A DNA stretch of 64,000 bases from Geosiphon pyriformis uo1. Its lineage: Eukaryota > Fungi > Glomeromycota. The DNA is taken from positions 558,001 to 622,000 of the forward strand of contig JAAOMT010000675.1 in NCBI GenBank assembly GCA_016748015.1, in the 5' to 3' direction. The position numbers and the translations under genes are program-made. The notes under the pieces were generated by a model. The model was not told the DNA's origin. It searched no databases and saw only the letters and a program-made list of their open reading frames with translations. Of the stretch, positions 1 through 64,000 are shown in pieces (position 1 is the stretch's first letter; every line of letters begins with the position of its first letter).

Positions 1-290
1 CATTTTAAAATATAATATTTGTTTATTATTAATATATGTTTATATAATATAAAATTTTTTTGTTGCTTAAAGTATAGCCCAACTACATATTAATTTTATA
101 CAACATCAAAATTAAAATAATACATTAAACTTAAATTGTATATAAATTGATTAAAACTACTTTAAACAACTATTGCAAATTTTTTATAAAACACAATTTT
201 TAAAATAATTTACTATTATATTAATAAAATATATAATATATATTTTAAATTTATATCTCTTATTATTAATTTAATATTATAATATCTATT

Positions 291-410
291 ATTTTTATTA
301 AAAATAAAATCTTGTATATTATATTTTAAGTATTTAAATAAAATATTTTTATTAAAAATAAAATCTTGTGTATTATATATTAAGTATTTAAATAAAATAT
401 TTTTATTAAA
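291..410. repeat. ~54-bp AT-rich tandem duplication (about 2.2 copies)
   Basis: ATTTTTATTAAAAATAAAATCTTGTRTATTATAT...TAAGTATTTAAATAAAATATT starts at 291 and again at 345. Confidence 0.8.
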
Positions 411-769
411 TATTCAAGTTTTTGATTTTTGATTCATTATTTTTATTTTTTAACATATTAAATAAAATAATTTCAAAGTAATTTTTTTTTGTATTTTTAT
501 AATCATAATTATAGCAAAAAATAAAATAAAAAAATTTTGGTTTTTTGGTTTTTAATATAATATTATTTAAAAAGATTTTTTAATAATAAATACACCTAAA
601 CAATGTTTTATTAAAGTATTTTTTTAAGTAATAAAAAAACAAAACAGTTTTTGGTTATTAAAAATACACTTTTTTTATTTATAAATATATTTTTTTTTGT
701 TATTTAAAACATTTTTATTGTATTAGAATTTGTTTTTTTAAAAACATAAAATTTTGGTTTTTTGGTTTT

Positions 770-1150
770 TTTTGGTTTTTTACTAATTTTACATTATTAA
801 TATTAATTATGATATTTATTTTTTTGGTTATAAATAACAATTCAGATTTTATTTTAGATAATAATAATAATAATAATAATAATTTATTTGTTAAACCTAA
901 TATAAATTAATAATTGATTGTATTATTTAATTTAATAATTTTTAATTAATTATTGCCAGTTTTAAAAACAAAAAAAATTATAGTTTAATATGTAACATTA
1001 TTTAATTATATTATTATCTTATTTAATTTAAATTTAAAATTAATAAAATAAAAACTTAAATACTTTTTTTTGGTTTTTTAAAATACTACTAATTTTAATA
1101 ATATTTAAAACAATTAATAATTATAAAAAAATTTTTGAATAAACAATTTA
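770..1150 (+). repeat. Heavily AT-eroded dispersed repeat, homologous to 34765-35140
   Basis: Co-linear blocks shared with 34765-35140, e.g. TTAATTATTGYYRGTTTTAAAARCAAAAAAAA and AAATAC..TTTTTTTGGTTTTTTAAAA. Confidence 0.6.
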
Positions 1151-1859
1151 TGTTAAGATTGTGTTTTAAGTTTTTTTAAATATTATTACTAAAATTAAGT
1201 TTTTTAATTTTCTGTTTTTAAGACTAATATTTTATAAAAAAATTATATTTATTAAAAAACTTTTAAATATTAACATTATTATAAGTATTAAAATTTTAAT
1301 TATTTAATTTTAATTATAAAATTGTTTTTTTTGATTTATTAAGTTTTTTTTTAAATTATTTAATTTATTTAAAATTTCATATATTTTATGTTATAACTGT
1401 TATATTTTTGTTGTTTTTTATTTTTTTATTTTTTATTTTTTAATATTACTATAAATACAAAAATTATTTTTTTAAATTTTTAAACTATTTTAATTAATTA
1501 AATTGTTATTCAACTTATTAATACTTTGATAATTTTTAATTTTTTTTTATTAATTAAAAAAAAATATAATTTTATAATTAATACTTAAATAATTTTTTTA
1601 AAAAACAAATTAATAATATTGCTAATTTAATTATTAATATGTATAAAAAAAATTCAAAATACATAAATTAAATTTTTTACTCTTATTATTAAATCTATTT
1701 ACTAATTTATATTTAAAACCAAATATATTTTTTTTTATTTAATTTAACAAGTGAGGTCCAAATGCAACCTAGTGCCATATATTATACAAACAATCTAAAC
1801 TAGGAGCAAATCATGTGCTTTCTATACATGACCAGCCACTCGGGCCAGTCAGGACTACA

Positions 1860-3137
1860 CTATACATCTATACGCACAGAAACCAAATCCCCAATACTTG
1901 AAAAGAATGGACAAAACTTACGAAACCCAAAACCAACCCCAAAAGCCTCAGCCACACCTAGCAATCTAACTACACCAGCTGAAAAAACCATAGACAAACC
2001 AGAAACTGAAGCAGGGGTAGAGCCATCACATGAAATCAAACTGTGCTTTTCCATAAATGCCCGGTGCTTGGTGCAGACCAACCAAATGTCATTCTGAAAC
2101 GCAAGACAGAACCCACGTACAAAATCCACAATTTTATTAGCCCTAACTTTAGAATCCTTAAAAACCGAGACAGACTCATGATACCAATTGTTGAAAAAAA
2201 AGCCCTTATACAGAGCAGTGCCAACTCCAACCTTGGAAACACAGGTAGCCAACAGCTACGAGACACATGAAGAAGACCAAGACAGACCAGAAAGAGTCTC
2301 CCAAGCCGAAGCATAAATGTCCAACAATTGAACACGACCAGTGGCATCATGAGAACAAAAAAAGACATGATCCGAGATCTCAACATCACCACAATACAAA
2401 TACACTACACTGGAGTACCTCCTATCATACAAACGCTTATGCACAGCAACTGGGAGCTAACAATGAAGGGCCTTCATAAAGTAAGTCCGAAAGCCAGTCA
2501 TACGTACACTAGTGGAACCAACAGCTAAGTAAGAATTGGGGTGCCACACCAGAGAAGACTTAGACCAATTAACATTAGCACACAAACCATCTGTCACAAC
2601 CCAAAATCCAGACCCAACCTCCCAGTGAACATGATGAACCGAACAGAAAACATCACAAACAAAGCGTCTAGAATTACCAGAAACTGCAGTACCACCTGTT
2701 TTCAGAAAACGTTTGCCAACCAAATGAGGCAGGCACCAAGCAGAAGAAGCGGTCTTCTTAGTAAGTGCATCAGCACATTTATTGCTTGAGATGCTTAAAT
2801 GACCCCTAACCTTAATCCAAATCACTTCCAAATTCTTGTGACAAATGACATTAGCAATATGATGGCACTCAATCCAACAATAGTTCCTAAAATCCGGATA
2901 AACCAACAAAGACTCTGACTTGCACGCATCCACAGCAGCTTGGCTGTCTGAAAACAAATCAACTGACCGAAAAGAGGGAACACACTTAAGAGCCAAAGCA
3001 ATTGTCTGCAATTCCATCAGAGTAGAAGAAACCAAACCAAACACTCCAACACCTAAATCCAAGTTAATGTCCTCAAAGAAAATGGCAGCACCTGCTTTCA
3101 CATCAACAGTGCCCAGACTACTTAGAAACCCATCCAT
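1860..3137 (-). pseudogene. LINE ORF2 C-terminal part: RNase H and C-terminal Zn-knuckle region, with premature stops
   Basis: (Y)MDGFL, STLMELQTIALAL, LFSDSQAA, WIKVRGH..SN.CAD (RNase H); CxxC-x7-H-x3-C remnant YCGDVEISDHVFFC. Confidence 0.9.
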
Positions 3138-3849
3138 TGTTACAGGATGGTTTTCTTGTTATATTTAATTGCTGATATCCCGCTTTAATTGCAATCAGTC
3201 TTTCGTGAGTTCCTCAATTCTATTTGTGTGATAATGTCACTGTTACACTGAAGGCTTTTTTTTTACTGTTGTGATGTAAGTTATTCTTTAATTCTTGATT
3301 GTTGTGTGTGTTTATGTACTTCTTCTCAAAGGCTGAACTGAAATCTACCCACTGTCTGGAGTCTTCTCTGAGGCTATCCTTGCAATTGCCTAATGTGTTT
3401 CTCTAATCTAGAAACACAGAATGTTAATGGTCTTTAGCGCTTTTTTAATTCTCACAATAAAGCTTTTATCAATTAGTAACAACATGAATAATCTTGATCA
3501 AGGATTATTCTTCCAAGGGATTCAGTTGATGAATAATAGTTTCATTCAATAAATAATACAAGTAAGTTTNNNNNNNNNNNNNNNNNNNNCCCAATATTAA
3601 AACTACTGTATATATACATGTTTGTAGTTCTACGAGAAAATACTTTCTTTTTGATATTTCAACCTGGTGTTTGCTGCTATCACCAGTTGGTGTTGGCTGC
3701 TATTGTGAACTGGTGCTTGCCACTATCACGAGATGGTGTTTGCTACTATGTTAATCATTACCTTTCTAAGATTATTATTGTGCTATATTATGATTGAATA
3801 GTTTGTATTATTTTTATGCTTCTTTTTGCTAAATTCTTAAACCGTAACA
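3138..3849 (-). repeat. 3' LTR of the Gypsy element (contains an N gap)
   Basis: TGTTACAGG...CCGTAACA; ~97% identical to 11859-12556; four internal ~23-bp repeats at ~3663-3750. Confidence 0.95.
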
Positions 3850-3865
3850 TTATCCCCTCCTTTCA
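3850..3865 (-). other. Polypurine tract
   Basis: Minus strand GAAAGGAGGGGATAA immediately before the 3' LTR. Confidence 0.85.
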
Positions 3866-4208
3866 AGATTGAGCTCCATCGAAATTGAAGCTAATTTCTT
3901 CATTAAATTCTAAGTTACTATAGTGGTTCAATACTGTGTTATTAATTTGTTGTTGTAATTCTTGAAATTGCGAGTTGGTAAGTTGTCCAATACTGTTGGT
4001 TGTTATTATGTTCATGGTTGGGTCCAACAATAATTTGTGACAGTTTTCAAATGCTTTGAAAATTCTGTAAACTGTTTTTGAATGGAATGTAGTGTTGGTT
4101 TTTCCAATGAAAGGTTCTAATAGTTGGATAGTTGTTTTGTCAAACACTCTAGTTGAGTCTTTTGAGTATAATGTTTGTATGTTCAAGTGCTTTTCTAGTT
4201 GATAATAA
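3863..4208 (-). CDS. C-terminal part of an unknown ORF between integrase and PPT (5' part lost in gaps)
   Basis: 107-aa ORF ending at the PPT, with its frame open up to the N gap at 4209; no recognisable motif. Confidence 0.5.
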
Positions 4209-4228
4209 NNNNNNNNNNNNNNNNNNNN

Positions 4229-5101
4229 GGTGATTTTTATGTGTGTCTCATTCTTGACAAACAGTTGGCATTAGCATTTTTGGTACCTTCTTTGTATTTG
4301 ATAATATAATCATATGGTGCTAATGTTTGTGACCATTTGGCGTATTTTTTTTTTAGTGCTTTCTTGTTATTTAACCAGACCAGACCTTTATGATCTGTCA
4401 TAATCTCAAAGGGTTGGTACCGTAAATATGTGTCAAAGTGAACACAACTTCAGACTACTGCTAAGCATTCAAGTTCATGTGCTACTTATTTTTGTTCTGC
4501 CATACTGAGACTTCTGCTGGCATAAGCAATTACATGTTCTCTTCCATTATCATCTTTTTGTGACAAAATGGCTCCAAGTCCAGTTTCAGAGACATCTGTG
4601 GCCAAACTGAATTTCTTGTTGAAATTCGGATAGATCATTATTGGTGATTCAATGAGCTTTTGTCTAAGGTACTCAAAAGCTTTTTGTTGTGTTTCAGTCC
4701 ATTCAAACTTCACATTTTTAGATAGTAGGTAATTAAGGGGTTTGGTGATGTTTGAAAAGTTTTCTACAAAGTGGCGGTAGTAAGATGCGAGTTTTAAAAA
4801 GTTTCTAACTTCTGAAATGTTTCAAGGTACTGGAAAATTTTTCACTTTGTCTATTTTTGATGGATCTGGTTTTATTCCATCTTTTCCAACTACGTGTCCT
4901 AAAAATGCTAGCTCATTTTTCCCAAAGAAACATTTTTCTAGATTTAGTTTAAGTCCAGCGTGTCTCAATCTCTCAAAAACTTGTTGTAAATGTTGGAGAT
5001 AATCCGTGAATTTTGACGAGAAAACATTTGTATCATCCAAGTAGACAACAACGGATTGCCACAGGATTCCGGAGTAAATTACATCCATTAGTCTTTGGAA
5101 T
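4229..5101 (-). pseudogene. Gypsy RT C-terminus and RNase H segment, misplaced between N gaps
   Basis: YLDD, LATDVSETGLGAILSQ, VIAYASRSL, TDHKGL; its ends duplicate 6629-6805 and 6823-6985. Confidence 0.85.
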
Positions 5102-5227
5102 NNNNNNNNNNNNNNNNNNNNTGTTTTCTGGAATAAGTATCATTGTTTTAATTTTGACTGTTATTTTGGAATCTTTTGCATGCATTTTTATGGTTGTTAA
5201 ATCATTTTTGCTGTGATCTAAGATTAA

Positions 5228-6420
5228 TTATCTTTTCGAATAATGTTCAATTAAAACTATTGGTTCTAAATTTTGTGGAATTTGTTTTGGTAGAATTAAA
5301 GGTAATTGTGTTCCAATTCTGGATGTTTTTGTTGTTATTACTGGTTTACTGTAATAGAATTTCAGCCAGTTACCATGTGCTGCTTTTCTTAATATTTTAT
5401 CATCGAGTCTTAGCTTGTATGCTCCATTTCCAAGTATTTTGTAAATATAAAATGGTCCATCCCACTTGTGATCAAATTTTTCACTCTACTGTTTTTCTAT
5501 TTTTGTACGATGCAACAATACTTTATCTTCAATTTTGTAGCTAATTATATTATCTGGTAACTGGTTATCATGTCTCACTTTTTGTTGTTTTTGTGATTGT
5601 TCAATATTTTGTGCTGCTTTTCTTCTTTTGTTTTCTAAAGTTCCCATTAATTCGTATGTTCTTCTAAGTAGTGTTTCCTGAAATGTTGCTTCCGTGATAG
5701 TGTCACTTGGATAAGTTGGGATAGTAAGTTCAATTGGTAATGTGGCTTTTCTTCCATAAACTAGTTCAAACGGTGTGAATTGTGTAGTATCTTGTTTTAC
5801 TGTTCTATATGCTAATAGTACTGCTGGTATGAACAAATCCCATTCTTTTTCATGTTCATTACTAATTTTTGCCAATGATTTGCATAATGTGCGATTAAAT
5901 CTTTCAACTAATCCATTTGTTTGAGGGTGATATAGTGATGACAGTGGTCGCTTGATTCCAAATTTTTGGTTAAGTTCTTTTAAGGTGCTGTTTACGAAGT
6001 GTGTGCCTTGATTTGATAGCAATTCTTGTGGACATCCATGTCAGCAAATTAAGTCTTCATGTATGAATTGAGCTACGGAAATAGCATCAGCTGTTTTAAT
6101 AGCTCTAGCTTCTGACCATTTGGTGAGATAGTCCATGGCTACTGCAATATAATAGTTGTTTCTTGTTGTTATTGGTAAGGGTCCAACTAAATCAATTCTG
6201 ATTCTGTCAAATGGCTGTCCAACTTTTATTGGTCTTAATAATTCCATTGTTTTTGCTCCTCCTTTTCATTGGCATGGGTCACAATTTCTTATGTATTGGA
6301 TTATGTCTGAACTCATTTTTGGCCAATAGTAACGGCTAGTTGCATGTTGGATGGTTGCTGTTTTTCCAAAGTGGCCTGAATAAATATCTGAATACATGTT
6401 AAATAAGATAGTTTCTTTTT
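5228..6420 (-). pseudogene. Gypsy integrase (HHCC remnant, DDE core, GPY/F motif), several stops
   Basis: GHFG...YYWPKM...CDPCQ; IDLVGPLP; YHPQTNGLVERFNRTL; TPFELVYGR; WDGPFYI. Confidence 0.9.
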
Positions 6421-6805
6421 CATCCATGGTTATAACTCTTAATGGATTATCTGAATTTTGTCAATTCCAGTAATAAAGTATGTAATTTTGGATGAAATAG
6501 TGTTTTGCTAATTTTTGAAGCTTAATTAGCTCTTTTACTGGCATTTTTTTGTCTATTTGTAGTGTTTCCAAGTATTGGCTGAGGTTTTTGTAAAAGTGGT
6601 TGTTCATTGTTGTTGTGGCGGGTGGGTTGGTGATTTTTATGTGTGTCTCATTCTTGACAAACAGTTGGCATTAGCATTTTTGGTACCTTCTTTGTATTTG
6701 ATAATATAATCATATGGTGCTAATGTTTGTGACCATTTGGCGTATTTTTTTTTTAGTGCTTTCTTGTTATTTAACCAGACCAGACCTTTATGATCTGTCA
6801 TAATC

Positions 6806-6824
6806 CTGTCTCTTATACACATCT
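6806..6824 (+). other. Nextera/Tn5 mosaic-end adapter (assembly artefact)
   Basis: Exact 19-mer CTGTCTCTTATACACATCT; gives the spurious peptides MCIRDR and DVYKRQ in the ORF track. Confidence 0.97.
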
Positions 6825-7534
6825 AGATTTAGTTTAAGTCCAGCGTGTCTCAATCTCTCAAAAACTTGTTGTAAATGTTGGAGATAATCCGTGAATTTTG
6901 ACGAGAAAACATTTGTATCATCCAAGTAGACAACAACGGATTGCCACAGGATTCCGGAGTAAATTACATCCATTAGTCTTTGGAATATCGCAGGAGCGTT
7001 TGTTAATCCAAATGGCATTACATTGAACTCATAATTGTCATTTTGTGTTGTGAATGCTGTTTTATGCCTGTTCTTTGGGTCCATTTCCACTTGTTAGTAC
7101 CTACTGGTCAAGTCCAGTGTAGAAAACCATTTTGCTCCTCCAAAAACGTCGAAGATTTCGTCAATTAACGGTATTAGGTATGAGTCTTTGGTTGTTTTGC
7201 TGTTTAGTTTGCGATAGTCGACGCAAAATCTAATTTTTCCATTCTTTTTCCTTACTAAAACAACTGGTGAGGACCATGGGCTCATTGATGGTTGTATTAT
7301 TCCTTTTTTCAACATGCTTTGAACTTCTTCTCTGATAAAATTATGCTCCATTGGTGGAACATGGTAAGTGCGTTGTTTTTCAGGTCTGGCGTCTCCAGTA
7401 GAGATTTGGTGTTGAACCAAGTTGGTTCTTCCAAATTCGCCATTTCTTGAAAATATATTAGAGTATTTTAAAATTAATGCTTTTAATTGTCGCTGTTGGT
7501 CAAGATTCATTGTTCCAATGTTTAATTTGGCCAA
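6825..7534 (-). pseudogene. Gypsy reverse transcriptase
   Basis: SPWSSPVVLVRKK, RFCVDYRKLN, FSTLDL, KTAF, MPFGLTNAP, VYLDD. Confidence 0.95.
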
Positions 7535-7949
7535 TTCTTCTGGCGTAAATTGATAGCATTCTAACAGTTGTTGTCAATTTATTGAAGTGAGTTCACAGTA
7601 GAGGGCAATTTCTGGGAAATTTAGAATTTCTTGTGGTGTTGACGCGTTTTCTAGCTCCATTCCAAGGTATCCAATGATGGTATCTTCCGGAATATAGATG
7701 GGTTCTTCTGTGGTGTTTGTGATAGGAATTTTTATCCATTAAGCTTTATCAGCTGGAATAAAAAGGTTAGTAAGTCCTATGAGAAACTGTTGGCAAGTTT
7801 CTGGGTAGGGCTCAAATATTAGGTTTTTTTCTTTAATTGTCCTTTTTATTCTTATTTCTGATTTTCCATATGGTAGGAGCATGATAGACTGCTCATTTTT
7901 AATTACTTTGCCTTTTTCCTCTATTGTTTCAGCAAAATTCGCTTCAATT

Positions 7950-8400
7950 CCTTTTCTTGTTGATCTGAAACCAAAAGTTTCTCTCGTTGTTTGTGACAAT
8001 TCCTCACGATTTTCCACTGGCACAAATTTCCCAATTTTTACCAATGATAGGAAAATTGCTTGTGCAATCTTTTCCTTAGATTCAATGGTATAAGGCTTTT
8101 CTGAATTGTTCTGTAGCAAAACCATCAAATTTCCAGTGTATTCGGAGTCAATTACTCGTTCTTGAACACTTATTCTTTTTTTCGCGAGGCTTGATCGTGA
8201 CGCCATTTGAACCATTATTCCTGGCAGAATTTCAACTGCTATTTTTAGGTCGATTTTGGTGATGCTTCTGGGTGGTAATGTTGTGAATTGGTCTTCTGGA
8301 TAATGTAGATCGAATCCAGCGTCAGTTAGATGGGCTCTTTCGAGTATTATTCCTAAGTGCCCGTTGTCAAAGTATCGGATGTCGGTCATCTGTTCTAGGT
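7950..8400 (-). pseudogene. dUTPase domain inside the Gypsy pol, between protease and RT
   Basis: All five trimeric dUTPase motifs, partly decayed: DAGFDL, SRSSLA, VIDSEYTGNL, KIAQ, RETFGFRST. Confidence 0.9.
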
Positions 8401-8499
8401 CAGTATAGGCTACAAATTTTTCTGACTCAGGACCATCAGGTGAGTTTTGTTGATTTATTGATTGATTTTGAGACTGCTGATTCTCAATTTCCATTTTTT

Positions 8500-9130
8500 T
8501 TTCTAAGTCTTTTTTGTCTTGACACTCTTCACAGCACTGATTTTGGCATGGGATGAGACAGTTTTCACAAAGGTAAGTGTTGATTTGGGCGAGGTATTGT
8601 TCTTGCTCTTGTCGAGTGGGGCATAGTTGTTAGTAGTAGTCCTGGAATTTGTTCACTGGGTCGAACATGTTGTAGCTGGTGACTTCGTCGGCTACTTCAG
8701 CTGACTCTTTCCAATGTCATATTTCTTCGGTGGTTTCTCCTCTTACTTTGGCTTGTGCAGTGTTGTACAACTCATCCTCGTTGTGTGGGTAGTGCTGTAG
8801 TCTTTTTAACGCTCTGTTGAACACTGCTTCAAATGGCGTTCCTCTTCTTATCCAGTCACAGATGAGGATTGTGTATTGGCAAGTTGTGTCACACATTTCT
8901 CCTCTGCCTGGTAAGTCATTCCAGTCGCACCCTCTTGGTAACGGTTCTCCACAAGCAAGGCACGGTTCCTTGTCCCATTTTCCGTGTCTTTCTGGGTAAC
9001 CGTATTTTTCTTTGTTACAACGGTTACAATAGTAGTGGATGGGGTTTCTTGGGTCTTCGTCTGGTGTGCTGCATGCAGTCATAGACAAGAGTTTCTTCTT
9101 GCAAACCAAGCATTCTAGCTTTGGTTTGCG
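8500..9130 (-). pseudogene. Unknown Cys-rich (multi-CxxC) domain in the Gypsy polyprotein
   Basis: In frame with protease and dUTPase: CLVC, CNRC, CLAC, CDTTC, CENCLIPCQNQCCEEC. Confidence 0.7.
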
Positions 9131-9385
9131 TCGCTGGTGGTTTCTTCGTAAACTTACCTGGTTCCATTTGGATCTTTCTTCGCTGGTCCACGTTGGTATG
9201 GCTGGTAGTTCTGTTCTTTGGTCATCAGCCCAAGAGAGCTGATAGGTTTCAATGGCTGGTAGTGCTGAATTTTCCTCAAATTCGAAGGTAGGTCTTTGGT
9301 TGGCGCTGGGTTTTTGGAAGTGGCCACAGGTGGCTGGAATTTTGGCCTAGTGGCCATTATAATTAATCAGAAGCTCTTGGGTGGT

Positions 9386-9973
9386 CTAGTCTAGGGTGGT
9401 GTTGGCTTTTGTTAGCCAGTCATTCCCTACTAATGCTTGATATTGTGTAGCGTCCATTACTAATACTTTTGTAGGTATTACTATGCCGTTAATTTCAAAA
9501 GGGAATGAGTCGATTTCGCCATGAGGCAGCTTTGTACTTCCATCGGCTGTTATGATTTGGGACATCGTGGCACGATCAACTTTGAAACCCAGTTGGTTTA
9601 CTAGTTGAAGCATTACGATGCTTCCAGCGGATCCACTGTCTAAGATAAGTTTGATTGGGGTATTGTTTACAGTGGCTTCTGTATACATAGCAGTGATTGG
9701 GCATTTTTTGTCCAATGCTGCTCCACTGAACATAGCCTCGTTTTTCTCTAATTCAAAAGGAAAAATAGCTGCGAGGCTGCTATCTTCGGTGGCAACTGCT
9801 AGTGGTATTGTCTGGCTCAATTTGGAGAAATTCTTGGTTCTGTTTATGTTTCTACCATCATTGTTTCCAATAATCAGGTTTTCCAGTATATTAAGATAAG
9901 TTTGTTGATAATTTTGGTAGTTTGGATTGGTTTGCTGATTGGTTCCGGCGTGGTTTAGATTCCTCTGGACCAA
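9386..9973 (-). pseudogene. Gypsy aspartic protease
   Basis: LILDSGSAGSIV, ITADG, ALVGNDWL. Confidence 0.92.
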
Positions 9974-10139
9974 CGCGTTCTGGTTCTACATGGGCTGATT
10001 TCGGGCCTCAGGATGCCAATTCGGGTTGGCTATCATGGGCTGTTGCTGGTAAGCTCCTTGATTTTGATATGTGGTGGAATATTGGTGTGGTATTGGCGTG
10101 TACTGGTTTCTGGGCATTTGGGGTAGCGTGTAGTAATTA

Positions 10140-11590
10140 TTTTTGCGTGCTTCCTGCATCATTCACGTTCGACATTGACTAATCAAATGTCCTACGCGTT
10201 TGCAAAAATGGCAGGCACGCGTTTCTGTTCTGAATTCCTGGCATGATGAGCGATTATTTCTCAGATCCGGGATGAGGTAACTTTCTATTTTCTTAGAGAG
10301 TTCCTTCCCTAATCACGTTACTCTTTTCTCTAATGTTTCTGTCTTATTTTCTTCCATTACCATGTTAACCATTTGACTATGGTTAGCTTCTTTCTCAGCC
10401 GATTCAAGAGCTCTGGCGAGCATAACGGCTTCTGGTAAGGAATTAGGGTGGACAGGGCGTACTCTTCCTAAAATGCTGCTTTTTAATCCTCTAATAAACT
10501 GATTTAAAACCTGAGGATCAGTGTAGTATCTTTGTTCAATCGCTTCAATCTGACGGTGAATTCGATTGAATCGAGCAAGGTATTGGGTGACAGTTTTACC
10601 AGTATTTTGTTTGATAGTATTGAATTCATTCTGTAGTTGGATTATGGCGTTTGGGTCACTAAAATACTCCAGGAGTGCATTTTTAAATTCGGCGAAGCTT
10701 GTGGGTTTTGTTTCCAGGCTTTGATACCACGAGTCGGCTGTGCCTTTCAGGAAGAAAGATAATGTTTGAATTGCTCTTTGGTCATTTCAGTTATTTGCCT
10801 GGATGGCTTTTTGTGCTTCTCTGAGCCATGTGTGCACGTCCGTTTCTTCTTCCTCTCCTGAGAAATCTGTTAGTCTTGTAATGTATGGTGTGGTCATTTC
10901 GTTGCCATTTTCTGCTGGTGGGTTTATTGGTCTAAGAGGAAGTGGGATGATATTTCCTTAAGCATTCCTAAAGGTGGCTTCCCTTATATCCAGTTCTTCC
11001 TCTTGATCACGAGTTTCTTGGTTTCTGGACTGGTTGCTTGTTCCAGTGACTGGTCTTGTGATTGTTTTTTTGCTGGTCTCTTTTGCGGATTCCGATTTAG
11101 ACTCCTCTTTACGGTTTTCAAACCCCGTTCTAAATTTTGGCTGAAAAAGAGGGTTTTGAAATAGTGATGAATATCCTCCTGTAATTGGTATGTCTCTCCA
11201 GTTACGTTGTTTAATTTTATCAGTATAACTAGGAGTTCTTGGCGTTTGTGGAGTTGATGTTGATGATGATGCAGCTCCTAATGGAATTTGTATTTTATTT
11301 TCTGGTGAAAAATGGTATGATTTATCTTCTGGTAAATAAATACATTGTTTTTTTATTGATTGAGTGACAGTTTTCTTTGGCGTTTGAGCTGGTGTTCCTA
11401 GTTTTTGCTGGTTACTTTCCTGATTAGTTTCTAAATTTTCTTTGGTTTTGTTGGCACATTCCCTAGTGTTTCCTATGAATATTGGAAAATTTTTATTGGC
11501 GTATTGCTCAATTTCTCGATGGATTTTAACAATAGTTGCGGCTATTACTGTTACTTCTTTTGTAGTGTATTGTGATAATTCTCTATACAA
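10140..11590 (-). pseudogene. Gypsy gag (long low-complexity N-terminus, capsid, CCHC knuckle)
   Basis: Manual translation: FSGEE..DVHTWL, FLKGTADSWY, QFIRGLK, knuckle CHFCKRVGHLISQC at ~10170-10215. Confidence 0.85.
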
Positions 11591-11840
11591 TCCAAGTTTT
11601 GCATCGTGTGGTTCTTCTTCCTTTCCTATATGATAATTTATTCTGGTGTTGATATAATAAGTGAGGGCAGATTCTGCTGGACAACACCCTTTTGGTAATC
11701 CAAGATCATTTTGATTTTATGTGTAAATAGCATGGCAGAATTCAAGAACAGTAAAATTAGGGGTTTTTGTCGCCACTTTTGTCTTTTCCTTTTTAGCAAT
11801 GAATTATTGCTAATTATTATTTCCTTTTTGATTTTCTTTC

Positions 11841-11858
11841 CTCGTAGGGTTCACCAAA
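11841..11858 (-). other. Primer binding site
   Basis: Minus strand TT-TGGTGAACCCTACGAG directly after the 5' LTR; complementary to a tRNA ending ...AGGGUUCACCA. Confidence 0.8.
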
Positions 11859-12556
11859 TGTTACAGAATGGTTTTCTTGTTATATTTAATTGCTGATATC
11901 CCGTTTTAATTGCAATCAGTCTTTCGTGAGTTCCTCAATTCTATTTGTGTAATAATGTCACTGTTACACTAAAGGCTTTCTTTTTACTGTTGTGATGTAA
12001 GTTATTCTTTAATTCTTGATTGTTGTGTGTGTTTATGTACTCCTTCTCAAAGGCTGAACTGAAATCTACCCACTGTCTGGGGTTTTTTCTAAGGCTATCC
12101 TTGCAATTGCCTGATGTGTTTCTCTAATCTAGAAACACAGAATGTTAATGGTCTTTAGCACTTTTCTAATTCTCACAATAAAGCTTTTATCAATTAATAA
12201 CAACATAAATAATCTTGATCAAGGATTATTCTTCCAAGGGATTCAGTTGATGAATGATAGTTTCATTCAATAAATAATACAAGTAAGTTTCTTNNNNNNN
12301 NNNNNNNNNNNNNTGTATATATACATGTTTGTAGTTCTACGAGAAAATACTTTCTTTTTGATATTTCAACCTGGTGTTTGCTGCTATCACCAGTTGGTGT
12401 TGGCTGCTATTGTGAACTGGTGCTTGCCACTATCACGAGATGGTGTTTGCTACTATGTTAATCATTACCTTTCTAAGATTATTACTGTGCTATATTATAA
12501 TTGAATAGTTTGTATTATTTTTATGATTCTTTTTGCTAAATTCTTAAACCATAACA
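11859..12556 (-). repeat. 5' LTR of the Gypsy element (contains an N gap)
   Basis: TGTTACAGA...CCATAACA, followed by TSD CCAT. Confidence 0.95.
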
Positions 12557-15500
12557 CCATATATACAGACAGGTGAGCAGTATCAACAGTCAGCAGAATG
12601 TCACAAATGACACCAAAACTATGAAACAAACAAACATCAGAACTAGCACAATTCTCCACAAAAGAGGGACAAATAGAAGGAGGAACAACACTACCGAGAA
12701 ATTGAACAGAGAGATCAAACCACAAAGGGACCGGGCCACAAGGGTTCAGCCTCTTCCAATGCTTGAAGATTCCCCAACTGAAAATGTCCCCATTATGGTC
12801 ACAAAGCTGTTCCACAAAAGCAATTCCATAATGCCTGAGTGAAAAGACACACTTGAAAAAATAATGTTCACCGAGAACCAGAGACATAGGAGTACCACCT
12901 CAATAGTGAAAAACACAAGTCAGAGAGCCACCTAAAGACAAATCATACCCAGAAAAAATACGAATTACACCCACCAAAAAATTATTCAAAGGACTGATAC
13001 CAATGCGAGCTGAAAACAGCAAGAGATGATGAGGACGCCAGCTGAGAGCCTAGAGGTCATGAGACCTATGAGAGAACAAGCAACCCAAGACACTAATAGA
13101 ATTCACAAAAGCAACAACGAAAGCTGATTTATTTTTAGCCTGGATCTGTTCGAAGGTCTTTAAATTGTACAAAGAGAGGTGATGAAGCGCATCACTGGGG
13201 AAATCATGTGGCAACTCAGACTTAGATTTCAAGATTTTGCATACCAGAGCATCCTATTTATTACAAACACCAACAGAAACAAAACTGAACTGAGTCCTGT
13301 AGCTGATGATAGGAAAAAAAACTGCAGACACCAAATATGCACACTGTTTGTCTGAAACTGCCTTTCTTAAAACAAGATTCACAAAAAACTGCACATCCGT
13401 CTGAACTTTAGTCAAGCTAGGCTTCAAAAAACCTTTAGAAGACAAAAAAATACCAAAATAGTGATGAGATTCCCCCTTTTTGGCAATGGAAATGGGTGAG
13501 CCACTAATGGTTAAATGAGGATCCATCACTCAGCAGTTGATAGGGATGGCAACTGTCTTGTTGTTATTTACAGAAATGTCATTGAACCTGAAAAATTCAC
13601 TAGCAACATTAAAGATGTGTTGAATAGCAGCCTGGCTGCTACCAACCCAAATAGTATCATCAACAAAAGCACCAGCAGTGAAAAATGAAGTCAGTCCAGC
13701 TTGAGGATCTACTCGGCCAGTTTTGGAAATAAAATGAGAATTCATTCTGTAACCACACACACTCTCCTGTCTTTTGACTTTGCACAAAAGTGAATCATAA
13801 AAAATATGCCAGAGAAGGGACAAAAAAACTTCTTCCTGATTCAGCCTATCGTGGACACAATACCCATTAGTCAAGCCAAAGTCAGTCATCACCCTGTTAA
13901 CGCGACCATTGTGAATACTGCCAAAAAATCTAATAAATCTGTCACACATCTTAATCCTGACCAGACTTTTCCTAAGATGTTCCCAACCAACCGAGTTATA
14001 AGCTTTGCGCATGTCTTGTAAAACCAGCCAAAGTTTATGGTTCTTCTCCAAGGCATTCTCAACCACAGAATCGATAGCAAAAATAAGAGATTGCATCATT
14101 GTACCTTTCAAAACAGAAAAATTGTCTCCATAAAAAACCTCAAAAGTGCTGCAAGCCAATGAAATTCTATCTGAAAAGATCTTGGAAAAAATCTTGTGGG
14201 CCATTTCAATTAAAGCTATAAGATGGGTGTTCGTAAGAACTCCCTCCTATTCATATGGCTTAAGAATTATCAAAACCCAAGCTTCTTTCCATGGCCCAGG
14301 AACCAATTCACCAACCAAACAGGAATTCAAAAACACCAAAAGCAAATCCAAAACAGATTTGTCACAATGTTTCCACAATTCATTGGAGATACCAGAAAGA
14401 CCAGCCACCTTTCCATCAGGAAGATCCTTGACAACAGTCAACAATTCATCAAAACTAATTTAACACATGACATTAGAGAAAGCACCATCGAACATGTAAT
14501 CCAGAAGCCAATATTGGCGGGCCCAATCCTTAGAGATGTCAGATACTACCACACGCTTTCTGGTTCAACCCTCCATAATTTTGTCCACCTTAGACTTAAC
14601 CAAATCAGGCTCTACAATTAACTCATCTTCTACAACCAGATGATCCAGGACCACCTTGTGAAAAGGACACTCCAAAACACTCCTAATGGTGTGTCCCTTG
14701 TTCAGCTCAAAACTTTCTATCCTCTTACCAATAGCCTGCTTAATCGAGGATTTCTCAACATGCTTGAATTCCAATAATTTGAAAGAGCAGTACGATTTTT
14801 TTGCTTTGGCCAGCGCAGAACGAATAAGATCAAAATTAGAACCTGAAAGAAACAGAGACTTAACCACTGATGCACCAGGAGAGTCGAGCCTGTATCACAT
14901 CTCCAACAAAGAAGCAAAACCATCACTAGAAGCCAAACGCAAAGCCTTGACCAACTTAGAAACCAGCAGCTCCAGTTTGTGAAACCTAGAGGAAGTCTTA
15001 GTAAACACACCATCAAAACCTTTGAACCATTTTTTCTTAAATGTACCACCTGCTAAAAGAACCATAATCTTGCGAATAATATCCTACATAGCATTCATAT
15101 CTGAAAACCTCACTGCCACACCAAAAGCATCCGAGAACATAGAGGCATTAGCAGCTGAAGCATTTTTGAACTCCAACCACCTAGCTTCATCAACACTCTT
15201 GATGTTAAACTTCCAACAATCTTTATTCGCTTGCGTGCAAATAAAATTTAAGCACATATCCAAAAGTCCACCCAAACCCAAAGACACTGAAACAGCTTGA
15301 TGGTCCATGTCAAAATGCTTACTGACATTTAAAACTTCACGATTTGCTATTGCATTGACCAGATTTGGGGAGACAAACACGTAATCAATTGTTTTTTTAA
15401 CACCCCTAGAATTTTTCCAAGTGGGCATTTTCACAGCCGGACTACCGACTAAAGAATTGACCAGACTCAAATCAAAGCATTTTTTGAAACTTGCACTCTT

Positions 15501-15971
15501 ATGAGAACTGTTTTCATTAAAATCACCTCCAAGAATGATGAAAAAAGATTCGTTAACAGCCTTCGCAATAAGAGAGTTGATCTCATCAGCCTGAGAAAAC
15601 CATACCACTGAAGAAGCACCAGCATAAAGCCCCAGAATTAACACTGAAAGCTTATTCTTGAAAAGTAATTTAATAGACAGAAGCCAGCCAGACACTTCAG
15701 AAACCTTGCACACATGCCTTGCCAAAAAAAAGTCCATGACAACCACCACACCAGCACCCAGATATCCAGAATCTAAACCAGAGGTAAACACCTGAACATC
15801 ATCAAACTTGTTGATAATCCAGGGACAAATCTTATTCTTCAATTTCGTCTCAGTAAAAATAGAAACCAAATTGTCTATGTTTTTATGCCAATAAACTATA
15901 TTGTTCTGCTTTGCAGAAACATTCATGCCCCAAACATTACACATGACAAATTTTCAAACCAGACTGCTCAT
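12557..15971 (-). pseudogene. LINE ORF2 N-terminal part: APE endonuclease and RT, multiple stops
   Basis: TETKL, GGDFN, IDYVFVS, DHQAV (APE); IIL.KPYE, LQDMRKAYNSV, GAFVDD, NNNKT, YFGI (RT). Confidence 0.92.
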
Positions 15972-17848
15972 TGGGGTGAAAACAATAAAAAAGAACCCAA
16001 ACCAGCACACAAAAGATCCAATCTCGCCAAAACAGAACTGACTGAAGCCTCCAAAGCTGACATTTTAGACTCCAAACCACCTATCTTGGTAGTTAGAATC
16101 TTCGAACAACTCGAATTGAAGCCAGCACCCATATCAATACTTGGAGAATGGGGACTGAACAATACCAATTCACCATCCAAAGCCATGTCAGAATCTAAAC
16201 CAGAGGCCAAAGGCACAGATCCAACCAAAAGAGGGGCACCAGAAGATAGAACCATAAGCACCAATTCAACAAAACTCAATTTCCTCAAAATATCAGACAC
16301 TTGGTCAGCCAACAACTCGAGAAAGCGTTCCAAAGACACCAGATGAGCATTCAAAGAAGAGTCGGCAATTGTAGAAGAAGAAGGACCACCACCCAAATCT
16401 GAGGTCATATGGTAAGAGGAACCAGCACCAAGACCAGAACTAGAAGGAGAGCCACCAGAAAGGGAAGCAAGAGAGACTATCTGGGCCCACAATTTGCCAC
16501 CAAAGGCAGCAGGGCAGGATATAGGAACATTTTTCTTTGCATATAACTTGGCCAACTGGAGATGATCCACACCAGGAGTATGCCTTTTATTAAAGCTATT
16601 TAAAAGATCAGAAGATGACACATCTGATGTATCACACTCTAAAGCCAAATGTCCAAAACGCCCACATTTTCCACACCAAACCAAATCCAGCCTAGCCCAA
16701 GAAAGATGAACACCACCAAAAACAGGCTTAGTGAGAAAAGTGGAATTCAGATCATTCTCAGATTCAAAGCCAACCACAGCACAACAAACCCTATTGCCAG
16801 TGTTCAATGAACAATTAATAATGCAAGTTCTGCCACTAGTTTTATCCAAAAGATTACTAAGATCATGTGCTGTTGTTCTCACCAGCAATGTAAACAGAAG
16901 TGCCCTAAAACGATCCCTAAAGGCCCAGATATCGCGATCTCCCACAGCTTTTGCCACACGCACAGAGTCTTTCCCAATTAAGAAGGACCATTTTAAAGCC
17001 AATTGCTCTGCCTGTCCTGATTCAGCAAATTCTACCACAGTCTTTTGCCACATTCCAATTAGCTGAATTTTGATTGATTTAATATCCCCAAATTCAGACA
17101 CTGCAGCGATGATCATTTCCTTTGGTGTATCTATAGGAATTTCTTTGATGACTATGGTCCAATCTGAATGAACTCCTTGTTTTTTGAGATCATTGTTTAC
17201 GATGATCCTCTTCTCTCTAGCCAATGATGTTTCTATGCTTCTTTCTGATGTGAATGTGGATTTGATGATCCCTTCAAATTTTGAAAGAGTAGTGGCCCCC
17301 CCAAAACCATTGATTTCTGAAAATAATTTTCTTATAATCTGAGTTTTGGCCATTGCTGATTTCTCTTCTACAGCTGAAAGATTGATGTCCAAAGCAAAAA
17401 ATTTTTTTACAGACACCTCAACCTGAGTTTTAACAATTTTAGGATCAATCCACTTTTTATCCAGAGGGATAAACATGCAAGAGGAAAGCACAATTTCATC
17501 ATCATCCATAGTGAAGTCAGAAGAGCCAAGTGGAGATCCAAATATTGTGCCAGTATCAACACATTTTGCCTTGGGAGTAGTTGTAGCTGAACCCAAAAGA
17601 GACCCTCCATGTACACCTGTCATGCCAACATTCTCATCATTACCAGACAGACTATTCACATCAGAGTACACACTATCACCAGGCCCAGATTTATTTAAAG
17701 AGATATCTCTCTTATCACCAGAGTGTTTAACATTGCCAAGAACCATTCTTTTTTTCTGAGCAAAAGAACCACCAGTAGGACCATGGAAAGCATCTTTGGG
17801 TGCCTTCTTTTTTGACATATCACTGCCCGAAGCAGTCTTCAAATCCAC
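15968..17848 (-). CDS. LINE ORF1 (626 aa; RRM-like region, CCHC knuckle, C-terminal coiled coil)
   Basis: Intact ORF upstream of ORF2; CGKCGRFGHLALEC; VIKEIP...AVSEFGDIKSIKIQ. Confidence 0.88.
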   Translation of the reverse strand: MDLKTASGSDMSKKKAPKDAFHGPTGGSFAQKKRMVLGNVKHSGDKRDISLNKSGPGDSVYSDVNSLSGNDENVGMTGVHGGSLLGSATTTPKAKCVDTGTIFGSPLGSSDFTMDDDEIVLSSCMFIPLDKKWIDPKIVKTQVEVSVKKFFALDINLSAVEEKSAMAKTQIIRKLFSEINGFGGATTLSKFEGIIKSTFTSERSIETSLAREKRIIVNNDLKKQGVHSDWTIVIKEIPIDTPKEMIIAAVSEFGDIKSIKIQLIGMWQKTVVEFAESGQAEQLALKWSFLIGKDSVRVAKAVGDRDIWAFRDRFRALLFTLLVRTTAHDLSNLLDKTSGRTCIINCSLNTGNRVCCAVVGFESENDLNSTFLTKPVFGGVHLSWARLDLVWCGKCGRFGHLALECDTSDVSSSDLLNSFNKRHTPGVDHLQLAKLYAKKNVPISCPAAFGGKLWAQIVSLASLSGGSPSSSGLGAGSSYHMTSDLGGGPSSSTIADSSLNAHLVSLERFLELLADQVSDILRKLSFVELVLMVLSSGAPLLVGSVPLASGLDSDMALDGELVLFSPHSPSIDMGAGFNSSCSKILTTKIGGLESKMSALEASVSSVLARLDLLCAGLGSFLLFSPQ

Positions 17849-18481
17849 GATGAAAGGATTATTGTTTAAGAAAATGTTGAAAGAAAACTAACAAGAAAAA
17901 ATAAAAAAAAAACTTCTTTTTCAGAAAATGCACTTTTTGAGGATTTTTGGAGGTAAGAGAGAAAGAAGTTTTTTCTTTTTTTTTCTTCCAAATATAATTA
18001 GTATAATGTTTTTAAAACTTTAATAATTTGAATTAATTGTTCTTGATTATAATAATTAATAAAATACTAATCATTTTATTTTATTTTAAGAATTTATAAA
18101 TCATTTAAAAATAATATAAATAATATAAATAACATATTAGTATTTAATTATTGTAATAAGTAATTTAATATTATAATATTATAATAATCTAATAAAAAAA
18201 AACATATTATAAAAAATTGATTTTATAATAAAGTATAACTTATTAAAAAAATAAAAAAAATATTAGATTCTATTAATTACAATTAAATAAAATAAATTTG
18301 ACTAATTATAATTAAAAAATTCATATTATACTATTAAAAAACAATAAATAATATTATTATTATTAATACAAAAAGTTTTGATATTTTTATTTTTTATAAA
18401 AACTTAATAAATAAATTTCATAAAAATTTTTAAAATTAACAAAACTAATATCTTATAATTAAATACTTAAAATAAAGCTTA

Positions 18482-19169
18482 CTCCAATGTGATGTGTTTG
18501 TTTTGCGGTGATCTTGAAATTTCAGATCATGTTTTTTCTTGCCCTTTCGATGCTAGTGATTGTGTTCGGTTGATGAATGCCCATGCATCTGTTTGGAAAA
18601 TACACTCGGGTTTGTCTCGCTCGACTTCATGTGTTTCGCAGTCACTTTCTGATTGCGCTTCCAATGCTATTGTTAGTACGGCTATAAGTAAGGGCTTTGT
18701 TTTCAATAAGTGGTATCATGAATCTCTTTCTGTTTTCAAGGACTCTAAAATGGCAGCTCAAAATATTGTGGCATTTGTTTGCGAATTCTGTCTTGTATTC
18801 CGTGATGATATTTGGCTGGTGCGTGTGAAACACAGAGCTGTTATGAAGAAAGGTGGCTTGATCCCGTGTAACAGCTCTATTTCTATCTCAGTTTCTGGTC
18901 TTCCTTCGGTGCTTTCGTCTGGTGTAATTAGATTGTTGGGTATTGCTGATGCTCTTGGTGTTAGTTTTGGATTTTGTAAATCTAGTTTATTCTTTTCAGG
19001 TGTAGGTGACTTGGTCTCGGTGCATATAGGTGCCTAGTGTTGTCCTAACTAGTCTGAGTGGCTGGTCACGTGTAGAAAAAGCATGATTTACACCTAGTTT
19101 AGATCACTTGTATGATGTATTGTACTAGGTAGTGTTTGGACCTCACTCATTAAAAAATAAAAAATAAAA
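18482..19169 (+). mobile_element. 5'-truncated LINE copy (Zn-knuckle C-terminus, 3' UTR, A-rich tail)
   Basis: ORF 18489-19037 homologous to 1860-2444; 14-bp TSD TAAAATAAAGCTTA at 18468-18481 and 19170-19183. Confidence 0.9.
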
Positions 19170-19429
19170 TAAAATAAAGCTTATAAATTATAATTAAAAA
19201 TAAAATCTTAAAAAAAAAGTATATATAATTAATTAAAACAGTATTATATTAATATTTTATTATTAGTATTATCTATACTAAATATAAATATTAATCAAAT
19301 AAAATAAAATTTTATAAGATTTAAAATTAATTATTATTATTAAATTTAATATAATAAAATTAATTAGTAAAAAAAAATATAATTATTAATAATATATAAC
19401 AAAAAAAATACAAAAAAAACATTAATAAT

Positions 19430-20210
19430 ATTTATTTATTATTTAATTATTGTTTTAAATATCATAAAAAAATTAATAATGTATATTTTTTTAAACAATA
19501 ATTTATTATTAAAAAATAATTTGTTTTGTGTATTCTTTAGTCTTAACAAGTTTTCTATGTCAATTATCTTAAAGACTTTAATGTATTTCAATAAAATTAA
19601 TTTTTTAAAGAGATTTAGTATGGCTTTTAGTAATAGATTTTTGAATAAACAAAACAAATTTATAGATTAAAAGACTTTTTATTACTAGAAAAGATTAAAT
19701 TCTAGAAAGCTTATATTTTTTTAGTTTGTTCTGATATTAAAATTTTTACATAATTCTAATCTTGTATTAATATCTTCTAATGTAATCTCTGAATTAGTAA
19801 ATATAAATGTTTTATTGATAAATAAGTTTTTAATTTTAAGAAAATACTTATATAAAATCTGGTTAAATTCAGTTAATATATACTAATAAGTTTTTAAAAA
19901 ATTTGGATTTTGTTGTAATTGTAGATAAGACTATTGTTTATTTTCTCGAAATAGATTTGGAAGTTAAAGTTAAAGTTTATAGATTGTTGTCTTTAATACT
20001 GGCTAAATTGCAAGTCATTACTCTTTTTCTAAAATACATACTTTTTTTTTGTGCTGTAATTATGTACTTAGTATTATTAGAGATTTTTGGTCTCTTTTTT
20101 TGAATGTTGTTAATATCAGTTTGCTGTTAATTTATGTTTTCTAAAAGCAATTGAGTCTTTAATAACTGAATTTATTTTCAAATTATCTTTTATAATTTGA
20201 ACTGCTGGGC
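19430..20210 (+). mobile_element. Eroded LINE ORF2 fragment (RNase H region)
   Basis: KVYRLLSLILAKLQVITLFL is a decayed GVxGLxSSTLAELQAIALAL. Confidence 0.6.
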
Positions 20211-20246
20211 TTATAAGTAAAATAACCAATTTTATACTAGTTACTT

Positions 20247-20440
20247 TGTATAGTTATATTGTAGTAAATATCAACTCTTTTTCAAAAATTGCTTATTTAG
20301 AAGCTTACTAAATTATGTATAGTTATTTTTACTGTAAAAATCAATTTTTTTTAGAAATTGTTTGTCTAAAAGCTTATTAAATTATGTATAATTACTTTGT
20401 TGTAAAAATTAACTCTTTTACAAGAATTTTGTTTATAGAT
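20247..20440. repeat. ~70-bp degenerate tandem repeat (about 2.7 copies)
   Basis: Recurring TGTATARTTA...AAMTCTTTT...AAGCTTAYTAAATTA units. Confidence 0.6.
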
Positions 20441-21109
20441 TATCCTAATGATTATGATAAAAAAAAAGTAAAAAATAAAAAAAAAGTAAAAAAAATGGAA
20501 TTTTGTTAAGAGAATCGTTTTTGGTCTAGGCCTGAAGTCACTAAAAAATTACTGAAATTGGTAGTTAATTAAATTTCAAAATGTTAGATTAAATTTTAGA
20601 GAATATTAAATATAATTAATTTCAAGAATTGGTTTTTAAAGTATATTTTTTTATTTTAAATTGTACTAATGAGGATAAATTTAAAGTAAAATATCTATGA
20701 TAAAATATATTTTTTCAAAAAAAAAAACTTTTTTTATATAACTTGTTATAATATTAGTTTATAAACTTGAATTTTTTTTTTGCTATTATTTTGATAAACT
20801 AAAATATATTTCGATAAACTACAAATTATTTTGATAGACTATTAACTATTTCAGTAAATTATTTATTATTTTGGCAAATTTCTACAAATTTTAACAATTT
20901 CTTAACTGTTACATAGTTTAGAGTATTGTGTAATTTGATTATCTTAACTTCTATTGTACAAATCAGATTATTAATTAAAATAACAATTTTTAATAATTTT
21001 GATTAAATAATAATAATATATACTAATTAATAATAAAAATTATAAAAGTAATTTTATGATAAATAATAACTAAAATTCTACTGATAATATCAAATAGCCA
21101 AATTTCTAT

Positions 21110-22310
21110 AGATACATACATATTAGAATTAGAGTCTTTAATTCTTGATTTTTACAATTGCTGTTGAATAGAAAAAAGACAAATTGTAAACTTGATTAGA
21201 AATAAAGATTTTTTAGTGGTTTGGTTAAAAGTTAAGAGACATTTAGGGATTTTAAACAATGTTTATGCTAATGTTTTAGTAAGTAAGACTGTATGTTTAT
21301 CTTTATTATTATTTAGCAATATGTATAAATGCTTTATTGAAGTTAATGATTTAATAATTTTTAATAATATTTATTATTTTGTTTATGATATTTATAGATT
21401 AGTAAATTATATCTGTTAAAAAGCTAGATCTGATTCTTAGATAATTAAAAGTTCCTTAATTTATAAGATTAATTAGATTTATATTATTATAGTTTAACAT
21501 CTAAATACACATATGTTTTTAGATTTTACTAATAAAATTTTAGCTGGTTTGCACACATATTTTATAAAAACAGTCTATAAAAAGTTGTCTATTATGGTCA
21601 AAAAAAGACTTTATAACAGAGATTATCTAAGCATTTTGTGTTTACAATATAAAAAAGTTAAGTTTTCTAATTACATATTTACATGTTTACAAAAAGTTAA
21701 TTCTTATAAGAAAATAATCTCTAATCAAGTTTTGTTTTGGAGGTCTTTAATTGAATTTTATGCTTTATTATCTTTTGTAAATGGAATTATTTTTAGTATG
21801 TTTGTTGAATATTAAATTATATATGTTTTTTTACAAAGACTTTATTTTTAAAAATTGATATAATAAAGCAATATAAGTATTTGATAACTATAAGGAGACT
21901 ATTTGTGTATTAGTTAATTTTGTACATAAATTGAGTAAATATCATTATTTTGTTTTGTGGGAGTTTAAGTTTAAATACAGAACCAACATAGAAAAATGTA
22001 AGTTGATTGATAATAATAGAAAAATATCTAGTGTTTCTTGCACTTCAAAGACAAAGTTGTTAAATAAAATAGTCAAATTAATTAGTATTAATAAGTCTTT
22101 TAGTATTAGTTTTGGTTTTTATAAGTCTTATTTGTTTTTTTTTAGGTCTAAATAAAGAGATTTTTGTTCATATAAGTGTATAGTGTTGTCTTAATTAATC
22201 TGAGTAATTGGTTATATGTAAAAAGAATATGAATTACATCTAGCTAGGACTCTTAGTTTTGGTTTTATATATTAAATAGTAATTAAACTGCACTTGTTAA
22301 AATAATATAA
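21110..22310 (+). mobile_element. Eroded 3' portion of a LINE with 3' UTR
   Basis: WLKVKRHLG, TYFIKTVYKKL, SFGFYKSYLFF remnants; family 3' UTR at ~22180-22300. Confidence 0.75.
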
Positions 22311-22469
22311 AAAAAATTAAATATAAAAATAACAATTAATAATAAAATAATTAATAAAAAAATTAAAATAGACAATTATATTAAAAAACAATTATTATAC
22401 AATTTAAAAAATTAATAATTATAAATTAAAAAAATTAAAAAAAATAGATTTTGCTAATTTATTATTAAT

Positions 22470-22760
22470 ATTTTTTTATTAAATATTTAATAAATATGGC
22501 TTAACTATTATTTAGAAGTTAGAAACAAATTAAGTATCTTAGTATTAAATATAGTTCATATGCTTTTTACATGTAATTAGCTATTTAAGCCAATTTAAAC
22601 TACATTATATTAATATACAGAAGAAAACTTACTTAAAAAAAACATTCTTTAAATTATATTAAACAAAATAACACTATAAAAAACTAATTTAACCAGTTAT
22701 TTAGCTGTTTTTAAGGAATTAGTTTTGATAATAACATCAAATTAAAAAATATTCTATTGT
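22470..22760 (-). mobile_element. 3' end fragment of a divergent LINE subfamily
   Basis: Reverse complement aligns with 47030-47300. Confidence 0.65.
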
Positions 22761-22799
22761 TAACAACAACTTAATTTGTTAAATTATTAAACATGTTAA

Positions 22800-24271
22800 T
22801 ATTTTTTATGTAACATTTTTTTTTAATAAAACCTATAAATTTACTACAGTATTTAATTAAGTTAAAAGTCAGTTTTGTTAATAATTATTTGGTAAATATT
22901 ATTAAAATTTTTTTAAATAATAAAATTTCTTTGGCAAACAACTTGTTTAATGCTTTTTATTTTTTTGGCTGTTTTTTAATATCTAAAATTTTGGAAAATT
23001 TCTATTACTTTAATGTGACTTGTTTTTTAAAGTGCTTAAGTATTGTCTTTGATAATAAGTTATTAAATAAACATAAATTAGTTATGAATTGAAAATTTTT
23101 TTATTATTAAAAAAAGTTAAGTTCAAAAAGTCTAGTACTATTGTAATTTAAGAAAACTTCAAAATATATAAATAATTTCTTTGTTAATTTTAATGAAATT
23201 ATTTTAATCTTTGATTGTTTTAATTTTTTATGCTTTGAAAAATTTGCAGATATTTAAGAATATTTGTATAAGTTGTAAATAAAAATAATTTATGTATATA
23301 TTAATAGTTTATTAAAAGGTTTAAGTACTATAGAAGTAATAAATAAAACAGTAGTTTATTTTTTTTATATTAAAATAAATATAAGTATTAAAGTTTATGA
23401 ATTGTCTTCTTTGATATTGTTTGAATTACAAACAATTATTTTGGCTTTAGAATATGTTTTTTTTTGTTTAGTAGTTTTGTATATAAACAGTTATATTATT
23501 ATAGATATGTATATTTCTAAGCTTAAACTTAATTTGTCTAATGTTCAGAATAAGTGTTAGGTAAAAAGACATTATATGACTAATTTGATTAAGTTTAAAA
23601 ACAGTTATATTAAGTAAATAAAAGCCAAAAGCCATTTAAAAATAACTGATAATAATTGAACAAATACTTTTGTATATAATATAATATATTCTGGTTTAAT
23701 TTTTTTTATTGATATTTGTTAAAAATTTATTATGGCTGATAATTTAATTATGTTGAACAATATTTATTATTTTATTTACAATATTTATTAAATTGTTTGT
23801 TGAATTTAATAAGAAGCAGATTTGAATATGAAAATTATAAACAGCTCATTTATTTGGAATATAGACTGAATTTATATTGTATTAGTTTAGTATTAAAATT
23901 TACATATGCTTTTTGAATTTACTAGCAAAATTTTAGTCACTTTCTATATATATTTAATAAAGATAGTTCATAAAAATTGTTAGTGATTATTAAAAAAAAA
24001 CTTTATAACACAAATTATTCAGGTGTTTTATGCTTAATATATGATAATATTAAGCTACTTGATCATATTTTTACTTGTTTAAAAGATGTTTTTATGTGCT
24101 CTAAAATTTTGTTTGGTTATGTTAAATTGTAAAAATTATTAATAAAAACTTGTTTCTTATTAATATTTGGTAATAAAAAAAAACTGTATTAGTAATAATT
24201 AATTTTGTTTGTTATTTAATTAAAAACATTATAATAAGTTGTGACTTTTTAGATCCAAGTTCAGAATAAAT
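22800..24271 (+). mobile_element. Eroded LINE ORF2 (RNase H to Zn-knuckle); left half of the copy split by the Sola element
   Basis: Decayed VYxxSL, ELQTI.LALE and DHIFTC motifs; reading frame FRSKFRIN|IKNYGLVD continues at 28381. Confidence 0.75.
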
Positions 24272-24327
24272 AGGATATGTTATAACAAAACCAAACAAAG
24301 TAAATATTCTATTATGTAACATAAATA
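24272..24327 (+). repeat. Left TIR (eroded)
   Basis: 46/56 match to the reverse complement of 28325-28380; all 10 differences are G>A or C>T. Confidence 0.9.
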
Positions 24328-24699
24328 AAAAGCTGATTTTATAATATGATTGTAAAATTGACTAATATAATTGATGATATTTTGAAAAGTAATAATAGTG
24401 CTTATTTATAACTTATAAACTTGTTAATTTTAATACTTACTTTATTATACCAAAATATGATAAATATAAATCATAACAAAATTAATATAAGATTATTTCT
24501 ATATAAAAAATATTAATATAAAACTAATTTACATTAAATCTATTATAGAATTCAAGAATTATAATATTATTAAAAGTATTATAAAAAAAGCCTAAAGAAA
24601 AAAATTACTCCATATATTTTTAAAATTAATGATACCAAAGTTTTTTAAAAATACTTAGATCAAAAAAAAATTACTTATAAAATTTACCAATATTATTTA

Positions 24700-25533
24700 T
24701 AGAAATTAGAAATTATAATAATAAGTAAAATAGCCAATTAAAAATAGACATAATAAAAAAAAGAATTTCAGAATTTTTTTTGGAGAATTACAGAATTTCA
24801 AAATTCTAGAATTTTAGAATTTTTGTTAAAAAAATTAAAGAATTTCAAAAAATCTTATATAATATAAATTATGTATATATAGTAAGAGTATTAAAAGCAA
24901 AAAATATATTTAAGACTCAGACAAAACAATAACTAGCAATAACTATTTATTCTATATCTCTCCTTTTAAAAGATAGTTTTCTATAACTTAAAGTAAAATT
25001 ACATTAATATTAATAAAAATATTTATTATCATCTAATCTATGTTATTATTACTTGATTAAAGAAAAATCAATTACTTCTATACTATTAATATTCTATGTT
25101 AATAAGATTCAATACTTAATCACATTAAACTAATAGCTCTTGATTATGGCTATTAATAGAATACTAATTTTTTATTTTTTTTTATTTTTATTTTTATTTT
25201 TTGTTTTGTTTCTTTGTTATTTATTAATTAATTAAAAAAATTAAGCACTAAATATTTGACATTAAAGATAGTTTGGTAAAAAACCTGAAAACAAAAGTAA
25301 AAAACTTAAAAATAATTTATTAAAAAAATATGACTGCCAAAATAAATTGGCTACTATGCTAAAGAAAAAAATTCACAAAAGAAACTATTAATTAAATCTC
25401 TGTCTATTATATAAAAGACTCAACCAAAACCTTCAAACTTCAAATCTTTAAAAATTACCAACATTTTTAGTTATTGAGCACCAAGTTATGAGTTTGTTAT
25501 TTGTTCTAACACCCTAAATAAGCATTTGTAATA
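24700..25533 (+). mobile_element. Eroded solo-LTR-like insertion inside the Sola element (left boundary approximate)
   Basis: Co-linear with 42140-42913 (AATAGCTCTTGAT, ACCAAGTTATGAGTTTGTTATTTG); ends TGTAATA versus TGTAACA. Confidence 0.7.
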
Positions 25534-25594
25534 TCAAGAAGAATAAAAAATAATGGCTTAATCTTATTTTTGTCATTGTTTTGCTTGTAACTTT

Positions 25595-26505
25595 TTAATT
25601 CTTTCTAAAATGTTTTTCTTGCACTGTTGTAATTTTAACTATTAAAACAACTAAGATAAAAATTAGTGATCTACTAATTATTATTCAAAAAACTCAACTG
25701 TTTTTTTCTTGTATTTGCAAAAATTTTAGTTTTTTCTTTAACTGGTTATTTGTCATTTCTAAGACAGCAATGGCAAAGTCTCCATTTTTGAGATTAGTAG
25801 CATTAATCTCAATATGATAAATATTGGGAGCTTCGAGATAATTGTTATAAGCAAATTTTGGTAATACATAAGAGCTGTTGGGAATAATTTCACTAGTTTT
25901 CTCAATTAAAAGGAGATGGTCATCAATATATAAATCAAAATTGGGATAATGTTCTTTAATATAATCTCATCTTGTAGGTTGAACTAATTCTTGTTCTAAA
26001 ACAACCTTAGTTTCAATAAAATCAACCTTGGCTTGTGGAAATTGTCCCCAGGTTTTGTCAAATTTTTTCTTTTTCCCCACTGGATAACCTTTCGCATGTT
26101 TTTTTTTTTAAAGACTGTCACGATAATTAATTCACTAATTAGTTCTTCTTTTAAAGCTTGCAATAATTCTTGGACAATAGACAAAAAAGGGGAACGATCA
26201 TAAAAAGAATGCTGTTCACTATAATGCTGGGTTTCCTTTTCATTTCTTATTCTTTTTAATTCTCCTGAAGCTAATCTTTGAATATTTGTCTTCTCGTTAG
26301 GATCATCTTTATCAATATAAGATCATTCTCATGAATTTATTACATCAGCATTAATCATAAAACCATGCCCTTTAGGACTATGAGTAGGTTTACTAGATTG
26401 TAAACATTCATCTCAATCAGCAATGATTTTTAATTTTTTTCCTTTGAGTTTGACTTGTTCTTTGATAAAAGTGTAAAGGAAATCAATTTCGTTTTGATTA
26501 TTCAT
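25595..26505 (-). pseudogene. Code-4 cargo gene: HAD-superfamily, 5'(3')-deoxyribonucleotidase (NT5C)-like protein with C-terminal TM anchor, ~303 aa, one frameshift in an A11 run
   Basis: Manual translation with TGA=W: IIADWDECL (motif I), LIIVT (II), FDLYIDD (IV), YVLPKFAYN, hydrophobic WVFWIIISRSLIFILVVLIV tail; no introns; TAA stop. Confidence 0.75.
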
Positions 26506-26556
26506 ATTTCTACAGCTTTGGTAATATAAATATGTTTTATCTATTGGCAGTGTAGA

Positions 26557-28031
26557 TTAGATTGGTTCTGGACAAGTGATATCTTTGAATTCATCCCGGA
26601 CAAATGGACGAATATTGTGATAAAGGTATTCTTGCCTTCTGTAATCCAAAGGAGGAGGGCTTAGTACTAGGATTGAAAAGGAATTAATTTCTTTGGTAAT
26701 TTCAGAAACACTTGCTTTTTTAGTTTTTAACAAATTAAATTCTGTATAAGTACCATTAGCAACCAGCTGAGCTTTGACAATGCCAGGGTTAGCTGCTTCA
26801 AATAGAAAATGCTGATACTTTTGTAAACCACTCAATTTCTTAAAGAAAATTCCCAACACGGAATTAAGATCTAAGTATTGAAAGCCTTTGCCGTTTTCAT
26901 AGCACTGAGCTTTGTTTAATCCCGCTGTGCTTGATTTTTTCACAACTTCAACAATATGATCCACACAATCTACGGTTGTTTTTCGATAAAGCTTTTTAAT
27001 CAATCCAAAACTACCATCACACTTAAATTTGGTATGTCCAGGTACCATGAAATTTAATTTGATACTTTCGTAATAACCGCAGATTATTAAATACAGATAA
27101 AATCAAATGGTAGCATTATTTTTATTTTGACCACCCGCATTGTCACAAGTAATCTTCAAATGTTTTTCACCTTTATTCAATTTCTTTATTCCATCGAAGA
27201 CCAGGCTCAGTGTACCATTAGGACCTTTGCCTATTATTTCGCCTTCATCGAGAACGTAATTAATTTGTTCGCGTACTGCTTCATTTTGAATCCCAAATAA
27301 ATGCACTTTACGCGGACTGAGATAATAAATCTTACTTACCTGTTGATCAGAATGTGGAACGTGAACATTTTGTGCTCAATCATAACTGTAATGAGCAGTA
27401 GCGTCAACGTTACAATAATCAGCTTTAACTCCTGTCACAAGATAATTCTCGTCTACTAATTTTCTCTGTTGTTCTGCTAATTTCGTATTTTTGTTGTAAT
27501 AGTTTCTCTCTAATTTAGCCTTAACTAAATGTTCTTTGTACTTTTTTAGTAAATCTTTCGTTTCTTCTTCCTTACGAGCATTATACTGTAAGCCATTCCG
27601 AAAATGTTGGCACGTGTCACATAAATCCGTTCGCGGACTCATGATTTGAATATAAGGNNNNNNNNNNNNNNNNNNNNTGTCGCTAAGTGATTTCTAATGT
27701 TTTCGAAGTGAGTGCGACCAATTCCTAACATGTTGAGATACGTTTTCTGACAAAGAGGCGTATTGCGATCTCAGTAGTAAAAAGTTCTTTTATTAGTACG
27801 CATTTTCTTTTTAAGACGTCGGCTGGCAGTTATTTCTCCACCATTCATTGCTTTCAGCTGGGCCATTAAAAATATGTCTTGTTCGGATCTAGAGAGAGCG
27901 TGAAATGCCTCACGTACTTCAGCAAACTTCTCTCTCGGAATCATTTTTGAACAACCACATTTACAACCTATCTCCAGGAAACGTATTGCTTTTTCGTATT
28001 CGGTTGAACCGTTATCAACATAATCTTTCAT
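26557..28031 (-). CDS. Sola2-like DDD transposase, continuous under code 4 (spans one N gap)
   Basis: GCKCGC, PRTDLCDTC, HYSYD(W)AQ, CDNAGGQNKNN, MVPGHTKFKCDGSFGLIK; the only internal stops are three TGA codons; TAA terminator. Confidence 0.87.
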
Positions 28032-28324
28032 ATACGGTTAATCCTATATATAAATTTTTATCGTTTTGTAAAATTTTCACACCATATTTGGCAAGTTTTA
28101 TTGATTTGATAGTTTTCTGCCAGTGAGAAATTACTATAAATCAGAACAATAACGACTATTGTTCCATTCTTATTGCACTGTCTATGCCCTTTTGCGTTTT
28201 TCTTTTTCGCCTTTTTAGCATAACAGGGGATTAGTAGATGTGACAAAAAAAGACAACATACCGTAAAGGTGGATTTAATGTAAATTAGTTTCATATTAAT
28301 ATTTTTTATATAGAGATAATCCTA

Positions 28325-28380
28325 TATTTATGTCACATAATAGAATGTTCACTTTGTCTGGTTTTGTTGCAGCATGCCCC
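28325..28380 (-). repeat. Right TIR (GC-intact)
   Basis: Ends ...GCAGCATGCCCC; GRG/CYC termini as in Sola2. Confidence 0.9.
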
Positions 28381-28681
28381 AAATATAAAGAATTATGGCC
28401 TTGTTGATAATACAGAGGCCTGTCTAATTTTATGTTAGCTAGGGTCATTCATTTGCTTGGTATTATTGAATCTTTTGCTGTCAGTTTTGGTTTGCATAGA
28501 GCTTGTTTATTTTTTTTAAGTGTAGACAATAGTATAAGAGTTTATGTTGGTGTGTAGTGTTGCCTTGATTGGCCCGAATGGCCAGTCACGTGTAGTAAGC
28601 GCATGAGTCACGTTTAGTTGGAATCACTTAGTTTGCTTCTGTATACTAGATAGTAGTTGGGCTGCACTCGTTAATAAAAAA

Positions 28682-28720
<39 letters not shown>
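28381..28720 (+). mobile_element. Right half of the split LINE: ORF2 end, 3' UTR and (AAT)n tail
   Basis: RVIHLLGIIESFAVSFG...RVYVGV*, family 3' UTR, tail 28673-28720. Confidence 0.85.
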
Positions 28721-28724
<4 letters not shown>

Positions 28725-29240
28725 TACTTTTTTAAATATAAGTTTTTTATTTTAATACATCAATAATTTATTAAAAAGTTTAAGTTAAAAATAAATACAA
28801 TATAACTTTGCTTAAATAATTTTTGTGATTTATTATGTATTTTAATAATAATATATTGAATTTTATTAAATAACATAAACAAATAATCAATAATTTAAAG
28901 TTTAATAAATGACCTTAAAGCAAACTAAAATTATTCTGAAAACCTGATTTATTTTTTATACCAATTTGTGATATTAAAACTAATTGATTAAATCACAATT
29001 TTGTGAATCATGTTTATATAATTGATACATTTTATTGGTACATATTGTTATTTGTGATCAAAATATGTCTTGATATTCTATCAACTGAAGTTAATTAAAG
29101 TGTGTATCCTGATTGCAAGCGGTAACGGTGACTGATGCAAAAAACAGACCAAGTCTTTTAATTTGTAAAGAAATCAGGTTTCACGGTATCACACTTATTT
29201 CCTAACTCGACAAGACCAGGTTCAAAATTCACTTGGCAAA

Positions 29241-31337
<2,097 letters not shown>

Positions 31338-31465
31338 GAATCCAAAAAAAATAGGTCAGTGTTGAAAATAAAAATTCGCCTATTATTTAGAGAATGTCGA
31401 TCTAATTGCTTATAAATTTCACTACTCATAATTAATTTTCGTCTGAATTTTTATATTTTACAACC

Positions 31466-31983
31466 ATGAACGGGGTCTCCATTTTATCTCGAACTGGTTC
31501 TTTCTCGACCGCAGTTTATCGCTCACGCACCCGCATCAGCAATGTGGGTAGCATACGTCGATCGAGTCTTTATCATTTTTCTAACGAGGACGGTGGGGTA
31601 GGTTCGCTCCTTAATAATCGTAACCACTATTATTTTCATTTTTACCAACTTTTCACTATCCTTGATCAAAAGAACCTTCCCTTTGATACTAAGAATAAAA
31701 CTGCCCTAGCTATAAAAATGATACTTTATTTGGGAGCTGGATTTTCCTTTCCTTTCCTTGGTTTGTGTTCCGTGTATTTTCGAATTTGAAGTTGCTCTTT
31801 AAGAGAACCATATTGACTATATAATCATTTCATATTATATCCCAGCTGCTATGTGGCAATTGTGAGTTTTACACCCCTTTACTACTCTTGATGCAATTTT
31901 TTCCTCCAAATATGCTAACTATTTTTACCACTCTTTAAAGCCACAAAGCTGGAAAACCATTGTGGAAGTTTGGACCACCATAA
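31466..31983 (+). CDS. COX7C: Cytochrome c oxidase subunit VIIc (yeast Cox8 orthologue), 4 exons
   Basis: Arg/Ser-rich presequence, HF..EDG|NLPFDTKNK..LAIKMILYLGAGFSFPF|AAMWQ. Confidence 0.85.
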
Positions 31984-32115
31984 ATAGTTTTGCCATTATT
32001 CAAAAGCACAAGAGTAGAAATATAATAATTTACAGAGCCAAATTATCGATCTAATTAACCAACTGCATAAATGAATTTCTAATTTCTGGAAAAAGAATCT
32101 GCGAGGGACTTTACT

Positions 32116-33917
32116 TCAATCCTCGCCAAACCCGTAATCTGCGCTCACCAAAGAAATTAAAGAACCCCCACCTAAGTGTAGACATTATTAGATTTTGAAG
32201 CCCCCTTTCATACTACGTAATAAATAAACTAATCAAGTAATACCTTCACCATTAGAGCCCTTATTGACAGATCCTATCTTCGTTATATCATAATTTGACG
32301 AATTCTTGAGCAAATTGATGCCATTGGTGAAATGCTTATCTTTTTTCTTGACTATCAGGATCTCAGCTTGTTCAGGTAGAGATTTAGTTGAACTTTCTGC
32401 CACCCCATTCCAGTCGTTATCCTTTAAGAAAGGATCAATCTTCAGTTTAGTGTTTACAGCTAGCAAAGCCGATAATTGCAACGCCTTCTCTTTAGGACTT
32501 CTATGAAATATTGATTGCTTCTGTTTTGATCGTTTTATTTTAAAAATAGGTGATGCATTTATTTCCAATTGACGCTTTTTTGCTTGTTCTAAGACTTGAT
32601 CTATTTTATTCTATAGTTAGTAGTTCCATTTGAAGATATTTATAATACGTGAAGGTAGTAAAAAAAATATAAGTTAAACAAACCTGCAAATTCTGTAGTC
32701 TTTGCCGTTAAAATATCTTCTGGAGACTCTGGCAAGAGAGGAATTGCTAAGCCGTTTCGATCACGAATTTCGTCATCCTTGAGCTTCTGTAACCGTATTG
32801 CTTTCTTTTCTTCCTAAACACATTAAATTTTGAAATTTGACATTCAAATACAATACAGTAAAGAATTGACGTATTAACATTCAATTTTACCCTAAACTTC
32901 TTCCGCATTTTTTGGGAGTGTGTGTACGGGTCCGCCCATTGCTTTTCACTTAAAAGCTATTTAATGATTATTAAATTTTGTTATTTCATGAGCGCTCTTT
33001 GGCAATTTTTAGGTAAAATCGGATCAAGACATAACAAACCTGTAGCCGTGTTAGAACAGTTGCATTCTCTGTAGCTTTTTTCTCATCCTTTACAGTATGC
33101 TCCAGTTTATATAAAGAGTCCTCAGCCAACTTCCTCTGCTCATCGTCGTCTTAAAAGTATGTCAGAATTTGCAAAAAATGTTAAATTGATAGTAGGTTTA
33201 TATCTTGCCATACCTTTCAATTTTATAGTTTCGGTATCTTCAGGATCCCAGGTTTCAACTTTTTGCCGAGCACCACCCACGACTATGTATTGCGCATTCT
33301 AAATAATTAAAAGAATTTGGGAATTTTAGATAAATTTTTGAATCCACAAGAAAGGTATTAAAATTAACTTGACCTTTGGATCCGTGTGAATTTCTATCCA
33401 ATTATCGCATAAATGGCATTTCATTCGGAAGCTCCAAATAGGTGTGCTATAGTAATTCCCGACTTTCTTCTTTTCGGCATTATATCGAACACCTAAGATA
33501 TGAGCCGCAAAGTGTTAGTTCCTTATCTAATTAATACTTTAAAAATTAAATTTCCAAAAAGGATCTAAACCTTTTCCTATATGTTTTCCGCAGCCATCAC
33601 ACCAAATGTTGTAAGGCAGTTCAAATCTTGTGTGCGTGTGAAATGGGCGATTGGTTCAGCATTGGTTTGAGAAAAAGTAACATATATGTTTCGAACTTAA
33701 ACTGAGTTTGAAGAAACAAACCTGACAATCAGTATTCCCTGATCAATTTTTCTTGCCCTATCACCAAGTGGGTGTTTGCCAACAAATGCATTAACCGAGC
33801 CCTATATTGAAGGACAAATAGATAAAACACTACTTTTGAAAGAGTTGGAAAAGAAAAAGAAAAACTCCCCTTGCTTGGGTCCCATTCGGGTGGATAATAT
33901 TTATTGAAAGGTTGCAT
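32116..33917 (-). CDS. YJU2B: CWC16-family splicing factor (CCDC130/YJU2B/Saf4-like), multi-exon
   Basis: [77 protein letters not shown]; last exon inferred. Confidence 0.88.
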
Positions 33918-34301
33918 TATGAAGAAAGAGTTCCAAAACTAAAAGTGATAATTAAGGAAAAAGAGGGTCTCAAAAATTATTCACACGTTGGGTAGTCACA
34001 GTAAATACGTAAAATTAATTAAAATTAAGTTACGTTGAAATTTATTTATTGAACTTAAATTAGATTACAAATTTCAATTTAAATATTTTTAAATAAAATA
34101 AAAATTTAAATTATATAATAAATAATTTAAAATTCAAAAATATTTGTGTTTTAAATTATGATACTGGTATTTTATAATGTATATAATTTTATTTTTATAT
34201 AATATAATAAGTTTTATTATTAATTTATATTTTATACATTTTGTTTTTTATAATTAATTTAAATAATGTAAAATAATTATGTTTATTATATATTAAAGTA
34301 A

Positions 34302-34332
<31 letters not shown>

Positions 34333-35220
34333 TAAATTTATTAAAATTGATTTTTTGTATAATAAAAGTATTATATATATTGTTAAAAATATCTATAGTT
34401 TAAAACTCTTTTTTTCTTGTATTTTTATAACCACAACTAAAGCAAAAAGTAAAAAAAAGTTAATACTTTTTTTAATAGTCTTGACATTTAAAAAATTTTT
34501 AAAGATAAAAAAACCAATTAATGTTTTTTATATTGGTTTTTCTAAATAATACAAAATTTAAAACAGTTTTAGCTGTTAATAACTCATTTTTTTGGCTTTA
34601 AATAAGAATTATTTTTCATTTAAAGTTTTTTTCAGGTAACTAATTAAAATTAGTTTTAATATAATTGCTATTAACATAAAAAATTTTAAGATTTTTAACA
34701 ACAAATCAGTAATTAAGCTATTGTTTTTTTTAATATTAAGTTTTTTTATAAAAAAATAAAATATTGGTTTTTTGGTATTTATATTAATTTTGTTATAATA
34801 ATATTAATTATAATATCTTATTTTTATTTATTTGTAAATAATAAAATATTTTTTATTTTGAATAATAATAACAAGAACATATTTATTAAAGCTAATGTTA
34901 ATTTATACATAGTTAAATTGTTTAATACATTAAATTTTAGTTAATTATTGTTGGTTTTAAAAGCAAAAAAAAATTACATAAAATTTTATTAATTAACTTA
35001 TTAAATTATTTAATTTTAAAATTTAAATTAATTAAATAAAAACCAAAATACTGTTTTTTTGGTTTTTTAAAAATATTGCTAATTTTATAATATTTAAAAA
35101 ACAATTACAAGTTGTTAAAAGATTTTTAAATAAATGGTTTTTATTTTAATATTTAATAAAATATAACTGATTACATATAAAAAGTATGTAAATTACATTA
35201 ATTTAGAATTTTAAATAATT

Positions 35221-38200
35221 TTTTTTTTATTGCTTAACGAATAAGATCCAAACACACCCTAATATAATACATTAACCAAGTAATCTAAACTAGGAGTGAA
35301 TTATGTATTTTCTATATATGACCAGCTCCTCAAACTAATCAAAACAATATTAATTGTCTATATAAACTGAAACTATCCAATCTAAACCTGAAAAAAACTT
35401 ACAAGATTTATGAAAACCAAAACCAACTCCTAAAGCATCAGATACACTTAACAATTTAATTATGCTAGCAGAAAAAACCAAAAAAAGCCCAAACACTAAA
35501 ACAAGAACAGATCCATCATGTAGAATTAGACCATTCTTTTCTATAAAAACCTAGTGCTTGACATGAATCAACCAAATCTCTATCTTAAATGCAAAACTAA
35601 ACTTGTGCACAAAGTTCATAATCTTCTGATCTGTAATTTTAGAATCTTTAAAAACAGGTAAAAATTCTTAATATCAATCATTAAAAACAAAACCTTTGCA
35701 CAGAGCTACACACATAACAATATCAGAAAAACAGAAACTCAAACACTATGAAACACAAAAAGACAAATAAGACAAACCAGAAAGCACACTCTATTCATTT
35801 GCATAGGTGTTCAGCAATTATACACAAGTGCCAGAATCAGATGAGCAAGAAAAAACATGATTGAATATCTCAATATTTTCACAAAACAAACACAATACAC
35901 TTGAATAACTATTGGCATACAAACACTTATGTATGGCAACAGGAAGCCAGTAATGTAAAGCTTTCATAAAGTACATATGAACACCAGCAGTGTTTTTACT
36001 AGTAAAACCAGAAACCATATGTGAATCAGGATGCCACACCAAAGATAACTTAAACCAATCAATGTCTGCATGTAATCTGTCCACCACAATCTGAGAGTTT
36101 GAGCCAACCTCTCAATGTATCTAACAAACAGATCAAAAAACATCACAAATAAAGTGCCTAAAATTACAAGAAACCACACTACCACCAGCTTTAATAAAAT
36201 GCTCCTTAATTCAATGAGGTAGATACTGACCAGAAAGAAAAGCAAATCCTGCCAAAGCATTAGCAGCTTTATTCTCTAAAACACCCAAATATTTCTTCAC
36301 TTTGCACCAGCTGATTTTTAAATTTTTATCATAAATGACACTTACAATATGGTGATGTTCAATCTAGCATCAGTTCCAAAAATTTGGATACAACAGAACT
36401 AGCTCAGACTCGCAAGCATCCAAAACAGTCTAACTGTCCGAAAAAAGATGAACCAAGCTGGATGGTGGAATACACTTGAGTGCCAGAACAATAACTTGCA
36501 ATTCCATCATAGTTGATAACACCAAATCAGAGACTCTAACACTCAGGCCCAAACCAATATTCTCAAAAAACACAGTTGCATCAGCCTTCATATTAGTAGT
36601 TCCCAAACCACAAAAAGATTCATCTGTATAAACAGAAAAGAAATTATCACCAACATTTAACAAATAGTCATAAATGACCTTAAAATTGCAAAACTCAAGA
36701 ATGTTTGACAAATTCTTCCCCTTTAACAAAAACAGACCAGCAGAAAAAAAAGCTGAACCACTGAAAAAACAAACAGAGAGGTTAAACTATTTAGGAACAG
36801 GACCATATGGGTCTAATCTCTTCTATTGCTTGAATGTTTTCCAATCAAAAATCACACCATTCTGGTTACAAAGCTGTTCCACAAAAACAATTCCATACTG
36901 TTAAAGCAAAAAAGCACACTTATGAAATTTTGACACACTAAAAACAAAAGACATAGGAGTTCTATCCTAAAAATAAAAAGCATTAGTCATAAGACCATCC
37001 AAAGACAAATCACACTCCAGAAAAATACGGACTATGTTAGCCAAAAAATTGTTTAAAGGATTAACATTCACATAAATTAGAAGAAGCAAAAAGTAACATG
37101 GAAGCCAGTTGAGAACCTAAAAATCATGTAACCTATATACAAACAAATGGCCCAGAACCCCAATAGAATTAGCAAAGCAAACAACAGAAACCAATTTGCC
37201 CTTAGTCTGAATCTGTTCAAAAAATTTCAAATCATAAAGAAAGAGATAGTGAAGTGCATCATTGGAAAAATTATTAGGAAAACCAGATTTGGACTTCAAA
37301 CTCTTGTAAATCATAGTATCCCAGTTATTACATAAACTGACAAGAATGTAACTGAATTGAGTTTTGTAATTAATAATAAGATAAAGAACCATTAAAACCA
37401 AATAAAAAAATTGTTTGTTAGAAACTGCCTTTTTCAAAACCAAATTGGTAAAAAACCGGATATCTAAATGAGCTTTGGCCAAGCTGGGCTTTGACAAGTC
37501 CTTAGAAAACAAAAAGATATCCAGATAATAATGAGATTCCCTCTGCTTGGCAATAAAAATGGGTGCTCTACTGACTAACAAAAAAGGGTTTGCAACTCTG
37601 CAGTTGATAGGGATCACCACAGTCTTATCATTATTTATAGAAATATTATTGATCCTGAAAAACCCACTGGCAATATTGAGAATATGTTGCATAGCAGCCT
37701 GACTACTATCAATCCAAATTGTGTCATCAATAAAGGCACCAGTAACTAAAAATGAAGTGAGTTTAGTCTGAAATTCCACACATCTGGTCTTTGAAACAAA
37801 ATAAGAATTCAACCTGTATTTATACAAACTTTTCTGTTTCTTAACTTCACACAAAAGTGGATCATAAAATATGCACCAAAGAAGAGGTAAAAAGACTTTC
37901 TCTTGATCTAACCCATCGTGAACCTAATATCTATCAGTTAAACCAAAATTAGTTATAACTCAGTTAACCCAACCATTGTGAATATTACCAAAAAACTTAA
38001 CAAACTTGTCACATATTTTAATTCAGGCCAGACTTCTCTTAAGATGCTCTTACCTGACAGAATCATAAGCCTTATATATGTCTTACAGAACCAGCCATAA
38101 TTCCCAATTTTTTTTAGAGCATTTTCAATCACCAAACCAATAACAAAAATAAGAGACTACATAGTCATATTCTTTAAAACAGAAAAATTGTTACCTCTAA

Positions 38201-41200
38201 GAACATTAAACCTGCTGCAAGCCAAAGAAATTCTGTCTAAAAGAATTTTAGAAAGAATTTTGCAAGCTGTCTCAATTAAGACAATAGAATGAGTATTCAT
38301 AAAAACATCTTTCCATTCATATGGTTTTAGAATCATTAAAACCCAAGTCTCTTTTCAAGAAGAGGGAACTGATTCACATGTTAAACAAAAGTTCAAGAAC
38401 ACTAGCAGCATGTTTAGAACAGACTTGTTACAATGTTTTCACAATTCATTAAATATGTCAGAAAGGCCAGCAGCTTTCCTATTAGGCAGATCTGAAATAA
38501 CATTTAACATTTCTCCAAAACCAATCAAACTTATCACATCTAAAAAAGCACCATTGAAAATATAACTCAGTGGTTGGTATTGGTAAAACTAATTATCAGA
38601 GACATCAAGAATCATCTCACACTTATAAGTTCAGCAATTTATAATCTTATTAATCTTAGATTTAATCATATCAGGCTCCAAAACCAGCTTCTCACCCACT
38701 ATAAGATAGTTCAACACAACTTTTCAGAAAAGACATTCTAGCATACTCCTGATGATATGATTTTTATCAGACTTGAAACTTTCCATTTTTTTATCAATAG
38801 CCAATCTAATTTGAGATTCTTCAGCACACTTGAATTCCAGCAGTTTAGAAGAGCAATAAGATTTTCTAACTTTAGCCAAAACTGATTTAATATTATCAAA
38901 ACAAGACCCAGAACCAACAAGCAACTTTACAGCAGCTGCATTAACAGCATCAACACCCTCCTACTTAACCAGCAAAGAGTCAAATTCATCACAAGAAGCC
39001 AGTTGAGAGGCTTTAACAATTCTAGAAACCAAAAGTTCAAGCTTGTAAAACCTAGACAACTCCCTAGTAAAAGCACAATTGTAGCTTTTGAACTATTTTT
39101 TTTTAAAGATCTTTTCAGCCAATAGGCACATCATCTTATGGATAGTATTCCATATTGTGCCCAAGTCTATGAGTTTTTCAGACTCTATAAAATTTCCAAA
39201 GAACATAACAGCATTATCTGCTGAAACTTCCTTAAACCTAGTCCATTTGTCAACACTCACACTCTTAAAATCAAATTTCCAATAATCTCTGTTTGCTTGC
39301 TTGTAAAGAGAAATCAACCACATGTTCAGCAATCCACTTAAACCCAAAGACACAGAAACAGCTTTGTGATCAGTATCAAAATAGTCCCCAATATCAGCCA
39401 CATTACAACTCACTACTGTGTTAACCAAATTTGAAGAAACAAACACATAGTCAATTAATTTAGCCACACTCTGAAAATTGATCCAAGTTGGCACTTTTAC
39501 AAATGAACTCTCACCCAATAAATTGAACAAACCCAAATTAAGGCATCTTCTGAAACTGGCACACTTAATGGAATCATTTTCATTAAAGTTACCACCCAAG
39601 ATAACAAAAGAGAATTTATTAATTGCCTTTGCAATTATAGAATTAATATTATTAGTTTGAGAAAAATGAACAGCCAGAGACACCAGCATAAAGCCCCAAA
39701 ATTGACACAGAAAGTTTGTTCTTGAAAAGCAATCTAATAGATAGGAGCCAACCAGACACCTCAGAAACTTTGCATACATGTTTTGCTAATGAAAAGTTCA
39801 TGATAATCACAACACTAGCACCCAGATAACCAGATTCCAAACCAGAAGTGAACACCTGCATGCCATCAAATTTGTTGACAATCTAGGAGCAAATCTTTTC
39901 CTTTAACTTCAATTCTGTAAAAATAGAAATTAAATTGTTTATGTCTTTGTGCCAATAAATAATATCATCCTATTTTGTAGGATTATTTATTCTTTTAATG
40001 TTGTAAGTAGCAATTTTCCAAATTAGATCACTTATTGAAAAGTGAGTTGAAGAAACACACTACCAGCCAAAATCAAATTATCAAGATAAGCTGACAAACT
40101 TAGCACTGAAACAGAGAGACTTTTTAGCATAGCTTTAAACTTGGCAGTCTCAAGAGAGACAAATAAACCTAAAGCCTTAACAGTCTTGTCACTAGTGATC
40201 TTACCTAAACTCTCTCCTATTACTATATTGTTCACATAATTCTGCAATGGGGAGAGTTACCAGCAGCTGACATTCAGGACTAAACTGAAAAACAGCTGGC
40301 ACAAGTGATTCCAACCTCTTAGCCAACTTACTAATTTGTCTTGCAAAACTGGCAAGACTGCATTCCAAAGTCATAAACCTTTCTTCAAAGCTGTTTGTAT
40401 CCAGAGAGGTAGGCTTCATCTTTGAAGAAGAGCCAGAGTTTAAAAGACCACTGCATATTAAGAGAAGAGGAACAGAAAATATATCAACAATCTTCACCCA
40501 AGAGATACCATCAAAAAAGACTGGATAAGCAACAGGAGCCAAATATTTGGCATAAATAGCAGCCAGTCTGCTTTTATCAGCATCAGAAAAAACTTTGCAT
40601 GAGAGATTATTGGAGAGAAGTTTTTCACTAGTGATACAGTTCAATAATATATGACCTGAATTCTTATACTTGGCACACTTAGCTAAAACTAGACAAGACC
40701 AATAAAAATAAGTACTCTTCAATACTGGAGTGGTACCTATGGCAGCATTCAATAATTCAGCTGAGTCAAAACAAACAACAGTACATCTGGCCCGAGCATA
40801 AGTAACAGAATAATAATTGATTACACAAGTTTTCTCATCCACAGAACCAATGAAATTCCAGATGTTATAAGCATTTATACCCACTGATAGAGTATAGAGC
40901 AGCACTCTGTAATGATTCTTCATGTTCTATGTTTTCTTGTCCAAGTCTGATCTAGCCACATGTACTGTATCTTTTCCAATCAGAATGAACTATTTGGCTG
41001 TAACCAAATCAGTCTGATCTGACTGGTCAAACTTAACCATAGTTTTTTGCCATAATCTAACCAACTGCATCTTGATTGATCTAATTGAACCAAATTCAAA
41101 CAGCACAGTACACATAGCCTTAGCTAATGTACCAACAGAAATTTTTTTTAACACTACAGTCTGATTTGAATACCCAGATGATTTTTTGAGATTAGTGTTC

Positions 41201-43012
41201 ATCAAGATTTTTACATTAGCAGCCTTTTTGGTGGCATTTGCTAAACTTAATTCAGAAGTAAATATTACTCTAACAATTTCTGAGAATTTTAAGAAATAAA
41301 GACTCCTCCCAAAACCATTAATTTCTAAAAATAATTTTTTTATCACCAAATATTTCTCTTAAGATGTCCTTTTAGCAATTTTGTCTAGTCCAATATTCAA
41401 AACAAAAGATTTATAAATAGAGACATTGACCAAGTTTTTTAAGGGGAGGAGAAGTTCCAGTAGAACATTCAAAAGAACATTATCATCATTATTATCAACC
41501 AAGAAATTAATCTTCTCTAATGGTTTACCCAATGCTTTTGTTGTTTTGACTCACAAATCTTTAGATGTTTGATCAAAATTCTCACCAGTATAAGCACTGC
41601 CTTCACTATAATCAAAGCTGGTTTCCTCAACCAGACACTTCTTTTTCATATTAATACTATTAAATTCAATGGTGTCATTAGTCTTAAAACCCCATGAATG
41701 ACTACTTTAAACATTAAGGACAATTTTTTCATTGCCAAAACCATTCTCCAAAGTACTATTTCTCCTCTTTTTCCTTGGAACAACAGATTTAAAGCTATCA
41801 TTAGAACCAGAAACTTTAATTGTCTTCTTAGAATCAGAAACTTTAACTGCCTTCTTCATAACAGCAATACTACAGCCAACAGTAGACTTGTAGTCAAAAA
41901 TAAATGGTTTTACTCATAGAAAAAGAATACAAGAAAATAGTAGAAAAAACAGATAAGGAAAATAGACCAATAAGAGAATAGTATTTAGCATGTAAGCACA
42001 TTGCTCAGCAATATAAAGCATTGTCAGAAAATCATGGCACATTGTTCAGCAATGAGCACATTGTCAGAAATTACAGGTATATTGTTCAGCAATATAAGCA
42101 TTGCTTGAGAAATCATGGCAAATTGCTCACAAATGTACAGAATCTCATATAACATAAATTATATATATATAGCAAGAGTGTTAAAAGCAGAAAAAGTAAT
42201 TCCAAGAGAATTCAAGAATTCCTGGAGAATTCAATAGAGTTTTATTAATTTAGAACAATCTCCTTTCTTCTCTATTTATTAACTCTCATTTCAAGAATAG
42301 TTGCTATCAACCAAAATGGAATTATATAAATAAAAGATCTCACCAATTCTTCAAATTCATGTTATTGTCATTTGTTTGAAAATATAATCACTCTTCCATT
42401 TATCAACACTTCATATTGATAAAATCCAACACTTAACCACACTAGAACAATAGCTCTTGATCATGACTATTGACAGGATACTAACTTGAATTACCTTGAC
42501 TTATTTCTAATTTCTTATTTTCTTTTTATTTTATTTTCTTTTATTTTATTTTCTTTTATTTGTTAACTTATTACTGATTAAAAAAATTAAACATTGAGTA
42601 ATTGATGTTAAAGATAGCCTAGTAAAAGACCCAGAAATAAGGATAGAATTATATATATTAACGGATAGCTTACCAGAAGGGCACAACTGCCAGATTAAAC
42701 CGGCCACCATGCTGAAGACAGAAATTGGGAAAATGACTTGAGAAATCAACCAAAACCAACCATAGTGAATCTCTGTTCATTATACAAAAGACTCTACAAC
42801 AAAACCTTCAGATAAATCAACACCTTCAGATATTACCAACAACATTATATTAATTGAGTACCAAGTTATGAGTTTGTTATTTGCTTTAAGACTCCAAATA
42901 ATCACCTGTAACAACAGTTTAAATTTATTATACTGAATTGTAAAAAACTTCTTTTAAAAAAAACTTTTTGGCTTTTTTTTGGGAATTTTAGATAAAGGAA
43001 AGAAAGAAGTTT
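35221..43012 (-). mobile_element. Second, more decayed full-length LINE with a solo LTR in its 5' region
   Basis: ORF2 remnants 35350-40030, ORF1 remnants 40032-41900, 5' UTR 42940-43012 similar to 17905-17975; probable TSD TTTTAAATAATT at 35209-35220 and 43013-43024. Confidence 0.85.
41991..42913 (+). mobile_element. Solo-LTR-like element (~920 bp) with ~40-bp internal tandem repeats
   Basis: TGTAAG...TGTAACA termini; GCACATTGYTCAGCAAT... repeats at 41996-42130; related copy ends at 25533; TSD not clear. Confidence 0.65.
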
Positions 43013-44437
43013 TTTTAAATAATTATATTATATTAAAATTTAATTATTAAAAAAATTTTAATAAAACCACAAAAATTAAATTCGTTTATATTAAACTTAT
43101 TTTTTAATTTTTATATAATTTTATTTATTAAAATTAATTATTAAAAACAATATTAACTTTTTTTATTTTAAGATTTTTATATGTATTTTTAACTATAAAA
43201 AAAATAATTAAAATAATTAAAATACTAATTAATTTAATAATAAACTTAATTAATACAGTTAAATTAGTAATTTAAGATTCTAAAAAATTTAATCTAAAAC
43301 TAATCAGCAAAAACAATCAAAAATACAGTAATAAAAGAAGCCAATAGTACAAAAATCTTAATATATAGCTTAATAATAACAAAAAAAATTATAATTTTTA
43401 AGAATATTTATTAATTTAGATAAAAACTTAAAAAAAAAATGAAAAAATTTTATAATTTATAATTAAATAGTCTAAATTTTAATATTTATAATAACAGTAA
43501 TATTTAAAATTCTATTATTATTATAAATATTTGAATTAATAATTAGTTTGTAAATTAATGTTTTTGATTTTAATTATAATTTGAAGATTTTGGTTTATTT
43601 AAAAATATTTAATAATAGAATTTTTTGTATAATAAACAAAATTTAATAATAATAATAAATAATAAATAATATTTAATTTTTTAACATAATAACTAATTTA
43701 TTCTGATGTTTTTTATTCTTTTGGTAAACAATTTTAGTTTTTTAACTATTTTTCTCAAATAATTTTAATGTTATAATTTTAGTACTTTTTTTTAATTAAT
43801 TAATAAACAAAAAACAAATCCAAAAAATAAAAATTAATTTCTTATTAATAAGTATAATTAAAAGCTATTGTTTTAATGTTATTAATAGTATTATATTAAT
43901 ATTATTTATAATAATTAAGAAATAATTAGATTTTAATAAAATAAATATAGATTTATAAAAATTGAATTTTAAATAAATGTTTTTTGTTATAAGTGCTAAA
44001 TTGTTAACTATTGAAGTTACTTAATAAAAATTAAATTAAACTTATTTGTTTTTTTGCTTTTATAATTATTATTATATATATAAATTTTTATAATATAAAA
44101 TTTTTAAAATTTTTAATGATTTTTATACTTTTTTTAAATTATTGTTAAAATTTTTGATATTTTTGTTAGTTTTTCTAAAATTTTTGAAATTTTTGTTAAT
44201 ATTTTTAAAATTTTTAATATTATATATTTAGATAATTTATATTATATTTTTATTTGTTATTTTTTTTGTTTTATTTTATAAATAATATTACTAAATATAA
44301 TATTTATATAAAGTATTAATCTTTAAATAATAAAATTTATAATTTTAAAAACTTAAAAATTACAGCAATAAAATATTAATAATAATAAAAATTAGAAAAA
44401 CAAAAATAAAACAAATTAATTACCAATTTAAAAAAAT

Positions 44438-45110
44438 ATGTTGAGGTTTCGGACCATATGTTTTTTTGCCCATTTGATACTGCTGGTCATGCTCAGTTAG
44501 TGAAGGTTCATGCATTTGCTTGGGAGTCATACTCAAGCTTATATTACTTTTCTTTATGTGTTTCGCAGTTGCTTTCTACTTGCTTCTCCAATATTGGTGT
44601 TGGTATGGCTCTGTGTAAGGACTTCGTTTTCAAGAAGTGATATCGTGAATCTGTTGCTGTTTTTAGAGACTCTAAGATTGCAGCTCGGAATATCATGGCC
44701 TTTATGAATGAATTTTGTCTTGTGTTTTGTGATGATGTTTGGCTAGTACACGCTAAGCACTGAGCAGTTATGAAGAAAGCTAACATAATCCCACATGATG
44801 GTTCTGTTCCTGTTTCTGTCTCTGGTCTTTTTTTGGTGCTCTTGGCCAGTGTGGTTAGATTGTTAGGTATTGCGGACGCATTTGGTGTTCATTTTGGGTT
44901 TCATAAATTTTGTTTATTTTTTTCTGGTTTAGGTGACATGGTTTTGGTACATATAAGTACCTAGTGTTGTCCTGACTAGCTTGAGTGGCTGTTTACATGT
45001 AGAAAATGCATGATTCATATTTAATTTAGATTACCTGTATGATATATTGTATTAGACAGTATTTGGACCTCACTCATTAAAATAAAAAAAATTAAAAAAA
45101 TTAAAAAAAT
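44438..45110 (+). mobile_element. 5'-truncated LINE copy
   Basis: ORF2 C-terminal remnants 44458-44964, family 3' UTR, A-rich tail. Confidence 0.85.
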
Positions 45111-45399
45111 TAAATTGCTAATTTTAAAGACTATATAATTAAAAAAAATTAACTAATTTAATTTTAAAAATGTTTTTTAAAATAATAACTTTTTTTTAAT
45201 ATAAATTAGCAAGCAAAAATAATAATAATAGTAAAAAAGTTTTTAAAATAAAAAATAGTATATTGTTATAAGTCTATATATTTTAACTTAATAAAATAAT
45301 TTTATTAAAAATACTAAGAATATTTTTATAAAAAGCTTAAAAGTTTTTAATAATAGACTAATTAATAAACCAATCTTCTTAACTATTATTACTATACTT

Positions 45400-47300
45400 A
45401 GTATTATTAACACTACTTCTTTAAAATAATCAAAAAAACCAAAGATTTCAAAAAGTAGAAGCAGTTACTTGTTTTTGTTATTGTTACACTAAAATTTTTG
45501 TGGTTTTAAATAAAATCTTGGATAAGATTTCTATTATATTATTTAGGATATTATTTAAAATAAACCAAAATCAATTACTGGCTATATTGCTAAATATGAT
45601 ATCTTTTGGCAAATTTTTATTGATTTTAAAAGCAAAGCAATAGTTTTTTATTAAATTATTTGTTCTTGAGAACTGAACTGATTAAATAAAAACTAATTTA
45701 TTATTATTATTTTTAATTTTTGGTGTTGTTATTGATAATATTTAAGAAATTATCTTTAATTATCAAAAGTTTACTGAATAAATAGTCTTTATTTTAATGT
45801 TTAATACTATTTTTAAAATCAAATTAACTTATATTAAGACTGTTTTTTAGTTTGTACATGGTTTTTTAGATGTAAAATCAATATTAAAGAACAATATAAA
45901 GCTTTTTTGCATGGAGTTTGCTTCTTAAAAGTTTCTAAAAACTGTGATTTTGGTCAAGCTTACAAGCTTTGTTTATTAGATCACTTTTAAAATTACTAAA
46001 TTTTTGGTGGTTTTTGAATTTGGTTTTTTTTTTGCTATTATTGTGCTGTATAATATGTCTTTAGATATATTTATTGTTAAGATTAAGACAATACTTAGTG
46101 TGTTTAATAAGATTACTTGTATTATACTAAAGTTTATTGGTATTTGATAATACATAGTTGTTTATTTTAAAAAACCAAATGTTACTGTATCTATTTTGAA
46201 TTATTAGTTAGTTCTAATAAATAAAAATAGTATTAAAATTTTTTTTTTGGTTAATTAAAATAAGACTATTTTATTTTAAGATAGATTTAAAACCAAGTTA
46301 GTTAACTTTTTCTTTGGTTATACTGTCTTTAAAATCAGCAATATGATTTTGCAAATTAGTAATTAATTCTGTTTTATTTTTTACTTTTCAAATTCTGATT
46401 GTTATTTTCAGTTTGCATTGATTATATTTAGTTTTTAGATGAATTTAAATATTATAATAATTAAGATTAGTATATTAAAAAAGTGTTATATTTGATGAGA
46501 AATTTTTAGTTATTAATAATATTTTAAGTATTAAAAAATAAGCCATTTGACTATAAATTGTAAAGTGTTTTTACTTTTTTTTTCGAAAATTTTCAAAGTA
46601 TTTATACTCTGTTTTATAGACACAAAATCTTATGTTAAGATTTTTGTTTTTGCAAGCTTTTTTGAATTTTTTTTTTTGGCAGATCTTTTTTTTTCTTCTA
46701 TAATTGTTAATAATTTTTTAGTTGGTTTTTTTAGAGTTTGATTTGGCCAAGTTAATTATTTTGATTGGATTTATTATTAAGTCTATTGGTTTTTTAGTAA
46801 CTGTATTTAAATAATTTGTTAAGAATAATTTTGTTTTAAATAGTATTCTTAGCTTTAGAATTAATAAGTTTATAGTATATCTAAGTGTTTTTAGCAAAAT
46901 TGTTGGTAAGTTAAAAAAAAATGGTTTTATTAAAAAATAAAGTTATAAACATATTTGGTGGTTCAATAAGTCAAGTTATTATTAATAATAAAATGTTTTT
47001 TAATTTGATATTATTTTGATTTATAAATCTGTTAATATTAAAATTAATTTCTTAAAAACAGTTAAATAGTTAATTAGATTAGTTTTTTATAATATTACTT
47101 TGTTTAATATAATTTAAAAAATGTTTTTTTTAAATAATTTTTCTTTTGTTGTATCAATATAATATAGCCTAAATTGGGTTAAATAGATAGTTACATATAA
47201 AAAGTCTGTAAATTATATTTAGTATTAAGATATTTAGTTTGTTTTTAACTTTTAAATAGTAGTTGGATCATACTTATTAAATATTTAATAAAAAAATATT
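45400..47300 (+). mobile_element. Heavily eroded divergent LINE remnant (left boundary approximate)
   Basis: 3' end carries a decayed family 3' UTR and matches 22470-22760. Confidence 0.5.
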
Positions 47301-48782
47301 AAAAAAATATTAAATACAATAGAATAAACATAAAAAAATACAAAAATTATTATAAACAACTTTATAATCTTAAATATAATTAAAAAAACAAAAATACCAA
47401 TAATAATTTTGGAAATAATATTTAAAAAAGTTTAAAATATAAAATTTATATAAAGCAACTTAATATTGTTTTTTAAAATTAACTTAAGTTCAACAAAACC
47501 AGATAGCAAATAAAACAAAAAATTAATAAAAGCCAATTTAATCTTAAATATAATATTAGACATCAAAATAAATATTATTTACCCAAAAAATTTTTAATAA
47601 TTACAAATTATTTCTTAAATATTATTAAAAACAAAAAAAAAATCATTAATTCAATTTTTATTTAATTAGTTTAATTTTTAAAATTAAATAGCTTAATAAA
47701 TTAATTAATTAAAAACATGTTTAAAAACATGTCTTATTTTGCTTTTAAAACTAATAATAAAATATTATATTTAATAATATAGCTAATAATTAATTTTAGA
47801 TTATTTTAAAAAACATATTGTTATTATTATGCTTATATTAAAAAAAAGTTATAATTGCTATAATAAAAATTTTATTCAAGATTTTATTTAAAACTACAAA
47901 AAAATTTGATATAATAATAGTAAATAAGAGCAATTATTATTGTTTCTTGGACTTTTTGACCATTTGTAAAGTAATAATAATAATAATAGTGATAAAAACA
48001 AAAAGACCAATTTGTTAACTAACTTATTATTAAAAACTTTAAGGCTTTTAAAGAAAATAAAAACAATACTAAAACTAATTCTAATGTGTTTCTTAAAAAA
48101 AACTTAAACTAAAAAAAACCACTAATCAAAAAAGAAAAAAATAGGTTAAAAATTACCAAAAACACCATTATACTATTAATATTTAAAAAAAATATTTTCA
48201 AGGTATTTGTTTAATTGCTTTTATAATAAAGAACATTTTGTTAAAACTTTATTAATTATTATAGAAAAGTAATATTTGCAACTATTTTATTCTTTGCTTT
48301 AATTATGGCTATAAAAATAAGAGAGAAAAATTTTTTGTATAATACTTTTAATTTTTTAATTATGGTTTAACCTATTGAGTTGTTTTTGTTAAACAAAAAT
48401 AATATATATATAATTATTAAAATTACACAAAATTATTATTAATTATATGTACATATATATACATATTAAAACGTTTATTAACAATAAATTTTATTGCTCA
48501 AATTTTACAAAAAATTTTTACAATTAAAATTAACCTTGGTTTTACACATTTAAATACAACTTTGTAATTTAATTATCCTGATTTTATTTTCATATTGCTA
48601 TATAGCAAGGAAATCAGATATAATAAAATCAGAAGTTGGTTAAGAATTGAAATACATCAAAAGAAACAAGCTAGCCAAATGTCTAAATGCTGACTTGTAG
48701 ATTGGGTGATTTGAAAATTTAGTTATTTTTAAAATTCACATAAGATCGGTCAAGAAGCAGTTTTAAACTTGCAATTTTAGCC

Positions 48783-50417
48783 ATGTTTGTTTCTAGGTTT
48801 TCAAGACCCGCACTAAAAAGGCCTTTACAGCTTTTATCTCAAAGCTCTTTCACTCAGGTTGTGATTGGCCAATAATAACTTTACTCGCAAAAAGTAACTA
48901 ATCTTTAGCCGAATCTCTCGTATAGGCTCGATGCAGCTTTTCTACCGCTACCTCTAGTCAATCGGTTCGCATTTTCGTTTTTTGCTCTTCATAGATTTCG
49001 TTTTATAATTTCAGGTTTCAGTTAAATCAAATTCGTTTTTCCAAGAAGGAAAATTTGCCATTCCAACACAGTGTCTTAATAATATAATGTATTCACATAT
49101 TTAAGATTGTACTGAGTTCATGGCAAAATAAAGTTTTGCTATATGGAGGATTGGTTAAGCCCTAATACGTTTGCACAGAAATTACTTTAATATCATTCAA
49201 TCTCTCTAGACCTTAAAGGCTTTTGGAACTCCCGCAGCCGCTATTGCTTTGATCTTGGGTGGTGGCGGTTATTTTCTATATGCTAATCCTATACATGCCA
49301 ACATGGTCGATGAAGGACTTCATCCAGCCGCCTATCCTTGGTCACATAAGGGACCGCTCAGTTCTTTTGATCATGCTAGGTGAGGTTTAAAGAATAACTC
49401 GTTTTTAAGGATCCTTTCTTGAAATACCCATAAAAATTATATGATGAGCGATCGGGGCCTTTTATTTATCTATAATTATTATATTTTCAAAAGCATACGT
49501 CGTGGCTATCAAGTCTATAGAGAGGTTTGCTCTGCATGTCATTCATTAGAATTCGTTGCGTGGCGCAATTTGGTCGGAGTTTCGCATACACTGGACGAAG
49601 TCAAAGCGATGGCTGAAGAAGTCGAATACACTGACGGTCCTAATGATCAAGGTGAAATGTACCAACGGCCTGGTAAACCATCTGATTATTTTCCCAAACC
49701 TTATCCTAATGAAGAAGCGGCACGTGCTGGTAACGGTGGAGCCCTTCCTCCAGACCTTTCATTAATGATCAAGGCGCGTCACGGTGGTGCGGTATGTATT
49801 CTAAATTCTTTGTCTCAAATTGCTTACTAATTTGTGCGTCGAAACGTTCAGAGTCGAAGTTTTGAGAAGGTATTGAAAGCAATATGCTTTCTGCTCATGA
49901 TCCATCTTCTTAGGATTATGTTTTTGCACTGCTTACTGGGTACGTAGATCCGCCAGCTGGTGTCGAGATTCGGGAAGGATTAAATTATAATCCTTATTTC
50001 CCTGGCGCTGCAATCGCCATGGCGAGGCTCTTGTATGATGGTTTAGTTGAATATGAAGATGGTAATATTTTATTTAACCAATTAATTACAACTTTGCACT
50101 TATGAAAAATTAAATGGATAAATTTTTTCTTTCAGGCACTCCTGCAACGACTTCTCAAATGGCCAAGGATGTAACAACCTTTCTGTCATGGGCTGCAGAA
50201 CCCGAGCATGATGATCGTAAAAAGATGGGTGCCAAAGCAGTAGTTATTCTCTCCATACTGACCCTACTTTCCGTTTGGATAAAGAAAAATCGGTGGGCCG
50301 TACTTAAATCTAGGAAGATAGTGTATGTTTCTATAATATTAATTTTATTGATTTCTATTATTCTGATCAACATAACATTTGCTGTTTTCCTTTAGTTATG
50401 CCCCCCCGCGAAGATAG
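48783..50417 (+). CDS. CYT1: Mitochondrial cytochrome c1 (multi-exon)
   Basis: [30 protein letters not shown] (CxxCH heme motif), [49 protein letters not shown]. Confidence 0.96.
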
Positions 50418-50902
50418 GGGCTCTAGCCAAAATTTAAATTTATCCCACGAAAATTACTCGGCGCGATCAACTATTTTATTAGTGTGCAAAATCAAATGTT
50501 ATCCGCAAGTATTCCTCGAACATTATATACTATTCAGAGCGCTCTTGAAACAATAAACAATGTATGAAAGTCACTAGGAGGAGATTTATCAAAAGTAAGG
50601 TATCAATTTTCGCCCTCGCATTTTGCTATATCGATGCTATGGTTAAGAAATTTTTTACCCTGCATGATTCAATATTGATGCGGCTATTTTTTTATGGCCG
50701 TGTATGTACGGGTGGGAAAGATCTGTGTACTTGATTCTGGTCTTTGGGTCAAAACTTTTTTGATTCATGGATTTGGAAATAGATTATTGGGACAGAAAAA
50801 CTTGGGCGTTATGAATTACTCGTCACTTGCTGGAAAATTTCGATTGTCAATACGCACTTTCCAAAGAAATAATTGATCCAATAGCCAATTTTACTAGAAA
50901 AG

Positions 50903-52609
50903 TTACATTCCAAGATTTTCCTCTTGTTGGCCAACATCAGGTGCATTTGTTGGGATTAATGAGGCAACAAAAGTCCACAATCCATGCTCAATATCTCTCC
51001 AAGTTAATGGTTGATCTATGGCTGGGTTAGCTGGCGCCTCATTGGAAGTGCCAGCAGTAGGGTCATTATGTAAAGATGGTATAGATGTTGAATTATCATG
51101 GTTGCGAGAGACATTTTCCTCTGAAGCCCTTTCGTTATTTTGAGAGCTTGAAGATGCCTGATTCAATTGTGAAGATGATGAGGGGCTATGGGAGGACCCA
51201 CTAGCTGCATTTTGTTGTCCAATGGAGGGAGCAACGCCTTGATCATGAGGAATTGCTGGTGGAATTTGTGGTGGGGCTATTCGCAAAAAGTGAATTAATA
51301 AAAAAATTTAGAATAAATATAAAAAATCACCTCATACCAAACACATTATTATTGAAGGCATGGGCAGCAGCAGCGCGATGTCTTCGTCTCCTAACAATTC
51401 GCAACCTTCCTGTTTGATATCTAGCAATTAAACATGTTTATCAGTAAATTATGAAGCACTTCTCATAGAACATTTACAAAGTAAATTGAGCTCACAAGAA
51501 AACAACTAGAGCAAAAATATGCAAAAGAATGATTCGCTCCACACTGGCGTTCTGCGAAAAGAGATAAACTAGGAACCCTAATTTCAAAACGAGCCAAAAA
51601 GTGGCAGCCCGCCGCCGGTTACGCCCCCCAGCATCATTATTTTGATCAGGTTGTGGTGGGACAAACACTGGTTGTGCTTGTACAACCTGCTGAGGTGGGT
51701 TCAAATTTACATTATTTTGTAAGGGAGGTTGATAGGAAAAAGGATATTGAATGTATTGTACTGGCATCATGTAAGGCAACCCACTAGAATGAAAATGCTT
51801 TGAATTAGCTTTAATTAAGGCGCCAAAAAGATCATATCTAAGAAAACATACTTTATCATGACGCAGTAGTACAAAGGATATCTCCAAGGAATACTAGTTT
51901 GTTGCACCTGTTGTTCAGCAAAACTTGAATACTGAGGTTGGGATTGTTGCTGCGCCGGGAGGCTATTTGGTTGAGAACTATGTATAGCTTGTTGTGTACC
52001 CCTGGCATATTGCTGCTGCATTTGTTGAAATAGTAATTCTTGTTGAAATTGAGGTGGAGGGATTTGGACTGTTTGGAAAGTGGTAGAAGGATAACCCGAA
52101 ATATGAGGAGCTTCATGGCCTAAGGAAGATTGAGATTCTCCCGGTATTTGATTTTTAGCAGCTTGCTTATTAGACGCACTACTCGAGGGATTATTATTCG
52201 AATCAGGTAATTGGTTTCCATAATTTCGCCGACGAAGCCAAGGATATGAAGATCGGATTGCTTGGGCAACAGTGGAACTTACACCCTTAGCAGTTTCAAG
52301 ATCAAATGAAGGTTTAACAACTAAATGAAATGTCTGATCAGTTGAGAGGTCATCTTTTAAAATTTCAACAATCAGTTCTGAATCTTTCAAAACTCTTCCT
52401 CTGTAAATCAATTTTTGTTCAGGTATCTTAGGTTTGAGAGGATGATTAACAGAAATTATTTTTTTCAGAAGCAACACTGAAGATTGGGCCTTTGTAAGTA
52501 TAGAGAAGTCTTCGGGCAAGGTAATGGCTGGAGATCTGATAAATATTCTAACATGAGAATTGGGAATTTTCCCGGCAGACTCCTTGGTCAAAAACTCAAC
52601 GTCGGACAT
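50903..52609 (-). CDS. HERPUD/Usa1-like ubiquitin-like-domain ER membrane protein
   Basis: N-terminal UBL (QKLIYRGRVLKD...TFHLVV), Q/P-rich linker, two TM helices (WLVLKLGFLVYLF...VVFLYQTG), C-terminal WTFVASLIP. Confidence 0.75.
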
Positions 52610-53787
52610 TTGAATCAGTTAAAAACCTTGAAAAGTTAGGAGTTTCAATACATAAAATTATTGTAAAAAAGGAAAAAGACGAGCTTGTATGTGAAATTCA
52701 TAAATAAAGTACGGAGGGTTTTGTAATATAAGCTTGACTTGTGGCAATTAAGCCACGTTTCAAGTTCTTTTACTATACACCATTATAGACTTTTGTGGTC
52801 ACACTAATCGCTCAATGTGTGAATTATGGGGCCACTGCTGATTTAATCTTTTTTTAATTGGCTGATCGTTTTGATAACTTATTTTCTCAGGTTAGGAAAA
52901 CGGGAAAATGGAATCACCTTTTTTTCTAAGTAGTTTCGCGTGGCTTCTGAATTAACGGCATTAATCACACAAGCTAATCTTTCTTTCTTTCTTAAATCCA
53001 GCTTTTTGATAGGGTTCAAATTCTTTAACGTCCGAATTAGCTACCTTCGCAACCTTTGAAGTTTTTTCAGTTTTTTTAACTCAATAAATGATGATAGCTG
53101 TGATATTAATATTAAAGTCATAATTAAATTCTTAAATATTTTATTTCTATAATCAGCAATTTTTTATTAATTTTTTGCTTTTGGAAATATTTTAAATGTT
53201 ATAATATTTTCAAATAATCTTGATTTTTTAAAATATTATATTTATTAATTTTATAAAAATTGAAATTAATCAATTATTTAACAAATAAATGGTTATGTGT
53301 AAAAATATATATAAATTATATATACTTAAAGTTTTAAAATTATTTTTTATATAAATCATAAACAAATTATACTTGATAAAACAATTTTACATTTTTAATT
53401 TTTTTTTATTGTCGAAGGTGTAGCCCAACCACTGTTTTTTATATTAAAATTTTATAAAGAATAACAAAATAAATAAATAAATAAAATGTTTATATGTATT
53501 AAAATATGTTAAAACAATTTATTCGGTAATATATAAATATGATTGTTTTTAATTTTAAATAGGTTACATTTAAAATAATATTGTTTTAATTTATATTATA
53601 AAAAATTAAATTTTCATTCAACAATAAATTGATCATGTAAAAAAACTATTTATGCAAATGATTAATTTATGATAACAATTTAATCGAAACACTTCACCAA
53701 ATCAGAAAAAACATCATTCAAAAGCCTTAAACGAAGCCTATTAAGAGGGAAATCATAAACATTGGTAATGCTCAAAAAAAAAAAAAA

Positions 53788-53788
<1 letters not shown>

Positions 53789-53819
<31 letters not shown>

Positions 53820-53830
53820 TGATGATGATA
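53789..53830. repeat. (AAT)n/(GAT)n microsatellite after a poly(A) run
   Basis: Visible directly in the sequence. Confidence 0.9.
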
Positions 53831-54298
53831 AATGAATTTCGAGATTAGTTTATTATTTTTGATTTTCTGATGGAAAATAACCATAAAATTGTATTTTTTT
53901 CTTGTAAATAAATATTAGGAAATTTTGTTACTTGCCCAAATATTACATTAAGTTTGCGTGATTCGAAACACAAGAACAAAAAATTCATGCAGGAACCCTT
54001 TCCTTAATCGGGTTATTTTCGGACATAAAATATAAGATTAATTTATTAAGAATGATTAAGTTATCGTAAACTTTGTACATCGTTGCAAGATGCCAAAATA
54101 ACTCGCGATGCGACGCCTCGGTGTTATTGTGTAATGGGCTAATGTTCTTTATTTATGAATACAATTTAATAACGTACAGAATTCACGATTTAACGAATTG
54201 TCTGAAAATTTTGAGGTTTAATACGGAGAGAGTGAGGGAAGCGTTGACCAAATAGCTGGATTTTCTCATTAGGATCTCAGCTTATCGTACATGGCAGG

Positions 54299-55372
54299 TT
54301 AGAAAAAGGTCACACAATGAAGGATTGAATAGGGATATTTTTCCTTCCATTCTTGGAGTATTCTTTGCATATCCTCATCAATGTCATTCACCCTTTCGAT
54401 CTGTTGTTAATTATATTCGGGTGAGCATTGTCATAATCATACCATGACATTAAAATTTAAAAAGACAGGTAAATTGGGTGAATTTGATTGGCAAATTTTT
54501 ATTCCAGAGTGAAAATTTTTTTGATTCGGTTAGCAGATGATGTGTAGTTAGATTTCTCATTCGCAGGCAATGACCAAAAAAACTCATACTCCATTGGTGA
54601 AATGGAGGCAATAGTAAAGAAAATATAGGAATAGGAGAAAATAAAATACAGACCATCTGAGCAAGTTGTAAAATTGCACGTCCACCAAGCATTGCGTCTT
54701 CGTGATTGTCTTTAATCTCAATATTAATAAGGTGAACCGGTCTATTTCTCTCTTGGCCCCTGTTTATCAAATCTATGCGATGGAAAAATTAGTGATAAAA
54801 CAAGTCAGACTTCAAAGAAGAGTGTTCAGAATTGCGTCTATTACCTTCGATGACCGCATCGAAACAACGTTCTTCGCAAGTTAGAATAACATCAAAGATG
54901 CTAGTGGTATCTTGCCACCTTTCAGGGGCTCTTTTAATCTTGCGATTTCTGTCCAACATATCCAAGAGGCCATTTTGAGAATATCTAAGGAAAATAGGTT
55001 CATTGTTGAAAATCTTGTGTCAGATTCCATAGGTAAAGTTTCCCAATTTGCCTAATTAAGTCTAAAAACCTACAGCTTTGGATCTTTATTTTTCAGTTCT
55101 TGATACATATGATCATAGGGAGTCCCAAAATTATAAATGTTTGGCTTGTCGATGCTCGGCCCAGGAAGACGAACTGCGGATCCAGTACCATAAGAGGCCA
55201 CTTTAAAGCCTTTTTTACTACATATAAGACATTGAAGTTGATTTACTATAATGAAAACTTAAGTAATTGGTTAATTTCAAGAATGGAGTTCTAGAAATGC
55301 TTACGAAAGTACATGATGAGCTTCCATGCTACGGTTTTGATTACTTGCGCAAATAATCGCGAATGTAACCAT
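54299..55372 (-). CDS. SSU72: RNA polymerase II CTD phosphatase Ssu72 (multi-exon)
   Basis: Manual translation: [12 protein letters not shown] (CX5R), [59 protein letters not shown]. Confidence 0.93.
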
Positions 55373-55615
55373 CTTGTCACGACGAAACGTCAAAGTTCTA
55401 ATATTTTAGGTTTTTACCAATACGTTGTATTACTTTTCTCTGATTAAATTTTCACGTGTGCTCGCAGTTGATTTACCATAATTAGTTGGACAATCTCATT
55501 TAAACAAATGCGGTCGTTGCATTTTCATTTAATTTCCAGGACCGCCATTGAACTTCTTAAAACATCATGCGACGAGTTTCCCGCTTTTAAAAATTTTGAT
55601 TAGAATAAAACTAAG

Positions 55616-58310
55616 GTGTTCGCTTTGGGGTCAACTAACTACCACGAATGCAACTTTCTGGTTGCCCGGAAGAAAAGTCTGCTTTCGTTATCAGCTACGG
55701 AAAGCAGTAGTGAGGACGAGGCGAACGGAAGCGTGGAGAACTCCGGGAAAACCACGGAACAGCCCAAGAAGTTAGGTATGCAAAAGCCGCAACTTCAACA
55801 GCTTCCTCAAAGTCCAGTGGAGCGATGGCTTATATTGGCCTCAGCCTTTTTGGCAACTTTGAGATTGTTACAAACAATGCCAAATAGTAAAACGGGCTAC
55901 ATTGAGGCATTAGGTAACGTCAATTGAACTTGCTTAGCTAATTTCATTTAACTTGAATTCTTTAAACTCTAAATATTATTGAATCTCGCAAATAGATTTG
56001 ATATTACTAGCAGTTTGGACTTGGTGTATATATTCTATCCGTTTTCCAAATATCAAAGGAGATGGACATAGAGTGTGGGGTACTGAATTGAAATGCTATA
56101 GGTTCAAGTGAATTCCTTAAATTGATGTATTATATCCTCGCCTTCAGCGGGATTCATCTACTCAATATTGATCTTTACTCAACAGAGAAGAAGCTGATGA
56201 TGGCGCTTTTTATGGCACCTTGTTAATTCCTATCATTTCTGTGGGTAAATTAGTAGATGTGCAAAATTCAAATGAAAATGGTCCTTATATTGGTATGATT
56301 TTTATAATTGTGATGAAAGTTCATCCTCACTCAATCTTACATTTGGCCATATTTCAGAGTTCTTTCAGGCAAATACAGAACTGAGCATATTATTGGGTTC
56401 TGGGATCATACTTCACATGTTTTTATCCAAGCATTTCCTTATTAAGAGGTTGGCGAGGATTTGGATCATAACAATCTCCATAGGACTCTCTCTATTGATA
56501 TACCTAATCCTAGCAAAACTGGAGCGTTTTCCGTTGTTACGACGTAAGTTTACCTACCTTTTTGTAATTGTCTCCTTAATTTGTGCATTTAGCATATTTT
56601 TGTAACCAGCATCCAAAATATAGAATTTCCGTGGCATTATATTATTTTCTCGCAAATTTTCTATCAATTATCCTTGTACACAATTGCAAATATTTTCAAA
56701 AGGAGTTTCACCTTTGGTGAGCTAGCAATTTTGTCACAATCCCTTACGCTATTAGCCGTTGAAGCGTGGGTCTTGACTCTAAATGAGGTAAAACAGAAAT
56801 TTTAGATTGCTTATTCATTCTCAAGGTCTGACTTTTTTATTATTCCTAAATCAGCTCAATTATATCGATCTTCCATCTTATATGAAAACATCTCCTTCAC
56901 CCTTGACAATTTTCCAAATTGCCTTAATATTGGGAATATTAATGATCGGAGTTTTGCTTTCCCCTTTTCTTCTGCGTTCTCGACGTCTAGCCCAACAACC
57001 AATGTGGAAATCCAAAGATCCTCGAGGATTCGAAAATGAAAAAAAATGGATCGCATTTATAATCTATATCGGGACTTTGACTATAGTCATAGGTTGTATT
57101 GGCCTATGGGTGCAGAAGATTCTCAAGGAAAATCCTTATTTATGGTGATTATTCTCCTGCTTTGGTTGAATCAGTACATATCTATTTTTGATATTAACAT
57201 AAGCTATGAATTCCACGGTTTGAAGGATCTTGAAATTTATTTTCGCATCATCTACTCGTATTCTCTTATCTATTTATTGGATTTCTGCGGTCACGCTATC
57301 GATCATTTTTTTCAATCAAATTTTGCAGGGGCGCAAGGGTTTATCGCTGAATGCTAAACGAAAATATTTTCATGCTCTCGCGACCGTGATGTTCATTCCC
57401 GGGTATTTACTTGATGTTAGTCTGGAGTATCCATGCTAATTTCTTGTGTGTCAAGCTTCGATACAAAAACTTCATCACTTTTTCAATATCTTATGATTTT
57501 TAGTCGGAATTTATGCACCTTGCATTCAGTGTTGCACTTACGTTCCTGATATTTTTGGAATACTTACGATATTTTGCGGTATATCCATTGGGTAAACAAC
57601 TCCATATTTTTTTGAGCGAATTTCTGGATCATCGTGATACTGGACCTACCATTTTGAGCCACTTATACCTACTCTTTGGATGCGCCTCTAGCGTTTGGTT
57701 GCGAGGGTTAGTTCAATCTCTGTTTTGAATGATCCAAACAAAAAGTCGCTCTGGCTAGAATTTTTTTGCTTTACTTCAGAAATTCTATTATTGCCGGTGC
57801 TTCGGGAATTCTTACGCTTGGTCTTGGGGATTCCATGGTAATATCATTGGACGTTTTTATTTTTTATTTGGGCTTCGATTTTTCAATAAATTTTTCTTTT
57901 GATCTAGGCGTCAGTTATTGGCCGTCGTTACGGACGATGCCGCTGGTCAGGGACATTAAAAACCATTGAAGGAACGGTAGCCTTTATAATATCTTTGTTG
58001 ATGGGTACCACTCTGACGGTTTTTTGTGCAGGTGAAGCCGCATCTTTGAGCCTTTTTCAGGTGTGAAATAGTTTTGTTTAAATTGTTTGATGAAAAATCG
58101 AAATTAATGAAAATCTTTACAGTGGGCAAAATACTCTTTCATAGTCATCTTAACAGGTAAAGAGATATGTTATGGTGTTTTTATTTTCAATTACTTACTG
58201 ACTCTGAATTTAAATGAATAATTCAAGCTCTTTTAGAAGCATCTTCTTATCAAAATGATAATCTTGTAATTCCATTATACATATGGCCCATGGTTTCTTT
58301 ATTAGTCTGA
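55616..58310 (+). CDS. SEC59: Dolichol kinase (start codon uncertain)
   Basis: RKYFHALA, FLDHRDTGPTILSHLYLLFGCA, GILTLGLGDSMAS.IG, KTIEG, QNDNLVIP; many TM segments. Confidence 0.9.
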
Positions 58311-60044
58311 GGAAAAAGTCTTGGATAAAGGTTTTGAATTTTAGAATTTAATTTTTAAATAGGAAGACATATTTATTGCCTCCTTAAAATATTTCATGCA
58401 AAGCAAAGAAAAAACTAAATTAGAATAATTTTAAAGATCAAACAATTTTAAACATTGAATAAATAATTTTTAATTATACATGTTAAAAAACTTGGGCGTT
58501 TGAAATTTTGAAATAATAAAATTTTTACTTAAAACACTTAGTAAATACATATATTAATGTTATACATATGTTATAAAAACAATAATAATCATTAATATAA
58601 CAAAATATAATATCAATATTTTAATAAAAACGTTTAAAATTATTTTCAAATAATAAAATTAATATAACAATTTATTAAATATTTTTATTAAAAATAAATG
58701 ATATTCTAAAATAAGTAGGTGTAAGTTTTATGTTAATTATATTTTTTTATGTCAAATGCAAAAATAAATATATAATATACGTAATTAAAAAACAATTAAA
58801 ATAATAAAGTAGAACAAAATTATAATTAATATTATTTGCTGTATTAAATTAACAAATAATTATTTTATAAATCATATTTGATTTTAATTAATTTTAATAT
58901 TATTTAATAATTGTAATTATTATTAATTTCTGAAAATATCAAATTTGACTTAATTTACATTCTTTATAAATGTATTTATGAACTATTTATTCTTGAGAAA
59001 ATTTAATAAATAATTTATTTTAATTATTAATTTGATAAATAAAACTATTTCGTTATTTAAGTTATTTTAAAATTTTACTAATAAATTAATTTCACGGTTT
59101 CCTTAATTAGGGTTTTATCATTTGCCTTTTTTCAATTAGCTTATCCAGTGATTAAAGGCAGAGTATTTCTTTTTCGGGCAGGATCTCATTGCCTATTTTT
59201 AAATATCATTACATTCCATGTAATATGAAATGCATAATTTCTAAGGCTGATGCAAATTATCTTGAGATTTCTTATTTAGGATTTTATTAAATAGCTTTTT
59301 TCCTTGGAGCTATTGATTTACAAAGTAAACTTGCTAAGCAAGGTATATTATAAGCCGCATTGAAAAGGCAATATATAATTATTCATATTATTTTTACTAA
59401 ATAAAAACATTTTAATTCAAGAATGAATTTGCGAAGTCAGACTGTCACATATTTTGCAAAATACTATTCATTATTATTATTATTCAAATTATATTAAGGC
59501 ATATAGGCTTCTGCAAAATCTATTAATTTTATCGATGTTAAAAAGTAAACTGTGAATTGGTACTGTATCGTTTTGTTTGAGGGTTAATTTGGTTCTCTAT
59601 CTCCAAGCTTTCTTGCAATTAAAATACTCTTTCAATAAAAAAAACAGGAAGAATATTGGATAAAAATTTTATACAGAGTAATTTAAACTTTTTCCACCTG
59701 AAATAAAAATAAGTTAATAAATCTTCAAACTTAAAATAAAACAAGGAGGAAACAAATCTAGGCTTCTAAACCTAAATTTGGAGAATAATTCTAATTCTCG
59801 AATCTTAATTTATTCAATTCTTAGCCCTTAAGACAAATAAGTAGCTTTTATCCAAATCATTACACTTTCGATAAAACCTTTTGTTTCTTCGAAGTTTGTG
59901 ACGTTATAGTGGCAGACATAAAATAGATTACAAAAAGATGGTTTAACTTTAGGAGAAAAATTTAAACTATTTTCAATAATTAAATTAAAATTAAAAAATT
60001 TAAGAAAAATCAAAAGAGATTAGGTTATTTAATTAATAATGAAA

Positions 60045-60542
60045 AAGCATTAAGTGTTGTTTTTGCATTAAGTTTGTTAAATAAAATAAAGTAAAAAAAT
60101 AAACTTAAAAGAAAATAAAATACAACTATTTACCTCGACTGATACAATACTCGGAATCTCTAAACATGCCTGAACTTCTCTGATTTTGTTGTTTTTGATA
60201 TAAATTCCATTGAAATTCTCATAGCCAACATTTCTCCTTTACAAAATTCAGAAATGTGAGTGATTTAAAGGATGTTGGAATACTGGAAAAACATGTTTTT
60301 CCAGTATTCCAACATCCTTTAAATCACTCACATTTCTGAATTTTGTAAAGGAGAAATGTTGGCTATGAGAATTTCAATGGAATTTATATCAAAAACAACA
60401 AAATCAGAGAAGTTCAGGCATGTTTAGAGATTCCGAGTATTGTATCAGTCGAGGTAAATAGTTGTATTTTATTTTCTTTTAAGTTTATTTTTTTACTTTA
60501 TTTTATTTAACAAACTTAATACAAAAACAACACTTAATGCTT
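60045..60542. repeat. Spacer-less palindrome with 249-bp arms (1 mismatch); diverged outer arms at ~59510-59725 and ~60560-60735
   Basis: Centre GGAAAAACA|TGTTTTTCC at 60293/60294; perfect over 60067-60520. Confidence 0.95.
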
Positions 60543-60924
60543 CTTTATCTTTAGTTCGTTTAAACATTTATTAACTTAATTTATTTTAGGTGGAAAAAGT
60601 TTAAATTACTCTGCATAAAATTTTTATCTAATATTCTTGGAGATAGAAAACCAATTTTACCACCAAACAAAACGATACAGTACCAACATTAACGGTATGA
60701 TTTGTTAACATCGATAAGAGTTAATTGATTTTGCGTATACATAGATACAGAAACCCTATTCAATAAATATTTGTAAAAATTAATTTTTTTCGAAATATAT
60801 TACTAACTTTTAAATGTTTTAATGTTTTTGCATTATTATTTTATTTTTCAAATTGCACAATTTTTTGATTTTAGCTGATAATGAAATTTAAAATTTAAAG
60901 CTTTTTATTTTTATCTATTATAAG

Positions 60925-61056
60925 TGTCACGAATCCGTTACATATCACGAGATTTGTCAGAGTATTCTGGAGGTTCGCCAGTTACGGAAAAACTTATCTA
61001 GATTAGTCTTGTTTACTTACCTTCTTATCCTGTTTCATCTGTTTCCTATCATAACA
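60925..61056. mobile_element. Very short (132-bp) solo-LTR-like insert
   Basis: TGTCACGA...TCATAACA termini; flanks ATAAG / ATAAA (5-bp TSD with one G>A). Confidence 0.55.
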
Positions 61057-62731
61057 ATAAATTTTAAACTTGAAAGTTTATAATTCAAGACAATAAAATT
61101 TAAGTAAAATAATTAGTGTAAATTGAATAAAACTTGAAAAATAATAATATATTTTTATAACTGTAAGCTTGGATTCTTAAGCAATGTGACTTAACTTGAA
61201 AACTAAAAAAATATTTAGACTTGAAATTTTTTGTTTTTCTAGCTTTCTTGCAAAGCAGAAGTCAAAATCCAAGTTCAAGTAGAAAGCAAGATGCTATATA
61301 AATTGCAGAATGCTTTTAAATCTAATACTTTGATTTAGGGAGATTAAAACTTTGTAAATAGAATGGACTAATTTAGAAAGCTAAAAACTTGCGATGTTCT
61401 ACAAAGCACTTTTTCTTAAAAACCACTATAAGATTTAATATTTTCGAAACTCTTAAAATATAAATTTTTTCTTGAATTAAAAATACCCCAATTTGATGAG
61501 TTAAACTTCCCTTTGTTCAAAAATTTTATGTAAATTTACATTAAATATAATAATATTTTCGCCTTTCCTCTTAAATATCAATATTGTTGTTTTTTTTTGC
61601 CAAAGAGAACTATTTCTAGAACCAGTAATAGAGCATTTGACTTCAAAAAAAATGATATAATTAGATATTTATTTACCATTAAAAAAATTTAATTCTCTCT
61701 AAAAAATTTGAAAAACACTGTCGGATATTTTAAAGTCATATCATGCAATCAAAATTTTTTTTCAAGTAATTAAAATTCTAATGGCTACTTCCCTTTAGAA
61801 AAGATCAAGTTAAATATTTTTAAATATTAAAAATAAAAATTCGTTTTATATCTTTATTTTTGAGTTTTTTATCACAGCCAAGTTTTACCGTTCTTTTCTT
61901 GGTTTTAAATAGGGACTTAAAATTGGCAATAGAATGGAAAAAATATATATAAGCTATGCCATGATCATAGTAAAAATTGTTGCTTTTATTGAATGTACCC
62001 ACAGACAAAAATTAAATAATGAAACTCGGCTCATATATATCTTTTTGAAAGAAAATATTCAATATTTAAATACCATGTTCAATCTTGCAGCTTTTTAGGG
62101 TTTCTATTTAAAGACTCCTTTGTTTCTTAGTCATTTTGAGCTGAACGAATCTCATATTATCCACTTAATTGTAGCTTTGCACAAAGGTAAAGGTGGCCCA
62201 AGAAAAATAATCTGTTTCAAGCTTTCACGCTATTAGGAAAATCGGAGTTTGATGATATCATATTTATAGGGTTCATTTCATTTAGAATATGAAAAGTGAC
62301 TTTAGAGTAATTATATATGTTTTCTCTAATCAGAAAACATGGAAAATTCTAAGTTATGTAAAAAAAAAAAAGAATTTATAAATAATTATTATAATTATTT
62401 TAACTTATTTAGAATCTTGGAAAAATTTTATCGATGTGAATTATTAATATTTTCTGACAAAAATTTTGCATTGTTAAAATTGAGCAGGATTTAAAAATAA
62501 ATATCAAGTTTTTTTTATTAAAAAAGATTTTAAAAACAACTTTTAAAGTCTTATAAAAGCAATAATTAAAATCATATCTAATTATCATCTTGAGTCTCGC
62601 AATTTAAATAATAATTAAGTTTTCTAGCTTCTTATATTGATTTATTTCAAAAATATAAATCTGGGTGGTTCATTAAATTGCAATGACCACAATTTTTTGG
62701 TTTCAGAGTACGTTTTCGTGAGGCTAAAAAA

Positions 62732-64000
62732 ATGTGGAAGCGTTCAAATATCAAATATATCATTACAGCTTTATTTCTCTTATTAGGAATTCACTACTTA
62801 TTCACGTTTACTCACCCAGAAGGTTGGATTTCTTCAAATACTAAGCTTGACGCTTTCTTGGAAGACGAGAAGATATTTCCCCTTTCATCTACCAAAATAC
62901 CAATTACAGAAAAGAAAAAAAATGAGCTGAATTATAAAGAACATTTACCTATCAGTTCCATCAATAACTTTACAAACACAACTTGGGCAAATGGTGCATT
63001 TGTCGTTTTAGTACGTAACAGTGACATTCATTCGTTACGTGCTGCCATGCGCGAAGTAGAAGATCGATTCAATCACAAATATAATTATCCGTGGGTATTC
63101 TTGAACGATGGAGAGTTTTCAAAAGAATTTAAGGAACTTTCTAGTGCAATGACTAAGGGAAATACAGAATATGGTATGTTTAAGATTCTCAAACCAACAA
63201 AGCTAACGAAATCCCATCATATTCAAAATTGAATTTTTGCGGTAAAACTAGGGGTAATTCCTAAGGAGCATTGGAGCGTTCCTAGTTGGATTGATTATGA
63301 CAAAGCGAAGAAAATTTTTAAAAATATGGCTGAAGATAAAATTATATATGGGGGGAGCGAATCTTACAGGCATATGTGCAGGTTATTCCCAGAATTATGA
63401 ATGAATATCTTTTGATTTTCATAGCACCTTATTTCTTTAATTGATCTTTCAGGTTTGAATCCGGTTTTTTCTTTCGTCATCCGTTGTTGCACAAATATGA
63501 CTATTATTGGCGAGTGGAACCTGGTGTTCATTATTATTGCGATATTGACTACGATCCTTTTATATTTATGAAAAAAAATGGGATGAAATACGGTCAGTTT
63601 TTTGTGGCTTGTGGCTTACATTCTTGACTTAAACATGTTTGTAATCTGTCATGCTCATTTTTAACTCCAGGCTGGACGATCTCCTTATACGAATACGAAG
63701 GCACTATTAAAACACTATGGTCAACTGTCAAGAAATTCATGAAAGAATACCCGCAATATATTGCGAAGGATAATTATATAGACTTTATTTCATCTGATAA
63801 AGGGGAAACCTTTAACTTGTACGTGGTGTACTTCCAAAGCCTTTTAATTTTTTGAAATGAATAACTCTAAAATCTATACATTCACCCTGCTCTCCTTATC
63901 AGATGTCATTTTTGGTCGAATTTCGAAATCGGTGATTTGAACTTTCTTAGGAGTGAACAATATTTAAAGTATTTTGAATTCCTAGATCAAGCTGGCGGTT
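62732..64000 (+). CDS. GT15 (Kre2/Mnt1/Ktr family) alpha-1,2-mannosyltransferase, 3' end beyond the window
   Basis: N-terminal TM; [61 protein letters not shown]. Confidence 0.93.

Follow-up and report, generated by a model that had tools for sequence, protein, structure and literature searches.

A Sola-like transposon written in genetic code 4 in the nuclear genome of Geosiphon pyriformis points to mobile-element traffic between endobacterium and host

The movement of DNA from an endosymbiont into its host is usually viewed as a passive leakage of random fragments. NUMTs and the Wolbachia inserts of insects and nematodes are of this kind, being arbitrary fragments joined by end-joining. DNA transposons of the Sola superfamily, reportedly described by Bao and colleagues in 2009, have DDD-type transposases. 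In dictyostelids, Sola2 elements have 4-bp flanks of the form AWWT, and Sola2-Fanzor chimeras have been described (PMC3627910). Among fungi, a published survey recorded Sola1 and Sola3, not Sola2, from Rhizophagus. Gene exchange between MRE endobacteria and their Glomeromycotina hosts, with transfer in both directions, is documented in several reports (Naito 2015; Torres-Cortes 2015; Sun 2019), and such exchange also figures in later work (Longley 2023). A search of the literature returned no paper on code-4 elements in Glomeromycotina nuclei, nor any on DUF7869.

The window analyzed here is a stretch of 64,000 nucleotides of Geosiphon pyriformis (contig JAAOMT010000675.1, positions 558,001 to 622,000). 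Its positions 24272-28380 correspond to one member of a multi-copy family of DDD DNA transposons (Pfam DUF7869, Sola-like); the features of this copy are collected in Table 1. The terminal repeats and flanking AAAT described in an earlier note on this DNA are both present: AAAT stands on either side, and the outer arms of the inverted repeat (24266-24327 and 28325-28386) are 62 nt long and 81% complementary, with mismatches that are nearly all G>A or C>T and lie on the left arm. These AT-rich flanks are of the AWWT kind seen in Sola2, and ATAT, AAAT or ATTT was found beside the conserved end in 11 of the 13 family copies with flank shown, the opposite end being imprecisely defined. The family terminus begins GGG, to be set beside the GRG termini of Sola2. 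This terminus (GGGGCATGC..., read on the other strand of the 24272-24327 repeat) forms the end of 12 copies in Geosiphon and of 16 among the 80 from metagenomes, in all of which the repeat was found at the cargo side only (pattern searches, up to 9 mismatches); the window copy has a terminus of the GGGGCATGC type at both ends, but mutation has changed the left one to AGGATATG. Upstream of the transposase, pattern searches of the 12 Geosiphon and 80 metagenome loci with at most 9 mismatches detected no full repeat, and inverted-repeat searches of three loci revealed no second terminal repeat. The transposase-proximal repeat recurs in locus L110, where it precedes a small ORF with no transposase after it, and likewise in L116, whose contig ends sooner. 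In most copies, homology among unrelated loci runs out some 30-40 nt ahead of the ATG; in "long-form" copies it extends further upstream. Most copies carry the full terminal repeat at one end only; the want of a symmetric second repeat, like the use of code 4, sets the family apart from Sola.

Table 1. Features of the transposon copy and its flanks (positions in the window)
Feature	Position	Strand	Remarks
AAAT, left candidate 4-bp TSD	24268..24271	.	read directly; matches 28381-28384
Terminal repeat, cargo-distal end, with GC>AT transitions	24272..24327	+	end shared with other copies
Subterminal motif TATAGGATTATC...ATGAAACTAATTTACAT	24481..24540	+	inverted partner 28272-28331, 93% complementary; motif also in other copies
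Nested unrelated repeat, outside the family	24691..25534	.	element positions 420-1263 match many genome loci at ~80%
Cargo gene, code 4, 6 TGA + 1 TGG, no TAA/TAG	25595..26505	-	shorter than in other copies
DDD transposase (DUF7869), code 4	26557..28031	-	stop TAA 26557-26559, start ATG 28029-28031
In-frame TGA (NATI-W-FY)	27103..27105	-	F or W in relatives; metagenome 40 TGA / 37 TGG
In-frame TGA (YSYD-W-AQ)	27376..27378	-	adjoins first catalytic Asp; metagenome 63 TGA / 6 TGG
Assembly gap, 20 N	27658..27677	.	hides ~300 bp (~100 codons) of transposase
In-frame TGA (FYY-W-DR)	27771..27773	-	relatives F, Y, I or V; TGA in 2/3 MRE copies
Short leader (..TATATAGGATTAACCGTAT)	28032..28057	-	common to all copies; homology to most others starts here
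Remnant of small upstream ORF (MKLIYIKST...)	28058..28294	-	ORF intact in other long-form copies
Terminal repeat, transposase-proximal end	28325..28380	-	upstream of a transposase in window copy only, among loci searched
AAAT, right candidate TSD	28381..28384	.	read directly

The window copy is a genuine insertion in nuclear repeat DNA, with host sequence on both sides. A LINE-like ORF is collinear across it, reaching amino acid 346 at 24111 and resuming with amino acid 454 at 28414, and is in one frame once the element and one TSD are removed; the rejoining of the LINE frame that had been claimed thus stands, although about 130 nt of the LINE are absent near the site and no empty paralogous site, that is, no locus with both flanks adjacent, was found. 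The right flank is itself a repeat, the other copies of which begin matching 30-70 nt from the insertion. A public contig joining 24050 to 28483 was considered as an empty site and was not counted, its match on one side being just 23 nt long. At the left junction, a public contig covers 24000-24306 with zero differences and so bridges the boundary; at the right junction, the contig available (28357-28579) takes in no more than 24 nt of the element. Elsewhere, copies of the family lie on contigs of up to 119 kb bearing eukaryotic genes, and a C-terminal piece of the transposase has 93 matches in this one genome, fragments included, which is many for repeated transfer between compartments. Fungal mitochondria also read TGA as tryptophan, so a NUMT-like piece, or endobacterial or mitochondrial DNA mis-joined to nuclear contigs, might be suspected here, the more so given the N gap within the element and the reported contamination of Glomeromycotina assemblies with MRE sequence (Longley 2023). 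The gap, however, is internal and away from the junctions, and the left junction recurs in the public contig. The family also lies between eukaryotic genes in other assemblies and, for Ambispora, in single-nucleus data, and decayed copies with TAA or TAG are scattered across large contigs of the same Geosiphon genome. As to a mitochondrial origin in particular, the neighbors of the sister clade described below are bacterial, not mitochondrial. An artefact of this sort is hardly credible.

The earlier note had joined several ORF fragments into one transposase. Its two sides at the assembly gap are out of frame with each other as assembled, and no single record spans the gap, which hides part of the gene. 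Every other copy has about 300 bp at this position that continue the same ORF, and public contigs from three runs reach 93-211 nt into the gap from 27678, encoding the expected ..NGIIPRVHGN..; the two sides therefore belong to one gene. The 484 visible codons contain three TGA, no TGG and no TAA or TAG, in agreement with the claim that TGA (27771-27773, 27376-27378 and 27103-27105) provides the only internal stops. The further claim that the gene has no TGG codon holds for the visible part; the hidden part includes two tryptophan positions in other copies, one of which is TGG in every copy translated. That the TGA codons occupy aromatic sites was confirmed at 27376-27378, where the ten closest aligned homologues of standard code all have W and copy C457 has TGG, and at 27103-27105. 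The protein matches Pfam DUF7869 (E = 4e-9), and blocks around three acidic residues (YDW, CDN and CDG/CDS) are kept in the code-4 clade and in the 11 relatives displayed, the most distant of which have about 35% identity. By alignment, these appear to be the DDD residues of an RNase H-like core, as in the Sola superfamily, with which the family would share its type of transposase. The family is accordingly termed Sola-like, a placement made from the DDD residues and from DUF7869, the one Pfam match; the Sola2 subgroup named in the earlier note is a candidate assignment. Among standard-code proteins, the closest relatives (about 41% identity) are encoded in the nuclei of arbuscular mycorrhizal fungi.

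Reading TGA as tryptophan is required to keep the transposase and cargo genes open; that is, they are written in genetic code 4, as had been proposed from the window alone. Profile and database searches used stop-free pieces, and translations with TGA read through were kept to local scripts. In four Geosiphon copies that are 20-30% apart, the transposase ORFs run for 529-598 codons with 3-6 TGA, 2-3 TGG and no TAA or TAG, and the cargo ORFs (about 300 codons) have up to 8 TGA with 0 TGG; the host ORFs flanking these copies have 0 TGA and up to 9 TGG. Soil metagenomes supplied a further 80 loci (35,806 codons, 179 TGA, 115 TGG), among them 30 ORFs of about full length (567-604 codons), none with TAA or TAG, while TAA is the most frequent stop in the other frames. 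TGA exchanges with TGG at the same five tryptophan positions in Geosiphon, in Ambispora and in the 80 soil-metagenome contigs, the TGA/TGG counts at the metagenome loci being 25/14, 15/28, 23/25, 63/6 and 40/37, and at one of the five, W is present in 18 of 19 relatives with an aligned residue.

Transposon copies are under strong purifying selection. Comparisons of nuclear copies with each other, and of Geosiphon with Ambispora copies, give dN/dS of 0.05-0.17 at dS from 0.16 to >1. The closest copies (96-97% identical) have synonymous to non-synonymous changes of 18:21, a dN/dS roughly estimated at 0.4-0.5, which is as expected if neutral decay follows insertion. These data contradict the proposal of a dead nuclear family, in which the TGAs would be nonsense mutations of a non-autonomous master copy amplified in trans by a standard-code relative. 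Three TGAs are common to a subfamily of 85-92% identity, and standard-code relatives do occur in mycorrhizal fungi, both of which accord with such a history. It is nonetheless extremely improbable, given the low dN/dS at such depth, the TGA/TGG swaps that run in both directions at five sites, the want of TAA and TAG in the 30 ORFs of about full length despite the prevalence of TAA in other frames, and the distance of the closest standard-code transposase (about 41% identical).

The cargo gene of the window copy has a single frameshift at a homopolymer run near 26094-26105. Together, its transposase and cargo have 9 TGA and 1 TGG, and a recount of the earlier tally, including the absence of TAA and TAG, gave identical figures. 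Cargo GC3 is 0.17-0.29, near the composition of MRE, and distinct cargo modules are paired with distinct transposase subfamilies. The family thus resembles the Sola2-Fanzor chimeras in having a conserved transposase half and a swappable cargo half. The suggestion that the cargo is a captured bacterial gene found no backing, as stop-free pieces of the window-type cargo (C457 homologue) gave no credible Pfam match and nothing above threshold. The composition of the cargo bears in addition on whether the fungus itself might decode TGA as tryptophan, through a suppressor tRNA, by efficient near-cognate readthrough or by A-to-I editing that turns UGA into UGG; the element would then be a nuclear transposon of the ordinary, autonomous kind. 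Some ascomycetes are known to correct stops by A-to-I editing, TGA stands at tryptophan or aromatic positions only, and all contexts of the window's clade are nuclear. Known fungal editing, however, prefers U before the edited A and hence UAG rather than UGA, and leaky readthrough cannot account for a 300-codon cargo with up to 8 TGA and 0 TGG. Moreover, host ORFs beside the elements lack in-frame TGA, no tRNA gene, and so no suppressor tRNA carried by the element, was found in the seven loci scanned, and the bacterial sister clade has the same TGA use. With GC3 so close to that of MRE as well, decoding by the fungus is very improbable. A look for transcripts found this DNA in no RNA run, and the one run first taken for RNA is probably of DNA.

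That sister clade resides in genuine MRE genomes. Relatives 54-57% identical, with TGA at the same tryptophan sites, were found in three MRE contexts: in a Candidatus Moeniiplasma MAG between restriction-modification genes, on a contig with ribosomal protein, PNPase and AIG1 genes, and adjoining Cas9/Cas1/Cas2. In all three, the transposase is split at the same run of A, a shared frameshift that the nuclear-context clade does not have. The IS1 and IS3 families of bacterial insertion sequences use programmed frameshifting, to which the split at this A run bears a putative resemblance. MRE contigs also bear host-type AIG1, LRR and kinase genes. In the phylogeny called for by the earlier note, the MRE clade and the nuclear code-4 clade form a group with 97% support, and standard-code fungal proteins branch outside it; the nuclear clade mixes host genera, and an Ambispora copy has 88% DNA identity to the window's subfamily.

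None of the contexts in which the window's clade was found is bacterial, the MRE-context copies being a separate, frameshifted clade. The long contigs of the window's clade that were examined have eukaryotic genes, and among 29 metagenome upstream flanks with a judgeable long ORF, none was MRE-like, the TGA-rich ORFs typical of the MRE contigs being absent from all of them. Disruption by the elements of the kinase genes that lie upstream of them was considered and rejected, as no C-terminal kinase halves lay downstream. Two pattern scans of bacterial species genomes, among which public MRE genomes are few, found no close relative, the only two relatives (36-37%) being in MAGs of doubtful binning. 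With a bacterial SSU model, no MRE 16S gene was found in this Geosiphon assembly; the model matched four places (393-536 bits, all about 1.8 kb, three in large contigs), which are taken for eukaryotic or organellar rRNA. The idea that a eukaryote-type transposon colonized the endobacterium thus gains from the fungal nuclear relatives and the MRE sister clade and is not borne out by the flanks of the window's own clade. All contexts of that clade being eukaryotic, its endobacterial reservoir is an inference, as are the direction of transfer and insertion by a bacterium-made transposase.

On this evidence, the window copy is probably an untranslatable, decaying nuclear integrant of an endobacterium-borne, code-4, Sola-like DDD transposon. 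The lineage would have its ancestry in nuclear transposons of arbuscular mycorrhizal fungi and would have entered MRE, where TGA encodes tryptophan and tryptophan codons could drift to TGA; copies would then have inserted repeatedly in nuclei of Geosiphon, Ambispora, Diversispora and Gigaspora. A nuclear copy could not make its proteins, because the host reads TGA as stop, and decay would follow. The window copy has marks of decay in its frameshifted and shortened cargo, its nested repeat (of very high word depth) and the GC>AT changes at its left end. The integrity of the ORFs across copies would reflect selection where TGA is tryptophan, most likely in MRE cells, and nuclear copies would therefore be recent arrivals from a diverse live pool. 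The many copies point to repeated mobile-element traffic between endobacterium and host nucleus. It is possible, if somewhat doubtful, that this traffic is an active cross-kingdom shuttle, in which endobacterium-made transposase now inserts the element in host chromosomes and bacteria may take nuclear copies up again.

A full two-way shuttle is unlikely. In it, nuclear copies would be a stage of the life cycle rather than dead ends: endobacteria would acquire host DNA containing the element and translate the code-4 genes on it, and the element, alone or complexed with transposase, would go back to nuclei. Passage through bacteria would expose nuclear copies to selection each time, which suits a clade whose sampled contexts are all nuclear and whose ORFs are yet unbroken, with purifying selection acting on them. 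Transfer of genes from host to MRE is documented, and cargo modules are mixed among transposase subfamilies, as recombination in MRE would be expected to bring about. None of the steps has been observed, however; DNA must move both ways, and the proposal has all the gaps of an endobacterium-borne origin plus one extra.

An endobacterium-borne origin of nuclear integrants resembles known transfers in part. The partners are those of the documented MRE/Glomeromycotina gene exchange, and the host-type genes on MRE contigs fit with it, but the reported cases are of single genes, and here a whole selected code-4 element stands at dozens of nuclear sites in several hosts. Likewise, NUMTs and Wolbachia inserts are DNA of a cytoplasmic genome with another translation system, untranslatable and decaying in the nucleus; here, in contrast, a discrete element with a constant terminus and AWWT flanks is found at many sites.

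Here, in contrast to leaked random fragments, a discrete transposon that its host cannot read and that selection maintains is found in no fewer than four genera of early-diverging mycorrhizal fungi, at dozens of nuclear sites, and in many soil metagenomes. Such copies are invisible to standard-code annotation, and the cleaning of fungal assemblies could take them for contaminating bacterial DNA. Since the difference in code labels where each copy was last selected, the direction, rate and age of transfers become directly measurable. If a bacterial-made transposase performs the insertion, this would be a natural system in which a eukaryotic host has DNA written into its chromosomes by its bacterium, with an enzyme from the host's own lineage. 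If the active shuttle is true, this would be a mobile element living across two genomes with different codes and spreading among fungal lineages with their bacteria.

The three in-frame TGA codons attributed to the transposase by the earlier note (27773, 27378 and 27105) are present, and its visible codons include no TGG, TAA or TAG. The other two frames of the same strand hold 41 TGA, 50 TAA and 19 TAG, so that nine TGA in the two genes, without any other stop, are not an outcome of decay. The transposase had been joined from four ORF fragments across a run of N. As assembled, the sides of this gap are out of frame with each other, and the alignment of every other copy breaks at the same point, where all of them carry ~300 bp. 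Translated from these copies, those ~100 codons keep the ORF going (..HLATNGIIPRVHGN....KLWHQLTPYIQIM..), and public contigs from three runs enter the gap from 27678 by 93-211 nt, exactly matching the expected sequence. The gap is therefore an unassembled piece of one gene and the joining stands, but a single record spanning the gap was not found. The window contains five gaps of exactly 20 N each (at 3570, 4209, 5102, 12294 and 27658); since at least the last of these stands for ~300 bp, the assembly's gap lengths cannot be read as size estimates. An unrelated repeat nested in the element has many genomic copies at ~80% identity and very high word depth in a public run.

Coordinates of the element's features (window numbering) and of loci from other sequences and metagenomes (L-numbers)
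Feature	Location	Strand	Remarks
Transposase	ATG at 28031 to TAA at 26557	minus	484 visible codons
Gap in transposase	27658-27677
Transposase part matched by run X3 contigs	26560-28081		at least 95% identity
Cargo gene	26505..25595	minus	6 TGA, 1 TGG; one frameshift at a homopolymer run
Nested unrelated repeat	24691-25534		~840 bp, between subterminal motif and cargo gene end
Cargo examples	L056:3762-4703, L060:3821-5425, L073:11442-12842, L080:7600-9300		all code 4
Standard-code ORFs upstream of elements, examples	L111:390-2696, L136:317-1654, L155:1558-2970, L055:2-1492, L051:3-1596
Full forward terminal repeat past an element's end	L110:5474-6339, L116:6715-7485		~335 nt past the end
Repeat encoding TnpB/Fanzor-like protein	L075:3-911, L092:1-799	minus	adjoins two elements
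MRE-context transposases	L071:9234-10990, L076:9100-10747, L077:9075-10759		frameshift-split
Relatives in bacterial-filed MAG contigs	L069:6001-6798, L070:154-969		36-37% identical

Geosiphon pyriformis is a relative of arbuscular mycorrhizal fungi and a known host of Mollicutes-related endobacteria (MRE). Within its 128.3-Mb assembly of 792 contigs, the element DNA has 97 matches and the C-terminal 181 residues of the transposase have 93, ranging from 96% identity without stops to ~35% with many TAA and TAG; one family member is the Geosiphon protein G9A89_020281. Copies on contigs C457, C648, C633 and C702 differ by 20-30% and have TGA-as-Trp transposase ORFs of 529-598 codons (the C633 length taking in a frameshifted tail) with 3-6 TGA and 2-3 TGG, and their downstream genes are likewise open in code 4, with up to 8 TGA and no TGG. 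No TGA occurs in host ORFs adjoining elements, which contain up to 9 TGG. TGA and TGG are exchanged at identical sites between Geosiphon copies: at the Trp following the first catalytic Asp, the window copy has TGA and C457 has TGG, and at the next Trp site the window copy has TGA as against TGG in C633, C648 and C702.

Copies elsewhere have the same character. A pattern scan of metagenomes recovered 80 loci of the window's clade, chiefly from soil, with 179 TGA and 115 TGG in 35,806 codons; 30 ORFs, of 567-604 codons, are approximately full length, and TGA/TGG counts at five Trp positions are 25/14, 15/28, 23/25, 63/6 and 40/37. A contig of Ambispora leptoticha carries a 587-codon ORF with 2 TGA and 3 TGG, its DNA 88% identical to the window's subfamily. 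Alignment with standard-code relatives shows conserved D, D, D blocks. At the KLW position, 18 of the 19 relatives that have a residue carry Trp. The ten closest homologues, among them all six named proteins of mycorrhizal fungi, have Trp at the site next to the catalytic Asp, and the remaining positions hold F, Y or W, or vary. A share of the element's sampled 31-letter words is present in rhizosphere and soil metagenome runs from many studies (X3-X21), and this, with the matching contigs of run X3, indicates that the transposon family is common in soils.

Selection was estimated under code 4 by the Nei-Gojobori method. In all pairs with unsaturated dS, dN/dS is 0.05-0.17, including C633 and C702 within Geosiphon (dS 0.59, dN/dS 0.06) and Ambispora against the window copy (dS 0.65, dN/dS 0.06). 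Synonymous and non-synonymous changes number 18:21 in the three closest copies (96-97%) and stand at ~2:1 in copies of 90-92%, the pattern expected from a short neutral phase after insertion. Mere nuclear decay of the family, or its amplification in trans, cannot yield such dN/dS values and change counts.

Relatives in endobacterial contexts were found. A protein search placed I3273_02745, from a Candidatus Moeniiplasma glomeromycotorum MAG, at 57% identity to the C-terminal piece of the transposase; it lies on a 124.8-kb contig with restriction-modification genes on either side. A second relative is on a 39-kb contig with ribosomal protein, PNPase, ThiI, tRNA synthetase and AIG1 genes, and a third on a 15-kb contig with Cas9, Cas1 and Cas2. 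In the long ORFs of these contigs TGA far outnumbers TGG, and the transposases have TGA at the same Trp sites. All three MRE-context copies are split at the same A run (..KKKN stop, then KKKF/L.. in another frame), L076 having one further frameshift; the split could be a programmed frameshift as in bacterial insertion sequences, or a shared defect. In a maximum likelihood tree of 51 proteins, a group with 97% support unites the MRE-context clade (94%) with the nuclear-context code-4 clade (99%), and the standard-code proteins of Rhizophagus and Gigaspora fall outside it. Sequences from Geosiphon, Ambispora, Diversispora and Gigaspora are interleaved within the nuclear-context clade. The wider family has ~3,500 members, and the nearest standard-code proteins are ~41% identical. 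Relatives at 36-37% identity in bacterial-filed MAG contigs (one labelled Stappiaceae, 'chromosome 72') could reflect eukaryotic DNA binned in error, or else genuine Sola-like elements of bacteria.

All judged contexts of the window's own clade are eukaryotic, and no bacterial copy was found among them. HLH, Mob1, LSM, malate synthase and Crinkler genes are found on contigs of 84, 119 and 26 kb, and codon usage of the MRE type is absent from all 29 metagenome flanks that include a long ORF. In most loci whose sequence reaches far enough upstream, a standard-code ORF in the same orientation precedes the element by 100-700 nt. These ORFs form four families; three, together with the L051 upstream ORFs, are fungal-type protein kinases (Pkinase or Pkinase_fungal), some with DUF6826, and the fourth has no Pfam match. 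Since these upstream ORFs are more diverged than the elements, their position suggests target preference rather than linkage.

At the window's insertion site, a LINE-like ORF taken from a paralogous repeat aligns as far as 24111 and resumes at 28414, with strand and order unchanged. AAAT was read directly on both flanks. The LINE frame does rejoin, as had been claimed, once the element and one AAAT are removed, but ~130 nt of LINE sequence are absent there. One public contig is identical over 24000-24306 across the left junction and a second spans 28357-28579 on the right; the single-copy cargo part has a word depth within the flank range, a contig-based measure of limited worth. No empty site was found among the genome's repeat copies. 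G+C is 29.6% in the window overall, and 14-20% over 20000-25400, a stretch made up of the left flank and the element's left part, versus 30-44% rightward. Within the left 430 nt of the window copy, 19 of its 31 private changes are G>A or C>T, and the low-G+C region looks like the product of regional GC-to-AT mutation.

The terminal inverted repeats were confirmed (outer pair 62 nt at 81%, inner pair at 93%), and the ends are asymmetric across copies. Every copy reaching the cargo side ends in GGGGCATGC... followed by ATAT, AAAT or ATTT; the full transposase-side repeat occurs, among the loci searched, in the window copy only. Homology in other copies begins at a common leader ~30-40 nt before the ATG or, in 'long-form' copies, at a hairpin-like subterminal motif ahead of a small ORF (MKLIYIKSTMEPK...), of which the window copy retains just the start. 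The AWWT flanks are in keeping with those described for Sola2 (PMC3627910), a candidate subgroup for this element. At L110 and L116, after a full forward repeat come the subterminal motif and an intact 95-aa small ORF; no transposase follows in L110, and the L116 contig ends sooner. This arrangement suggests that a second, non-autonomous element was inserted next to the first. Cargo varies by copy: some have the window's gene type, others a coiled-coil protein together with a zinc-ribbon/coiled-coil protein, and others LRR proteins; as one cargo type pairs with different transposase subfamilies, the modules have been recombined. The TnpB/Fanzor-like protein encoded beside two elements has GTDPG... 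and a C-terminal zinc-ribbon pattern, recalling the published Sola2-Fanzor chimeras.

Host-side recoding, a dead nuclear family and an artefact are each contradicted by several results. Codon evidence, selection and the bacterial sister clade together make a code-4 history of the element close to certain. The window copy is a nuclear integrant that its host, reading TGA as stop, cannot translate. The constancy of terminus and flanks argues that a transposase, not end-joining, carried out the insertion; this transposase may have been bacterial-made, and nuclear copies may return to bacteria. Published work documents for the endobacteria diversity within single hosts, mobile elements and an exchange of genes with the fungus. 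An endobacterial population is the most economical source of copies that are intact, selected and diverse.
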